Source: Macrostomum lignano
Taxonomy: Eukaryota
Direction of reading: 5' to 3'
Assembly (NCBI GenBank): GCA_002269645.1
Contig: NIVC01002916.1
Span: 62,001 to 126,000, forward strand
DNA length: 64,000 bases
Both the position numbers and the translations under genes were made by a program. The notes beneath the pieces are model-generated. The model worked only from the letters and a program-made list of their open reading frames with translations. It searched no databases and was not told the DNA's origin. Shown piece after piece: positions 1 to 64,000 of this stretch (position 1 is its first letter; each line of letters begins with the position of its first letter).

Positions 1-481
1 TTTGATCAGAATAGAAATTGCCGTGCACTTTTATACTTGTCATTAAGGGACAAAAGCTGGGCTGAATTCGAACTGCCTCAAAGCGTTGTGAGATTTCATT
101 GAGGCAGTTTGTAGTCAGCTGCAGCGTGCCGATCCCCTACTTCGCATCCCATTGTGCGCTGCCCCTGCTTGTGTGGCTATAAATATTTTAGCGTCTGCCC
201 GCCTGCGCTGCGTGCCTGGGATCGGGCAAGTGGAGGCTTGTCTGCGTCAGGCCCTTTTGTCACTGGCATCGGGAGGGGGAAAGTCAGACAGGGATTTGGG
301 GGCCGAGTGTCTGTCTGCTGCACTTTATTTATTTATTTAAGCTGCCGCAGTTACCCCTGAAAATGCATTAATTATTCATTTCGGCGATTGCAATTCCAAA
401 TTAGGAAAAAATAGCGTTTTTATGGCGGGATTATAAAATTGGGATTTCTAATTGACTGCCTCCCCGCCCCACCCCCGCCAG

Positions 482-1702
482 ACGGCTCGGGCTCGGCCGC
501 CTCGGGCCAGCTCCGTCTACCTGGCCCACCTGCTCGGCCAGGCGTCCTGTCGCCATGGTAACAGTCGACTTGGCGTCGGCGCCAGCTGTGCCAATTCGCG
601 CGCCTCCGACCTGCCGCTGGTGCCGCCCGACGCTGGCGCCGCTGCCGACTGCGGTGACGGCGCCGACCTCTCCGCGCCGCTGCCTTCGCTGTCCGGCGCT
701 GGGTCGCCGCAGTCAGCCGGCGGCTGGCAGGCGGACCCGGACTGCTGGCCTTGGCCGGAGCTGCCCGGCTTTCTCAGGCGCCTGGCCGCTGCCGACTCCC
801 GGCGGCTGTTTGCCAGCGTCGGCTCCGGCGGCTCCTCCGGCCGACTTAACGACGCCTGGCTGGGGCTGTGCAGGCGGCTGTGCAGCTTCTACTCGCCCTC
901 CGCGCTGGCCGCCCGCCCGCTGGACTGGCCCCACGCCAAGGACGCCGGCCTGTCCGCGCCGCATTTCGGCCGCCTGCTGGGCCGCCTGGCCGACCGCTGC
1001 CGCGTCCTGCACGCCTCCGCCTTCGACTTGGCGGCCGCCTGCGCCCGATTCTTTGACGAGGCCGCCGCCAAGCAGTCTGTGGCCATCGAGCTGGAGACCT
1101 CGTGCGCCCGGTGCGCTCTGCTGGTGGCCGCCTCCCTGCCGCCCGAGCTGCTCAACTCGACAGGCCTGTCGGTTGCTCTGGACCGCCTGCTCTCGGGTCC
1201 GCCCGGGCCCGCCAAGCTGCTGCTGGCCTCGCTGGACTACGCCAGGGGCGACTTCGGCCGGCGGGTGCTTCGCAAGGCTGTGGCGCCAGGCTCTAGCGCG
1301 GCCTCTGGCGCCGCCGCCTCCTCTGCCGGCGTAACCGCTGGCGCCGGCGTCGCCTCGGGTTCCTCAGCCGCGTCGAGCGGTCATTCGGCGGCCGGCACTG
1401 CAGCCGGTGCCGTCGGACCGTCGGCGTCGGCGGCCTCGATGACGAACGTCGCCCTGGCTGACGCGCCGCCTTCGGAGACCCGGCAGTTTGGCGTCCGCCT
1501 GCTGACGCTGCTGCTGCGGCTCGGCCTGGCCTGGGCCTGGGGGCCCGACCTGCTGCTGCGCCTGCTGCCCGACCCTGACGCCGCCGTGCAGGCCGCCGCC
1601 TTGGCCGCCTTGGAGGAGACCTGCGACCATCTGCAGCAGCAGCACTGGCTGAGCTCCTGCCTGCTGCGCCTGCCGGCTGCGGCCGCCCAGATTGGCGAAC
1701 AG
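482..1702 (+). CDS. rictor: Rictor (mTORC2 subunit), internal exon; the 5' part of the gene lies outside the window
   Basis: Acceptor ccgccag|482 and donor CAG|gtgaga at 1703 (phase 0). Motifs [24 protein letters not shown] and [23 protein letters not shown] match the Rictor middle region (SLDY..RVILSK; WGIELLVTQL..EALDILDEAC). Confidence 0.85.
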
Positions 1703-2410
1703 GTGAGATTTCTTTCCAGGGTGAGATTTCCATACAGAGTGAGATTTCCATGCAGGGTGAGATTTCCATGCAGGGTGGGATTTCCATGCAGGGTGGGATT
1801 TCCATGCAGGGTGGGATTTCCATGAAGGGTGGGATTTCCATCCAGGGTGGGATTTCCATGCAGGGTGAGATTTCCATGCAGGGTGGGATTTCCATGCAGG
1901 GTGAGATTTCCATGCAGGGTGAGATTTCCATGCAGGGTGGGATTTCCATGCAGGGTGAGATTTCCATGCAGGGTGAGATTTCCATGCAGGGTGGGATTTC
2001 CATGCAGGGTGGGATTTCCATACAGGGTGGGATTTCCATGCAGGGTGGGATTTCCATGCAGGGTGGGATTTCCATCCAGGGTGGGATTTCCATACAGAGT
2101 GAGATTTCCATGCAGGGTGAGATTTCCATGCAGGGTGGGATTTCCATGCAGGGTGGGATTTCCATGCAGGGTGGGATTTCCATGCAGGGTGGGATTTCCA
2201 TGCAGGGTGGGATTTCCATCCAGGGTGGGATTTCCATGCAGGGTGAGATTTCCATGCAGGGTGAGATTTCCATACAGAGTGAGATTTCCATACAGAGTGA
2301 GATTTCCATACAGGGTGAGATTTCCATACAGAGTGAGATTTCCATACACTGTGAGATTTCCATACAGAGTGAGATTTCCATACACTGTGAGATTTCCATA
2401 CACTGTGAGA
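1703..2410. repeat. 18-bp intronic minisatellite (GGTGAGATTTCCATGCAG)
   Basis: About 38 copies, starting at the donor. Confidence 0.95.
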
Positions 2411-2467
2411 TTCCAAAAATATTCAACGCGTTGCTGAACCAGAAAAATATCCCGAATGTCTCACCAG

Positions 2468-3267
2468 GCGGCGCCCCTCCTAGCGCGCCTGTGTGGCCAC
2501 CCGGCCGGCTACCGGGCCATGTCGGAGCGCGCCCTGCTGCAGCAGCAGTGGCAGCTGTGGCGCTGCGGCCTGTGCGCCAAATATCCGCACACTGTGGACA
2601 CTCTGCTGGCCGAGTCTTACGCCTCCTGCTGCCGGCTGCCAACCCACTTGCTCGGCCAGCTCGCCCGCCACTCGGACGGTGTCCGCTACCTGGCCGGCCA
2701 GTCCTACGTGGCCGGCCTGGCCCAGCGAGTTCGTGACCTCCCCGGTGAGGACGCCGAGTTCTGGTGCGACCGGGCGGAGGTGGCCGCCGCCAAGGCCGCG
2801 CTGTGGGCTGTCGGTCACGTGGCCTCCACTGAGCTCGGCCTGCTGCTGCTCGAAGGCCGGAGCGACGGCGACTGCGATAATGACGACGGCAACTGCGTCG
2901 GAATCGGAGTCGGCGCTGTGGCATCGATGGCGCAGCTGGCGCAGGCCTGCCCGGTACTCAGCGTCCGAGGCGTCTGCTTCTGGGCGCTGTGCCTTGTCGC
3001 CTCCAGCCAGGCTGGCGGCCGCCTTCTGGAGCGGCTGGGCTGGCTGCACTCGCGCGACTGCCACCGCTGGCTGGCCCGGCCGGTCTGCCTGTCTGACGAT
3101 GACCCAGCGGCGGCCGACTGCGCCGGGATCGTGTTCGATGAGGAGGACGAGTTTGTCGTTGGCTGCGGCGACGCTGCGTTTGGCAGCGGCTTCGAATTTG
3201 GCGAATCTGGCACTGGCGATGATGACACCTTCACTGCATCGTCTACTCAGTCTCCGAGGCCTGTCAG
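2468..3267 (+). CDS. rictor: Rictor exon
   Basis: Acceptor tcaccag|2468 (phase 0) and donor AG|gtgagg (phase 2). HLLGQLARH..AKAALWAVGHVAS..LAQACPVLSVRGVCFWALCLVA matches Rictor HLYGQL..KASLWALG..CEVLSIRGTC. Confidence 0.9.
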
Positions 3268-3311
3268 GTGAGGCCTGGTTGGCGTTGGGGCGAGTTATAT
3301 AAGGTTTGGTG

Positions 3312-3580
3312 TAGTTTGAGTAGCTGGGGTACAGTTTGAGTAGGTTGGGTACAGTTTGAGTAGCTTGGGTACAGTTTGAGTAGGTTGGGTACAGTTTTGA
3401 GTAGATTGGGTACAGTTTGAGTAGGTTGGGTACAGTTTTGAGTAGCTTGGGTACAGTTTGAGTAGGTTGGGTACAGTTTGAGTAGCTTGGGTGGAGATTG
3501 AGTAGGTTGGGTAGAGTTTGAGTAGCTTTGGTACAGCTTAAATAACTCGGGTGGATGTTGAGTAGGTTCTGCAAATTTGA
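3312..3580. repeat. 21/22-bp minisatellite (GTACAGTTTGAGTAGGTTGGG)
   Basis: Tandem copies in a Rictor intron. Confidence 0.9.
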
Positions 3581-4029
3581 GTAAGTTTATGTTCAGTTTA
3601 AGCAGGTTGAACTTGAGCACGTGTTACGAATCGTGCCCAGTTGGAAGTGTGGGTAGGGTTTTGATAATCGGCCGTAATTTAATAATGCGGCTATGAAGCT
3701 CCATCACTAATGAGCGATGGCGCAGGCAAACTCTTGTTCAAAGCCGGCTCTTAAATCAAGTGAAGCGGCTCACGCGGATTCCCAGCAGCCCAACAGTCCG
3801 AATTTCTGCGCCAAGATTGATTGGCAATCGGCCTCCCGCTGGGACTCTTTTTATTGCAAAATAGCGCAGCCTTATTGATGTTGCCTTCTCTGGCAGGCAG
3901 TGATTGATTGCTTCCCGCTGGCGCTTCAAAGTTGGGCTGCGGTTTTACCTGCCTGTCTATTGTGTCTTCAAATCGATTGAGACATGACTGCCGCGTAACT
4001 CCTGTGCCACCCCTGTCCAGTCCGCATTT

Positions 4030-5165
4030 TCTATCCGCTCCCTATCCGCCCTTAAGACACATTTTATATCCGCCCCCCCCATAGAGACACATTTTCTATC
4101 CGCTCCCTATCCGCCCTTAAGACACATTTTATATCCGCCCCCCCCCATAGAGACACATTTTCTATCCGCTCCCTATCCGCCCTTAAGACACATTTTCTAT
4201 CCGCCCCCATAAAGACACGTTTTCTATCCGCCCCCCCCCCCCATAAAGACACATTTTCTACCCGCCCCCACCAAAAAGACACATTTTCTACCCGCCCCCA
4301 CCATAAAGACACATTTTCTACCGCCCCCACCAAAAAGACACATTTTCTATCCGCCCCCATAAAGACACGTTTTCTATCCGCCCCCCCCCATAAAGACACA
4401 TTTTCTATCCGCCCCCACCATAAAGACACATTTTCTACCCGCCCCCACCAAAAAGACACATTTTCTACCCGCCCCCACCATAAAGACACATTTTCTACCG
4501 CCCCCACCAAAAAGACACATTTTCTATCCGCCCCCATAAAGACACGTTTTCTATCCGCCCCCCCCCCCCATAAAGACACATTTTCTATCCGCCCCCACCA
4601 TAAAGACACATTTTCTACCCGCCCCACCATAAAGACACATTTTCTACCCGCCCCCACCAAAAAGACACGTTTTCTATCCGCCCCCCCCATAAAGACACAT
4701 TTTCTACCCGCCCCACCAAAAAGACACGTTTTCTATCCGCCCCCCCATAAAGACACATTTTCTACACGCCCCCAAAAAAAACACATTTTCTATCCGACCC
4801 CCATAAAGACACATTTTCTATACGCCCCCATAAAGACACATTTTCTATCCGCCCCTTTAAAGACACATTTTCTATCCGCCCCTTTAAAGACACATTTTCT
4901 ATCCGCCCTATAGAGACACATTTTATATCAGCCCCATAAAGACACATTTTCTATCTGCTTCTGTAAAGACATATTTTCTATCCGCCCCTTTGAGGACACA
5001 TTTTCTATCCGCCCTATAGAGACACATTTTATATCAGCCCCATAAAGACACATTTTCTATCTGCTTCTGTAAAGACATATTTTCTATCCGCCCCTTTGAG
5101 GACACATTTTCTATCCGCCCTATAGAGACACATTTTCTATCCGCCCCCATAAAGACACATTTCCA
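4030..5165. repeat. ~28-32-bp minisatellite (AAAGACACATTTTCTATCCGCCCCC)
   Basis: Tandem copies with a variable C-run. Confidence 0.92.
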
Positions 5166-5305
5166 ACCGCCCCCAGACACATTCATCCGATCTATTCGCC
5201 CATATCGCCCACACACTGCACCTGTTCAAGCCCTTCAGGCACTGTTAATTCTACTATCAAGTGCACGCCCAGACCAGATCAATTGTCGTTCCCGTCCCGC
5301 CGCAG

Positions 5306-6236
5306 ACGCCGCAAAGGTCGCAGCTCGAGCGAAAGCGAGGACGTCCTGACCCGGATGCTGGTGCTGCCGGACGCCAGGCGGACCTGGACCGGCACCTCGG
5401 CCGCCAGCCTGCTCAGCCGGGTGCGCCAGCTCGGCGCCAACGTCACCGTCACCTCCGCCTCCCTGGCCGCCATCAGCCAGCAGCCGGTCTTCGCTGAGGA
5501 AGCCGCCGCGGCTGCCGCTGGCGCATCATCGATTCCGCCGCGCCGAGCGCCGCCACCAACGCCGGCCGGCCTGGCGCTGCCGCGCGACCCGCACGCGCTC
5601 ACCTTGCACCGGCACTGCGGCTCCGCGTTTGCCGCTGCGACCAGCGCCGCCGCCTCAGCATCTGCCGCGTCCGCCTCGACATCCGCGTCCTCCCAGAAGC
5701 AGCAGCGGCAGCAGCGGATTTCGTCTTCGCAGGCGCCACCGCCGCCGGACGATTCGGCGCCGACCAGCGGCTACGCCAGCTGCGTTGGCTCCCGCGCCCA
5801 GCTGGCCGGCCCGGAGCCCGGCGAGCTCCTCCTGCTGGCCGCCGCTAGCGACGCCGGCGGATCTCCGCCTGGCGAGGCCGCCCACGCCGAGGAGGCCTGC
5901 GTCGGCTGCCGGCTTCGACAGCACCGATCCGCCCGCCGGTGGACCGCGCAGACGCCGCCGCCCGATGCCGACGATTCTACGGCGGCTGCTGCCGCGTCGC
6001 CGGCGGGCACCGCTAGACGCGACGTGCTCAGGCTGGTCGGCCTGCTCACCTGCCAGGTGAATCTGGCAAAAAATGAAGACGCCCTGGTGCAGCTGCGCGC
6101 CCGCTGGCCCCGCCTGTTCGACCTGTGCCTGTACTCGGATGTCTCCCTGCTGCTGGCCAGGTTCCCCTACACCCGGCGCAACCGGGCCTTCGTGCAGGAC
6201 CTCTTCAGCGACCCCTGCTGCCGCCTGTTTTCCTGA
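5306..6236 (+). CDS. rictor: Rictor terminal exon
   Basis: Acceptor ccgcag|5306 is phase-compatible (AG+A=Arg). The C-terminus VLRLVGLL..FDLCLYSDVSLLL..RAFVQDLF matches the Rictor C-terminus. TGA at 6234-6236; AATAAA at 6284. Confidence 0.9.
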
Positions 6237-6339
6237 GGCTCGGGCTTTGCACTTTTGAAATCGCCTCGAAGTAGTATTACTGAAATAAATTAACTTTAAG
6301 CAACCCAGAAAATCGTCCCAAAAGAATCTTCATAAACAC

Positions 6340-7060
6340 CCCCCAGAGAATCGCCCTAAACAGCCCAAGGAATCGCCCTAAACACCCCCAGAGAATCGCC
6401 CTAAACAGGCCCAGAGAATCGCCCTAAACAGCCCAGGGAATTGCCCTAAACAGCCCACAGAATTGCCCTAAACAGCCCAGAGAATTGCCCTAAACAGCCC
6501 ACTGAATTGCCCTAAACAGCCCACAGAATTGCCCTAAACAGCCCAGGGAATTGCCCTAAACAGCCCACAGAATTGCCCTAAACAGCCCAGAGAATTGCCC
6601 TAAACAGCCCACAGAATTGCCCTAAACAGCTCCAGAGAATCGCCCTAAACAGCCCACAGAATCGCCCTAAACAGCCCAGAGAATCGCCCTAAACTGCCGC
6701 AGAGAATCGCCCTAAACAGCCCCCAGAGAATCGCCCTAAACAGCCCAGGGAATTGCCCTAAACAGCCCAGAGAATTGCCCTAAACAGCCCACTGAATTGC
6801 CCTAAACAGCCCACTGAATTGCCCTAAACAGCTCCAGAGAATCGCCCTAAACAGCCCCACAGAATCGCCCTAAACAGCCCAGAGAATCGCCCTAAACTGC
6901 CGCAGAGAATCGCCCTAAACAGCCCCCAGAGAATCGCCCTAAACAGCCCAGGGAATTGCCCTAAACAGCCCAGAGAATTGCCCTAAACAGCCCACTGAAT
7001 TGCCCTAAACAGCCCCAGAGAATCGCGCTAAACAGCCCCACAGAATCGCACTAAACAGCC
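6340..7060. repeat. ~22-bp minisatellite (GAATTGCCCTAAACAGCCCACA)
   Basis: Tandem copies downstream of the Rictor stop. Confidence 0.92.
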
Positions 7061-7996
7061 GCAGTCGCAGTGCAATCGATAAAATCAGAACAGCTGCAAT
7101 TGTGGTGCTCCACCCATTTGTTTTTATCTTATTCTTTTGGATATTTTATCCCGGATACAGGCGGACACAGGAGTCTGTCTGCACCTGTGCATGCTGCAAT
7201 GCCGTGTAGTTTATGCAATTTATTTTTATCACGTTGGCCCACCGTGTGAATCGCAATCTCTAAGCCTGGATTTTTTCTACACCTCCAGTCTTGCAACTCG
7301 CAGATTTTGTTAGGAAGTTGCAATTGTGTTTTCTCTGCTCCCGGCTTCGCTTCCCTCTCTCTAGTCAGGCACAGCTTGCTGCTCCAAAAATCTCCCAGCC
7401 TCCTTCAAGGTCCACCGCGCATCGCATTCTCACGCCTCTCGAGGTTTGCTGGCACACGCAGTGCTTTTTTAATTGCTGCTTTTATTACTGTGCATCTTCT
7501 TTTGCTCGCCAGCTGCTGGCCCGGGCTTTCAGATTTGCTGACCAACAAAGCAGCTGGATTCTGTTAGCATTGTTTTAATGCTGTGTGTCTCCGTGCTACC
7601 TCATCACTGCCCTCGCAATGCAAGCTCGGACTCCCAACTGCTCTGCTTCCGCTTCTAGCGCTAGTAGCCTCAGTGCCTCCGCTTGCAGCCACCCCCCCCC
7701 CTGCCCGCCAGCTGTGTGCTGGCGCTATTCACATGAATGAATATTTATATTTATGTTTTCGTTGTTTTCTGTGTTACCCCTGTCGCCTGACTGGCTATAT
7801 TTATATATAGATACTCACTGTTAACCAACAGGGCTTGTCTGACTGATTAAATATTTCATATATATAAATTATTATGTAGCCTAATTATTGAATACTATCC
7901 ATATAGTATTGGCCGGCTTTGAGCACCTTTACTGAATAACTGAAAGCGACTTCAGCCTGCTGGAGTTTTGTGAGTGATTTTGGTGACTTTTGTTCA

Positions 7997-9000
7997 GCCG
8001 TCAGGGAGGGTGTTTGTAGGACACTGCAGCTCATTCTGACCGTCAGGGAGGGTGTTTGTAGGACACTGCAGCTCATTCTGACCCCGTCAGGGAGGGTGTT
8101 TGTAGGACACTGCAGCTCATTCTGACCCTGTCAGGGAGGGTGTTTGTAGGACACTGCAGCTCATTCTGACCCCGTCAGGGAGGGTGTTTGTAGGACACTG
8201 CAGCTCATTCTGACCGTCAGGGAGGGTGTTTGTAGGACACTGCAGCTCATTCTGACCCCGTTAGGGAGGGTGTTTGTAGGACACTGCAGCTCATTCTGAC
8301 CGTCAGGGAGGGTGTTTGTAGGACACTGCAGCTCATTCTGACCGTCAGGGAGGGTGTTTGTAGGACACTGCAGCTCATTCTGACCGTCAGGGAGGGTGTT
8401 TGTAGGACACTGCAGCTCATTCTGACCCCGTTAGGGAGGGTGTTTGTAGGACACTGCAGCTCATTCTGACCCTGTCAGGGAGGGTGTTTGTAGGACACTG
8501 CAGCTCATTCTGACCCCGTCAGGGAGGGTGTTTGTAGGACACTGCAGCTCATTCTGACCCCGTCAGGGACGGTGTTTGTAGGACACTGCAGCTCATTCTG
8601 ACCGTCAGGGAGGGTGTTTGTAGGACACTGCAGCTCATCTGACCCTGTCAGGGAGGGTGTTTGTAGGACACTGCAGCTCATTCTGACCGTCAGGGAGGGT
8701 ATTTGTAGGACACTGCAGCTCATTCTGACCCCGTCAGGGAGGGTGTTTGTAGGACACTGCAGCTCATTCTGACCCCGTCAGGGAGGGTGTTTGTAGGACA
8801 CTGCAGCTCATTCTGACCGTCAGGGAGGGTATTTGTAGGACACTGCAGCTCATTCTGACCGTCAGGGAGGGTATTTGTAGGACACTGCAGCTCATTCTGA
8901 CCGTCAGGGAGGGTATTTGTAGGACACTGCAGCTCATTCTGACCGTCAGGGAGGGTATTTGTAGGAAACTGCAGCTCATCTGACCCTGTCAGGGAGGGTA
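7997..9000. repeat. 42/44-bp minisatellite (GTCAGGGAGGGTGTTTGTAGGACACTGCAGCTCATTCTGACC)
   Basis: About 23 copies, intergenic. Confidence 0.95.
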
Positions 9001-9439
9001 TTGGAGCCGCGCACTTTAGCAGCGCATGACCTGAAGAAAACGTGTGGCAAGTTGAGCTCCAAGGCGTTCATCGGGAATTTCCACTGCCAGGCTGCACTGT
9101 GTGGCCGCGGGGACCGTGCCGCCAGGGTCCATGGAAATTTCCTTCTAATTGGGTTTGAGAATCTCGGATTGGTCCCCGAATGCTAATGAGGGCAATTCGA
9201 ATGGGCCGAACTCGGCTGCGATTCCTGCCTACCGTCTGTCCTGCCCTTCTCTGAGAAAGAATACAAAAATTATGATTGAAAGTTGGACTACTACGGCAGT
9301 GCAGCGATTCCAGATAATTAATAATTCATGAGATCGCTAAAATCTTTCCTCAGGTTGTAAAAACTGCCTGAGCCGCTTTGCGAGTCTGACGTTTAACTTT
9401 AGCTGTGCTCCGTGTTCCAAGCTTGTCCAAGCTCAATGT

Positions 9440-9590
9440 GCCTTGGTGCTGGCGCCCCTTGGTGCTGGCGCCCCTTGGTGCTGGCGCCCCTTGGTGCTGG
9501 CGCCCCTTGGTGCTGGCGCCCCTTGGTGCTGGCGCCCCTTGGTGCTGGCGCCCCTTGGTGCTGGCGCCTCTTGGTGCTGGTGCCCCTTGG
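9440..9590. repeat. 16-bp minisatellite (CCTTGGTGCTGGCGCC)
   Basis: About 9 copies. Confidence 0.9.
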
Positions 9591-10266
9591 CGTGGCTATG
9601 AGGGACCCTCAAGTCCGTGAGACCTTGGCGTGGCCTTGGGATTGCTCCAGCGTGTTCATCTCACGCTCCTTCAGCTCACATTTCTAAAAATATCCTTAAT
9701 CAACTCCAGTTTTTTCATTAATTAGTATCATTGAAGAAGGGTGTCCATGTTTTGATTAATTTTCCTCAAAGTGCTTGACTGAGTAGCGAATGAATTCAGT
9801 GAAATCCCGTACATTGCGTACTTTTTATTATTTTCGATCACTTGGTTATGATTAAATGTTACGAGTATGTACAGTTTAGTTACCTGTACTGTTACCGAAC
9901 CACACTGATAGATTTGAAACAGAGCAAAAATTTACAGTTTTCAAAGCATTCACTGTGCGCGTCTGTGTGAATGAGAGGAACAAAAATAATGACGATTATG
10001 ACACATTATGACACAGCTCTGGCATAAAATTTCACGAATTTACGAGCTCAGTTAATCTGCTTATTTCTCATTGGCTGAAAAGCTCTCCTGCTTTCTGATT
10101 GGCCAGATCAAGCTCATGTGCTCATCTCTCATTGGCTGAAAAGCTCTCCTGCTCTGATTGGCCAGATCAAGTCCACGTGCTCATCTCTCATTGGCTGAAA
10201 AAACTAGTGCTCTCTAATTGGCCAGATCAATCTAAACGTTTCTCCAAGGGCACCTGGCCCTGATCG

Positions 10267-10745
10267 TCAAGCCGGCCGCAGCCGCTGGTGCAGCGTCATT
10301 GGCGGAGTCGAGGATCGGGCCGTGTACACATCATGATCCGTCTGGTGCCGGCTCATGCTCAGCGAAGCCGGGTGTCGGCCGCTTCCGACTACCGCGCCGG
10401 CGCCGGCATCGACACCCGACCCGCCGGCGCCGAGACCGCTGACTCCGTGTCCCAGCGCGTCGATGTCACTGCTGCTGTGCGTGTACTGCAGCACTCGCTG
10501 GAGCTGCTGGTGCTGCTGCGGGGGCTCAGCTGGCAGATGCTGTCGCGGCGCGTCGGCTTGGGGTGGCAGCGAGTGCCGACTGTAGGCCGCCGCCGCCGGC
10601 TGGAGCGACTGAGCCTGCACGGCGGCTCTGGCGGAGAGCAGCCGCTCCAGCCAGTCGTCGCTGGCGCGCTGGTCCGGAGCCACCAGGTAGAGCAGACAGT
10701 CCACGCTTGAGAAGTCAGTGAGCGACACCAGCAGGAATGCGGAGG
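10267..10745 (-). CDS. PLEKHG5-like RhoGEF terminal exon (end of PH domain plus tail)
   Basis: Acceptor ccgcag|10745 (phase 1). SAFLLVSLTDF..DDWLERLLSA parallels the PLEKHG5 PH end (GSFLLIYLNEF..WVDTIYNA). Stop at 10267. Confidence 0.8.
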
Positions 10746-10767
10746 CTGCGGGTTGGTGTTGGTGTGC

Positions 10768-11130
10768 CGGGTGTGGGATGCTGAGTGTGGGATGCTGAGT
10801 GTGGGATGCTGAGTGTGGGATGCTGAGTGTGGGATGCCGGGTGTGGGATGCTGAGTGTGGGATGCTGAGTGTGGGATGCTGAGTGTGGGATGCCGGGTGT
10901 GGGATGCCGGGTGTGGGATGCTGAGTGTGGGATGCCGGGTGTGTGGGATGCCGGGTGTGTGGGATGCTGAGTGTGGGATGCCGGGTGTGTGGGATGCCGG
11001 GTGTGTGGGATGCTGAGTGTGGGATGCCGGGTGTGTGGGATGCTGAGTGTGGGATGCCGGGTGTGTGGGATGCTGAGTGTGGGATGCCGAGTGTGTGGGA
11101 TGCCGTGGGTGGGATGCCGGGGTGGGATGC
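10768..11130. repeat. 16/18-bp minisatellite (GTGTGGGATGCTGA)
   Basis: Fills a RhoGEF intron. Confidence 0.9.
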
Positions 11131-11336
11131 CCGGTGTGAGGTGCCGGGGGTGGGTTACTATGTATGGGATGACAAGGTGAGGAGCTGACATTCCCAGCCG
11201 TTTCCGATTTTACGAGCATGACGCCTCTCTCTATGAAAAAAGCGGCAATTCGCATCATTGACTACTACTACTCAGCAGTAGTAAGTTGCGAGTTGATTGT
11301 CAGAATTCGGCACCCCAGCGCGTCAATTTCACTCAC

Positions 11337-11469
11337 AGCTGTCCGTCAGCCGGTGGATGAGCAGCCGCTCCAGCGGGATCGGCGGCCGCAGCAGTCGCAG
11401 GTTGCTGCGCTTGCCGCACTTGGTGAGCAGCAGCAGGTCGGTGAACAGGAGGCACCGGGCGTCGCTGCA
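11337..11469 (-). CDS. PLEKHG5-like RhoGEF exon (PH domain)
   Basis: ttccag|...T|gtgagt. CLLFTDLLLLTK..LLRPPIPLERL matches CFLFTDLLLVTK..VIRPPL. Confidence 0.85.
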
Positions 11470-12004
11470 CTGGAATTGAGAAAACTTTTTGAGTGCATTT
11501 ATGCAGCCTCTGATGCACCGTGTGCGTGACAAGTTTGCTTATTCAGCTTAATTTTCAGCATGAATTTTGAGGGGCGCTTGAATTGGAGGCCGATGCGATG
11601 CAAACAACCGAAAACACACGAATCCTTGAAGGACAGTCGAGACATATAGTTGAAAGCTGTCCTTCTCCCAGATCCCCATTCTCTCATTCCCATTTCTCTC
11701 CTACCGCCTAAGGCGCAGCAGCTCCTTCCAGCCGCATCTCACAGGCCTCTAAACCTAATTTACTGCTTTTCCCGTCCCCAGCATCCGGCTTGTTGGATTA
11801 ATTCAGCTAGCGGCATCTCCTGTGATTATTTTTTGCTAACTATTTTTATTCTGGGATATTTCCAGTTAAGGTTTAAGGTTAGAGTTTGGGTAGAAAGAGA
11901 AAGTTGACAGAATTTTGACAAACTATTGAAGTACAATGTTAAAAGAAATAATACTGAAACTCAGCATTCAAACCCGTAAGCTTCTTTTTTAAATGCGAAC
12001 AGCA

Positions 12005-12303
12005 TTCTCGTCCCTTGGCTGCACCCACCTCTCCACTCTCGTCCCTCGGCTGCATCCACCCCTCCACTCTCGTCCCTCGGCTGCACCCACCTCTCCACTC
12101 TCGTCCCTCGGCTGCACCCACCTCTCCACTCTTGTCCCTCGGCTGCACCCACCTCTCCACTCTCGTCCCTCGGCTGCACCCACCTCTCCACTCTCGTCCC
12201 TCGGCTGCACCCACCTCTCCACTCTCGTCCCTCGGCTGCACCCTCCTCTCCACTCTCGTCCCTCGGCTGCACCCACCTCTCCACTCTCGTCCCTCGGCTG
12301 CAC
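12005..12303. repeat. 31-bp minisatellite
   Basis: CTCTCCACTCTCGTCCCTCGGCTGCACCCAC, about 9 copies. Confidence 0.9.
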
Positions 12304-12367
12304 CAAACTCCCTCTTTTTCCATTCCCTTGAGTCCTGGACGCACCGCCCCGCCGTTCCCCCTCTTAC

Positions 12368-12622
12368 TTTTCCTTTTTCGTCCCTGAGTCGCAGTTCGCC
12401 CTCGCAAATTTTCCGCCGCTGCTGTCCATTGTGCGGCATCGGTCGTGTCAGGTCCAGCCGGTAGCGGTCAAGAAGGCTGGCCGCCTCATCGCCAAGCGCT
12501 TCGCGCCACTCCTGCATTTTAGCGTCCTCCAACCGATCTGCGACGCCGCGGACCTCCTCCTGGTCGGACTTGAGCTGGTAGGATGAGTTTAACCGGCTGC
12601 AGAAATCTGTGGTGTGGGCGAT
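12368..12622 (-). CDS. PLEKHG5-like RhoGEF exon (DH-PH linker)
   Basis: ttccag|ATC...AAA|gtaaga, 255 nt. LDLTRPMP..RRKICEGELRLRDEKGK matches LDLTAPIP..LLLEGSLRMKE. Confidence 0.85.
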
Positions 12623-12811
12623 CTGGAACGGGGGAAATGATAGTACCTTCGTCAGCGGGCCAACCGACTACTGAAATTCGCCAAAATTCGAATACTTTCT
12701 TTTTTGGGAAAGTACATTTGGTCACCCTAAATCTACGCTCGTAATCTACGTAAGTTTTCTATCCCTTCGTCTTTGTACATTCTCTAGACCCGGACTTCGG
12801 TGATTTGCATT

Positions 12812-13240
12812 CACCAGCCCTAAGCTACGGTAATGTACATTCGCCAGCCCTAAGCTACGGTAATGTACATTCTCCAGCCCTAAGCTACGGTAATGTACAT
12901 TCGCCAGCCCTAAGCTACGGTAATGTACATTCTCTAGCCCTAAGCTACGGTAATGTACATTCTCTAGCCCTAAGCTACGGTAATGTACATTCTCTAGCCC
13001 TAAGCTACGGTAATGTACATTCTCTAGCCCTAAGCTACGGTAATGTACATTCTCTAGCCCTAAGCTACGGTAATGTACATTCTCTAGCCCTAAGCTACGG
13101 TAATGTACATTCTCCAGCCCTAAGCTACGGTAATGTACATTCTCCAGCCCTAAGCTACGGTAATGTACATTCTCCAGCCCTAAGCTACGGTAATGTACAT
13201 TCTCCAGCCCTAAGCTACGGTAATGTACATTCTCCAGCCC
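12812..13240. repeat. 30-bp minisatellite (CCCTAAGCTACGGTAATGTACATTCTCTAG)
   Basis: About 14 copies. Confidence 0.95.
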
Positions 13241-13288
13241 AACACTTCGGCCTTCTAATCTGTAGATAAACCGTTCCGCCGGCCTCAC

Positions 13289-13462
13289 CATGGTTTCCAG
13301 CTGCAGCCGCTCCGCGTTGTCCTCCGTGTGCCGCAGCACCTCCTGCAGCAGCAGGCCGTACTTGGTGATCCTCTGCAGCGGCATCGTCAGCAGCGACTTC
13401 AACTGCAGGTCCACCGTGCCGTCCTCAGCGTTGTAGTTGCGGCAGCTCATGCGGTGCGCCCA
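13289..13462 (-). CDS. PLEKHG5-like RhoGEF exon (DH domain CR3)
   Basis: ttgcag|TGG...ATG|gtgagg, 174 nt. LKSLLTMPLQRITKYGLLLQEVLRHT is the DH consensus. Confidence 0.9.
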
Positions 13463-13886
13463 CTGCAATGCAGGTCGCGGCTTCCTCTTTAGTGAGAAGA
13501 ACCGAGGACGGTAAACTCCGTTTCTTAGTAAATCTCTGTAGGCTGGCTTTACCCGAAGCACACAGACACACAGCCGAGATGGTACTTCCCATTTTCGCCA
13601 ATTTTTTTATGACTTTACTATCCGTTTTATTGATTTTTTCAAAGCTTTCTCGTAGTGAAAAGTTATTCTAAATATCACATTCTAAGGCTGATTGTATTTG
13701 AACTTAGGGTAGGAATTTCATCATTTTATAAAGAAAGGTCTGCAGAAATTAATAGAAGCAGTAAATGCTTGTGTTTTTAGCGCAAAGCCGGCCTTCAAAT
13801 ATTTTCTAAGAAACGAAGTTTACCGTATATTTAATCACGCCGTCCTTGACACGGACTAAAAGGGACGTCACCCCGAAGACCCGTAC

Positions 13887-14198
13887 CTTGACGAACTCGC
13901 CAAAGGACTCGCCCTTCTCCAAGCTACGCAGGTAGTCCTTGGCGTTACCGATCTGCAGGCAGTAGTCGGCGCAGGGCTGAAAGATTTCGCCGAATCGGAC
14001 AAAGCCGGACGCCAGCTGGCCCGGCCGGATGCGCTGGCCGGTGCGCCTGGCGGTCAGCAGGGCCGGGCGCAGGTGCTCGATCCACAGGCTCCGGTGAGCC
14101 AGGTAAACCAGGCTCAGACCGGGGAACAGCCTGTCCGTGTTCACCTCCGTCAGCAGGCCGCAGCTGCTCTGCAGATGCTGGATCACGGCGATGTACAC
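13887..14198 (-). CDS. PLEKHG5-like RhoGEF exon (DH domain)
   Basis: ccaag|GTG...AAG|gtacgg, 312 nt. GLLTEVNTDRLF..HRSLW..FVRFGEIFQPCADYC parallels GLLCEVEAERLF..HRRLW..FGSLFKPYIRYC. Confidence 0.88.
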
Positions 14199-14411
14199 CT
14201 TGGGGGAGGGCGGGGACGCTGATAAAGCACCGGTGATGTACACCTTGGGGGAGGGCGGGGACGCTGATAAAGCACCGGTGATGTACACCTTGGGGGCAGG
14301 CGGGGACGCTGATAAAGCACCGGTGATGTACACCTTGGGGGCAGGCGGGGACGCTGATAAAGCACCGGTGATGTACACCTTGGGGGCAGGCGGGGACGCT
14401 GATAAAGCACC
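14190..14411. repeat. 45-bp repeat x5 containing the splice acceptor
   Basis: atgtacaccttggggg at 14191, 14236, 14281, 14326 and 14371. Confidence 0.95.
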
Positions 14412-14971
14412 AGGTGTAGGGCAGAGAAGCTGCTCCTGCTAATGTTTTCCTGGGAAGGCATGAATATTCATGCGAGATCCTCAGTTTCCCCATCTGATCC
14501 CCCACTGCTCAGACCGGCTGCTTTGCAGTCAGCCTCTGAGAGTTGGGAATATTGCCTTCTCAGGTAGCAGTTCACTGTTTCTGCAGCTGCAAGTGGCGAC
14601 CCGGGGATTAATGAATCTGGTAATGCCCTCTGATGCGGCTTACAGCTTGCAATAATCCTTCATCTGCCAGCTCCCTCTTGACTTGCAGCAGAGCAGTTCC
14701 TTTGCCCCCGTTTGCCCTGGGGGATCGAACTCCGTCTCTCCCCTCCGTTCTCTCCAGCCGAAAGCTCAAGAACGGCTCCGAAGCTCCATCTGCCTCTGCT
14801 CTCCGTTTGAGCAGCTCGAGCGGCTTGCCTTCCCATCCCGCTTTTCTCCATCGTTTCTCAACTCCCGATGAGAACTCCGGATTCGCTCCAGTGACTTTCA
14901 ATGAATCCAATTCAATGAAGATATGAATAATTCAGCACTATTAATTAGCCTTTTTTCCACTGCCGGCTCAC

Positions 14972-15070
14972 CTCAATGATGGTCTTCAGGTGCCTGAGTA
15001 TGTTGATCTCAGTCTGGAACAGCTCCCAGATGGCCGCCTGCTGCTTCAGCATCTTGGCGGATGTGATGCT
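14972..15070 (-). CDS. PLEKHG5-like RhoGEF exon (DH CR1)
   Basis: tttccag|AGC...GAG|gtgagc, 99 nt. QQAAIWELFQTE matches QQEAVWELLHTE, and the spacing to the upstream SW motif is conserved. Confidence 0.88.
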
Positions 15071-15134
15071 CTGGAAATCGGGAGGCGCTGCTTCTGACAT
15101 CTGCGTCACAGGCTGGTACCTAATCAGAAATTCA

Positions 15135-15705
15135 CTCATGAACATTCCTATGAGCTCGCTCACTCATAATAAACACAGCTACGAACTCACTCACGAACAA
15201 TCTCACAATCTCACTCATGAACTCACTCATTAATTCACTCACAAACTCACTCATGAAATCATGAACTCACTCATGAACTCATGAACTCACTCACAATCTC
15301 ACTCATGAACTAACTCACTCATGAACTCACTCACAAACTCACCCATGAACTTATAAACTCACTCATGAACTCACTCACTTATGAACTCACTCATGAAGTC
15401 TCTCACTCATGAACTCACTCACTTATGAACTCACTCATGAAGTCTCTCACTCATGAACTCACTCACTTATGAACTCACTCATGAAGTCTCTCACTCATGA
15501 ACTCACTCACTCATGAACTCACTCTTGAACTCACTCATGAACTCACTCATGAACTCTATCATTCATGAACTCACTTATGAAGTCTCTCACTCATGAACTC
15601 TCTCACTCATGAACTCACTTATGAAGTCTCTCACTCATGAACTCACTCTTGAACTCACTCATGAAGTCACTCAGTCATGAAGTCACTCACTCACTCACTA
15701 ACCAG
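15135..15705. repeat. Degenerate ACTCACTCATGA repeat
   Basis: Low-complexity tandem tract in an intron. Confidence 0.85.
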
Positions 15706-15726
15706 CGGCTCACAGCACAGACTCAC

Positions 15727-15867
15727 CCCCTGCGCCACCACCCTGTCCCAGGACGGCTCCAGGTCGAGGCTCATGGAGTTCAACTGCAAGTTCTGGTCCT
15801 GAACCGGCCTTGGCAAGCCGTTGGCCTCGAGCTGCCTCAGCTGCTCCGCCAGCTTGTCGCGGCTGTC
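15727..15867 (-). CDS. PLEKHG5-like RhoGEF exon (pre-DH; not in the ORF track)
   Basis: cttcag|GAC...GGG|gtgagt, 141 nt. Translates DSRDKLAEQLRQLEANGLPRP..LDLEPSWDRVV, matching KL..L..YSLFGLPR..LEDSW. Confidence 0.8.
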
Positions 15868-16110
15868 CTGAAGGTGAAATAAAATTCAACAGATTTTAGC
15901 ACCTGGTGGTTTGTATTTAGAATGATAATCGTTTCCATCGCTGTCAGTGCATTGAGGTTGCAACATAATGGGTTTGGTGGCAGAATGCCTCGACTGATTG
16001 ACAGGTGAAAAAAGGTAACGCACGCGCGCACACAGTCAATAAAATATACGAGCTTTGTTGACAATGACCACGGGCAGCAGAAGAGGGAAGCTCTTCAAAT
16101 TTATTGCAAT

Positions 16111-16850
16111 TTTAGACTTCAATTTCAGAGCAATAGGACTTGTAGTTCTTTTGTCTTATCCGAAAAATTTCTATGGTAAAATCCTTTAGACTTCAATTTC
16201 AGAGCAATAGGACTTGTAGTTCTTTTGTCTTATCCGAAAAATTTCTATGGTAAAATCCTTTAGACTTCAATTTCAGAGCAATAGGACTTGTAGTTCTTTT
16301 GTCTTATCCGAAAAATTTCTATGGTAAAATCCTTTAGACTTCAATTTCAGAGCAATAGGACTTGTAGTTCTTTTGTCTTATCCGAAAAGTTTCTATGGTA
16401 AAATCCTTTAGACTTCAATTTCAGAGCAATAGGACTTGAAGTTCTTTTGTCTTATCCGAAAAATTTCTATGGTAAAATCCTTTAGACTTCAATTTCAGAG
16501 CAATAGGACTTGTAGTTCTTTTGTCTTATCCGAAAAATTTCTATGGTAAAATCCTTTGGACTTCAATTTCAGAGCAATAGGACTTGTAGTTCTTTTGTCT
16601 TATCCGAAAAGTTTCTATGGTAAAATCCTTTAGACTTCAATTTCAGAGCAATAGGACTTGAAGTTCTTTTGTCTTATCCGAAAAATTTCTATGGTAAAAT
16701 CCTTTAGACTTCAATTTCAGAGCAATAGGACTTGTAGTTCTTTTGTCTTATCCGAAAAATTTCTATGGTAAAATCCTTTAGACTTCAATTTCAGAGCAAT
16801 AGGACTTGTAGTTCTTTTGTCTTATCCGAAAAGTTTCTATGGTAAAACCC
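16111..16850. repeat. 74-bp AT-rich satellite, ~10 copies
   Basis: tttagacttc at 16111, 16185, 16259 and so on. Confidence 0.95.
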
Positions 16851-17091
16851 TTTACGGTGCGAATCGAACCTCGGATCGAACAAGATGCCAACTGTCATGC
16901 TTACACCTGGGAAGTTAAGAAGGTGATTAAAAAACTGAAATGAGTCCTTCAAATTCCAGAGATTTGAAGTATTGTTTGTGCCATGCCAAGTTAGAAAACG
17001 GATGTACCCTAAGCTGAAATCCCATAGAATAAAAATTGTGTTTAGCAAAGGCTGATATTGGATTGCTCCGTGAACGCCGTTTAAAATTTCT

Positions 17092-17430
17092 GTGAAGCTT
17101 CGAGCCTGCGAAGCTTCGAGCTTGTGAAGCTTCGAGCTTGTGAATCTCCGAGTTTGTGAAGCTTCGAGCTTGTGAAGCTTCGAGCTTGTGAAGCTTCGAG
17201 CCTGTGAAGCTTCGAGCCTGCGAAGCTTCGAGCTTGTGAAGCTTCGAGCTTGTGAAGCTTCGAGCTTGAAGTTTCGAGCTTGTGAAGCTTCGAGCTTGTG
17301 AAGCTTCGAGCTTGTGAAGCTTCGAGCTTGTGAAGTTTCGAGCTTGTGAAGCTTCGAGCCTGTGAAGCTTCGAGCCTGTGAAGCTTCGAGCCTGTGAAGC
17401 TTCGAGCCTGTGAAGCTTCGAGCTTGTGAA
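17092..17430. repeat. 16-bp minisatellite (GAAGCTTCGAGCTTGT)
   Basis: Tandem copies. Confidence 0.92.
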
Positions 17431-17844
17431 GGCGAATCATCTCTCGTCAGAAAGTTGCGTATTGTCTATGGCCCAGCCCATTTTTCTTCTGCAGTATTTC
17501 AACTCTGGATGCCCGTCTTCTAACTTAGCATGACAAAAGCAACATCAAACCCTTTGCCACCAGTAGGTTCCGTGTTTCGCTCGCAATTAAGCATGGGTGA
17601 TTCGCTCACAATATTGACAATGTTGGCACAACAACAGAGAGCCTTTGCTGCGTTTGCTCTGATCGGGGCCGCACTGTGCTGCACAAGCGCGAGCGTGTGC
17701 GGAAATCATGCTGAGTAGCAGGTGCAGGAATTAACTGAGAGATTAACTTCACTTGGCTACAGGCTCAGCAGATTCGAACTCGGCTTGCTACAACTAATAA
17801 TATACACCCACAGATCATGGTACAGTGTCTCGGGATGCAAAATT

Positions 17845-19130
17845 ACATTATGCAAAGTGACATGATGATGCAAAGTGACATGATGATGCAAAGTGACATG
17901 ATGATGCAAAGTGACATGATGATGCAAAGTGATATGATGATGCACAGTGACATGATGACGCAAAGTGATATGATGATGCACAGTGACATGATGACGCAAA
18001 GTGATATGATGATGCACAGTGACATGATGATGCACAGTGACATGATGATGCAAAGTGATATGATGATGCACAGTGACATGATGACGCAAAGTGATATGAT
18101 GATGCACAGTGACATGATGACGCAAAGTGACATGATGATGCAAAGTGACATGATGATGCACAGTGACATGATGATGCACAGTGACATGATGATGCAAAGT
18201 GACATGATGACGCAAAGTGACATGATGATGCACAGTGACATGATGATGCACAGTGACATGATGATGCAAAGTGACATGATGACGCAAAGTGATATGATGA
18301 TGCACGGTGGCATTATGCAGTGACATGATGATGCACAGTGACATGATGATGCAAAGTGACATGATGATGCAAAGTGACATGATGATGCAAAGTGACATGA
18401 TGATGCAGTGACATGATGATGCAAAGTGACATGATGATGCAAAGTGACATGATGATGCAGTGACATGATGACGCAAAGTGACATGAAGATGCAAAGTGAC
18501 ATGATGACGCAAAGTGACATGAAGATGCAAAGTGACATGATGACGCAAAGTGATATGATGATGCACGGTGGCATTATGCAGTGACATGATGATGCAAAGG
18601 GACTTGATGATGCAAAGGGACTTGATGATGCAAAGTGACATGATGCACAGTGGCATGATGCAAAGTGACATTATGCAAAGTGGATTATGCAAAGTGACAT
18701 GATGCAAAGTGGATTATGCAAAGTGACATGATGCACAGTGGCATGATGCAAAGTGACATGATGCAAAGTGACATGATGATGCACAGTGACATGATGATGC
18801 AAAGTGACATGATGATGCAAAGTGACATTATGCAAAGTGGATTATGCAAAGTGACATGATGCACAGTGGCATGATGCAAAGTGACATGATGCAAAGTGAC
18901 ATGATGCAAAGTGACATGATGCAAAGTGACATGATGCAAAGTGACATGATGCACAGTGGCATGATGCAAAGTGACATGATGCAAAGTGACATGATGCAAA
19001 GTGACATGATGCACAGTGGCATGATGCAAAGTGACATGATGCAAAGTGACATGATGCAAAGTGACATGATGCACAGTGGCATGATGCAAAGTGACATGAC
19101 GCAAAGTGGCATTATGCAGTGACATGATGA
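17845..19130. repeat. 15/18-bp minisatellite (GCAAAGTGACATGATGAT)
   Basis: Tandem copies; source of the spurious MMMQSD and poly-His ORFs. Confidence 0.95.
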
Positions 19131-19369
19131 TGTTAAAGTGACGGAGTTGTATAAGTCCATTTTTCCCTCCACAATGGGGGAGCAGCGCTGTTTCTAAGAA
19201 ATTGTTTGCTTTTATCAGGGGGATGGTCGGTGTCCCTCGGGGAGGACGCGGGACCTCCATGGACGTCAGCGCGAACCTCCGAGTCGCAGTCGGCGTCCCG
19301 CATTCCGGGAAACATCAGACTGAAGGAGTTTCGCCTGCCAGAGTTTGGCGGCCGGAGACTGGCGATCAC

Positions 19370-19470
19370 CTGGAGCGAAAATTGGCGAGTTGGGGAAATC
19401 GTTTGCGTTGCCATGCGGATGCTCAGGCCTGGGGACGCTCTGCCGATCGATGCTTCGGAGTGGATGAGGT
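19370..19470 (-). CDS. Putative upstream exon of the RhoGEF
   Basis: GC-rich island with phase-compatible caag|/CAG|gtgatc sites; no recognisable motif; boundaries are ambiguous. Confidence 0.3.
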
Positions 19471-20889
19471 CTTGAGCAACAGGGGGAAGCAGACGATGAG
19501 GGGTCAGGCAGAGCAGCCCAGTGATTGTAATTGATTTCTCGTCAACAGCAGAGCCGGTCGCGGGCAACTCACGCCTGCCGACATCCGCTTCTCGTTGCGC
19601 CTCTCCCGGCTCCGGTCTGAAAGATGGGGCGAGGCGTCAGAGCGGGGGTTGGAAGATGGGGAATGCTTCACTTCAGTTGCCAAGCTATTTTGTGCAGCCG
19701 GAGGGGGGCTGCGACATGAGGAAAGAGAGTCGGCGGGAACAAAGGAGAGCCATGAGATTTTTATCATGATTTGACTTGACAGCATCCGAGACACTTGTGC
19801 CCATTAAATCATTCATTGACCCTTAAAGCAGAAGGACGCCGCTGTACTCGCGAAATTGCAATTGGAGCTAAGTGTGTTTGACTCTCAGTTAAGTCAGAAA
19901 GTTGCGTGTTGTCCATGGCCCAACCCCGTTTTTATTCTGTCGGCTCTCAACTTGGGGTGTCTGTTTTTTCTCGTTTGACGTTTGGGTTTCGCAATGATTC
20001 GAATGGGTCCTACCATAAACGAAACTCTGTTGTAAAGATTCCATTTAGAAACAGATACTAAAGACATTGGAACACTTTATAGAGTAGTCAGATAAAGTTG
20101 TGGGTGAACCTCGGTCAAAGTATAAACAAGCTGGCAAGGTGGAAGGGTGTCCCGCCAAAAATGTTACTAAAAATAGCAACTCGTCAAACCAATTGGATTT
20201 GCGTGTACAATAAAAATCTTAGGGGGGGGGTCGAGATCCGTACATTTTAAGTGTACATTCCTTTGGCGCGTCAGTATCGATCGCTAGTGCGTACATTAAG
20301 CCACTCGACCAGGCCTATTTGAACTTAGCAATGCCCCTAAAGTCCAGTTTGCCCAGCCCAGACAGCCGAACTTTAAACTCGCGCACAGACAGGGGTGCAC
20401 GAGTAAGCAAAGAAAAGGTTCCCCGTTTCGGCGCAGCCTATTCAAATGAGAAAAATAGGAAATTTCCACAAGTCTCTCCTCTGGGACCTGACAGCCCCGG
20501 CCAAGCATTGACAGGCTAAGAAGAGAGTGTAGTGCCAGCCCGCGGTGAAATAAATGACCACCGACCGCACTTCTTTTTCTTTCCGTCTCTCTTCTCGTTT
20601 TTCTTCTTCTATTCCAGCCAGCAAGAAGTTCTCGATGTCGCTTTTCTATGCGATCCCGCCAAATCCGCGCTGGATTTATTTCTTAGAAAGCTGGAGAGTC
20701 AACGAACTCGCGCCTTGAATTTCTGGACTGCGCCTTGGATTTGGACTTTGGAGGCACTTGGAGTGACATTGGGTGCGAACTGGGGAACTCAATGGAGTGA
20801 CATTGACATAGTGACATAGTGAGACTAAAGAGAACTCTAATGAGAAACTCTAAAGAGGACTCTAATGAGAGCGACCTGAGACCACAAAG

Positions 20890-21362
20890 GACAGTGACCT
20901 GGGGACACTAAGGGGATTGACCTGGAGACACTAAGGGGAGTGACCTGGAGACACTAAGGGGAGTGACCTGGAGACACTAAGGGGATTGACCTGGAGACAC
21001 TAAGGGGAGTGACCTGGAGACACTAAGGGGAGTGACCTGGAGACACTAAGGGGATTGACCTGGAGACACTAAGGGGAGTGACCTGGAGACACTAAGGGGA
21101 GTGACCTGGAGACACTAAGGGGAGTGACCTGGAGGCACTAAGGGGAGTGACCTGGAGACACTAAGGGGAGTGACCTGGAGACACTTAGGAGAGTGACCTG
21201 GAGGCACTAAGGGGAGTGACCTGGAGACACTAAGGGGAGTGACCTGGAGACACTTAGGAGAGTGACCTGGAGACACTTAGGAGAGTGACCTGGAGACACT
21301 AAGAAGGGAGGTGACCTGGAGACACTAAGAAGGGAGGTGACCTGGAGACACTTAGGAGAGTG
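20890..21362. repeat. 23-bp minisatellite (GTGACCTGGAGACACTAAGGGGA)
   Basis: Tandem copies. Confidence 0.92.
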
Positions 21363-21390
21363 AGTGGTCCCCAGCACCCCAGAGACGCAC

Positions 21391-21684
21391 CAGAGATGAG
21401 CTCGGTGTCCAGCTGTTTGTGGAAGAACTGCTGCGCGAAGATGCCAGCCAGGTTGCCGGTCAGCACTCCGGGCCCGACCACTCCGGCCGCTGCCGCCCGA
21501 CCGCCGATTGACGATGACCCCGTAGACAGCGAGGAAGAAACCGACGGCGACTCGGCGACGGAGACATCGGCGCCGCCGTCGCTGGAGGCGGACGCCAGGG
21601 TGGCGAGGCGCCTGGAGCCAGTTGGAGTGTTCATGGGCTTCTGGGCGCTGCTTGCGGGCTGAGGCGCGGAGTCAGTGCGCTCGG
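21391..21684 (-). CDS. Putative upstream exon of the RhoGEF (Ser/Gly-rich)
   Basis: GC-rich coding-like island between minisatellites, open frame, donor G|gtgcgt; acceptor uncertain. Confidence 0.5.
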
Positions 21685-21988
21685 CTGGGCCATTCGGTAC
21701 AAGTAAGGGGGACCGGCCGGCAGCCACCCCAACCTCCGCAAGCGCTGATTGGCTGTCGGTCGAGAGTGGCTGAATTCCAATGCATCTTCGTCTTGTTGTT
21801 GGGGGGGGCAAAATAGGGAATTTTTCCCAACCAGCTGGGGAGCTGGCTGCGTAGAAATCCGGAAAGTATTGCGGACTGCTTATTCCGAAAGTTGTGTAAT
21901 TAGGGGTCCTTTGTTTTTGGACCAAGCATGGCTTCACATCAGAAGTCTTTGACCTCGTAATGAGGCAACCTGAAGCCCATTGGGTTTT

Positions 21989-22918
21989 CTACTCTATTCT
22001 ATTGTATTCTACTCTATTCTATTCTATTCTATTCTATTCTACTCTACTCTATTCTATTCTATTCTATTCTATTCTATTCTATTCTATTGTATTCTATTCT
22101 ATTCTACTCTATTCTATTCTACTCTATTCTATTCTATTCTATTCTATTCTATTCTATTCTATTCTATTCTATTCTATTCTATTCTATTCTATTCTATTCT
22201 ATTCTATTCTATTCTATTCTATTCTATTCTATTCTACTCTATTCTATTCTATTCTATTCTATTCTATTCTATTCTATTCTATTCTATTCTATTCTATTCT
22301 ATTCTATTCTATTCTATTCTACTCTATTCTATTCTATTCTATTCTATTCTATTCTATTCTATTCTATTCTATTCTATTCTATTCTATTCTATTCTATTCT
22401 ATTCTATTCTATTCTATTCTATTCTATTCTATTCTATTCTATTCTATTCTATTCTATTCTATTCTATTCTATTCTATTCTATTCTATTCTATTCTATTCT
22501 ATTCTATTCTATTCTATTCTATTCTGTTCTATTCTATTCTATTCTACTCTATTCTATTCTATTCTATTCTACTCTACTCTATTCTATTCTATTCTATTTT
22601 ATTCTATTCTATTCTATTCTATTCTATTCTATTCTATTCTATTCTATTCTATTCTATTCTATTCTACTCTATTCTATTCTATTCTATTCTATTCTATTCT
22701 ATTCTATTCTATTCTATTCTATTCTATTCTATTCTATTCTATTCTATTCTATTCTATTCTATTCTATTCTATTCTATTCTATTCTATTCTATTCTATTCT
22801 ATTCTATTCTATTCTATTCTATTCTATTCTATTCTATTCTATTCTATTCTATTCTATTCTATTCTATTCTATTCTATTCTATTCTATTCTATTCTATTCT
22901 ATTCTATTCTATTCTATT
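21989..22918. repeat. (ATTCT)n pentanucleotide tract, ~0.93 kb
   Basis: Nearly pure, with occasional ACTCT interruptions. Confidence 0.98.
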
Positions 22919-23105
22919 CATAGTATTGGAAAATTGTGAGTATAATTTTTACAATTATCAGTCATCAGATTGGTTTTGCTGTGAAAACACATGAAAATAC
23001 AGCGTTTAAAATGAGTGCATTGCTACTACAAGTAGGAGCACACGTGACAGCGATGGAAAGCTTGCGGATTTGCAAAAACGGAATTAAAAAATTCATTATT
23101 CAAAC

Positions 23106-23491
23106 CTGCCTTCATTTTCCGCCGACTGCGCGAGCCCTTGCCGAAGATGGCGGCGGCCGCGGCGGATGCCGTCTCCCCGGACGGCAGGCTCTCCTGACTG
23201 CCGGCGATGCGACTCGTCAGGCTCGTCAGGCTGTCGTGCAGAACTCGGAGATGCGGCGACTCCGTCACCGACTGCCGTTTGTGCGCCGCGGCGCAGCTGT
23301 CATGGCTGCTGCCAGTCGAGGTGGCGGAAGAGACGACGGTTGCGGCGGCGACGGTGGAGAGCGGCGCGGCGGCGGCGTGGCCCGTCAGACCGGTGTCCGA
23401 GCCCGAGTGGGCGTGCAGCGGCAGGGCGGGCATCGTGCCCCACACGTGGCACTGGTCCATGGACATCTGGGGGAGAGTGCAGGCCGACTGA
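23106..23491 (-). CDS. Putative upstream exon of the RhoGEF (Ser/Ala-rich)
   Basis: tacag|...GCAG|gtttga, open frame with coding-like codon use; abuts a minisatellite-filled intron. Confidence 0.55.
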
Positions 23492-23499
23492 CTGTAGGG

Positions 23500-24421
23500 T
23501 CCGCGACTGTGGGATCTGTGACTGTGGGATCTGTAAGACTGTGGGATCTGTGACTGTGAGATCTGTAAGACTGTGGGATCTGTGACTGTGAGATCTGTGA
23601 CTGTGGAATCTGTGACTGTGTGGGATCTGTGACTGTGTGGGATCTGTGAGACTGTGGGATCTGCGACTGTGGGATCTGTGACTGTGGGATCTGTGACTGT
23701 GAGATCTGTAAGACTGTGGGATCTGTGACTGTGAGATCTGTGACTGTGGAATCTGTGACTGTGTGGGATCTGTGACTGTGTGGGATCTGTGAGACTGTGG
23801 GATCTGCGACTGTGGGATCTGTGACTGTGTGGGATCTGTGACTGTGAAATCTGTGACTGTGGGATCTGTGACTGTGGGATCTGTGACTGTGGGATCTGTG
23901 ACTGTGGGATCTGTGACTGTGGATCTGTGACTGTGGGATCTGTGACTGTGGGATCTGTGACTGTGGGATCTGTGACTGTGAGATCTGTAAGACTGTGGGA
24001 TCTGTGACTGTGAGATCTGTGACTGTGGAATCTGTGACTGTGTGGGATCTGTGACTGTGTGGGATCTGTGAGACTGTGGGATCTGCGACTGTGGGATCTG
24101 TGACTGTGGGATCTGTGACTGTGAAATCTGTGACTGTGGGATCTGTGACTGTGGGATCTGTGACTGTGGGATCTGTGACTGTGGGATCTGTGACTGTGGA
24201 TCTGTGACTGTGGGATCTGTGACTGTGGGATCTGTGACTGTGGGATCTGTGACTGTGGCATCTGTGACTGTGGGATCTGTGACTGTGGGATCTGTGACTG
24301 TGGCATCTGTGACTGTGTGGGATCTGCGACTGTGGGATCTGTGACTGTGGGATCTGTGACTGTGGGATCTGTGACTGTGGGATCTGCGACTGTGGGATCT
24401 GTGACTGTGGGATCTGTGACT
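23500..24421. repeat. 15-bp minisatellite (GGGATCTGTGACTGT)
   Basis: Tandem copies with higher-order variants. Confidence 0.95.
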
Positions 24422-24644
24422 GCTGTGTGGGATGCCTTTCTTTTACACATTTACACATTCAGGGCTGAGTGAACCGCTCATCGACAACTCACCGCCGTTT
24501 TCCTTGACAGCCGGAACTGATTGCGCCGCTGAAATCGAAGACGAACCTCTTCGCCGATTGACTGGCTGAGCTGAGGGCTTCTGAAGAAGGTTGGGTTGCG
24601 TGCGATGAATGGTTCAGAAGGGGATCGGGTTTGTGGGTTAATCA

Positions 24645-25205
24645 GTGGGTCAGGGGATCAGTGGGTCAGCGGATCAGTGGGTCAGGGGATCAGTGGGTCA
24701 GGGGATCAGTGGGTCAGGGGATCAGTGGGTCAGGGGATCAGTGGGTCAGGGGATCAGTGGGTCAGGGGATCAGTGGGTCAGGGGATCAGTGGGTCAGGGG
24801 ATCAGTGGGTCAGGGGATCAGTGGGTCAGGGGATCAGTGGGTCAGGGGATCAGTGGGTCAGGGGATCAGTGGGTCAGGGGATCAGTGGGTCAGGGGATCA
24901 GTGGGTCAGGGGATCAGTGGGTCAGGGGATCAGTGGGTCAGGGGATCAGTGGGTCAGGGGATCAGTGGGTCAGGGGATCAGTGGGTCAGGGGATCAGTGG
25001 GTCAGGGGATCAGTGGGTCAGGGGATCAGTGGGTCAGGGGATCAGTGGGTCAGGGGATCAGTGGGTCAGGGGATCAGTGGGTCAGGGGATCAGTGGGTCA
25101 GGGGATCAGTGGGTCAGGGGATCAGTGGGTCAGGGGATCAGTGGGTCAGGGGATCAGTGGGTCAGGGGATCAGTGGGTCAGGGGATCAGTGGGTCAGGGG
25201 ATCAG
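24645..25205. repeat. 16-bp minisatellite (GGGGATCAGTGGGTCA)
   Basis: About 35 near-perfect copies. Confidence 0.97.
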
Positions 25206-25224
25206 GATTCAAACTCCCACTCGC

Positions 25225-25483
25225 CTTTCCGGCGAGCCTCCGACGGCGCCCAAGCCGCTTTCCTCATCGCCGAGCTCGATGCCGCGGCTGACTCGATTGG
25301 TTGCCATGAAAACCATTGGCTGCGTCTGCGAGCCCGGCGCCGCTGCTGCCGCCGCTGCTGCCGCCGCTGCGGCCACCACTGCTTCCCGTCGAGTCAGGGT
25401 GGAGCTGGGCGAGATGCTGAACTGGGCGAAGCGAACATCCTCGGTCTCGGTGAGCGGCTGCCCGCTGCCTGACGACATTTGCG
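25225..25483 (-). CDS. Putative upstream exon of the RhoGEF (poly-Ala)
   Basis: GC-rich island between two minisatellites with an open frame; phase-compatible with neighbours using AAG|gcgagt (or a nearby GT). Confidence 0.5.
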
Positions 25484-25507
25484 CTGATGAGGGCGATCGG
25501 TTGATAA

Positions 25508-26712
25508 TTGACAGACAGCATTGACAGCATTGACAGCATTGACAGCACTGACTGCCAGTTGACAGCATTGGCAGCATTGACAGCATTGACAGCATTGACA
25601 GCATTGACAGCATTGACAGCATTGACAGCATTGACAGCATTGACAGCATTGACTGGCAGTTGACAGCATTGACAGCATTGACAGCATTGACAGCATTGAC
25701 AGCATTGACTGGCAGTTGACAGCATTGACAGCATTGACAGCATTGACAGCATTGACAGCATTGACAGCACTGACTGCCAGTTGACAGACAGCATTGACAG
25801 CACTGACTGCCAGTTGACAGACAGCATTGACAGCATTGACAGCACTGACTGCCAGTTGACAGACAGCATTGACAGCATTGACAGCACTGACTGCCAGTTG
25901 ACAGACAGCATTGACAGCATTGACAGCACTGACTGCCAGTTGACAGACAGCATTGACAGCACTGACTGCCAGTTGACAGCATTGGCAGCATTGACAGCAC
26001 TGACTGCCAGTTGACAGACAGCATTGACAGCATTGACAGCACTGACTGCCAGTCAACAGACAGTATTGACAGCACTGACGGATAGTCAACAGACAGCATT
26101 GACAGCATTGACAGCACTGACTGGCAGTTGACAGACAGCGTTGACAGCACTGACTGGCAGTTGACAGACAGCATTGACTGCCAGTCAACAGACAGCATTG
26201 ACAGCACTGACTGGCAGTTGACAGACAGCGTTGACAGCACTGACTGGCAGTTGACAGACAGCATTGACTGCCAGTCAACAGACAGCATTGACAGCACTGA
26301 CTGGCAGTTGACAGACAGCATTGACTGCCAGTCAACAGACAGCATTGACAGCACTGACTGGCAGTTGACAGACAGCGTTGACAGCACTGACTGGCAGTTG
26401 ACAGACAGCATTGACTGCCAGTCAACAGACAGCATTGACAGCACTGACTGGCAGTTGACAGACAGCGTTGACAGCACTGACTGGCAGTTGACAGACAGCA
26501 TTGACTGCCAGTCAACAGACAGCATTGACAGCACTGACTGGCAGTTGACAGACAGCGTTGACAGCACTGACTGGCAGTTGACAGACAGCATTGACTGCCA
26601 GTCAACAGACAGCATTGACAGCACTGACTGGCAGTTGACAGACAGCGTTGACAGCACTGACTGGCAGTTGACAGACAGCATTGACTGCCAGTCAACAGAC
26701 AGCATTGACAGC
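25508..26712. repeat. TTGACAGCA 9-mer-based compound minisatellite
   Basis: 9-mers grade into a longer higher-order unit. Confidence 0.93.
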
Positions 26713-27054
26713 GAAACAGAATTAACAGACGGAAAATGACAGACAGAAAGCATTGACAGACTGGCTGACAGCATCTAAAACAGGCTGTACCGCCCGAACA
26801 AGTGCACGGCGGGGATTCCGGAAGCGGTGGCATGGGTTCAAGAGGATTAAAACTTGAAAAAGCTACCCGAAAAGTACGCAGGAAATAATGCTCTGTTCTC
26901 CGGGGGGGGGGGGGGGGGGGCTAATGAGCCGGTGCCGGGACTTCTCGCTGTCCATCCCCGTTCGTGAGATCTGAGCAGCCGAGTAACTGGGCTGATCAAA
27001 GCGACTCTCGAGGCTTGAAGGCAAACTTGAGAATGGGCGAGCCTTCGGACTCAC

Positions 27055-27084
27055 CCTCGTTAACGCCGAGGCCACTGCTGGATG
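27055..27084 (-). CDS. Possible 30-nt micro-exon of the RhoGEF
   Basis: cttttag|...GAGG|gtgagt; phase 1 fits the 25483 acceptor. Confidence 0.25.
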
Positions 27085-27864
27085 CTAAAAGTCCAGCCAA
27101 AGGGATATTTCCCCATGCCCTCCTTTGTTTCCTCTCTTCCCAATGGCGTTCATTTGGGTTGAAACAAAACTCACCCCAGCTGGAGGCGTCAAGTGAGGAC
27201 AAGAGGGGGGGGGCGTGCCGACCCTCAGCTTCCCTGATGAAGACGCGCGCGCACTTCATTTGCGTCCCCAACTCCGCATGTCCCCCCTTCCCACTTCCCC
27301 AATTCAGAAAGCATTTTCTTGGGCCTGCTGTTGGTCCTTTCCCGCCTTATTTTCCTGGCCAGATATTTCAGATAAATTTATGACCCATCCAGGCGGAATT
27401 GCTCCATCAATGGGCCAACTAATACGCAGACGGAGGAGCGTCAGTTGGTGCGCATCGCAACAAGTTCGGCTCATTGGTATAGTTCGAACAGGAGGGGGTG
27501 GGGCCTGTCGGCCTGGCCAGGGCGAATCTGAATGACAGGCAGTTAACAGGGAATTCCAATGTCACCGGGTGCTGCTGCCCAGGCCGAGACTGAGGACCGC
27601 AGGCCCAACAGAGAGGAATTTCGAGGACTACCGGAGAGAGGCCGTCGGTTCTGGGACTTGCGTGCCTCTCAACCCAAGGAGTGCCTTGCAAGCCGGAAGC
27701 TGAATACGCCTTGCAGAGCATTGGCAGCGTTTGACTGAAGCGTGGCTTTTAAAAAAAAAGAATTTCCCGGTCATCGTTTCAGTACTTTCTGTCTATGATT
27801 AAGGATACGTAATCTTTAATCAGCATGTGTGATCATTTATATGTGATTCTGTGTGATTCTGTGG

Positions 27865-28312
27865 GACAATCTGAGTGAGTCTGAGTGAGTCTGAGGGAGT
27901 CTGAGTGAGTCTGAGTGAGTCTGAGTGAGTCTGAGGGAGTCTGAGTGAGTCTGAGTGAGTCTGAGTGAGTCTGAGTGAGTCTGAGTGAGTCTGAGTGAGT
28001 CTGAGTGAGTCTGAGTGAGTCTGAGTGAGTCTGAGTGAGTCTGAGTGAGTCTGAGTGAGTTTGAGTGAGTCTGAGGGAGTCTGAGTGAGTCTGGGTGAGT
28101 CTGAGTGAGTCTGAGTGAGTCTGAGTGAGTCTGAGTGAGTCTGAGTGAGTCTGAGTGAGTCTGAGTGAGTCTGAGTGAGTCTGAGTGAGTCTGAGTGAGT
28201 CTGAGTGAGTCTGAGTGAGTCTGAGTGAGTCTGAGTGAGTCTGAGTGAGTCTGAGTGAGTCTGAGTGAGTCTGAGTGAGTCTGAGTGAGTCTGAGTGAGT
28301 CTGAGTGAGTCT
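27865..28312. repeat. 10-bp repeat (CTGAGTGAGT)n
   Basis: About 45 copies. Confidence 0.97.
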
Positions 28313-29084
28313 GTGAGGTGTGTCTTAATCTGATTGTGCCGATTTGCGATATGTGAATTTATTGTAATGTGCATGGTGTATGACATGTAAGCGACATGAA
28401 GACAAAAGTGCATGAAAGATTCTCTAAAGTGGCGAAACATTCGATTTCAATTCCAGCCTCCCCACATTCAGGTTCATCCAGCAAAGTGCACACTGCTAAT
28501 ATGAACTCACTCCATCAAGCAGCACAGGTCCGGGGGCTCCCAGACCTGTCAGAAAAGTCTGAAAAGCCCCGCAGAGCGCCCGACCTAAAATCTGGACGGC
28601 AGCTGAAATCCAACGATTTTAATTGAAAAAATAACTGAAAAAGTGCATGCTTGGCTGGGACTGCTCCCTCTCCAGATACCTAGCCTAGAGCTCCATGGCC
28701 AGAACCATGTGGCCCAGCTGCGGGGTGTCGCTCCATCACCGCCCAGGCTTGACTAGCCGAGTGCAGTGGTCGCTGGCCCAGGATGCATTGCTTACGGTGC
28801 CCGAAATGGAAGTTTTGTGTCGCCCGCCCCGGTTGGCCGCAGCTTTATAATTTAAATTACAGCATATAGCATTCCACAGTGTCATCCCAAGCTAAGATAG
28901 AAGGGCTTGAGGCGCACTGAAATTCGGTGGAGTGCGAAATCAGCTTGCAAGAGCAGTGCACGAGTGCACCATTGATTGGTTGAAGCTGCCAAGGGTTTCA
29001 GTGTGTCTAAAATGCCTATTCAGAGGCGGAAGACCGAGAAGACCGGAAAAAAGGAGAGAGGAAAGGGGAGAAAGGGGAAAGGGC

Positions 29085-29500
29085 AGAGAAGAGAGGGGAG
29101 AGGGGAGAGGAGAGAGGAGAGGACAGAGGGGAGAGGAGAGAGGGAGAGAGGTTGAGAGAGGGGACTAGAAGAAAGGAGAGATGGGAGAGGGGAGAGGAGA
29201 GGAGAGAGAGGAGAGGAGAGAGGGGAGAGGAGAGGAGAGAGAGGAGAGGAGAGAGGGGAGAGGAGAGAGGGAGAGGAGAGAGGAGAGAGGAGAGAGGAGA
29301 GAGGGGAGAGGAGAGAGGGGAGAGGAGAGAGGGGAGATGGGAGAGGAGAGGAGAGAGAGGAGAGGAGAGAGGGGAGAGGAGAGAGGGGAGAGGAGAGAGG
29401 GGAGAGGAGAGAGGGGAGAGGAGAGAGGGAGAGGAGAGAGGGGAGAGGAGAGAGGGGAGAGGAGAGAGGGGAGAGGAGAGAGGGGAGAGGAGAGGGAGAG
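29085..29500. repeat. GA-rich polypurine tract
   Basis: Degenerate GAGAGGAGAGGG units. Confidence 0.9.
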
Positions 29501-30529
29501 GTGAAGAGAGAGGCGGGCATAGGGAGGCGAGAAGAGGCAGGGAGCGGAGGAGGAGAGCAGGCAGGAGGGACAGCTGCGGAGATGTCCAGCTGGAGGCGCA
29601 CAGAAACTGAGAGTGGCGCACTGGCTGCCAGCCCGGCACACTTGGCATTGATCCGCCCAGGCCCTGCATTCTGTCTGCCTATCTGAGTTCAGCGATGCTT
29701 CCACAGGAAGAAGATTCAGAAAAGAGACGGGGGCTCAGCGCTGTGCACCTTAAGTGGCGCAGCCGCCCCCGCCGCCCTATCCTGGATATCGACCCCCCCC
29801 TCTCTCGGTCGGTCTGAAGTTTTCGCAGCACCTTCACAGGACGCTTCGACAGAAGAAAGAAAGTCGCGATTTCCAGGTCGCGGTTCTTTGGAGTATTCGA
29901 TTGGAAAAGGAAAGTGGAGAGAAAGTGGGGGAGAAGGGCAGAAGTGGTATCGGGGCGGGGACTGGCGGTGTGGGTGAGCAGGGCCATATTGCAGAGCTGG
30001 GAACTGAGCTGATTGCCTCAGACCTTCACTGGCGCGGATGCGGGCAGCTCAGGATGGGAGAGGTTATTGAAATTACGGAGCTGCTTCATCCCAGAGAGCG
30101 GCTTTGGCGAAAACTTGCCAACACAGGGGGGGGGGCAGGGGGGGGCTGCGACCCCGCCACCAGCCAGCGAGCTGATTTGCGTCGGCTGAGAAAAGCCCAG
30201 CGCCGAGATCGGCTATCATTCCAGCCGCCTGCTTCTGCTCGTCAGCGGCGATGAAGTGCGAGGGGGAGAGGCTGGGATCGGTGGGCACGGGTGCACTATT
30301 CCGAAGCGATAATTTCAGCCTGGCTTATTTCTGCCAGCTATCTAGTGTGGTAGGGCGTGGGCGGAGCAGCAAGCCATTGCCGGCTGCGGCTTCGGGGAGA
30401 GACGGAGATGAGGAAGAGAGAGGAGAGTTGGAAGATGAAGGCGAGAGGGAGAAACACTGAAGAGAGGGAGAGCAGAGAGAGGAATAGAGCGGAGGTGAAG
30501 AGTAGGAGGAGAAGGAGAAGAGTAGAGGG

Positions 30530-30902
30530 GAGATGGAGAGGGAGACAGAGGGAGAGGGAGACAGAGGGAGAGGGAGACAGGGGGAGAGGGAGACAGGGGG
30601 GAGGGAGACAGAGGGAGAGGGAGACAGGGGGAGAGGGAGACAGGGGGAGGGAGACAGAGGGAGAGGGAGACAGGGGGAGAGGGAGACAGGGCGAGAGGGA
30701 GACAGGGCGAGAGGGAGACAGGGGGAGAGGGAGACAGGGGGAGAGGGAGACAGGGGAGGGAGACAGAGGGAGACAGAGGGAGAGGGAGACAGGGGAGAGG
30801 GAGACAGGGCGAGAGGGAGACAGGGGGAGAGGGAGACAGGGGGAGAGGGAGACAGGCGGGAGGGAGGCAGTGGGAGAGGGAGACAGGGGGAGAGGGAGAC
30901 AG
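30530..30902. repeat. GAGGGAGACAGGGG polypurine minisatellite
   Basis: Tandem copies. Confidence 0.9.
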
Positions 30903-31999
30903 GTGAAAAGGATCGAGGAGTCGAGGGGGTGGAGAGGGAGAGGGGAAGACAGCAACCAACAGAGAGAGACAATGCGCAGTGCAGGAGGCGCCAGTGCGGG
31001 CTGAACTCCCCAGCTTCATTTTCACTTTCAATTGGAATTTGTCAAGCCTGAAAACCGGACCAGCTGGCCTTCGAAGGACAGGCAGATGGCCTTTGAGTGA
31101 CGGGTTTTTTCCAGTTCCCGCGAAACTCGCCAGCAGCTGGCGCCCATCGGGACAACAGTCGCACTTTTAGATTAATTAATAATTAATTGATTTGTTTGAA
31201 TTGCGCAAACTGCTTTCCGTTTTAAGGTCCGTTGCCACTTAATTTTGTGACTAATGCAATCTTCGCATTGCAAATTCATGTAAATCACTGCGATAGTCTT
31301 CAAGCAGAGGGACAGATATTTGCTTTAATGATTTTTCTGCTTGTAGAAATTGCTTCTAGAAGTAGGCTAACAAAGATGGGATGTTGGCACGAGTGAATGG
31401 GAGAATCTCTGGAGCAGAGAGGAGCGATAGAGGGAGCGCGGAGCAGGCAAGACATGAAATTTGACACCCCGGTGCTCCCAGGGTGTCTCGGGATGAGGCT
31501 GGCTGGGCGAGCTGTTCGGGGATTCCTTCATCTCTGCGCTGCATGCTTGGCAATCAGGCTGTCAAATGTCGGAATGTACTTTAACTGGCCAAGGATAAGC
31601 TGAAGGTGCAACGCACTTATTTTTGAGCACGAGCCCAGAATTACTCATAATGCGGCCCGGCACGGCAGCGAACCCGTGTAATGAAAAGCGCCTTAGCTGG
31701 CGGGAGATGGCGGGACGGAGAGTGAGGCTGAGGCTAAAGAAATAAGCGGCAGGTGCGCTGCAAAACACTTCTTCTACCTTCTTCTTGAGGAACCCCGACT
31801 CTCAGAACTGCATATGAGGCGTGTTTTTGCACTGCCGCTGTCATATTTCAAAGAATCAATAGGACAGGATGGGGAGATGCGCACGGCTGTCTGAATACCT
31901 GTTGAATGCAGGTAGTATTGGGGCAGCAGTGAGTGGATGGGAACAGTTGGATTGTAGGAAGGGGGAGAGAGAGCGATAGACAAGGAGTTATGAAGGAAG

Positions 32000-33285
32000 A
32001 TCGGAGAGGCTGGGAGGGAAGATAGGGGGGATAAGGGAGATCGGGGAGGCTGGGAGGGAAGATAGGGGGGATAAGGGAGATCGGGGAGGCTGGGAGGGAA
32101 GATAGGGGAGATAAGGGAGATCGGGGAGGCTGGGAGGGAAGATAGGGGAGATAAGGGAGATCGGGGAGGCTGGGAGGGAAGATAGGGGGAGATAAGGGAG
32201 ATCGGGGAGGCTGGGAGGGAAGATAGGGGAGATAAGGGAGATCGGGGAGGCTGGGAGGGAAGATAGGGGGAGATAAGGGAGATCGGAGGGCTGATAAGGA
32301 AGATAGGGGAGATAAGGGAGATAGGGGAGATAAGGGAGATCGGGAGGCTGGGAGGGAAGATAGGGGAGATAAGGGAATCGGGGAGGCTGGGAGGCTGGGA
32401 GGGAAGATAGGGGGAGATAAGGGAGATCGGAGGGCTGATAAGGAAGATAGGGGAGATAAGGGAGATCGGGGAGGCTGGTAGGGAAGATAGGGGAGATAAG
32501 GGAGATCGGAGGGCTGATAAGGAAGATAGGGGAGATAAGGGAGATCGGGGAGGCTGGGAAGGAAGATAGGAGAGATAAGGGAGATCGGGGAGGCTGGGAG
32601 GAAAGATAGGAGAGATAAGGGAAATCGGGGAGGCTGGTAGGGAAGATAGGGAAGATAAGGGAGATCGGAGAGGCTGGGAGGGAAGATAGGGGAGATAAGG
32701 GAGATCGGGGAGGCTGGGAGGGAAGATAGGGGGAGATAAGGGAGATCGGGGAGGCTGGGAGGGAAGATAGGGGGAGATAAGGGAGATCGGGAAGGCTGGG
32801 AGGGAAGATAGGGGAGATAAGGGAGATCGGGGAGGCTGGGAGGGAAGATAGGGGAGATAAGGGAGATCGGAGGGCTGATAAGGAAGATAGGGGAGATAAG
32901 GGAGATCGGGGAGGCTGGTAGGGAAGATAGGGGAGATAAGGGAGATCGGAGGGCTGATAAGGAAGATAGGGGAGATAAGGGAGATCGGAGGGCTGATAAG
33001 GAAGATAGGGGAGATAAGGGAGATCGGGGAGGCTGGGAGGGAAGATAGGGAAGATAAGGGAGATCGGGGAGGCTGGGAGGGAAGATAGGGGGAGATAAGG
33101 GAGATCGGGGAGGCTGGGAGGGAAGATAGGGGGAGATAAGGGAGATCGGGGAGGCTGGGAGGGAAGATAGGAGAGATAAGGGAGATCGGGGAGGCTGGGA
33201 GGGCAGATAGGGGGAGATAAGGGAGATCGGGGAGGCTGGGAGGGAAGATAGGGGGAGATAAGGGAGATCGGAGGGCTGATAAGGA
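32000..33285. repeat. ~40-bp purine-rich minisatellite
   Basis: GGGAGATCGGGGAGGCTGGGAGGGAAGATAGGGGAGATAA, about 30 copies. Confidence 0.93.
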
Positions 33286-33809
33286 ATATAGTGGGTCTGG
33301 AAGGAGATCGAAAACAAAATCGGCGGGCAGAAGACTTTGAACTATGAAGAAAATCAAGATTATCGCAAAAAAGCAGAGGTCCATACTGGCTTGCGTGGAT
33401 GTGCTCCCAACACATGGGACGGGGGAGCATGAATCCATGGAGGCGGACAGGTAGGCCGCTGACGGAATTAATGGATGGACAGGTTTGTCTTGAAACACAC
33501 ATGTCGGAGGAAATGAAATAAACTAATGAAAAAACTGGGACCTGACGGTCTTGGGGATTTTAGTGGCGTGATGGAGCAGGCCAGTAGCCGGCAGCGCAGC
33601 CGCCTTACCCTGTACTGGTTGGTGGCCTCGATGCGATGCCCGCGCTCTCCTAGCAGTCGATTGCCTGCAGCTCAGACAGAAGAGACGCTGGCGTGAGAGC
33701 GGCAGATTTCCAGCTTCCCAGGGGGAATCGCGCAGCAGCAGACGGGCAGCTTTCCCACAAGGCCTTTTATTCACTCCCTGCCTTATCTCGCCCTTGCACG
33801 CCAGTTTTC

Positions 33810-33900
33810 TAGCCCCAGCCAATCACAGGGCCGCGACCTTCAGTCCGCTGAGCTATTTTTAGCTACAGATGGTTGCCCCGCCCTCTTCAGCCAATCGTCC
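33810..33900. promoter_or_regulatory. Candidate promoter (two AGCCAATC boxes and a GC box), possibly of the RhoGEF
   Basis: agccaatcac ~33817, ccgccc ~33869 and agccaatcg ~33890 in non-repetitive GC-rich DNA upstream of the minus-strand gene. Confidence 0.3.
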
Positions 33901-34369
33901 GTCTCGGCCCAGTATTCAGCAGAATGCCTGCTCCACCAAGGCATCCTTTTTAACTCATGCGCGTGGGCGGCTGCAAGCTTTGCAACAATGATATTATCGC
34001 TCATTAATTGATCGCCCATTAAGGCCGACCAGTGAAACTGATGCCTAATCTTCTAATTGGAGTAGATCCGAGCCAAAGAGCCAAAGAGATTTAACTAAGG
34101 CTTGCTTGAGACAGAATTCTGGCGCTTATTCTTCATCACAAACCAGTGCCTGACTCAGGTGAGCTGGGACCATTGCTATCTTTCACAATGGACCACGCGA
34201 TCTCCACCGGGCACAGGTTCAAGAGCTAGTTAATGAGCTGAAAATTTATTGGCGGGTTGCTCGTTTAGCAAACTGATAACGAATAAAGCCCTTTTTACTT
34301 GTATGGCAACTTTGAGCTGACTCGCGTCTTCAACTCTTCTCCATTCACCCATTGATCGCCTTAACTCCC

Positions 34370-35270
34370 TCATTCACGCTCCCTCATTCACTCTTCCTCA
34401 TTCACTCTCCCTCATTCACTCTCCCTCATTCACGCTCCCTCATTCTCTCCCTCATTCACTCTCCCTCATTCACGCTCCCTCATTCACTTTACCTCATTCA
34501 CGCTCCCTCATTCACGCTCCCTCATTCACGCTCCCTCATTCACGCTCCCTCATTCACGCTCCCTCATTCACTTTACCTCATTCACTCTCCCTCATTCACT
34601 CTCCCTCATTCACGCTCCCTCATTCACTCTCCCTCATTCACGCTCCCTCATTCTCTCCCTCATTCACTCTGCCTCATTCACGCTCCCTCATTCACTTTAC
34701 CTCATTCACGCTCCCTCATTCACGCTCCCTCATCACGCTCCCTCATTCTCTCCCTCATTCACGCTCCCTTATTCACTCTCCCTCATTCACGCTCCCTCAT
34801 TCACTCTCCCTCATTGACCATATCTCTCACTCCCTCATTGACCATATCTCACTCACTCCCTCATTGACCATATCTCACTCACTCCCTCATTGACCACATC
34901 TCACTCACTCCCTCATTGACCACATCTCATTCACTCCCTCATTGACCACATCTCACTCACTCCCTCATTGACCACATCTCATTCACTCCCTCATTGACCA
35001 CATCTCATTCACTCCCTCATTGACCACATCTCATTCACTCCCTCATTGACCACATCTCATTCACTCCCTCATTGACCATATCTCATTCACTCCCTCATTG
35101 ACCACATCTCATTCACTCCCTCATTGACCACATCTCATTCACTCCCTCATTGACCACATCTCATTCACTCCCTCATTGACCACATCTCATTCACTCCCTC
35201 ATTGACCATATCTCACTCACTCCCTCATTGACCACATCTCATTCACTCCCTCATTGACCATATCTCATTC
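34370..35270. repeat. Compound 14-bp (CTCCCTCATTCACG) and ~26-bp (CTCATTGACCACATCTCATTCACTCC) minisatellite
   Basis: The second unit derives from the first. Confidence 0.9.
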
Positions 35271-35976
35271 ACTCCACCTCACTCCCCTTGATTAAATCTC
35301 ACTCGGCTTACATGTACTCTCAGGTTGTTTACAAGAAACTCTTCACTAAAATTTTATGTTGTGATAATGTTATTGGCGCAACATATCGGGAGGTGAGAAC
35401 AGTCTCAGAAATATACCTCATCAAGAGTCGGCATGAGCAGTGACTTTAGTGTTCATTAAAGACGGCGGTGATGAATTTGGAGCAGCACTTTGCCCCAGTC
35501 TGACGCAAGTTAAGCAAAGCAGGACAAGTGCTCGTTCTAAAAATTGAACTCGTAAATATTTTTGAAGCCGAACAAAAATAGTTCTGTCGATCTGGCGCGA
35601 ACTTCCCAAGCCCTGAAAAGTAGCAGAAGAAGCCATTGGGGAGCTCTGGGCTATGAATAGCCAGCAGGCTCTCTCGGCCTTTGCGCCAACTCCGCTCCAC
35701 TCTGCCTGCTGAATTGTTTCTGGCGCATGCAGCCCTTGTAGTAACCTGCTGACTGACAGGACTAGCAAGCGCACGCATCTTATTGTAGGAGGGTAGATAG
35801 GTGGGTGGGCTGAGAGGGACTCAGAGATTGAAATGGAGACAGAGAGCTCGAAAGGGATCAGACTGAGAGAATAAGAGGGAGATAGAGAGACTGAGAGACC
35901 AAGGGAGATTCAAGAAAGAGGGTCAGAGGGGAGGGAGATAGAAGCAGAGGCAACAGAACAACAGAAGCAAAAATGT

Positions 35977-36541
35977 TAGGTAGGTAGGTAGGTAGGTAGG
36001 TAGGTAGGTAGGTAGGTAGGTAGGTAGGTAGGTAGGTAGGTAGGTAGGTAGTGTGGCGGCTGGTGCTGCCGATCGCGTAGTCTGGCCGCCACAGTAGGTT
36101 GGTTGGTTGGTAGGTAGATAGGTAGGCAGGCAGGCAGGTAGGCAGGTAGGCAGGCAGGTAGTAAGGCAGGTAGGTATAGGTAGGTAGGTAGGCAGGTAGG
36201 TAGGCAGGTAGGTAGGTAGGTAGGCAGACAGGCAGGTAGGTAGGTAGATAGATAGGTAGGTAGGTAGGTAGGTAGGTTAGGTAGGTTGGTTGGTTGGTAG
36301 GTAGGTAGGTAGGTAGGTAGGTAGGTAGGTAGGTAGGTAGGCAGGTAGGCAGGTAGGCTGGTAGGCAGGCAGGCAGGCAGGCAGGCAGGTAGGCAGGCAG
36401 GCAGGTAGGCAGGCAGGTAGGCAGGCAGGCAGGCAGGCAGGCAGGTAGGCAGGCAGGCAGGTAGGTAGGCAGGCAGGCAGGCAGGCAGGCAGGCAAGCAG
36501 GCAGGCAGGCAGGCAAGCAGGCAGGCAGGTAGGCAGGTAGG
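35977..36541. repeat. (TAGG)n/(CAGG)n microsatellite
   Basis: Interrupted by the 42-bp insertion at 36052. Confidence 0.95.
36052..36093. mobile_element. 42-bp micro-element with 9-bp inverted ends and a candidate GTAG TSD
   Basis: gtag|TGTGGCGGC...GCCGCCACA|gtag inside a (TAGG)n tract. Confidence 0.5.
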
Positions 36542-37414
36542 TACTCAAATAAAGTTAAGCTGCTAGGTTCGCTAAGATGAGATGCAGGTATCAGGCTTGC
36601 AAGAATATTTCTAACGTGCCCCAATGCAAATTAACAATGCAATTGTGATGACTAAGCCACATTTTATTTAGCAGAGATACGCTAGTATTTACCCGCAGCT
36701 ACTCACGGGAACTGTTACTCGAGTAGTGCATAAAGCATTGGTATATTTATCGGCATGGCTGAATTTTGCGATTGCGCGATGAGCAGAAGCGCGAGACTAG
36801 CAGCTAATGCAAGCAGACGGGATCACAATAAAGCACTGCTGTGGCTCTCTAAACAAGACGGCGGCATAGAGTGCAGCAAGAAGCCGCTGTAAGAAATACT
36901 GGAATATTGAGCCAAATCGGAGGCTCCGACCAGCTTGTAGGGGCAATTTGCTCAGCAAAAACTGCGTTCTGGGAATTTCAATTAGACAAAATTGGGAAAA
37001 CGAAATCAGAAATATTTTAAATATAAAAAATCGATGGGCGCTGGTAAAAACATAAACACATTTGCTAAAGTACAAAGTGCACTGCCTATTGCTGGAAGCT
37101 GTATCGCATTCCCTGGGGAAAAATACGCAGGGCAATCGGAGAGAAGCAGACCAAGCAAAATTATACTGCTTTGTAAACAGGAAATAATTATTGCACAAAA
37201 TAGCTAGAAACACTCAACTGTGGAGACTTTAAGTAGAGACCAGTGCCGATGCACAGATAGTGATGCAGGAGATGCAGGGAGGCTGAGCTATTGGAATGAA
37301 AGAGGAGCTAACGTGAGATAAGGGGAGTGATAGGAAGGCGAAATAACTGACGGACTGCCAGGAGGGACACAGAAACTAAAGAGGGAGACAGAGTCGAAGA
37401 GAGAGACAAAAGAA

Positions 37415-37735
37415 GCGGAACAGCAGAAAAACAGCAGAAGCAGAATAAAAGCAGAGCAGCAGAAAAACAGAAGCAGAACAACAGAAGAACAGCAGAACAG
37501 CAGCAGCAGAACAACAGAAGAACAGCAGAACAGCAGAAGCAGAACAACAGAAGCAGAACAGCAGAAGAACAGCAGAAGAACAGCAGAAGCAGAACAGCAG
37601 AACAGCAGAAGCAGAATAGCAGAAGCAAAACAGCAGAAGAACAGCAGAACAGCAGAAGCAGAAGAACAGCAGAACAGCAGAAGCAGAACAGCAGAACAGC
37701 AGAAGCAGAACAGAAGCAGAGCAGCAGAAGCAAAA
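37415..37735. repeat. AGCAGAAC-type low-complexity repeat
   Basis: Degenerate tandem tract. Confidence 0.85.
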
Positions 37736-38324
37736 CAGGGATTTGTCTCACAGATAACAAGCCGTTCACGCAGACGGGCAGACTCCAACAGTGGGTTGGG
37801 TGATTCGGAGTTACCAGAATCAAAGCGCGCACAGAAAATCGCAAAATGATCACAAAATGCGCTTTACCATGGGAGAAAATGGATACGGGGTATTGCGCAC
37901 ATAATATCACAACTTAACACTGACTAAATTGCTTTAGACGTACTATGGAATCTAACAGTGCATGTAAGAAAACAAATAATAACGGCACATACAATGCGAT
38001 TAGCACTACTGAAGACAAGTAGTCAGACTAGTATCAGGCGGTACAAAACAAAACCAAATATAGATAATTACTTAGAGATTTAGTATATTTAGATTAGCAA
38101 GCTTATTAAAATATACACATTGAACGGGGGTTGGATAGATCTGTGGAAGAGCAACGGAAATTGAACAAGCTTTGCTGCAATAACAGCTGCGTCTGCTAGG
38201 GGCAGAAATCCTTAAATAATACATTGAAGTCATCTAGCATAAGCAAAGCGAAGCAAACAGCTGAAATTTTTTTTGCAAAAATTATAATTTTGAGTTTGAT
38301 CCTGAAAACAGGATAGGGATCGGA

Positions 38325-39050
38325 GCGGAATGGTACAGGGGGCGGAATGGTACAGGGGCGGAATGGTACAGGGGGCGGAATGGTACAGGGGGAGGAATGG
38401 TACGGGGGGTGGAATGGTACAGGTGCGGAATGGTACAGGGGGGCGGCGGAATGATACAGGGGGCGGAATGGTACAGGGGCGGAATGGTACAGGGGGTGGA
38501 ATGGTACAGGTGCGGAATGGTACAGGGGGGCGGCGGAATGGTACAGGGGGGCGGCGGAATGGTACAGGGGGCGGAATGGTACAGGGGCGGAATGGTACAG
38601 GGGGCGGAATGGTACAGGGGGCGGAATGGTACAGGGGGCGTAATGGTACAGGGGGCGGAATGGTACAGGGGGCGGAATGGTACAGGGGGCGGAATGGTAC
38701 AGGGGGCGGAATGGTACAGGGGCGGAATGGTACAGGGGGCGGAATGGTACAGGGGGCGGAATGGTACAGGGGGCTGAATGGTACAGGGGCTGAATGGTAC
38801 AGGGGGCGGAATGGTACAGGGGGCGGAATGGTACAGGGTGCGGAATGGTACATGGGGCGGAATGGTACAGGCAGCGGAATGGTACAGGGGGGCGGAATTG
38901 TACAGGGGGTGGAATGGTACAGGGGGCGGAATGGTACAGGGGGCGGAATGGTACAGGGGGCGGAATGGTACAGGGGGCGGAATGGTACAGGGGGCGGAAT
39001 GGTACAGGGGGCGGAATGGTACAGGGGGCGGAATGGTACAGGGGGCGGAA
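38325..39050. repeat. ~17-bp minisatellite (CGGAATGGTACAGGGGG)
   Basis: Tandem copies. Confidence 0.93.
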
Positions 39051-39104
39051 TCAAGGGAATAGGGAGCGAGTTATGATAGGGGTATCAGATTGGTAAATAG
39101 GCAT

Positions 39105-39516
39105 CAGATTGGTGAGTGGGTATCAGATTGGTGAATGGGCATCAGATTGGTGAATGGGCATCAGATTGGTGAATGGGCATCAGATTGGTGAATGGGCATC
39201 AGATTGGTGAATGGGCATCAGATTGGTGAATGGGCATCAGATTGGTGAATGGGCATCAGATTGGTGAATGGGCATCAGATTGGTGAATGGGCATCAGATT
39301 GGTGAATGGGCATCAGATTGGTGAATGGGCATCAGATTGGTGAATGGGCATCAGATTGGTGAATGGGCATCAGATTGGTGAATGGGCATCAGATTGGTGA
39401 ATGGGCATCAGATTGGTGAATGGGCATCAGATTGGTGAATGGGCATCAGATTGGTGAATGGGCATCAGATTGGTGAATGGGCATCAGATTGGTGAATGGG
39501 CATCAGATTGGTGAAT
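39105..39516. repeat. 19-bp minisatellite (GGGCATCAGATTGGTGAAT), right after the DYRK2 stop
   Basis: About 21 copies. Confidence 0.95.
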
Positions 39517-39523
39517 GGGAAAC

Positions 39524-39993
39524 TCAGCAAGCCGAGCCGGTCGCGCAGTCGCTCTGCAGCTGCAGCCCCGTTGCTCCGCCGATGGCGGCCGCAGCACCCG
39601 CTGGGACCGGCGGCCGGGGCAGGCGCCGCTTAAGCCAGTCGTGGCGCAGAGCCTCACGCGGGGTCATCCTCTCCTCGGGCAGCCAGAGCAGGCAACGGCG
39701 CAGGAAGTCGAGGAACAGCGGATCCGCCGCAGCGCCGGTGCCTTTGAGGGCGGTCGGCAGGTCGCGGCTACCCGGAGGCCCGCGGAATTTGCCGCGCCTC
39801 GACCGGCCGCCCTTCAGCTGCGGCGAGCCGTCGGGGCCGGCGTCCACGGAGGAGTAGCGGGGCAGGCCGCGGGACGAGAAGAACACCTTGGTGCGCCGGC
39901 AGGCGTCAAGGAGGGCCTGCGGCGGCGTGCCGCACAGCTCCATGATGCAGGCCAGCTGGTCGCCTTCGTCCTCGCCGGGGAACAGCGGGTAGC
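39524..39993 (-). CDS. DYRK2: Class-2 DYRK kinase terminal exon
   Basis: cgcag|[53 protein letters not shown] is nearly identical to DYRK2. Confidence 0.93.
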
Positions 39994-40139
39994 CTGCGCG
40001 GCCATTGCGGGGTGCCAATTAGCGGGGGACGCGCAAAGGAAGGAAGGGCAAAGAAATGCGGGCAAAAAGGTAATCGCGGGGGCGGTCAAGCGTGAGGCAG
40101 GTGCAGCGCGGAGCAGGTGGGTTCGAAATGATACAGCTA

Positions 40140-41111
<972 letters not shown>

Positions 41112-41704
41112 TTATCGCGAAGAAAACCGCCGTCCCAGTTGCTCATCAGCTCATAATTAGGGCGAATACGGGCTCAAGCAATCTAGCTGCAGAAGCTGCA
41201 GAGCTCAGCGCTTTCGAGGCCCGGCCCTGTAATTCATCCTGTCCGCTGACTGAGCAAAGGAAACTCAAAAACTTCATCTTGGATGCCTTGTGGGAGGTTA
41301 GTACAGGGTGACAATGGTTGCCTAGGCAACCAGTACTTCGTCTTTTTCCTCTGGCTGGCTTTTACTCATAGAAGCGTTATCAGTATGGGACCGAGCGCTT
41401 CTAGTTTGAGGTAGAGGCTATTTGAGCTTGAGTTTGAAAACAGGCAGATTGATAGAAGGATTAAAAGAGACAAAAGAGTGCTGCTACGATTGGGTCGGAG
41501 CTCCGATATGTATCGAAAAACGATTATCTAAACTACATGCACATTGATGCAAATCGGCCAAGAAAATAAAGGCAAGGTAAGGAACCCGGTAAATATAAAG
41601 TGACGCTCCGCCGCAGGTAGTTTGGGAAGGATGGGCGACGAAAATCGGCAGGAAAATTCTCGATAAATTCAAAATGTCTCCAGTGTTACCTGGACCGGGT
41701 AACG

Positions 41705-42915
41705 AGACCCAAACCGCCTAACCCAGACCCAAACCCTAACCCTAAGCCTAACCTAGACCCAAACCGCCTAACCCAGACCCAAACCCTAACCCTAAGCCTA
41801 ACCCAGACCCAAACCGCCTAACCCAGACCCAAACCCTAAGCCAAACCCAAACCCTAACCCAGACCCAAACCCTAAGCCAAACCCAAACCCTAACCCAAAC
41901 CCAAACCCTAACCCAAACCCAAACCCTAAGCCAAACCCAAACCCTAAGCCAAACCCAAACCCTAAGCCAGACCCAAACCCTAAGCCAAACCCAAACCCTA
42001 ACCCAGACCCAAACCCTAAGCCAAACCCAAACCCTAAGCCAAACCCAAACCCTAAGCCAAACCCAAACCCTAAGCCAAACCCAAACCCTAAGCCAAACCC
42101 AAACCCTAAGCCAAACCCAAACCCTAAGCCAAACCCAAACCCTAAGCCAAACCCAAACCCTAAGCCAAACCCAAACCCTAAGCCAAACCCAAACCCTAAG
42201 CCAAACCCAAACCCTAAGCCAAACCCAAACCCTAAGCCAAACCCAAACCCTAAGCCAAACCCAAACCCTAAGCCAAACCCAAACCCTAAGCCAAACCCAA
42301 ACCCTAAGCCAAACCCAAACCCTAAGCCAAACCCAAACCCTAAGCCAAACCCAAACCCTAAGCCAAACCCAAACCCTAAGCCAAACCCAAACCCTAAGCC
42401 AAACCCAAACCCTAAGCCAAACCCAAACCCTAAGCCAAACCCAAACCCTAAGCCTAACCCAGACCCAAACACTAAGCCAAAGCCAAACCCTAACCCAAAC
42501 CCAAACCCTAAGCCTAACCCAGACCCAAACACTAAGCCAAACCCAAACCCTAAGCCAAACCCAAAGCCAAACCCTAAGCCAAACCCAAACCCTAAGCCAA
42601 ACCCAAACCCTAAGCCAAACCCAAACACTAAGCCAAACCCAAACCCTAAGCCAAACCCAAAGCCAAACCCTAAGCCAAACCCAAACCCTAAGCCAAACCC
42701 AAACCCTAAGCCAAACCCAAACCCTAAGCCAAAGCCAAACCCTAAGCCAAACCCAAACCCTAACCCAGACCCAAACACTAAGCCAAAGCCAAACCCTAAG
42801 CCAAACCCAAACCCTAAGCCAAACCCAAACCCAGACCCAAATCCAAAACCTAAGCCAAACCCAAACCCAGACCGAGACCGAGACCCAAACCCAAACCCTA
42901 ACCTAAACACTAACC
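41705..42915. repeat. 18-bp telomere-like minisatellite (AAACCCAAACCCTAAGCC)
   Basis: Built from CCCTAA/CCCAAA/GCCAAA hexamers. Confidence 0.95.
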
Positions 42916-42980
42916 TAAATTTTCGGGCTCCCACAGAACTTCTTTAACTATCAAATCACACATAAAACGCCGTTCCTCAC

Positions 42981-43324
42981 TTTGTTCCGGTGCAGCAGCT
43001 CAAGGCACTGCAGGATGGAGTGGGCGAACTTGCGCACCAGCTGCAGCGAAAATCCCTGGAAGCGATTCTTCCGCACCAGCTCGTAGAGGTTCATTGACAG
43101 CAGCTCGAACACGATGCACACGTGATTGCGGAAGCTGAAGGTCTCCAAAATGTGCACTACATTGCTGCAGCCCTCCCGGTCCTGACGTTTCAGCAGCTCC
43201 AGGATGCGGACCTCTTCGGCAGCTTGTCGACTGAACCGCTTCTCGTTGCGGACCATCTTCAGGGCCACGTGCTGCCCCGTCTTGTGGTCGAAGCACTTCA
43301 GTACCTGACCGAAGCTGCCCTTGC
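42981..43324 (-). CDS. DYRK2: DYRK kinase exon (Gly loop to subdomain VI)
   Basis: [49 protein letters not shown]; canonical splice sites. Confidence 0.95.
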
Positions 43325-43369
43325 CTGCGCAGGTTCAGAATGAGGATTGACGTGAGATCCCTGTCGCTC

Positions 43370-44100
43370 AGGGATGGAAATCAGAGTGATGGGATCAGGA
43401 TTCATGTGATAGAGGATGGGGAATCGGAATGATGGGATCAGAATTCATGTGACTCAGGGATGGGGAAGCGGAGTGATAGGATCGGGATCCCAGTGACTAA
43501 GGGATGGGGAATCAGAGTGGGATCAGGATCCCAGTGACTCAGGGATGGAGAATCGAAGTGATGGGATCAGGATCCCAGTGACTCAGGGATGGAGAATCGG
43601 AGTGATGGGATCAGGATCTCCCAGTGACTCAGGGATGGAGAATCGGAGTGATGGGATCAGGATCTCCCAGTGACTCAGGGATGGAGAATCGGAGTGATGG
43701 GATCAGGATCTCCCAGTGACTCAGGGATGGAGAATCGGAGTGATGGGATCAGGATCTCCCAGTGACTCAGGGATGGAGAATCGGAGTGATGGGATCAGGA
43801 TCCCAGTGACTCAGGGATGGAGAATCGGAGTGATGGGATCAGGATCTCCCAGTGACTCAGGGATGGAGAATCGGAGTGATGGGATCAGGATCTCCCAGTG
43901 ACTCAGGGATGGAGAATCGGAGTGATGGGATCAGGATCTCCCAGTGACTCAGGGATGGAGAATCGGAGTGATGGGATCAGGATCCCAGTGACTCAGGGAT
44001 GGAGAATCGGAGTGATGGGATCAGGATCCCAGTGACTCAGGGATGGAGAATCGGAGTGATGGGATCAGGATCCCAGTGACTCAGGGATGGAGAATCGGAG
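43370..44100. repeat. 44/46-bp minisatellite
   Basis: CCCAGTGACTCAGGGATGGAGAATCGGAGTGATGGGATCAGGAT. Confidence 0.93.
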
Positions 44101-44819
44101 GTTCAGAGTGCAGGGATCTCGATTCCAATCATTCAAGACAGATCATGCAGTTATACAGCTGCAAAGATAATTTTTACAAAAAAATATTTACAAAGTGCAC
44201 CGAAAAAAACAAACTGAGCTTATAGGACTCCTCTAGACGCCCCGGAGACCGCCTGGTGCCCCGGAACTCACGCTCATAAAAGCACTTTGCAGTTCAGATT
44301 CAACAGAGCTGGGGGGGGGGGGGTAGACGGATGGTTCAGTCGAGAGAAGTGCACGCGAGGGCCGGCTGGGACCGCATGGTGGGCTCAGAGCAGCTCAGCT
44401 GGGGAGACTGGAAACTAATCCCAATGTTAATAGGCTCACAGTAGTTCCTACCAGCGTATTTCTTGCCTACTAGCAAAGGGGAAAACAAAACCTGAGACCT
44501 CATTTGCAAAGCAGTAGTCAAGGCAACTAGCAACTAATACGTAGTATTTAAAAGTACATGTATGGTGAAGTGGAAGATGAGTAAGATAATGAAAGAAATT
44601 CTGTGCTCGAGTCATTAGCGCATGGCAACCGCATTAGCGAGCTCGGCACCTTAGATCAAAAGAAATAATGGGACTGCAAAGTCGGTACTTTGCTTGCGGC
44701 TGCTCGCAACGGTGAGACAGAGGGAGGGCGAGATCGACATTCATTAGGCAACTCGGCGAACCCGATGCAAAAGAAAAATTTAAGGATTTGAAGTTTGTGT
44801 TTGACTCTTGGAGTGCATT

Positions 44820-45228
44820 GTGGTGAGAGTTGATCCGGACAGCACACACGATTGTGTTGCATTGGGTGAGAGTTGATCCGGACAGCACACACGATTGTGT
44901 TGCATTGGGTGAGAGTTGATCCGGACAGCACACACGATTGTGTTGCATTGGGTGAGATTTGATCCGGACAGCACACACGATTGTGTTGCATTGGGTGAGA
45001 GTTGATCCGGACAGCACACACGATTGTGTTGCATTGGGTGAGAGTTGATCCGGACAGCACACACGATTGTGTTGCATTGGGTGAGATTTGATCCGGACAG
45101 CACACACGATTGTGTTGCATTGGGTGAGAGTTGATCCGGACAGCACACACGATTGTGTTGCATTGGGTGAGAGTTGATCCGGACAGCACACACGATTGTG
45201 TTGCATTGGGTGAGAGTTGATCCGGACA
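44820..45228. repeat. 43-bp minisatellite, ~9.5 copies
   Basis: GGTGAGAGTTGATCCGGACAGCACACACGATTGTGTTGCATTG. Confidence 0.95.
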
Positions 45229-45386
45229 AGCACTGTTCACCAGGATAGCCAGAACCAGAAAGAACCGAGAAATCACCAATGAATTCTTTGACGCGAAGCC
45301 CTACTGCTGTCCTAGTGACTGCAAATACTAAATCACCCAGCAGAGTGGCGAGTCAAAGAGCGAAGCCATCGACCAACGTCAGGTAT

Positions 45387-45859
45387 ATGGCTGAAATCGA
45401 GCGACTTGACGAGAGCAGCAACCTTGACCACTGGATGGATCGCTTCGAAATCTCTGCGCAGTGTTTCGACTGAACCGAAGCCAACAAGCTCCTGAGTTCT
45501 GCTTCTGCTCTTGAGGATTTGCCTGAAGCTCTATGACAAGCTGGCGGGCTATTTACCGCCGGAAAAGCCTTACAAGAAGTCCTGTTGCCTACGATCTAGG
45601 TAGAGGCTTTCGAAACCTAAGACGCGAAGCCAGCGAGCAAGTTCGCGCATTTTCCGAAAGACTGCTTATTGGAGCGGAGAAGTGCGAGTTTTCTAATAAG
45701 GATGAGCGGCTGAGAGATCAGTTTATTTGTGGACTGAACAACCAAGCGATCATCGCCAAGCTGATAGTCAAGGACCACAGTAAGCTGACATTCAAGCAGG
45801 CTACAAGTGATGCCGAGGCGCCAAAGACGGACTCGGGCATGATCCTCACGGCGCGATGA
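45387..45859 (+). pseudogene. Degenerate Ty3/Gypsy gag relic in a DYRK2 intron
   Basis: Broken frames ..LDHWMDRFE.. and ..CEFSNKDERLRDQFICGLNN..IIAKL..LTFKQA are typical of Gypsy gag; stops and frameshifts present; matching LTRs not found. Confidence 0.6.
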
Positions 45860-46830
45860 AGAACTCAAAGGATCCTGACAGGATACATCCGTTAAAGGGA
45901 GCCAAGAAGACCTTGCCACAAGTGTGGAGCCCAGCGTTTGGCAAGACGTGAAACGCATGTGGTAAGAGCAATCACTCTGCCAAAGTCTGCCGGTCAGGAC
46001 AGAAACCAAAGAAGCAGACGGCCGGTAGAAGAAAATCAATAGTGCAGCACATGACTGAAAGTTAGAGTACTGGGGATACTCGCAGCCGAAGCCAGCGGCT
46101 GTCGTTGCCGTCAACAGAGACCCAGGGAACCAATAGCGATTATTGCGAAAATTTTTCTCCCGATTTGCAACAGCATGGCGTTGATCAGGGCAGAGGACGA
46201 GCCGCCTAAGCATAAACGGGGCCAGTTTGATCAACTACAACCGTCAGCTGGCCGAAACAATCTGGAGGACAAGCCAAGTCAACATCTGACGGGTTCAGAC
46301 CGGGAGAATACGAGCGCGTAACTAGGGGAGGAGATGAGCTGATCAACGTTCAACAGCCCGAGTAAGGCGCAAAAGTCACCAGTGAATTACAAGCTCTAAA
46401 TGACTGACTGACTCTGTTTGCGTCTGTTTAAATCACTTTACCCATTGTAAGGGGGAAGGTGGTGTGGATCTGCTCAGGCTAACACAGACAACTGGAAGCG
46501 CCTCAGTCTCGCGTTATTTTTATAAAGTAGCTCGGGCAGAAAGAGAAAATTATAAAAAGGTAAAAAGGCGTGCACTCGTCTATCACGAGATACGTAAAGT
46601 ATGCCAAAACTCAGTGGAAAACCCAGACTTCGTCTCTGTGTTTCAGTCGTAACAAGATTCGCTTTTTTTACAATGGATTGCATGTAATTGGATTCAGTTT
46701 TCAATGGTTTGTGATGAGATTAGATTCCAATTGCAGTGAATTAGGGTGAGATTAGATTCATATCGTAGTGGATTGGAGTGAGAATAGATTCAGATTGCAG
46801 TGGATTTGAATCAATCTAAGCCGGACTCAC

Positions 46831-46985
46831 CTATGATTTTGAGCACCTCGTACCGATATGCGATGTGGTCGTGCGCAACGTGCTGGTAGGAGCCCTGCTC
46901 GTCGTCGAAGCCGCAGTTGTTCGGCCCGCCGGGCATCGCCTGCCGCTTTTTCACGTTCGGCCCGACAAAGTAGATCTCTGGGTAG
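46831..46985 (-). CDS. DYRK2: DYRK kinase exon (NAPA/DH box)
   Basis: [37 protein letters not shown]; phases 2/1 are consistent. Confidence 0.93.
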
Positions 46986-47069
46986 CTGCGTGGTGGACAG
47001 ATGTGCGGGATTGCGGTTTGGGGCGCGATGTGGAGTAGCAAAGAGTAAAAAGAAAGTTATGTGGGCCGG

Positions 47070-47505
47070 GGAGTGAGGTGGGTGGGAAGTGAGGTGGGTG
47101 GAGTGAGGTGGGTGGAGTGAGGTGGGTGGGAAGTGAGGTGGGTGGGGAGTGAGGTGGGTGGAGAGTGAAGTGGGTGGGAAGTGAAGTGGGTGGGGAGTGA
47201 GGTGGGTGAGGAGTGAGGTGGGTGAGGAGTGGAGTGGGTGGGGAGTGAGGTGGGTGGGGATTGAGGTGGGTGGTGAGTGAAATGGGTGGGGCGTGAGGTG
47301 GGTGGGGAGTGAGGTGGGTGTTGAGTGAAGTGGGTGGGAAGTGGAGTGGGTGGGAAGTGAAGTGGGTGGGAGTGAGGTGGGTGAGGAGTGGAGTGGGTGG
47401 GGAGTGAGGTGGGTGGGGAGTGAGGTGGGTGGGGAGTGAGGTGGGTGGGGATTGAGGTGGGTGGTGAGTGAAATGGGTGGGGCGTGAGGTGGGTGGGGAG
47501 TGAGG
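47070..47505. repeat. G-rich ~17-bp minisatellite (GAGTGAGGTGGGTGGG)
   Basis: In a DYRK2 intron. Confidence 0.9.
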
Positions 47506-47513
47506 TATCTCAC

Positions 47514-47736
47514 TCGAGAATCTCCTGGTGTTCATAGTCGCTGAGCCGGTGCATGTAGAGCTTCATTGCTGTCTCTGGGCTCACAGACTGGCCCGCTTTG
47601 GCGGCGAAAGCACCCAGGATGCCATTGGCGCTGCCCCCGCCGCCTTTGCCATTAGCAGATGCACTGCTTGATGCTCGGCCACCGCCGCTGCCACTGCCAC
47701 CAGCAGAGGTCGACACGGGGGCAGTGTCAGCGCCAT
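47514..47736 (-). CDS. DYRK2: DYRK kinase N-terminal exon (5' boundary uncertain, may reach 47853)
   Basis: SPETAMKLYMHRLSDYEHQEI is the class-2 NAPA1 motif (TPEQAMKQYM.KL..FEHHEI); donor GA|gtgaga at 47513. Confidence 0.8.
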
Positions 47737-49289
47737 CTGTTCCTTAGAGCCACCCCGTGATGCCTGGACAGGAAATGTGACAGCTCGGGCGCCAACTCCG
47801 TTGCCATTGATGTGCGGCAGGCGCGGCTGCTGCTGGTCCACGTCAGCGCGCATGCGATGTCAGATTTGTTGTGCTGGCCTGAAAATTTCCAGTCGTGGCC
47901 ATGGTCAGTGGTCCATAAACCATTTGGCTGTTGCATAAAAATTTTCAGAAAGAAATCGGAGATACAAAAAGTTCAATTCAAAATGATATTTGAAGGCTTA
48001 TTAACAGACTTTGATATAAAACTATATAGAATTTAGGAATTGCACCAAGGGTATTAATAATGCTTAAATGCGAAAACTAACCATAGTCCAGATTATGCTG
48101 ATTGGTAGAAGTTTTAGCACTCCTGAACTTTATGCCACATATGCCAACTTAAAATTTATGCCTACTATTCATACAAACAAAGAAATCAGAGAACTTATAA
48201 AAGAAATAATTCTTAAAGACAAGTGTATATATACACTTGCTATAATTCATAGATAAGAATTTTCTCTATACTAGCCTATAAAAACATGTCAATATGAACT
48301 TTTAATTTAAAATACAATTAACATAATTTTGCTAATATAAACAGTATATAGCTAAATTTTTATATACACAAAGTATGCCAATTTCTTTGCCAACCTCTGA
48401 CATAAAAACATTTGTCTAATTATACAAAACTTTTCTAGACAATTCAAATCTTAAATCTAAAATAAATGAGTACATTACACTTGCATAGGCAATCAATAAA
48501 AATTTTATAAATAGGTATATATTTCCAAAATTTTAATTTACTTGAGCAGCATTAAGCCTTCAAAAGTACTAGCAATAAAAAATGCATGTCTAAAGTGGCC
48601 ACACACTAAAGGTGGCCATAGCTCTAATTGGCTTGTGCAATGAGAAATAGATTTGAACTTCTTTTAATTGCTATTAGCTATTTCTAGCTACTAGGATATA
48701 GAGAAGACCATTGTGTATATCTCTTTGGTCTCAACTATAATTTTGACTATAATTAATTATAATTGCCAGTTATATATATATAGCTAAATAGCCAGTTATA
48801 TATATATAACTAATATATATATATATATTAGTTACCATTCAAAAGCTATCTGATACTAGATATTTTGGCAAATAAGGTAGGGAGATTGAGGTAGAGGGGA
48901 TTAATAAGAGAGCTTCCATTCCTATATCCTATCCTTCTCATCTTTCTAAACCAAAAAAGAAATGGGTTTGCTTTGTAGCCATTGTAGCCACGTTGGTCTG
49001 TGGCCACCTTGGTCTATCATCATATAAAATAATAAAAAAGTAAAAAATGACTATAATAATATACTATTATTAATTCTAGAAAATTCTCAATTAAACTTTT
49101 GGGAAACACTATGTATACTTTTGGTACTTTAATATTAATTATATATATTTAATATTATATATTATATAATTTATTATACCTGACCTAATTAGGGAGATGT
49201 GCAACCAACAGCTTAGCTACAGCTATTTGTGTGGCATATCTAAAGGCTGTTCAGTCCAAAGACTGGGGAGTCGCCACAAACACCCTCAA

Positions 49290-49360
49290 ATACCCCAGCT
49301 GATGCTGGCACCCATTTTACATCTGGGTGAACTAAAACAATGCAGAGTTAAGCTTTCTTA
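49290..49360 (-). mobile_element. Possible CORE-SINE-like remnant
   Basis: cccattttacatctgggtgaact..agagttaag resembles the reverse of the CORE domain (cccattttacagatgaggaaact..agaggttaag); short and diverged. Confidence 0.25.
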
Positions 49361-50105
49361 ATCTTAATATTTGGCATTTGTATGGCATTTAGTATTAAAG
49401 TACAAATATGAATGTAAAAAACTGTTTAAAATGTATTCTATAATACAAAATTTTCTGACTATATATGCATTAAAGTATTTTTATCATTTATAATTTTAAG
49501 ATGTACTTATTGCTATATTATTAGTATTGCAAATAGGATCGAGTCAAAAATGCATTTAATGTACTTTAATAATTATATTAAGTTAGCTGATCAGCTAGAT
49601 TTTAAATATCTAGTCAATTGGCACAATGTTCTATAGGCCTACATAAAAATCTATAGTTTATATTGGAGTTAGCAGATCTTTAAAAAAATATAAATTATTT
49701 TTTTGAATTCTATTGAAATAAAACAAGCTTGGACAAAGGAACCTTTCAAAAAAGTGGTAATGCTTGAAAGAATACGTCAAAGGCAAATATCAAAGCTATG
49801 TTTTCAGTATAGCCTACAGTAAAAATATTGTATCTTCTTAGCGATTGGGGGGAGGGGCATTGTCTAGTATTCGGCCATACTGACTCCAATTCCTACACCT
49901 ATGTAAAAAAGCTCAAAGGTTGAATACTCCTAACAGAATATGCACAAATGCCCACATTCCACATATACTAAGCATCACAAAAAATCTCTTTAGATACTAA
50001 ACGCCTAAGTTTTTGTTCCATCAGTACACAGTTGACAGTTCGAGGGAGGGACGAGGGAGGAGGACGAATCTCTAGGTACAGACTCGATAAAGCAAAAATT
50101 TAAAC

Positions 50106-50497
50106 GGGTCTCCCTAAAACACGCACCGCCCCGCCCCGAACCGCTACACATTATAACATTTTTTGTCAACGCAGTATTTGATTGCAAAGAAAACTATTTG
50201 TTGTACAAGTAATGGAATAAATATCTTTAAACAATATTATAAATATTGTTATTATTTTTTATATTCTTGTTTTCATTATTAAATTATATTATTATTTTTA
50301 TTATTATTATTATTACAATTATTATTAATAATATCACTTATTATTCACCGAATTTTATATTTCATAGTAAAAAACTTAATTTAATAAAAACTTTGAAGCT
50401 TAACAGAAAACGCATTTTGAAGTGTCTTCAGTTATAGTCCAATTTGTTTTAATGTGTAGCGCTGCAGGGCGGTGCGGGGCGTGTTTTAGGGAGACCC
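50106..50497. mobile_element. MITE-like element with ~55-bp imperfect TIRs and an AT-rich interior
   Basis: GGGTCTCCCTAAAACACGC...CGCTACACATTA vs TAATGTGTAGCG...GCGTGTTTTAGGGAGACCC. Confidence 0.7.
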
Positions 50498-50809
50498 AAT
50501 TTAAACCTAACCACGATAATATTGAAAGCGATAAAACAATTTAGTTGTCTTTAACAAGCACTTGGCGCAAAAGTGCAGACCTGTCCAATTGATTGCATAA
50601 TTATATTTAATTTTACCCACACAGTCAATATAAAGAATCAATTCAACAATAACATTAAAAACTTAGTTAACTGGAAAATTACAAGTGTTTGAGTTTAACT
50701 TGATAATGGCCAAAGCACGAGCGTGCGTAGGCATTATCAACGACGCTACCCACTTAAGAGGTATATGGGACATATAGGAACATTATTTCGGCTTTCTTCT
50801 TATATTTGC

Positions 50810-51309
50810 ACAAGCTGTTGAAACCCGCGGATTTTGAACCCGGGGAATTCCAATCCCCGGAACTACTTTTGCATGTTTTCTGAAATCTAAGGCCATACAC
50901 AAACAAATTAATGTTAGTGGGATAGAGGTAGACATAAAATGGAGCACATTCGTGTAAAATTAGGGTTTGAGGCAAACGTTGATATTGTTTGCTGGGGTAC
51001 TCCACAGAATGTCTCTTCCTTGTCCTCTCTATTCTTTTCTCTCTTCTCTTAACTCTCTCCTCTACTCTCTCATCTCTCCTCTCTACTCTTTCCTCTCTCT
51101 CTCCTCTCTCCCCTCTTCTCTCGTCTCTTCCCTCACCTCTTTCCTCTCTCTCTTTCCTCTCATCTCTTTTCTTGTTTTATCTCTTCTCTCTCCCCTCGTC
51201 GCTCGTCTCTTCCCTCACCTCTCTCTCTCACCTCTCGTCCGCTCTTTCATCTCTCCTTTCTCTTCCTTTATCTTTTCTCTCTTATCTCTTCTCGTTTCTC
51301 TCTGCTCTG

Positions 51310-51388
<79 letters not shown>

Positions 51389-53353
51389 CTCTCCCATCTC
51401 TCTTCTCCTCTCTACTCTCTCCCCTCTTCATTCTCCTACTTCCTCTTCTCTCTCCCTGTCTCTCCTCTCTCCTCTAGTCTCTGTAATCTCTTCTCTCTTA
51501 TCTCTCCTCTGTTCTCTCTACTCTCCCATCTCTCGTCTGTTCATCTGCTCTCTCATCTGTCATCTTTACTCTCTTATACGTTCTCTCACTTATCTCCTCT
51601 GTACTCTTCTCTTTCACCTCTTCTGACTCCTCTCTTTCCTTACTCCTTTCTTCTTTTCTCTTCCCTCTTCTATACTCTCTCTCTCATCTATTATCTTCTC
51701 TCGTCTCTCTGCACTCTCCTCTCACCTTTTTCATCTCTCATCTCTTCTTTCATCTGTCTCATCTCTACAATCTCATCTCTTTCCTCTCTCCTCCTCTTCC
51801 CTTTACTCTCTCATCTCTCCTTTCTCCCCTCTTCTTTCACCACTCTCTTATCTCTATCTCTTCTCTTCTCACTCCTCTATCCCCTCTTATCTCCTCTCTT
51901 CTCTATCCTTTCTCCTCTCTCCTCTCTAATCTCTCCACTCCTCTTGACCCTCTGTCATCTTCTTTCTGCTCTCTCATCTCTACTCTCTTCTCGATCTTCT
52001 CTACTCTCCTCTCTCATCGATCCTCTGTCTCATCTCTCCCCTCCTCTCGCTTCTTCCTCCCTTCTTCTCTGCTCTCTCCTCAACCACTTTTTCTTTTCAC
52101 TCTCATCTGGCCCGCAGCCATGAGCTGGATTCTTTATCTGGCCTTTGAGATAAAAATCTGCCAATCCCTGCTTCGAAAGTACTATCATGGGACGTTAGTA
52201 CTATCACGGTTATTATCATTTCTCATGCTTTAATCACGTCATCTTTCTGGCCAATTAGCAGCCCTGAGAGGAATTTGTGTATCTCCATTCTCCAGCTCCA
52301 CCACCACAGTCTGCAGCAGTCTAACAACCAAGGAAATACGCATTTCTTAGGAGGCCATTTAAATTTTAAAGTTACCTTATGCGAATCTTAATGTTAAAAT
52401 TTTCATGGTGTAACTAATTTAGTAGGATTGCATTGTAATCAGTTCATTGTAATCATTAATTTTTCGCTATTTTTACAAACCATCCCACATCGCCTTGATT
52501 TGCCATTCTTGTTTAACTCCTGCAGACTTGTCTTATACAGGAGTGAGGACAGTGGTTGAATCTCTCGCTAAACTCTCTCCTGCTCCACGCCTCTCCACTC
52601 GCGGGGGTACAGAGAAGGCTATTCCAAAACACTGTACATTCGCTATGTACATTGAGCCCTATCGCCTGACCCTTCGTCTAGCTCTGGGGGAATGAGTGAG
52701 TCAGTGGCACAAACAACAGAAAAAGCAGACAAACTTCACATGCTTACAGTTTCTTTTTCGGTTGAGTTACAGAGTTGAAACTTTACATTTAGATAGAGAA
52801 TGGGTCAATGAAGAATTGTGTCAAGTTTGAAGTCAATCGCTTTACGTACGTGGAGCAAACTTATGGCAGCTGAAAGTTAGTCAATTTTGAAACCCTTTTA
52901 CACATCTGGGCCCAGATTGGGATCAGGAAAGAGAGGCAGGCGGGCGGAGATTGGGGTGGTTGCTACGCTGAAAAAACAGCCTAACTTTAAAAGTGCACAG
53001 CACCGCTCAGGATTAACTTTGAGACTCGAAATTTTACATGATTGTGCCAAAATAGTTAAAGATTATCTGTGTCAAATTTGAAGAGAATCGGTAGAAGTGG
53101 AGCGGCGCTATGGAGGATTAAGTGAAAAAATCGCGCATTTTGAGCAGTTTTTTGTACTTTTAGGTAGGAAGACTCAAATTTAGGAAATTAAAAGGTAGCC
53201 TAAGACATTCTCCGTAGTAAGTTTAGGGTGGGTGTAAAGTTTGGTGTCATTTGGTTGAGCGGTTTGGGAGTCCATAGCGATCAAAATTGTCCACACACAG
53301 ACAGACACACACACACACACAGACACACAGAGTTTTGATTTTTATAGGTAGAG
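50810..53353 (+). mobile_element. Non-autonomous Helitron/Helentron-like element, copy A
   Basis: 5' ACAAGCTGTTG..CCCGCGG with hairpin CCGGGGA-ATTCCAA-TCCCCGG; internal CT-rich tract; 3' (CA/GACA)n microsatellite followed by ..TTTTTATAGGTAGAG, as in Lep1/DINE-1-like elements. Confidence 0.55.
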
Positions 53354-54250
53354 ACAAGCTGTTGAAACCCGCGGATTTTGAACCCGGGGAATTCCAATCC
53401 CCGGAACTACTTTTGCATGTATTCTGAAATCTAAGGCCATACACAAACAAAAACTTGTTAATAGTTAGTAGGATAGAGGTAGACATAAAATGGAGCACAT
53501 TCGTGTAAAATTAGGATTTGAGGCAAACATTGATATTGTTGTCTGGGGTACTGCGCAGAATGTCAGGCAATGTCTGTCTGACTCTAAAACATGTATGGGC
53601 AAACTCTGGCCTCTCCCTGCCTCTCCCTACGTCCCTTGGATCCTTTAAAATTTCTATCGTCTCTTCTGTTTCCTCTCTTCTCTCTCGTCCCTCGTCTCTC
53701 CTCTCTCATCTCTCCTCTCTTCTCTCGTATCTTTCCTCATCTCTCTTCTCTTTCATCTCTCTTCTCTTTCATCTCTCTTATCTCATCTCATGTCTCTTCT
53801 TTTCTCTCTCCTCTCCTCTCTCCTCTCTACTTTTTCGTTTTCTCTCTCCTCTCCTCTCTCCTCTCTACTCTTTCGTTTTCTCTCTCCTCTCCTCTCTCCT
53901 CTCCCATCTTTTCTCGTATCTTCCCTCATCTCTCTTTTCTTTCATTTCTCTTATCTCATCTCTTCCCTCTTCTTTTCTCTCTCCTCTCCTCTCTCCTCTC
54001 CCCCTCTTCTCTCGTCTCTTCCTTCTCCTCTCTATTCTTTTCTCTCTTCTCTTAACTGTCTCCTCTACTCTCTCATCTCTCCTCTCTACTCGTTCCTCTC
54101 TCTCTCTCCTCTCATCTCTTCTTTCCTCTCTCCTCTCTCCCCTCTTCTCTCGTCTCTTCCCTCACCTCTTTTTCTCTCTCGCCTTTGGTCTTTCATCTTT
54201 CCTTTCTTTTCTTTTATCTTTTCTCTCTTATCTCTTCTCATTTCTCTCTG

Positions 54251-54320
<70 letters not shown>

Positions 54321-56269
54321 GTCTTTCTCTCTTATCTCTCCTCCTCTCTCTACTCTCTCCCCTCTCCATTCTCCTCTTTCCTCTCCTCTCTCCTCACTCA
54401 CTTCTCTACATTTGTCTCTCTTCTCTCCTCTCGTCTTCGTAATCTCTTATCTCTTCTCTGTTCTCTCTACTCTCCCATCTTTCATCTGTTCACTCTCGTC
54501 TCTGCTCTCTCATCCCCCTCTTTAATCTGGCATCTCAGTCTTATATGTTCTCTCACCTCTCTCCTCTGTACTCTTTTCTTTCCCCTCTTTTGACTCCTCA
54601 CTTTCCTTTCTCCTTACTTTTTTCTCTTCTCTTCCCTTTTCTATACTCTCTCTCCCTTTCTTCTCTCTCTCGAGTCTCCTCTCTCCTTTATCTCTCATCT
54701 CTCATTTCTCATCTCTCCTTCCACCTCTCTCATCTCTACAACCTTGGAGATGTAGAGATGTATCTTTATCTCTTCTCTCTTCCCCAGTGGTGGGAGTGAG
54801 GAGTGCCCATTTTTTTCGCGCCTACGATTTTTTTTCGCGCCGCAAGCTTTTTTGTGTCAATCTTTTGTGTCAACTCTCTGCTCTCCTCTCTGCTGTCTCC
54901 TCTCATCTGAAGCTCTCTGCTCTCATCTCTACTCTCTCCTCTCGCTTTTCCTCTCTCCCCTCTTCTCCCCCTCTCTCTCATCGTCCTCACCCCCTCATCT
55001 CTCCTATTATCTTTTATATTTTCTTTTATCCCCTCTTTCGCTTCTCCTCTCTTCGAATCGTCTATTCCTTCTTTCCACTCTCATCTGCCCCTCAGCCATA
55101 AGCTGGATTCTTTATCTGGCCACTGACATGGTTGTTCTCATGCTTTGATCACGTCATATTTCTTGCCAATTCGCAGCCCTGAAAGGAATTTGTGTATCTT
55201 CAGCTCTACTGCAGTTTGCATCAGTCTAACAACCAAGGAAATACGCATTTCTTAGGAGGCCATTTAAATTTTAAAGTACTTTTAAGAGAAACTTAAAATG
55301 TCCATGGTGTGCCTAATTTATTAGGGTTGTATTTCATTGCATCGCATCGCCTTTTCATAAATTTTTCGCTTTTACAAACCATGCTGGATTCCCTCGATTT
55401 GCCAATTGCCATCCACTGTTAAACTGCTGCAGAGTTTGCCAATACAGAGAGGAGGGCAGTGGTTAGAATTTCTCACTAAACTGTTATGGCTAAACGTAGC
55501 CTCTCCACTCTTGGGGTGCGAGAAGGCTATAAAAAAAGTTATTCCAAAACACTGTACATTTGCTATGTACATTCAGTCCTATCGCCTGACCCTTCGTCTG
55601 GCTCTGGGGAATGAGTGAGTGAGTGGCACAAACAACAGAAAAAGCAGACAAACTTCACATGCTTACAGTTTCTTTTTCGGTTGAGTTACAGAGTTGAAAC
55701 TTTACATTTAGATAGAGAATGAGTCAATGAAGAATTGTGTCAAGTTGGGAGTCAATCGCTTTACGTGGAGCAAACTTATAGCAGCTGAAAGTTAGTCAAT
55801 TTTGAAACCCTTTTACACATCTGGGCCCAGATCGGGATCGGGAAAGAGAGGCAGGCGGGCGGAGATTGGGGTGGTTGCTACGCTGAAAAAAACAGCCTAA
55901 CTTTAAAAGTGCACAGCACCGCTCAGGATTAACTTTGAGACTCGAAATTTTACACAATTGTGCCAAAATAGTTAAAGATTATCTGTGTCAAATTTGAAGA
56001 GAATCGGTAGAAGTGGAGCGGCGCTATGGAGGATTAAGTGAAAAAATCGCGCATTTTGAGCAGTTTTTTGTACTTTTAGGTAGGAAGACTCAAATTTAGG
56101 AAATTAAAAGGTAGCCTAAGACATTCTCCGTAGTAAGTTTAGGGTGGGTGTAAAGTTTGGTGTAATTTGGTTGAGCGGTTTGGGAGTCCATAGCGATCAA
56201 AATTGTCCACACACAGACAGACACACACACACACACACACACACAGAGTTTTGATTTTTATATGTAGAG
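53354..56269 (+). mobile_element. Helitron/Helentron-like element, copy B (head-to-tail with A)
   Basis: Same 5' 180 bp and 3' ~1.2 kb as copy A, joined with no spacer; the CT-rich core is independently expanded. Confidence 0.55.
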
Positions 56270-57566
56270 ATGGCAATTATTTCCAAAGAATACCACAGAA
56301 TGCTCATTCAGCCACTGAAGAAAAACAAATCTCAACGCAAAATTATTTCTGTATTTCTGAGTAGAAAGCTACTATTTCTGTGAAACTGTGGGAAAGCAGT
56401 AGGGAGTAGAATAATCACCATAAACTATATCACTCGCATGGGCTTTTGATTTTTACTTTGTGTTTTTGAGTTAATCATAGATCAGCAAAGAGCCATGCAC
56501 ATTCTTTTATTCACGGCGAAAAGCAGTGCAAGTAGTAATAATAATATAATTGACAAAATCACAAGCCCAGTACGCAGCTTACGGCTGCAATTCCTAAGCC
56601 TTACAAGTGACCGCCTTTGGCGTGCTTCTATGCATTTCCTTCTGGAGACAGTACGAGGTATGTAGTTTCAGATCAGAACAGTACATCGTTAAGTTAATGT
56701 CTCGTGGTGTGATTTTTCTTATTCGATTTTGAAATCGTTTCAGTGTTCAATCTCTCTGACATCTTCCAGGTGCGAAGACTGCAGGGCTTGCCGATTGTTT
56801 CGAGCTGACCTTCTGGGAAAATCAAACAAACACTAATGGTAGAGCGGTTGTGGCAGCTTACACACATCAGGGTCTGTACACATCAGAGATGTACACCCTG
56901 TCAAAATCAACGTCACGAGCCGGGAACGCGCCTTTGAAACAGTGCATATCCTACAATGAACCTTTACAAGGACGTTCCTGCTGAACGACACCGAAAGCCA
57001 CTGTTAGTTTGAAGCGTGTCGACTGAGGCACAGCCAGATCCTTGCAGTCCTGCTTCTGATCTTCACGATCCTCAACCAAGAGGAAGAAAGCTGCAACAAG
57101 GCAAGAACTGAATCGGAAGCTGGATGGTGCTTAGAAGTCAAGTGGCGAGGCTGAAACGCCAGATAATTTCTGTCAAGTCTAAGAATTCAACATTGGAAGC
57201 AGCTTTTCGCTGCAGCCGCTTCGCATCAAAATGCTTTTGTAATTTCCTGAAAAAAACTGAATCCAACTGCTCGTGCTGTTATTCAAGATCTAATTTTGAA
57301 TTATTTAAAGAGACTTAGACCTGTCTGCAGGACGTGTAATTTCATTTAATTTGCCACTGAGATAATTCACTACAGTCCTCGATGCCACTGCTACCTGCGG
57401 AGCATGGGATTTTGCTTGCCGTCTAGATCGACAGTACACAGAAGCATCGGAAACTGTATGCGACAGCCGGGTGTTTTCCTGTGATAGAATCAGCTCAGCA
57501 TGCTACTTCCATCGCGAGGTCAATGACGCCAGCGGAAAAAACTTGCACACTTAGTATCGATGGCAT

Positions 57567-58962
57567 GGGGTGCACGACAATTGACTGCCACAATTTGACT
57601 GCGGTCAATTTTAACTGCGGACAATTTGACTGCCGAGCAATTTGACTGCCGAGCAATTTGACTGCCGAGCAATTTGACTGCCGAGCAATTTGACTGCCGA
57701 GCAATTTGACTGCCGAGCAATTTGACTGCCGAGCAATTTGACTGCCGAGCAATTTGACTGCCGAGCAATTTGACTGCCGAGCAATTTGACTGCCGAGCAA
57801 TTTGACTGCCGAGCAATTTGACTGCTGAGCAATTTGACTGCCGAGCAATTTGACTGCACACAAAATAACTGCGGACAAAATGACTGCGGTGAATTTGACT
57901 GCCGACAATTTTACTGCCGACAAAATGACTGCGGCAACTTGACTGCCAGCAAAATGACTGCCTAAAAACACTCCAGTCTCTTTATTAATGATCGTATTTA
58001 TGCAAGGCTAGCAAGGCTTTTTACATGAGCAAAAATGGAAGCTACATTGGCTTTCAACAATACGTGCATGTTTATCTACTAGTAAAAGAAGCGTCATATC
58101 AAGAGAAGCGAAGTCATGTCAAACATAAAAGCCGTCATGTAAAACAAAAGAAAATTCATCAAACATAAAAGCAGCGTAAGGTTGCACATATAAGAAACGT
58201 AACCTAAAATATAAAGGAAGCGTCATTTAAAAATGTTTACGTCTTGGGATGTTAAGGCTTACGGGGGCGATTGCTGTGATTTTGAGGCTTACTGGGGGAA
58301 TTGCTGAGATCTCAATGCTTACTGGGGAATTGCTAAGATGTCAAGGCTTACAACGGGAAATTGCTGAGATGTCAAGACAAATAGGATACACATTTATAAT
58401 TTTCGTCTCTTGCTTATTGGCCGCCCCGAAGGGGTCGCAAGATTGCTATACTAATGGTCAAACTGATCTTTTACATGTAGCTGTGTTCAATGAATGCTGT
58501 TTATAGGGTTTTCTTTCTCCCATGTCATATTAATCTCATATTTTAATCTTATTGATTCTTTCAAATTTAAAAAAATGCCACATACTCCTCCTATCAGAAG
58601 AGCTTTATTAGGCCTAATCAAAGCTAAAGTTAGTGATACGCTAGCGCGCGGCTAGCTCTATAAGCAGCATTCATTGAACACAGCCACGCTGGTACATGTG
58701 GAGGATCCGTTTGAACATTAGTAGATATACATGCAAGTATTGTTGAAAGCCAAATGTAGCTTGCATTTTTGTTCATTGTAAAAAGTCTTGCTAGCCTTGC
58801 ATAAATACGATCATGAATAAAGAGACTGGAGAGTTTTTTAGGCAGTCATTTTTGGCAGTCATTTTGCTGGCAGTCATTTTGCTGGCAGTCAAATTGCCGC
58901 AATCATTTTGTCAGCAGTCAAATTGTTGGCAGTCAAATTGTCGGCAGTCATTTTGTCGGCAG
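57567..58962. mobile_element. Foldback-type non-autonomous element with long modular inverted arms
   Basis: 57964-58081 is the ~90% reverse complement of 58717-58845. Outer (tttgactgcc) arrays face (ggcagtca) arrays, and there is an inner IR pair at 58470-58507 / 58657-58700. The left arm has an expanded 16-bp repeat at 57610-57850. Confidence 0.75.
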
Positions 58963-59111
58963 TGTGGCGGCCAGACTACGCGACCGGCAGCACCAGTGCA
59001 GCCGCACTGGAAACCCCCCAACCTCTGTCTAGCTGATGTGGGGTGGTTGCGCACCAGCTTAGCCGGCTCCCTAAGCCAGGGGGTTGGCGTAGCCTATCAC
59101 GCCACGCCACA
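58963..59111. mobile_element. 149-bp TG...CA element (solo-LTR-like), truncating the foldback arm
   Basis: Termini TGTGGCG...CGCCACA; the first ~34 nt recur in reverse orientation at 36052-36093. Confidence 0.5.
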
Positions 59112-59551
59112 TGTTCGCACCTCCCTTGGCCCCTCATGAACCTCGCGCAGTTTGTTGTACATATAAATTTATACGCAAAGCAGCACAAAACTCATTCGAT
59201 CTATTGAAATTAAAAGGCCTTCCGCATTGATTTTGCATTTTGCATTTGAGCCTGACCAAAACTTTTTTGTTGCCCTTTGTTGCTATACATGCTACCATGT
59301 TACCGCATGCAAATGCAAAGTGCGCATACAAAATATGAAACGCGAATCGAATCCCTTGACTTGATAGAGTGGAGTGGAACTCGAAAGGAAGGAATCAGCA
59401 GACACCTATGCCGTATGCCCGTATGGTAAAAATTCAAGCAGCATCCAATCCAGTTGGCGGGCGCGGGCGGATTAGTGGGCCTGGGCCTAAGTATTAATGC
59501 ATGCAGCAGCTGGAGTTAGTTGATGAGCGCGCGGCATGCAGTTAAAGAGGC

Positions 59552-59557
59552 AAAAAA
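59552..59557 (-). terminator. Pol III T-run terminator of the 5S gene
   Basis: Six T residues on the minus strand at the 5S 3' end; the first T is the gene's last base. Confidence 0.85.
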
Positions 59558-59675
59558 GACAACAGCATTTGGTATTCCCAGGCGGTCACCCATCCAAGTA
59601 CTAACCAAACCCAACGTTGCTTAACTTCGGTGATCAGACGAGAACCGGTGTTTTCAACGTGGTATGGCCGTTGCC
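59557..59675 (-). rRNA. 5S rRNA, copy 1
   Basis: Minus strand reads GGCAACGGCCATACC..GATCACCGAAGTTAAGC..TTAGTACTTGGATGGGTGACCGCCTGGGAATACC..GCTGTTGTCT. 119 nt, helix I closes, followed by a T-run terminator. Confidence 0.98.
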
Positions 59676-59698
59676 ACTGGCTGATAGGAGCTGAGCTC

Positions 59699-59706
59699 AT
59701 AATTAA
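59699..59706 (-). promoter_or_regulatory. TATA-like element at about -24 to -31 of the 5S gene
   Basis: TTAATTAT on the minus strand at the position typical of 5S upstream elements; present in every unit. Confidence 0.4.
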
Positions 59707-59929
59707 CCTGAACCTGCAGCTACATGTATATACGGACCATACGGTACGGATCAATTGTGTGGGCCGCCTCTCGTCTATACTCTAATTATTGTAATATATA
59801 ATTAGTAATGCGGACGGATTTACCGCGCTCGTAGTATATAGTGAACTATAGTGGTGATTTGCAGTCAAGTCAAAGTCAACCTAACTAGCTCAACGCAAAC
59901 AGTAACGCGTACAGTCCAGCTTGACTCTG

Positions 59930-60212
59930 TATACTCAGCAACATTGAAAAGTCGCCACTCTATGCGCCAGTGATCAATTTGTCTTGGACTATTCTGAAAT
60001 AAAAGATGCCAGAAAAACTGATCGGGGTAGCTTTGATCCGTCCAAACCTCGCACACCGCTCCCCCACTCCATTCCTCAACTCAAGTCTGCCGTGGCGTAG
60101 CTGAGTTGCGTCGCTCGCAAATATTGAGAGAGACTTTACCTGCACTCTCTCAAAAGTGGCGACCACAGACGGAATCTTCTGTGATGGCGACTTTTCAATG
60201 TTGCTGAGTATA
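59930..60212. mobile_element. MITE, probably Tc1/mariner-type, in the 5S-SL spacer (also 61577-61859, 63224-63506)
   Basis: Perfect 28-bp inverted termini TATACTCAGCAACATTGAAAAGTCGCCA / TGGCGACTTTTCAATGTTGCTGAGTATA, including TA ends; no ORF. Confidence 0.75.
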
Positions 60213-60513
60213 ATTCATTGTTGGCGCCATCAACAAAGTTGTACATGTACATATGCACATCCGCACGCATAGAGCGATCTAAGAAATTACATTTGATTAT
60301 TGCAACTCGAAGAGATCTAGTATAGCCTAGTATAGCCTCTGTACACCGCGATGCATATGCGCGCTATATCATGCTATGCTATAATGGTGCAACAACTAAT
60401 TTACAACTTGCGGGTAAATAGAATATTTAGTTTAAAATAATTAGTAGGACACGCTAAATCCAGAATTACAATCAACCAACTATAATTAATTGATGTTGTC
60501 TTTAGCTTTGTTA

Positions 60514-60627
60514 GGCAGCCGCGGTAGCGCGGCTTGTCAAAAATTGAGTAGATCGCTCAATTGGATCCACGCGGTGTCTTACCATGCAAAATTAAGAGTC
60601 TTCGCAGTAAGAGACCGTCGATACGGC
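60514..60627 (-). ncRNA. Spliced-leader (SL) RNA gene, copy 1
   Basis: Leader GCCGTATCGACGGTCTCTTACTGCGAAGACTCTTAATTTTGCATG (60627-60583) ends in ATG and is followed by the donor GTAAGA, which pairs with TCTTAC. Sm site AATTTTTGA at 60545-60537; terminal hairpin AGCCGCG-CTAC-CGCGGCT. Ends are approximate. Confidence 0.9.
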
Positions 60628-61203
60628 AAAGAGACGAGCTGGAACCGGCTCTCACTGAGTGCACAGCTCTCCGTTTGAGCCTCGAGCCCTAGGGCAAATT
60701 ATTTTGTTGAACTTTATCTACTCCAAGTAAGTTTTGCCGACTAGTGCAGCATTATTTTGCACTAGAGCTTGAAAAGAGCTGCGCGAAAAAGTTTCTTTCT
60801 TTCTTTTAGCCGACATGTTTAGAAAGTGTGCACACAAACGCGCCTCCTAGTTGATTGATTGATGGCTATAAATCAAGTAAAATTCCCATGTGAGAAATGG
60901 AGATACTCGTAAAACTATTAATACACAGTGCATAAGTGCATTAGCGTTACCGCGTGCAAATGCAAAGTGCGCATACAAAATATGAAACGCGAATCGAATC
61001 CCTTGACTTGATAGAGTGGAGTGGAACTCGAAAGGAAGGAATCAGCAGACACCTATGCCGTATGCCCGTATGGTAAAAATTCAAGCAGCATCCAATCCAG
61101 TTGGCGGGCGCGGGCGGATTAGTGGGCCTGGGCCTAAGTATTAATGCATGCAGCAGCTGGAGTTAGTTGATGAGCGCGCGGCATGCAGTTAAAGAGGCAA
61201 AAA

Positions 61204-61322
61204 AGACAACAGCATTTGGTATTCCCAGGCGGTCACCCATCCAAGTACTAACCAAACCCAACGTTGCTTAACTTCGGTGATCAGACGAGAACCGGTGTTT
61301 TCAACGTGGTATGGCCGTTGCC
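61204..61322 (-). rRNA. 5S rRNA, copy 2
   Basis: Identical to copy 1, offset +1647. Confidence 0.98.
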
Positions 61323-62160
61323 ACTGGCTGATAGGAGCTGAGCTCATAATTAACCTGAACCTGCAGCTACATGTATATACGGACCATACGGTACGGATCA
61401 ATTGTGTGGGCCGCCTCTCGTCTATACTCTAATTATTGTAATATATAATTAGTAATGCGGACGGATTTACCGCGCTCGTAGTATATAGTGAACTATAGTG
61501 GTGATTTGCAGTCAAGTCAAAGTCAACCTAACTAGCTCAACGCAAACAGTAACGCGTACAGTCCAGCTTGACTCTGTATACTCAGCAACATTGAAAAGTC
61601 GCCACTCTATGCGCCAGTGATCAATTTGTCTTGGACTATTCTGAAATAAAAGATGCCAGAAAAACTGATCGGGGTAGCTTTGATCCGTCCAAACCTCGCA
61701 CACCGCTCCCCCACTCCATTCCTCAACTCAAGTCTGCCGTGGCGTAGCTGAGTTGCGTCGCTCGCAAATATTGAGAGAGACTTTACCTGCACTCTCTCAA
61801 AAGTGGCGACCACAGACGGAATCTTCTGTGATGGCGACTTTTCAATGTTGCTGAGTATAATTCATTGTTGGCGCCATCAACAAAGTTGTACATGTACATA
61901 TGCACATCCGCACGCATAGAGCGATCTAAGAAATTACATTTGATTATTGCAACTCGAAGAGATCTAGTATAGCCTAGTATAGCCTCTGTACACCGCGATG
62001 CATATGCGCGCTATATCATGCTATGCTATAATGGTGCAACAACTAATTTACAACTTGCGGGTAAATAGAATATTTAGTTTAAAATAATTAGTAGGACACG
62101 CTAAATCCAGAATTACAATCAACCAACTATAATTAATTGATGTTGTCTTTAGCTTTGTTA

Positions 62161-62274
62161 GGCAGCCGCGGTAGCGCGGCTTGTCAAAAATTGAGTAGAT
62201 CGCTCAATTGGATCCACGCGGTGTCTTACCATGCAAAATTAAGAGTCTTCGCAGTAAGAGACCGTCGATACGGC
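62161..62274 (-). ncRNA. SL RNA gene, copy 2
   Basis: Identical to copy 1, offset +1647. Confidence 0.9.
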
Positions 62275-62850
62275 AAAGAGACGAGCTGGAACCGGCTCTC
62301 ACTGAGTGCACAGCTCTCCGTTTGAGCCTCGAGCCCTAGGGCAAATTATTTTGTTGAACTTTATCTACTCCAAGTAAGTTTTGCCGACTAGTGCAGCATT
62401 ATTTTGCACTAGAGCTTGAAAAGAGCTGCGCGAAAAAGTTTCTTTCTTTCTTTTAGCCGACATGTTTAGAAAGTGTGCACACAAACGCGCCTCCTAGTTG
62501 ATTGATTGATGGCTATAAATCAAGTAAAATTCCCATGTGAGAAATGGAGATACTCGTAAAACTATTAATACACAGTGCATAAGTGCATTAGCGTTACCGC
62601 GTGCAAATGCAAAGTGCGCATACAAAATATGAAACGCGAATCGAATCCCTTGACTTGATAGAGTGGAGTGGAACTCGAAAGGAAGGAATCAGCAGACACC
62701 TATGCCGTATGCCCGTATGGTAAAAATTCAAGCAGCATCCAATCCAGTTGGCGGGCGCGGGCGGATTAGTGGGCCTGGGCCTAAGTATTAATGCATGCAG
62801 CAGCTGGAGTTAGTTGATGAGCGCGCGGCATGCAGTTAAAGAGGCAAAAA

Positions 62851-62969
62851 AGACAACAGCATTTGGTATTCCCAGGCGGTCACCCATCCAAGTACTAACC
62901 AAACCCAACGTTGCTTAACTTCGGTGATCAGACGAGAACCGGTGTTTTCAACGTGGTATGGCCGTTGCC
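62851..62969 (-). rRNA. 5S rRNA, copy 3
   Basis: Identical to copy 1, offset +3294. Confidence 0.98.
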
Positions 62970-63807
62970 ACTGGCTGATAGGAGCTGAGCTCATAATTAA
63001 CCTGAACCTGCAGCTACATGTATATACGGACCATACGGTACGGATCAATTGTGTGGGCCGCCTCTCGTCTATACTCTAATTATTGTAATATATAATTAGT
63101 AATGCGGACGGATTTACCGCGCTCGTAGTATATAGTGAACTATAGTGGTGATTTGCAGTCAAGTCAAAGTCAACCTAACTAGCTCAACGCAAACAGTAAC
63201 GCGTACAGTCCAGCTTGACTCTGTATACTCAGCAACATTGAAAAGTCGCCACTCTATGCGCCAGTGATCAATTTGTCTTGGACTATTCTGAAATAAAAGA
63301 TGCCAGAAAAACTGATCGGGGTAGCTTTGATCCGTCCAAACCTCGCACACCGCTCCCCCACTCCATTCCTCAACTCAAGTCTGCCGTGGCGTAGCTGAGT
63401 TGCGTCGCTCGCAAATATTGAGAGAGACTTTACCTGCACTCTCTCAAAAGTGGCGACCACAGACGGAATCTTCTGTGATGGCGACTTTTCAATGTTGCTG
63501 AGTATAATTCATTGTTGGCGCCATCAACAAAGTTGTACATGTACATATGCACATCCGCACGCATAGAGCGATCTAAGAAATTACATTTGATTATTGCAAC
63601 TCGAAGAGATCTAGTATAGCCTAGTATAGCCTCTGTACACCGCGATGCATATGCGCGCTATATCATGCTATGCTATAATGGTGCAACAACTAATTTACAA
63701 CTTGCGGGTAAATAGAATATTTAGTTTAAAATAATTAGTAGGACACGCTAAATCCAGAATTACAATCAACCAACTATAATTAATTGATGTTGTCTTTAGC
63801 TTTGTTA

Positions 63808-63921
63808 GGCAGCCGCGGTAGCGCGGCTTGTCAAAAATTGAGTAGATCGCTCAATTGGATCCACGCGGTGTCTTACCATGCAAAATTAAGAGTCTTCGCA
63901 GTAAGAGACCGTCGATACGGC
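63808..63921 (-). ncRNA. SL RNA gene, copy 3
   Basis: Identical to copy 1, offset +3294. Confidence 0.9.
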
Positions 63922-64000
63922 AAAGAGACGAGCTGGAACCGGCTCTCACTGAGTGCACAGCTCTCCGTTTGAGCCTCGAGCCCTAGGGCAAATTATTTTG

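What the first reader, a model, noticed from the sequence alone, without database searches (positions are those of the whole stretch)
59299..64000. Hidden SL (trans-splicing) RNA gene co-arrayed with 5S rRNA in a 1647-bp tandem unit
Seen: each 5S spacer holds, on the 5S strand, a ~114-nt unit with a 5' hairpin (CCGT-ATCG-ACGG) and a 45-nt leader ending in ATG, directly followed by GTAAGA. TCTTAC-TGCGAAG pairs with TTTTGCA-(TG)-GTAAGA, burying the donor in a stem. An Sm site (AATTTTTGA) and a GC-rich 3' hairpin follow. Known: this is SL RNA architecture, flatworm leaders end in AUG, and 5S-SL linkage has arisen repeatedly (C. elegans SL1, euglenids, some dinoflagellates and kinetoplastids). Inference: this is a Pol II/Pol III co-amplified 5S-SL cassette under concerted evolution in a free-living flatworm. 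I do not know of it being described for this lineage, but cannot check.
Basis: partly seen in the sequence, partly recalled or inferred. Interest (0 to 1): 0.9.

Follow-up and report, generated by a model that had tools for sequence, protein, structure and literature searches.

The report
Variant spliced-leader gene inside 5S array
The end of this window is the edge of the 5S ribosomal RNA gene array of the flatworm Macrostomum lignano (or a sibling), and every 1647-bp repeat also carries an intact-looking spliced-leader RNA gene whose leader differs at 7 of 44 bases from the only leader reported for this animal.

Summary
**Observation: confirmed.**
- From 59299 to the window end there are 2.85 copies of a 1647-bp unit, with one mismatch among them.
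- Each unit carries a full 5S rRNA gene (Rfam 116.5 bits).
- On the same strand, each carries a ~113-nt RNA gene with spliced-leader (SL) RNA anatomy: a leader ending in AUG, a GUAAGA donor buried in a stem, two hairpins and an Sm site (AAUUUUUGA).

**What it is.**
- A covariance model built only from canonical Macrostomum SL RNA genes found elsewhere hits it full-length (54 bits, E about 1e-10). Nothing else in the window is hit.
- The window is M. lignano or a sibling. A UniRef M. lignano protein matches its exons, and the published 5S primers predict a 1643-bp product against 1645 bp reported.

- The Macrostomum leader is already published, and this gene's leader differs from it at 7 of 44 positions.
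- All differences fall in loops or keep the pairing.
- A second macrostomid contig has the canonical SL gene 268 nt upstream of a 5S gene, so the linkage is not peculiar to this assembly.

**Not shown.** Whether the variant RNA is made, or used on mRNAs, could not be tested. I found no paper that describes the linkage or the variant. I file it as a new member of a known kind, of moderate interest.

The parts
59299..64000 (-). 5S-SL tandem array: 2.85 units of 1647 bp, with the left edge at 59299. It runs off the window end.
   Evidence: Lag-1647 and lag-3294 comparison shows a single mismatch, at 59307. No copy of the unit occurs in window 1-59298.
59557..59675 (-). 5S rRNA gene, copy 1
   Evidence: Rfam RF00001, 116.5 bits, model positions 1-120. 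A T-run lies directly downstream.
61204..61322 (-). 5S rRNA gene, copy 2
   Evidence: Rfam RF00001, 116.5 bits. It is 116 of 119 nt identical to the 5S gene of L006.
62851..62969 (-). 5S rRNA gene, copy 3
   Evidence: Rfam RF00001, 116.5 bits.
60511..60626 (-). Variant SL RNA gene, copy 1. The 3' end of the RNA is not mapped. Sub-parts: leader exon 60583-60626 (44 nt, ends ATG at 60583-60585); GT donor 60581-60582; hairpin II 60548-60570; Sm site AATTTTTGA 60537-60545; hairpin III 60517-60534.
   Evidence: Sequence; fold; hit by the model of canonical Macrostomum SL RNA at 54.4 bits, full length.
62158..62273 (-). Variant SL RNA gene, copy 2 (identical to copy 1)
63805..63920 (-). Variant SL RNA gene, copy 3 (identical to copy 1)
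60627..60712 (-). Upstream flank of SL gene copy 1. CTCTTTG at -7..-1 is conserved (as CTCTTTG, CTCCTTG or TTCTTTG) before every Macrostomum SL gene seen. AACAAAA..TGCC at about -83..-66 is a weak candidate for a proximal sequence element.
   Evidence: Alignment and sequences. Shuffle test p about 0.1-0.17, and the distal motif is absent from L011, so the distal element is suggestive only.
61577..61859 (.). 283-bp MITE-like insertion between the SL gene and the 5S gene. It is present in every unit (also 59930-60212 and 63224-63506).
   Evidence: 28-nt perfectly complementary terminal inverted repeats, including a terminal TA.

Best explanation
The window ends in the proximal edge of the 5S rDNA array of Macrostomum lignano or a very close sibling.

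**Layout of each 1647-bp unit, both genes on the minus strand.**
- A 5S rRNA gene, presumably transcribed by Pol III from its internal promoter, ending at a T-run.
- 577 nt downstream of it, a roughly 113-nt gene of the Macrostomum SL RNA family.
- The next 5S gene starts 838 nt after that SL gene. This stretch includes a 283-bp MITE-like insertion.

**How the two genes stay together.** They are carried in one repeat and kept identical by concerted evolution (unequal exchange or gene conversion).

**Age of the linkage.** It is not private to this genome. Another macrostomid contig has SL followed by 5S in the same order and on the same strand.

**What the SL-family gene is.** It is a divergent paralogue of the canonical Macrostomum SL RNA. 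It keeps the conserved 5' part of the leader, the AUG|GUAAGACAC donor buried in stem I, two downstream hairpins and an Sm site. It differs from the canonical gene in the loop of the 5' hairpin, in leader positions 32-38 and in most of the intron.

**Inferred mechanism, not shown.** The gene is transcribed by Pol II from an snRNA-type promoter. A Pol III reading is unlikely because the Sm site itself is a T5 run. The RNA would receive a TMG cap, bind Sm proteins and donate a 44-nt variant leader ending in AUG to some pre-mRNAs, as a minor or specialised leader beside the canonical one.

**Shown:** the anatomy, family membership, linkage, homogenisation and structure-preserving divergence.

**Inferred:** transcription, Sm binding and use in trans-splicing.
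For: **5S genes and array.**

**Family membership.**
- The window's leader is identical to the published leader CCGTAAAGACGGTCTCTTACTGCGAAGACTCAATTTATTGCATG (PMC5173321; PMC10468722 supplement) at 37 of 44 positions.
- Columns 39-55 (GCATG|GTAAGACAC) show no difference.
- Model R1, built only from the canonical genes of L003 and L006, hits the three window copies full-length at 54.4 bits, E about 1e-10, and nothing else in the window.

**Same three-part fold.** The variant and the canonical genes fold alike, with z-scores of -3.8, -3.4 and -4.7.

**Structure-preserving divergence.**
- On the model-fitted alignment 97.4% of cells pair.
- Six pairs change on both sides, all contributed by the variant (five in hairpin II, one in hairpin III).
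- Only 1 of 500 shuffles reaches this, and slid controls pair at 34-46%.

**Spacer decay.** Between the window unit and L006 only the 5S gene (97.7%) and the SL gene (85%) can still be aligned. The rest of the spacer cannot.

**Linkage elsewhere.** L006 has a canonical SL gene at 123-229, then 268 nt, then a 5S gene at 498-616 on the same strand.

**Species and unit size.**

**Known precedent.** In C. elegans Pol II binds SL1 and Pol III acts in the 5S rDNA-SL1 cluster (abstract of 10.64898/2026.01.07.698080, listed).
Against: - No evidence of transcription or of the variant leader on any mRNA could be obtained here.
- Published work reports a single leader for M. lignano (PMC12582326; PMC8629364).
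- The variant string occurs in none of the papers searched.
- All five other Macrostomum-type leader or gene sequences found in public contigs carry the canonical leader: L001, L002, L003, L006 and L011.
- The variant's intron is far more diverged (about 44% mismatched columns) than canonical genes are from each other (96% column identity). That would also fit relaxed constraint.
- The candidate upstream promoter element is not statistically supported (p about 0.1-0.17) and is absent from L011.
- The structure counts come from an alignment fitted to the model, and part of the hairpin II signal is a register shift.
Confidence: 0.55

Rival explanations
1. The 5S-linked copy is a silent or non-functional relic. 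An ancestral 5S-linked canonical SL gene, as still seen in L006, lost its role in the M. lignano lineage. It now hitch-hikes in the 5S unit and is amplified and homogenised only because the 5S gene is. All trans-splicing uses the canonical leader encoded elsewhere; eight copies were reported.
For: - Only one leader is reported in M. lignano transcriptomes.
- The variant string is absent from the literature searched.
- The variant's intron has diverged much faster than canonical genes have between contigs.
- The upstream motif is not significant.
- If a FISH-visible array of such genes were active, the variant leader should be abundant and hard to miss. This last point is inference.
Against: - The donor, Sm site and all three helices are intact.
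- The substitutions avoid stems or are compensated.
- The 5' 31 nt of the leader differ only in a hairpin loop.
- The surrounding spacer has decayed beyond alignment while the SL gene has not.
- The Sm site (AAUUUUUGA) fits the Sm consensus I recall (own knowledge) at least as well as the canonical one (UAUUUUUAG).
- Published leader searches used consensus k-mers or exact matches to the canonical leader, so a minor variant could have been missed.
Confidence: 0.33
2. The window comes from an unsampled Macrostomum species whose main leader is this sequence. It would then be that species' ordinary SL gene, not a paralogue.
For: - Species assignment rests on one protein and on primer or amplicon agreement.
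- No 100% self-hit for the window's proteins was seen in the protein collection.
Against: - UniRef M. lignano protein P0009 matches window exons at 92 of 93 and 43 of 45 residues, including stretches that match only in a shifted frame. This is what two assemblies of one species would give.
- The published M. lignano 5S primers match exactly, and the predicted product is within 2 bp of the published one.
- M. lignano, M. cliftonense and M. hystrix all share the canonical leader, so a close relative with a different main leader is unlikely.
Confidence: 0.07
3. Assembly artefact: the SL-like segment was joined to the 5S repeats by mis-assembly, or the tandem structure is a collapsed or duplicated artefact.
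For: Tandem arrays at contig ends are error-prone. The copies are suspiciously identical.
Against: - An independent PCR product of 1645 bp from M. lignano genomic DNA, made with outward 5S primers, fits the unit.
- An independent ENA contig links SL and 5S in the same order.
- The array joins unique sequence cleanly at 59299.
Confidence: 0.03

Closest known systems
Canonical Macrostomum SL RNA gene (M. lignano 109-bp gene, Ustyantsev & Berezikov 2021, PMC8629364; same leader in M. cliftonense and M. hystrix, PMC10468722)
   Same: - The leader has the same length and ends in AUG.
- 37 of 44 leader positions are identical, including GGTCTCTTACTGCGAAGACTC.
- The donor context ATG|GTAAGACACCG is identical.
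- It has the same three-helix fold with an Sm site between hairpins II and III.
- It has the same CTCTTTG just upstream of +1.
   Different: - Seven leader positions differ: the loop AAAG becomes ATCG, and CAATTTATT becomes CTTAATTTT.
- The 3' strand of hairpin II is replaced and the hairpin is 3-4 nt longer.
- Hairpin III is lengthened from 5 to 7 bp.
- The Sm site reads AAUUUUUGA instead of UAUUUUUAG.
- It sits in the 5S array. The canonical genes seen here sit next to a Na/K-ATPase beta gene (L003), a U1 snRNA gene (L011) or a 5S gene (L006).
- Use of the variant on mRNAs is unknown.
C. elegans SL1-5S rDNA tandem cluster (about 1-kb unit on chromosome V) and the 5S-SL repeats of other nematodes
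   Same: One tandem unit holds a Pol III 5S gene and an SL RNA gene, and the copies are homogenised. In C. elegans the cluster recruits both Pol II and Pol III (abstract).
   Different: - The phylum differs and the origin is presumably independent.
- The unit is 1647 bp.
- Both genes are on the same strand. In C. elegans they are divergent (own knowledge).
- In C. elegans the linked gene encodes the major leader. Here it encodes a variant that has not been seen on mRNAs.
5S-SL linkage in Oikopleura dioica, euglenids, some kinetoplastids and dinoflagellates (own knowledge; the general statement is in PMC7346339)
   Same: There is recurrent co-residence of SL RNA and 5S genes in tandem repeats of a few kilobases or less.
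   Different: These lineages have unrelated SL sequences. None is a flatworm.
Tandem SL RNA arrays of parasitic flatworms (Schistosoma mansoni 595-nt repeat, PMC2770079; Echinococcus, Taenia and Fasciola clusters, PMC12582326)
   Same: They are flatworm SL RNA genes in same-strand tandem repeats under concerted evolution, with leaders ending in AUG.
   Different: Those descriptions do not mention a 5S gene in the repeat. [quoted passage not shown]

Membership tests
5S rRNA (Rfam RF00001) | Full-length match to the 5S covariance model above the gathering score | tested here: met
   116.5 bits against a gathering score of 38, model positions 1-120, three copies.
5S rRNA (Rfam RF00001) | Pol III terminator T-run directly after the gene | tested here: met
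   The gene's final U plus TTTTT directly downstream form a T6 run in the window; L006 shows the same arrangement.
Macrostomum / flatworm SL RNA | Sequence and structure homology to canonical SL RNA genes of the genus | tested here: met
   Model R1, built from L003 and L006 only, hits the window at 54.4 bits, E about 1e-10, positions 1-107. There is no match to any Rfam SL family, but the flatworm SL RNAs found here also match no Rfam family.
Macrostomum / flatworm SL RNA | Leader exon at the 5' end, ending in AUG and followed at once by a GU donor that is base-paired with the leader | tested here: met
   The sequence reads ...TTTTGCATG|GTAAGA, and stem I pairs UCUUAC with GUAAGA.
Macrostomum / flatworm SL RNA | Single-stranded Sm-binding site between two 3' hairpins | tested here: met
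   AAUUUUUGA is unpaired in both the minimum-energy and centroid folds, between hairpins II and III. Binding itself was not tested.
Macrostomum / flatworm SL RNA | The leader is found at the 5' ends of many mRNAs, joined at AG acceptors | not testable with these tools
   No RNA-seq reads are available. The two environmental transcripts found (L001, L002) carry the canonical leader. The variant string is in no paper searched.
Macrostomum / flatworm SL RNA | Pol II snRNA-type promoter (proximal sequence element), TMG cap | tested here: inconclusive
   The -7..-1 CTCTTTG is shared by all SL genes seen. A distal AAC(A/G)AAA..TGCC motif lies at about -83..-66 in three of four genes, but shuffle p is about 0.1-0.17. 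The cap is not testable.
5S-linked SL RNA tandem repeat (as in the C. elegans SL1-5S cluster) | An SL RNA gene and a 5S gene within one unit that is repeated head to tail | tested here: met
   1647-bp unit, 2.85 copies, one mismatch. The published amplicon size supports the unit.
5S-linked SL RNA tandem repeat (as in the C. elegans SL1-5S cluster) | The linked SL gene supplies the organism's functional (major) leader | tested here: not met
   The encoded leader differs at 7 of 44 positions from the only leader reported for M. lignano. Whether it supplies a minor leader is open.

The most novel reading that the evidence does not exclude
M. lignano has a second, so far unnoticed spliced leader. 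It would be encoded in high copy inside the 5S rDNA array and kept under selection for SL RNA structure. It would be used on a subset of mRNAs, for example at a particular stage, in a particular tissue or on a particular gene class, beside the canonical leader from dispersed genes. That would make Macrostomum a flatworm with two SL classes that differ in genomic home. It would also show that 5S-SL linkage arose, or was kept, in Platyhelminthes as well.
Probability: 0.35. Interest if true: 0.6.

Novelty: new member of a known kind. Interest (0 to 1): 0.45.

Why it matters
**For flatworm biology.** M. lignano is a transgenic model for regeneration and stem cells, and about 30% of its genes are reported to be trans-spliced. 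Its annotation pipelines trim and map reads with one leader sequence. If a second leader exists, those pipelines miss trans-splice sites and operon boundaries. The question of SL specialisation, thought absent in flatworms (PMC12582326), would then be reopened.

**For genome evolution.** The locus adds a flatworm case to the recurrent 5S-SL linkage. It offers a natural comparison within one genus: a 5S-linked canonical gene (L006), a 5S-linked divergent gene (this window), and U1-linked or dispersed canonical genes. That comparison bears on whether residence in a 5S array drives an SL gene's divergence or protects it.

**Practical point.** The 1645-bp '5S rDNA' FISH probe used in Macrostomum cytogenetics also contains an SL RNA gene and a MITE-like element. 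It is not only a 5S gene plus non-transcribed spacer.

**If the copy is silent.** It is then an ordinary hitch-hiking paralogue.

Tried and rejected
**Rfam.** Scans at gathering and at E up to 10 found no SL family match, only 5S. Rfam matched none of the flatworm SL RNA genes found here either, so this says nothing.

**Exact look-up of two spurious ORFs in the unit**, to find the same repeat in public assemblies: not on record.

**Protein-style search with the ORF that reads through the 5S gene**.
- It gave one useful contig, L006.
- L004/L005 (5S plus a tRNA cluster), L007 (5S in a 3.9-kb repeat with LanC-like and DDAH genes), L008, L009 and L010 (5S next to a histone gene) are other organisms without an SL-like motif.

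**Upstream promoter comparison.** The best local alignments fall at the same offset but are not significant (p 0.11-0.17), and L011 lacks the motif. I therefore do not claim a proximal sequence element.

**Literature.**
- The papers I opened on the Macrostomum SL, Macrostomum 5S rDNA or parasitic-flatworm SL arrays do not mention a 5S-SL linkage in flatworms, a second Macrostomum leader or the variant string. One combined search was too broad to be useful.
- Wasik et al. 2015 (PNAS) is not held, so its text was not checked.
- The 109-bp M. lignano gene sequence appears only in a figure.

**Considered but not run: a peptide search for leader-derived N-termini of partial ORFs in RNA-seq assemblies.** Short-k assemblies would keep at most about 8-9 leader-derived residues. 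In my estimate that would put E-values in the thousands against 5.8 billion sequences, and the variant has an in-frame TAA before its ATG. I left the third protein search unused.

**Scan limit.** That scan returned only canonical sequences.

Full report
**1. What is in the sequence**

From 59299 to the end of the window the sequence repeats with a period of 1647 bp, giving 2.85 units. Comparing the array with itself at lags of one and two units gives a single mismatch, at 59307, nine bases inside the left edge. Tandem Repeats Finder did not report the array because its longest period is 500.

Rfam finds three full-length 5S rRNA genes on the minus strand: 59557-59675, 61204-61322 and 62851-62969, each at 116.5 bits. 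A T-run follows each.

Folded as RNA it gives -37.6 kcal/mol, z = -3.8. The fold has these parts:
- a long stem I in which UCUUAC-UGCGAA pairs with UUUUGCA..GUAAGA, so the GU donor is buried;
- a second hairpin;
- an unpaired AAUUUUUGA;
- a GC-rich 7-bp third hairpin.

Two details differ. By homology the leader is 44 nt.

**2. Whose genome this is**

The rest of the window is ordinary animal chromosome. It has Rictor exons, RhoGEF exons and DYRK2-like kinase exons, with introns full of micro- and minisatellites.

The kinase exons match a UniRef protein of Macrostomum lignano (P0009) at 92 of 93 and 43 of 45 residues. Some stretches agree only when read in a shifted frame. That is what two assemblies of the same species with indel errors would give.

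Zadesenets et al. (PMC5704211) amplified a 1645-bp '5S rDNA' fragment from M. lignano genomic DNA with outward-facing primers 5SF and 5SR. Both primers match the window's 5S gene exactly and predict a 1643-bp product.

I take the window to be M. lignano or a very close sibling. I also take the 1647-bp unit to be real and not an assembly chimera. That paper and its successor (PMC7013459) describe the fragment as coding plus non-transcribed spacer.

**3. It belongs to the Macrostomum SL RNA family, but it is not the known leader**

The 18-mer CTCTTACTGCGAAGACTC occurs in two papers on M. lignano. The published leader is CCGTAAAGACGGTCTCTTACTGCGAAGACTCAATTTATTGCATG (PMC5173321). [quoted passage not shown] A 109-bp SL RNA gene, present eight times in the deduplicated M. 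lignano assembly, was described by Ustyantsev and Berezikov (PMC8629364).

The window's leader differs from that sequence at 7 of 44 positions: 6-7, and five positions within 32-38. Neither the canonical leader nor its 3' half occurs anywhere in the window.

To obtain canonical genes for comparison I scanned public contigs for the 21-mer shared by both leaders.
- JGI metagenomes gave two transcripts with the canonical leader at their 5' ends (L001, L002).
- They also gave one genomic canonical SL RNA gene beside a Na/K-ATPase beta gene (L003).
- The GTDB genome collection gave a eukaryotic contaminant contig, filed under a Flavobacteriaceae MAG (L011). It has a canonical SL RNA gene 300 nt downstream of a U1 snRNA gene.

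A covariance model built only from two canonical genes (L003 and L006) hits the three window copies full-length at 54.4 bits, with a rough E of about 1e-10. It hits nothing else in the 64 kb. Rfam's own SL families do not match any of these genes.

**4. The 5S-SL linkage also occurs in a second macrostomid contig**

I used the spurious ORF that reads through the 5S gene as a handle in the protein collection. This recovered an ENA metagenome contig, L006, whose 5S gene is 116 of 119 nt identical to the window's.

On L006 a canonical SL RNA gene (123-229) lies 268 nt upstream of the 5S gene (498-616), on the same strand. This is the same order and orientation as in the window. There the SL-to-5S distance is 838 nt, of which 283 nt is a MITE-like insertion with 28-nt perfect inverted ends.

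Between the window unit and L006 only the 5S gene and the SL gene can still be aligned. The rest of the spacer cannot.

Other 5S contigs retrieved the same way belong to other organisms and have no SL-like element.

**5. Active gene or relic?**

*For function.*
- The pattern of divergence is not that of decay. Leader positions 1-31 differ only in the loop of the 5' hairpin.
- The last six leader bases and the donor context (GCATG|GTAAGACAC) are unchanged.
- The remaining intron has about 44% mismatched columns, yet all three helices survive.
- On the model-fitted alignment 97.4% of cells pair, and six pairs change on both sides, all contributed by the variant. Only 1 of 500 shuffles matches this, and slid controls pair at 34-46%. 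I note that this alignment leans towards the structure, and that part of the hairpin II signal is a register shift.
- Hairpin III grows from AGCC-C...G-GGCU to AGCC-GCG...CGC-GGCU. The Sm site reads AAUUUUUGA.

*Against function.*
- The literature reports one leader for M. lignano.
- The variant string is in no paper searched.
- All five other Macrostomum-type sequences I found are canonical.
- Canonical genes from different contigs are 96% identical to each other, so the variant has evolved much faster.
- Apart from CTCTTTG at -7..-1, which is shared by all the genes, the upstream similarity is not significant (p 0.11-0.17) and is missing in L011.
- A FISH-visible array of active variant genes should make the variant leader abundant (inference). 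However, published leader discovery used consensus k-mers or exact matches to the canonical leader, so a minor leader could have escaped notice.

I could not test transcription or use on mRNAs with the tools available.

**6. Most likely mechanism**

*Shown:* a homogenised tandem unit that holds a 5S gene and an SL-family gene on one strand.

*Inferred:*
- Pol III transcribes the 5S gene.
- Pol II transcribes the SL gene. Its internal T5 run would stop Pol III, and in C. elegans the 5S rDNA-SL1 cluster recruits both Pol II, which binds the SL1 gene, and Pol III (abstract listed).
- The RNA binds Sm proteins and donates a 44-nt leader ending in AUG.
- Unequal exchange and gene conversion keep the copies identical, so the SL gene's copy number and fate are tied to those of the 5S gene.

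I put about 0.55 on the gene being a competent SL RNA that is used at some level. I put about 0.33 on a silent hitch-hiker, about 0.07 on the window belonging to a species whose main leader is this sequence, and about 0.03 on an artefact.

**7. Comparison with what is known, and novelty**

SL RNA genes inside 5S repeats are a known, recurrent arrangement. Examples are the C. elegans SL1-5S cluster and other nematodes, Oikopleura, euglenids, and some kinetoplastids and dinoflagellates. The general statement is in PMC7346339. The individual cases come from my own knowledge.

SL trans-splicing and the SL RNA of Macrostomum are also known.

I could not find three things in the literature available to me:
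- any 5S-SL linkage in a flatworm; the descriptions of SL arrays in Schistosoma, Echinococcus, Taenia and Fasciola do not mention 5S;
- any mention that the Macrostomum 5S unit contains an SL gene;
- this variant leader.

This is a new member of a known kind, with an open and easily testable question attached. It is a modest surprise for a specialist, not a new kind of system. Interest 0.45.

Noticed in passing
window 61577-61859 (also 59930-60212 and 63224-63506): A 283-bp MITE-like element sits in the spacer between the SL gene and the 5S gene. It has 28-nt perfectly complementary ends (TATACTCAGCAACATTGAAAAGTCGCCA), so it was inserted before the array was homogenised. There is no other copy in the window. 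An element in L003 (about 1136-1425) has similar ends (TACTCAGCAAAAG...).
   Followed up: partly
window about 57580-58963: A foldback-like element has nested inverted arms (up to 95 nt at 91%, and 62 nt at 95%) built from 16-bp TTGACTGCCGAGCAAT-type subrepeats. It ends about 340 bp before the edge of the 5S array.
   Followed up: partly
L011 (JAGQZA010000190.1) 1121-1283 and 1590-1695: A contig filed under a Flavobacteriaceae MAG (HKST-UBA79) is really flatworm DNA. It carries a U1 snRNA gene (Rfam 151.7 bits), then 300 nt later a canonical Macrostomum SL RNA gene on the same strand, with TTAGGG-like repeats at 270-340. This is contamination of the MAG, and it shows SL-U1 linkage.
   Followed up: partly
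L006 1141-1200: A second start, CCGTTTTGACGGTCTCTT, is preceded by the same 13 nt as the true SL gene on that contig. It lacks the ATG|GTAAG donor and is not matched by the SL model. It may be a degenerate copy or another small RNA that uses the same promoter-proximal sequence. The contig ends in an Illumina adapter (1268-1293).
   Followed up: no
window 452-6236 (+), 12746-14378 (-), 39524-43256 (-): There are exons of Rictor (RICTOR_V, 70 bits), a RhoGEF and a DYRK2-like kinase. Their introns are packed with micro- and minisatellites, which create long spurious ORFs in several frames.
   Followed up: partly
window 59225-59320: Just outside the array edge, TTTGCATTTTGCATTTGAG (59231-59249) is an inverted near-copy of TGCAAATGCAAAG (59308-59320) just inside it. 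This could be microhomology at the array junction.
   Followed up: no
L010 208-926; L004 1-5040: In other organisms' contigs, a 5S gene lies next to a histone gene (L010), and three 5S genes with a 186-bp period lie beside about 20 tRNA genes (L004/L005).
   Followed up: no
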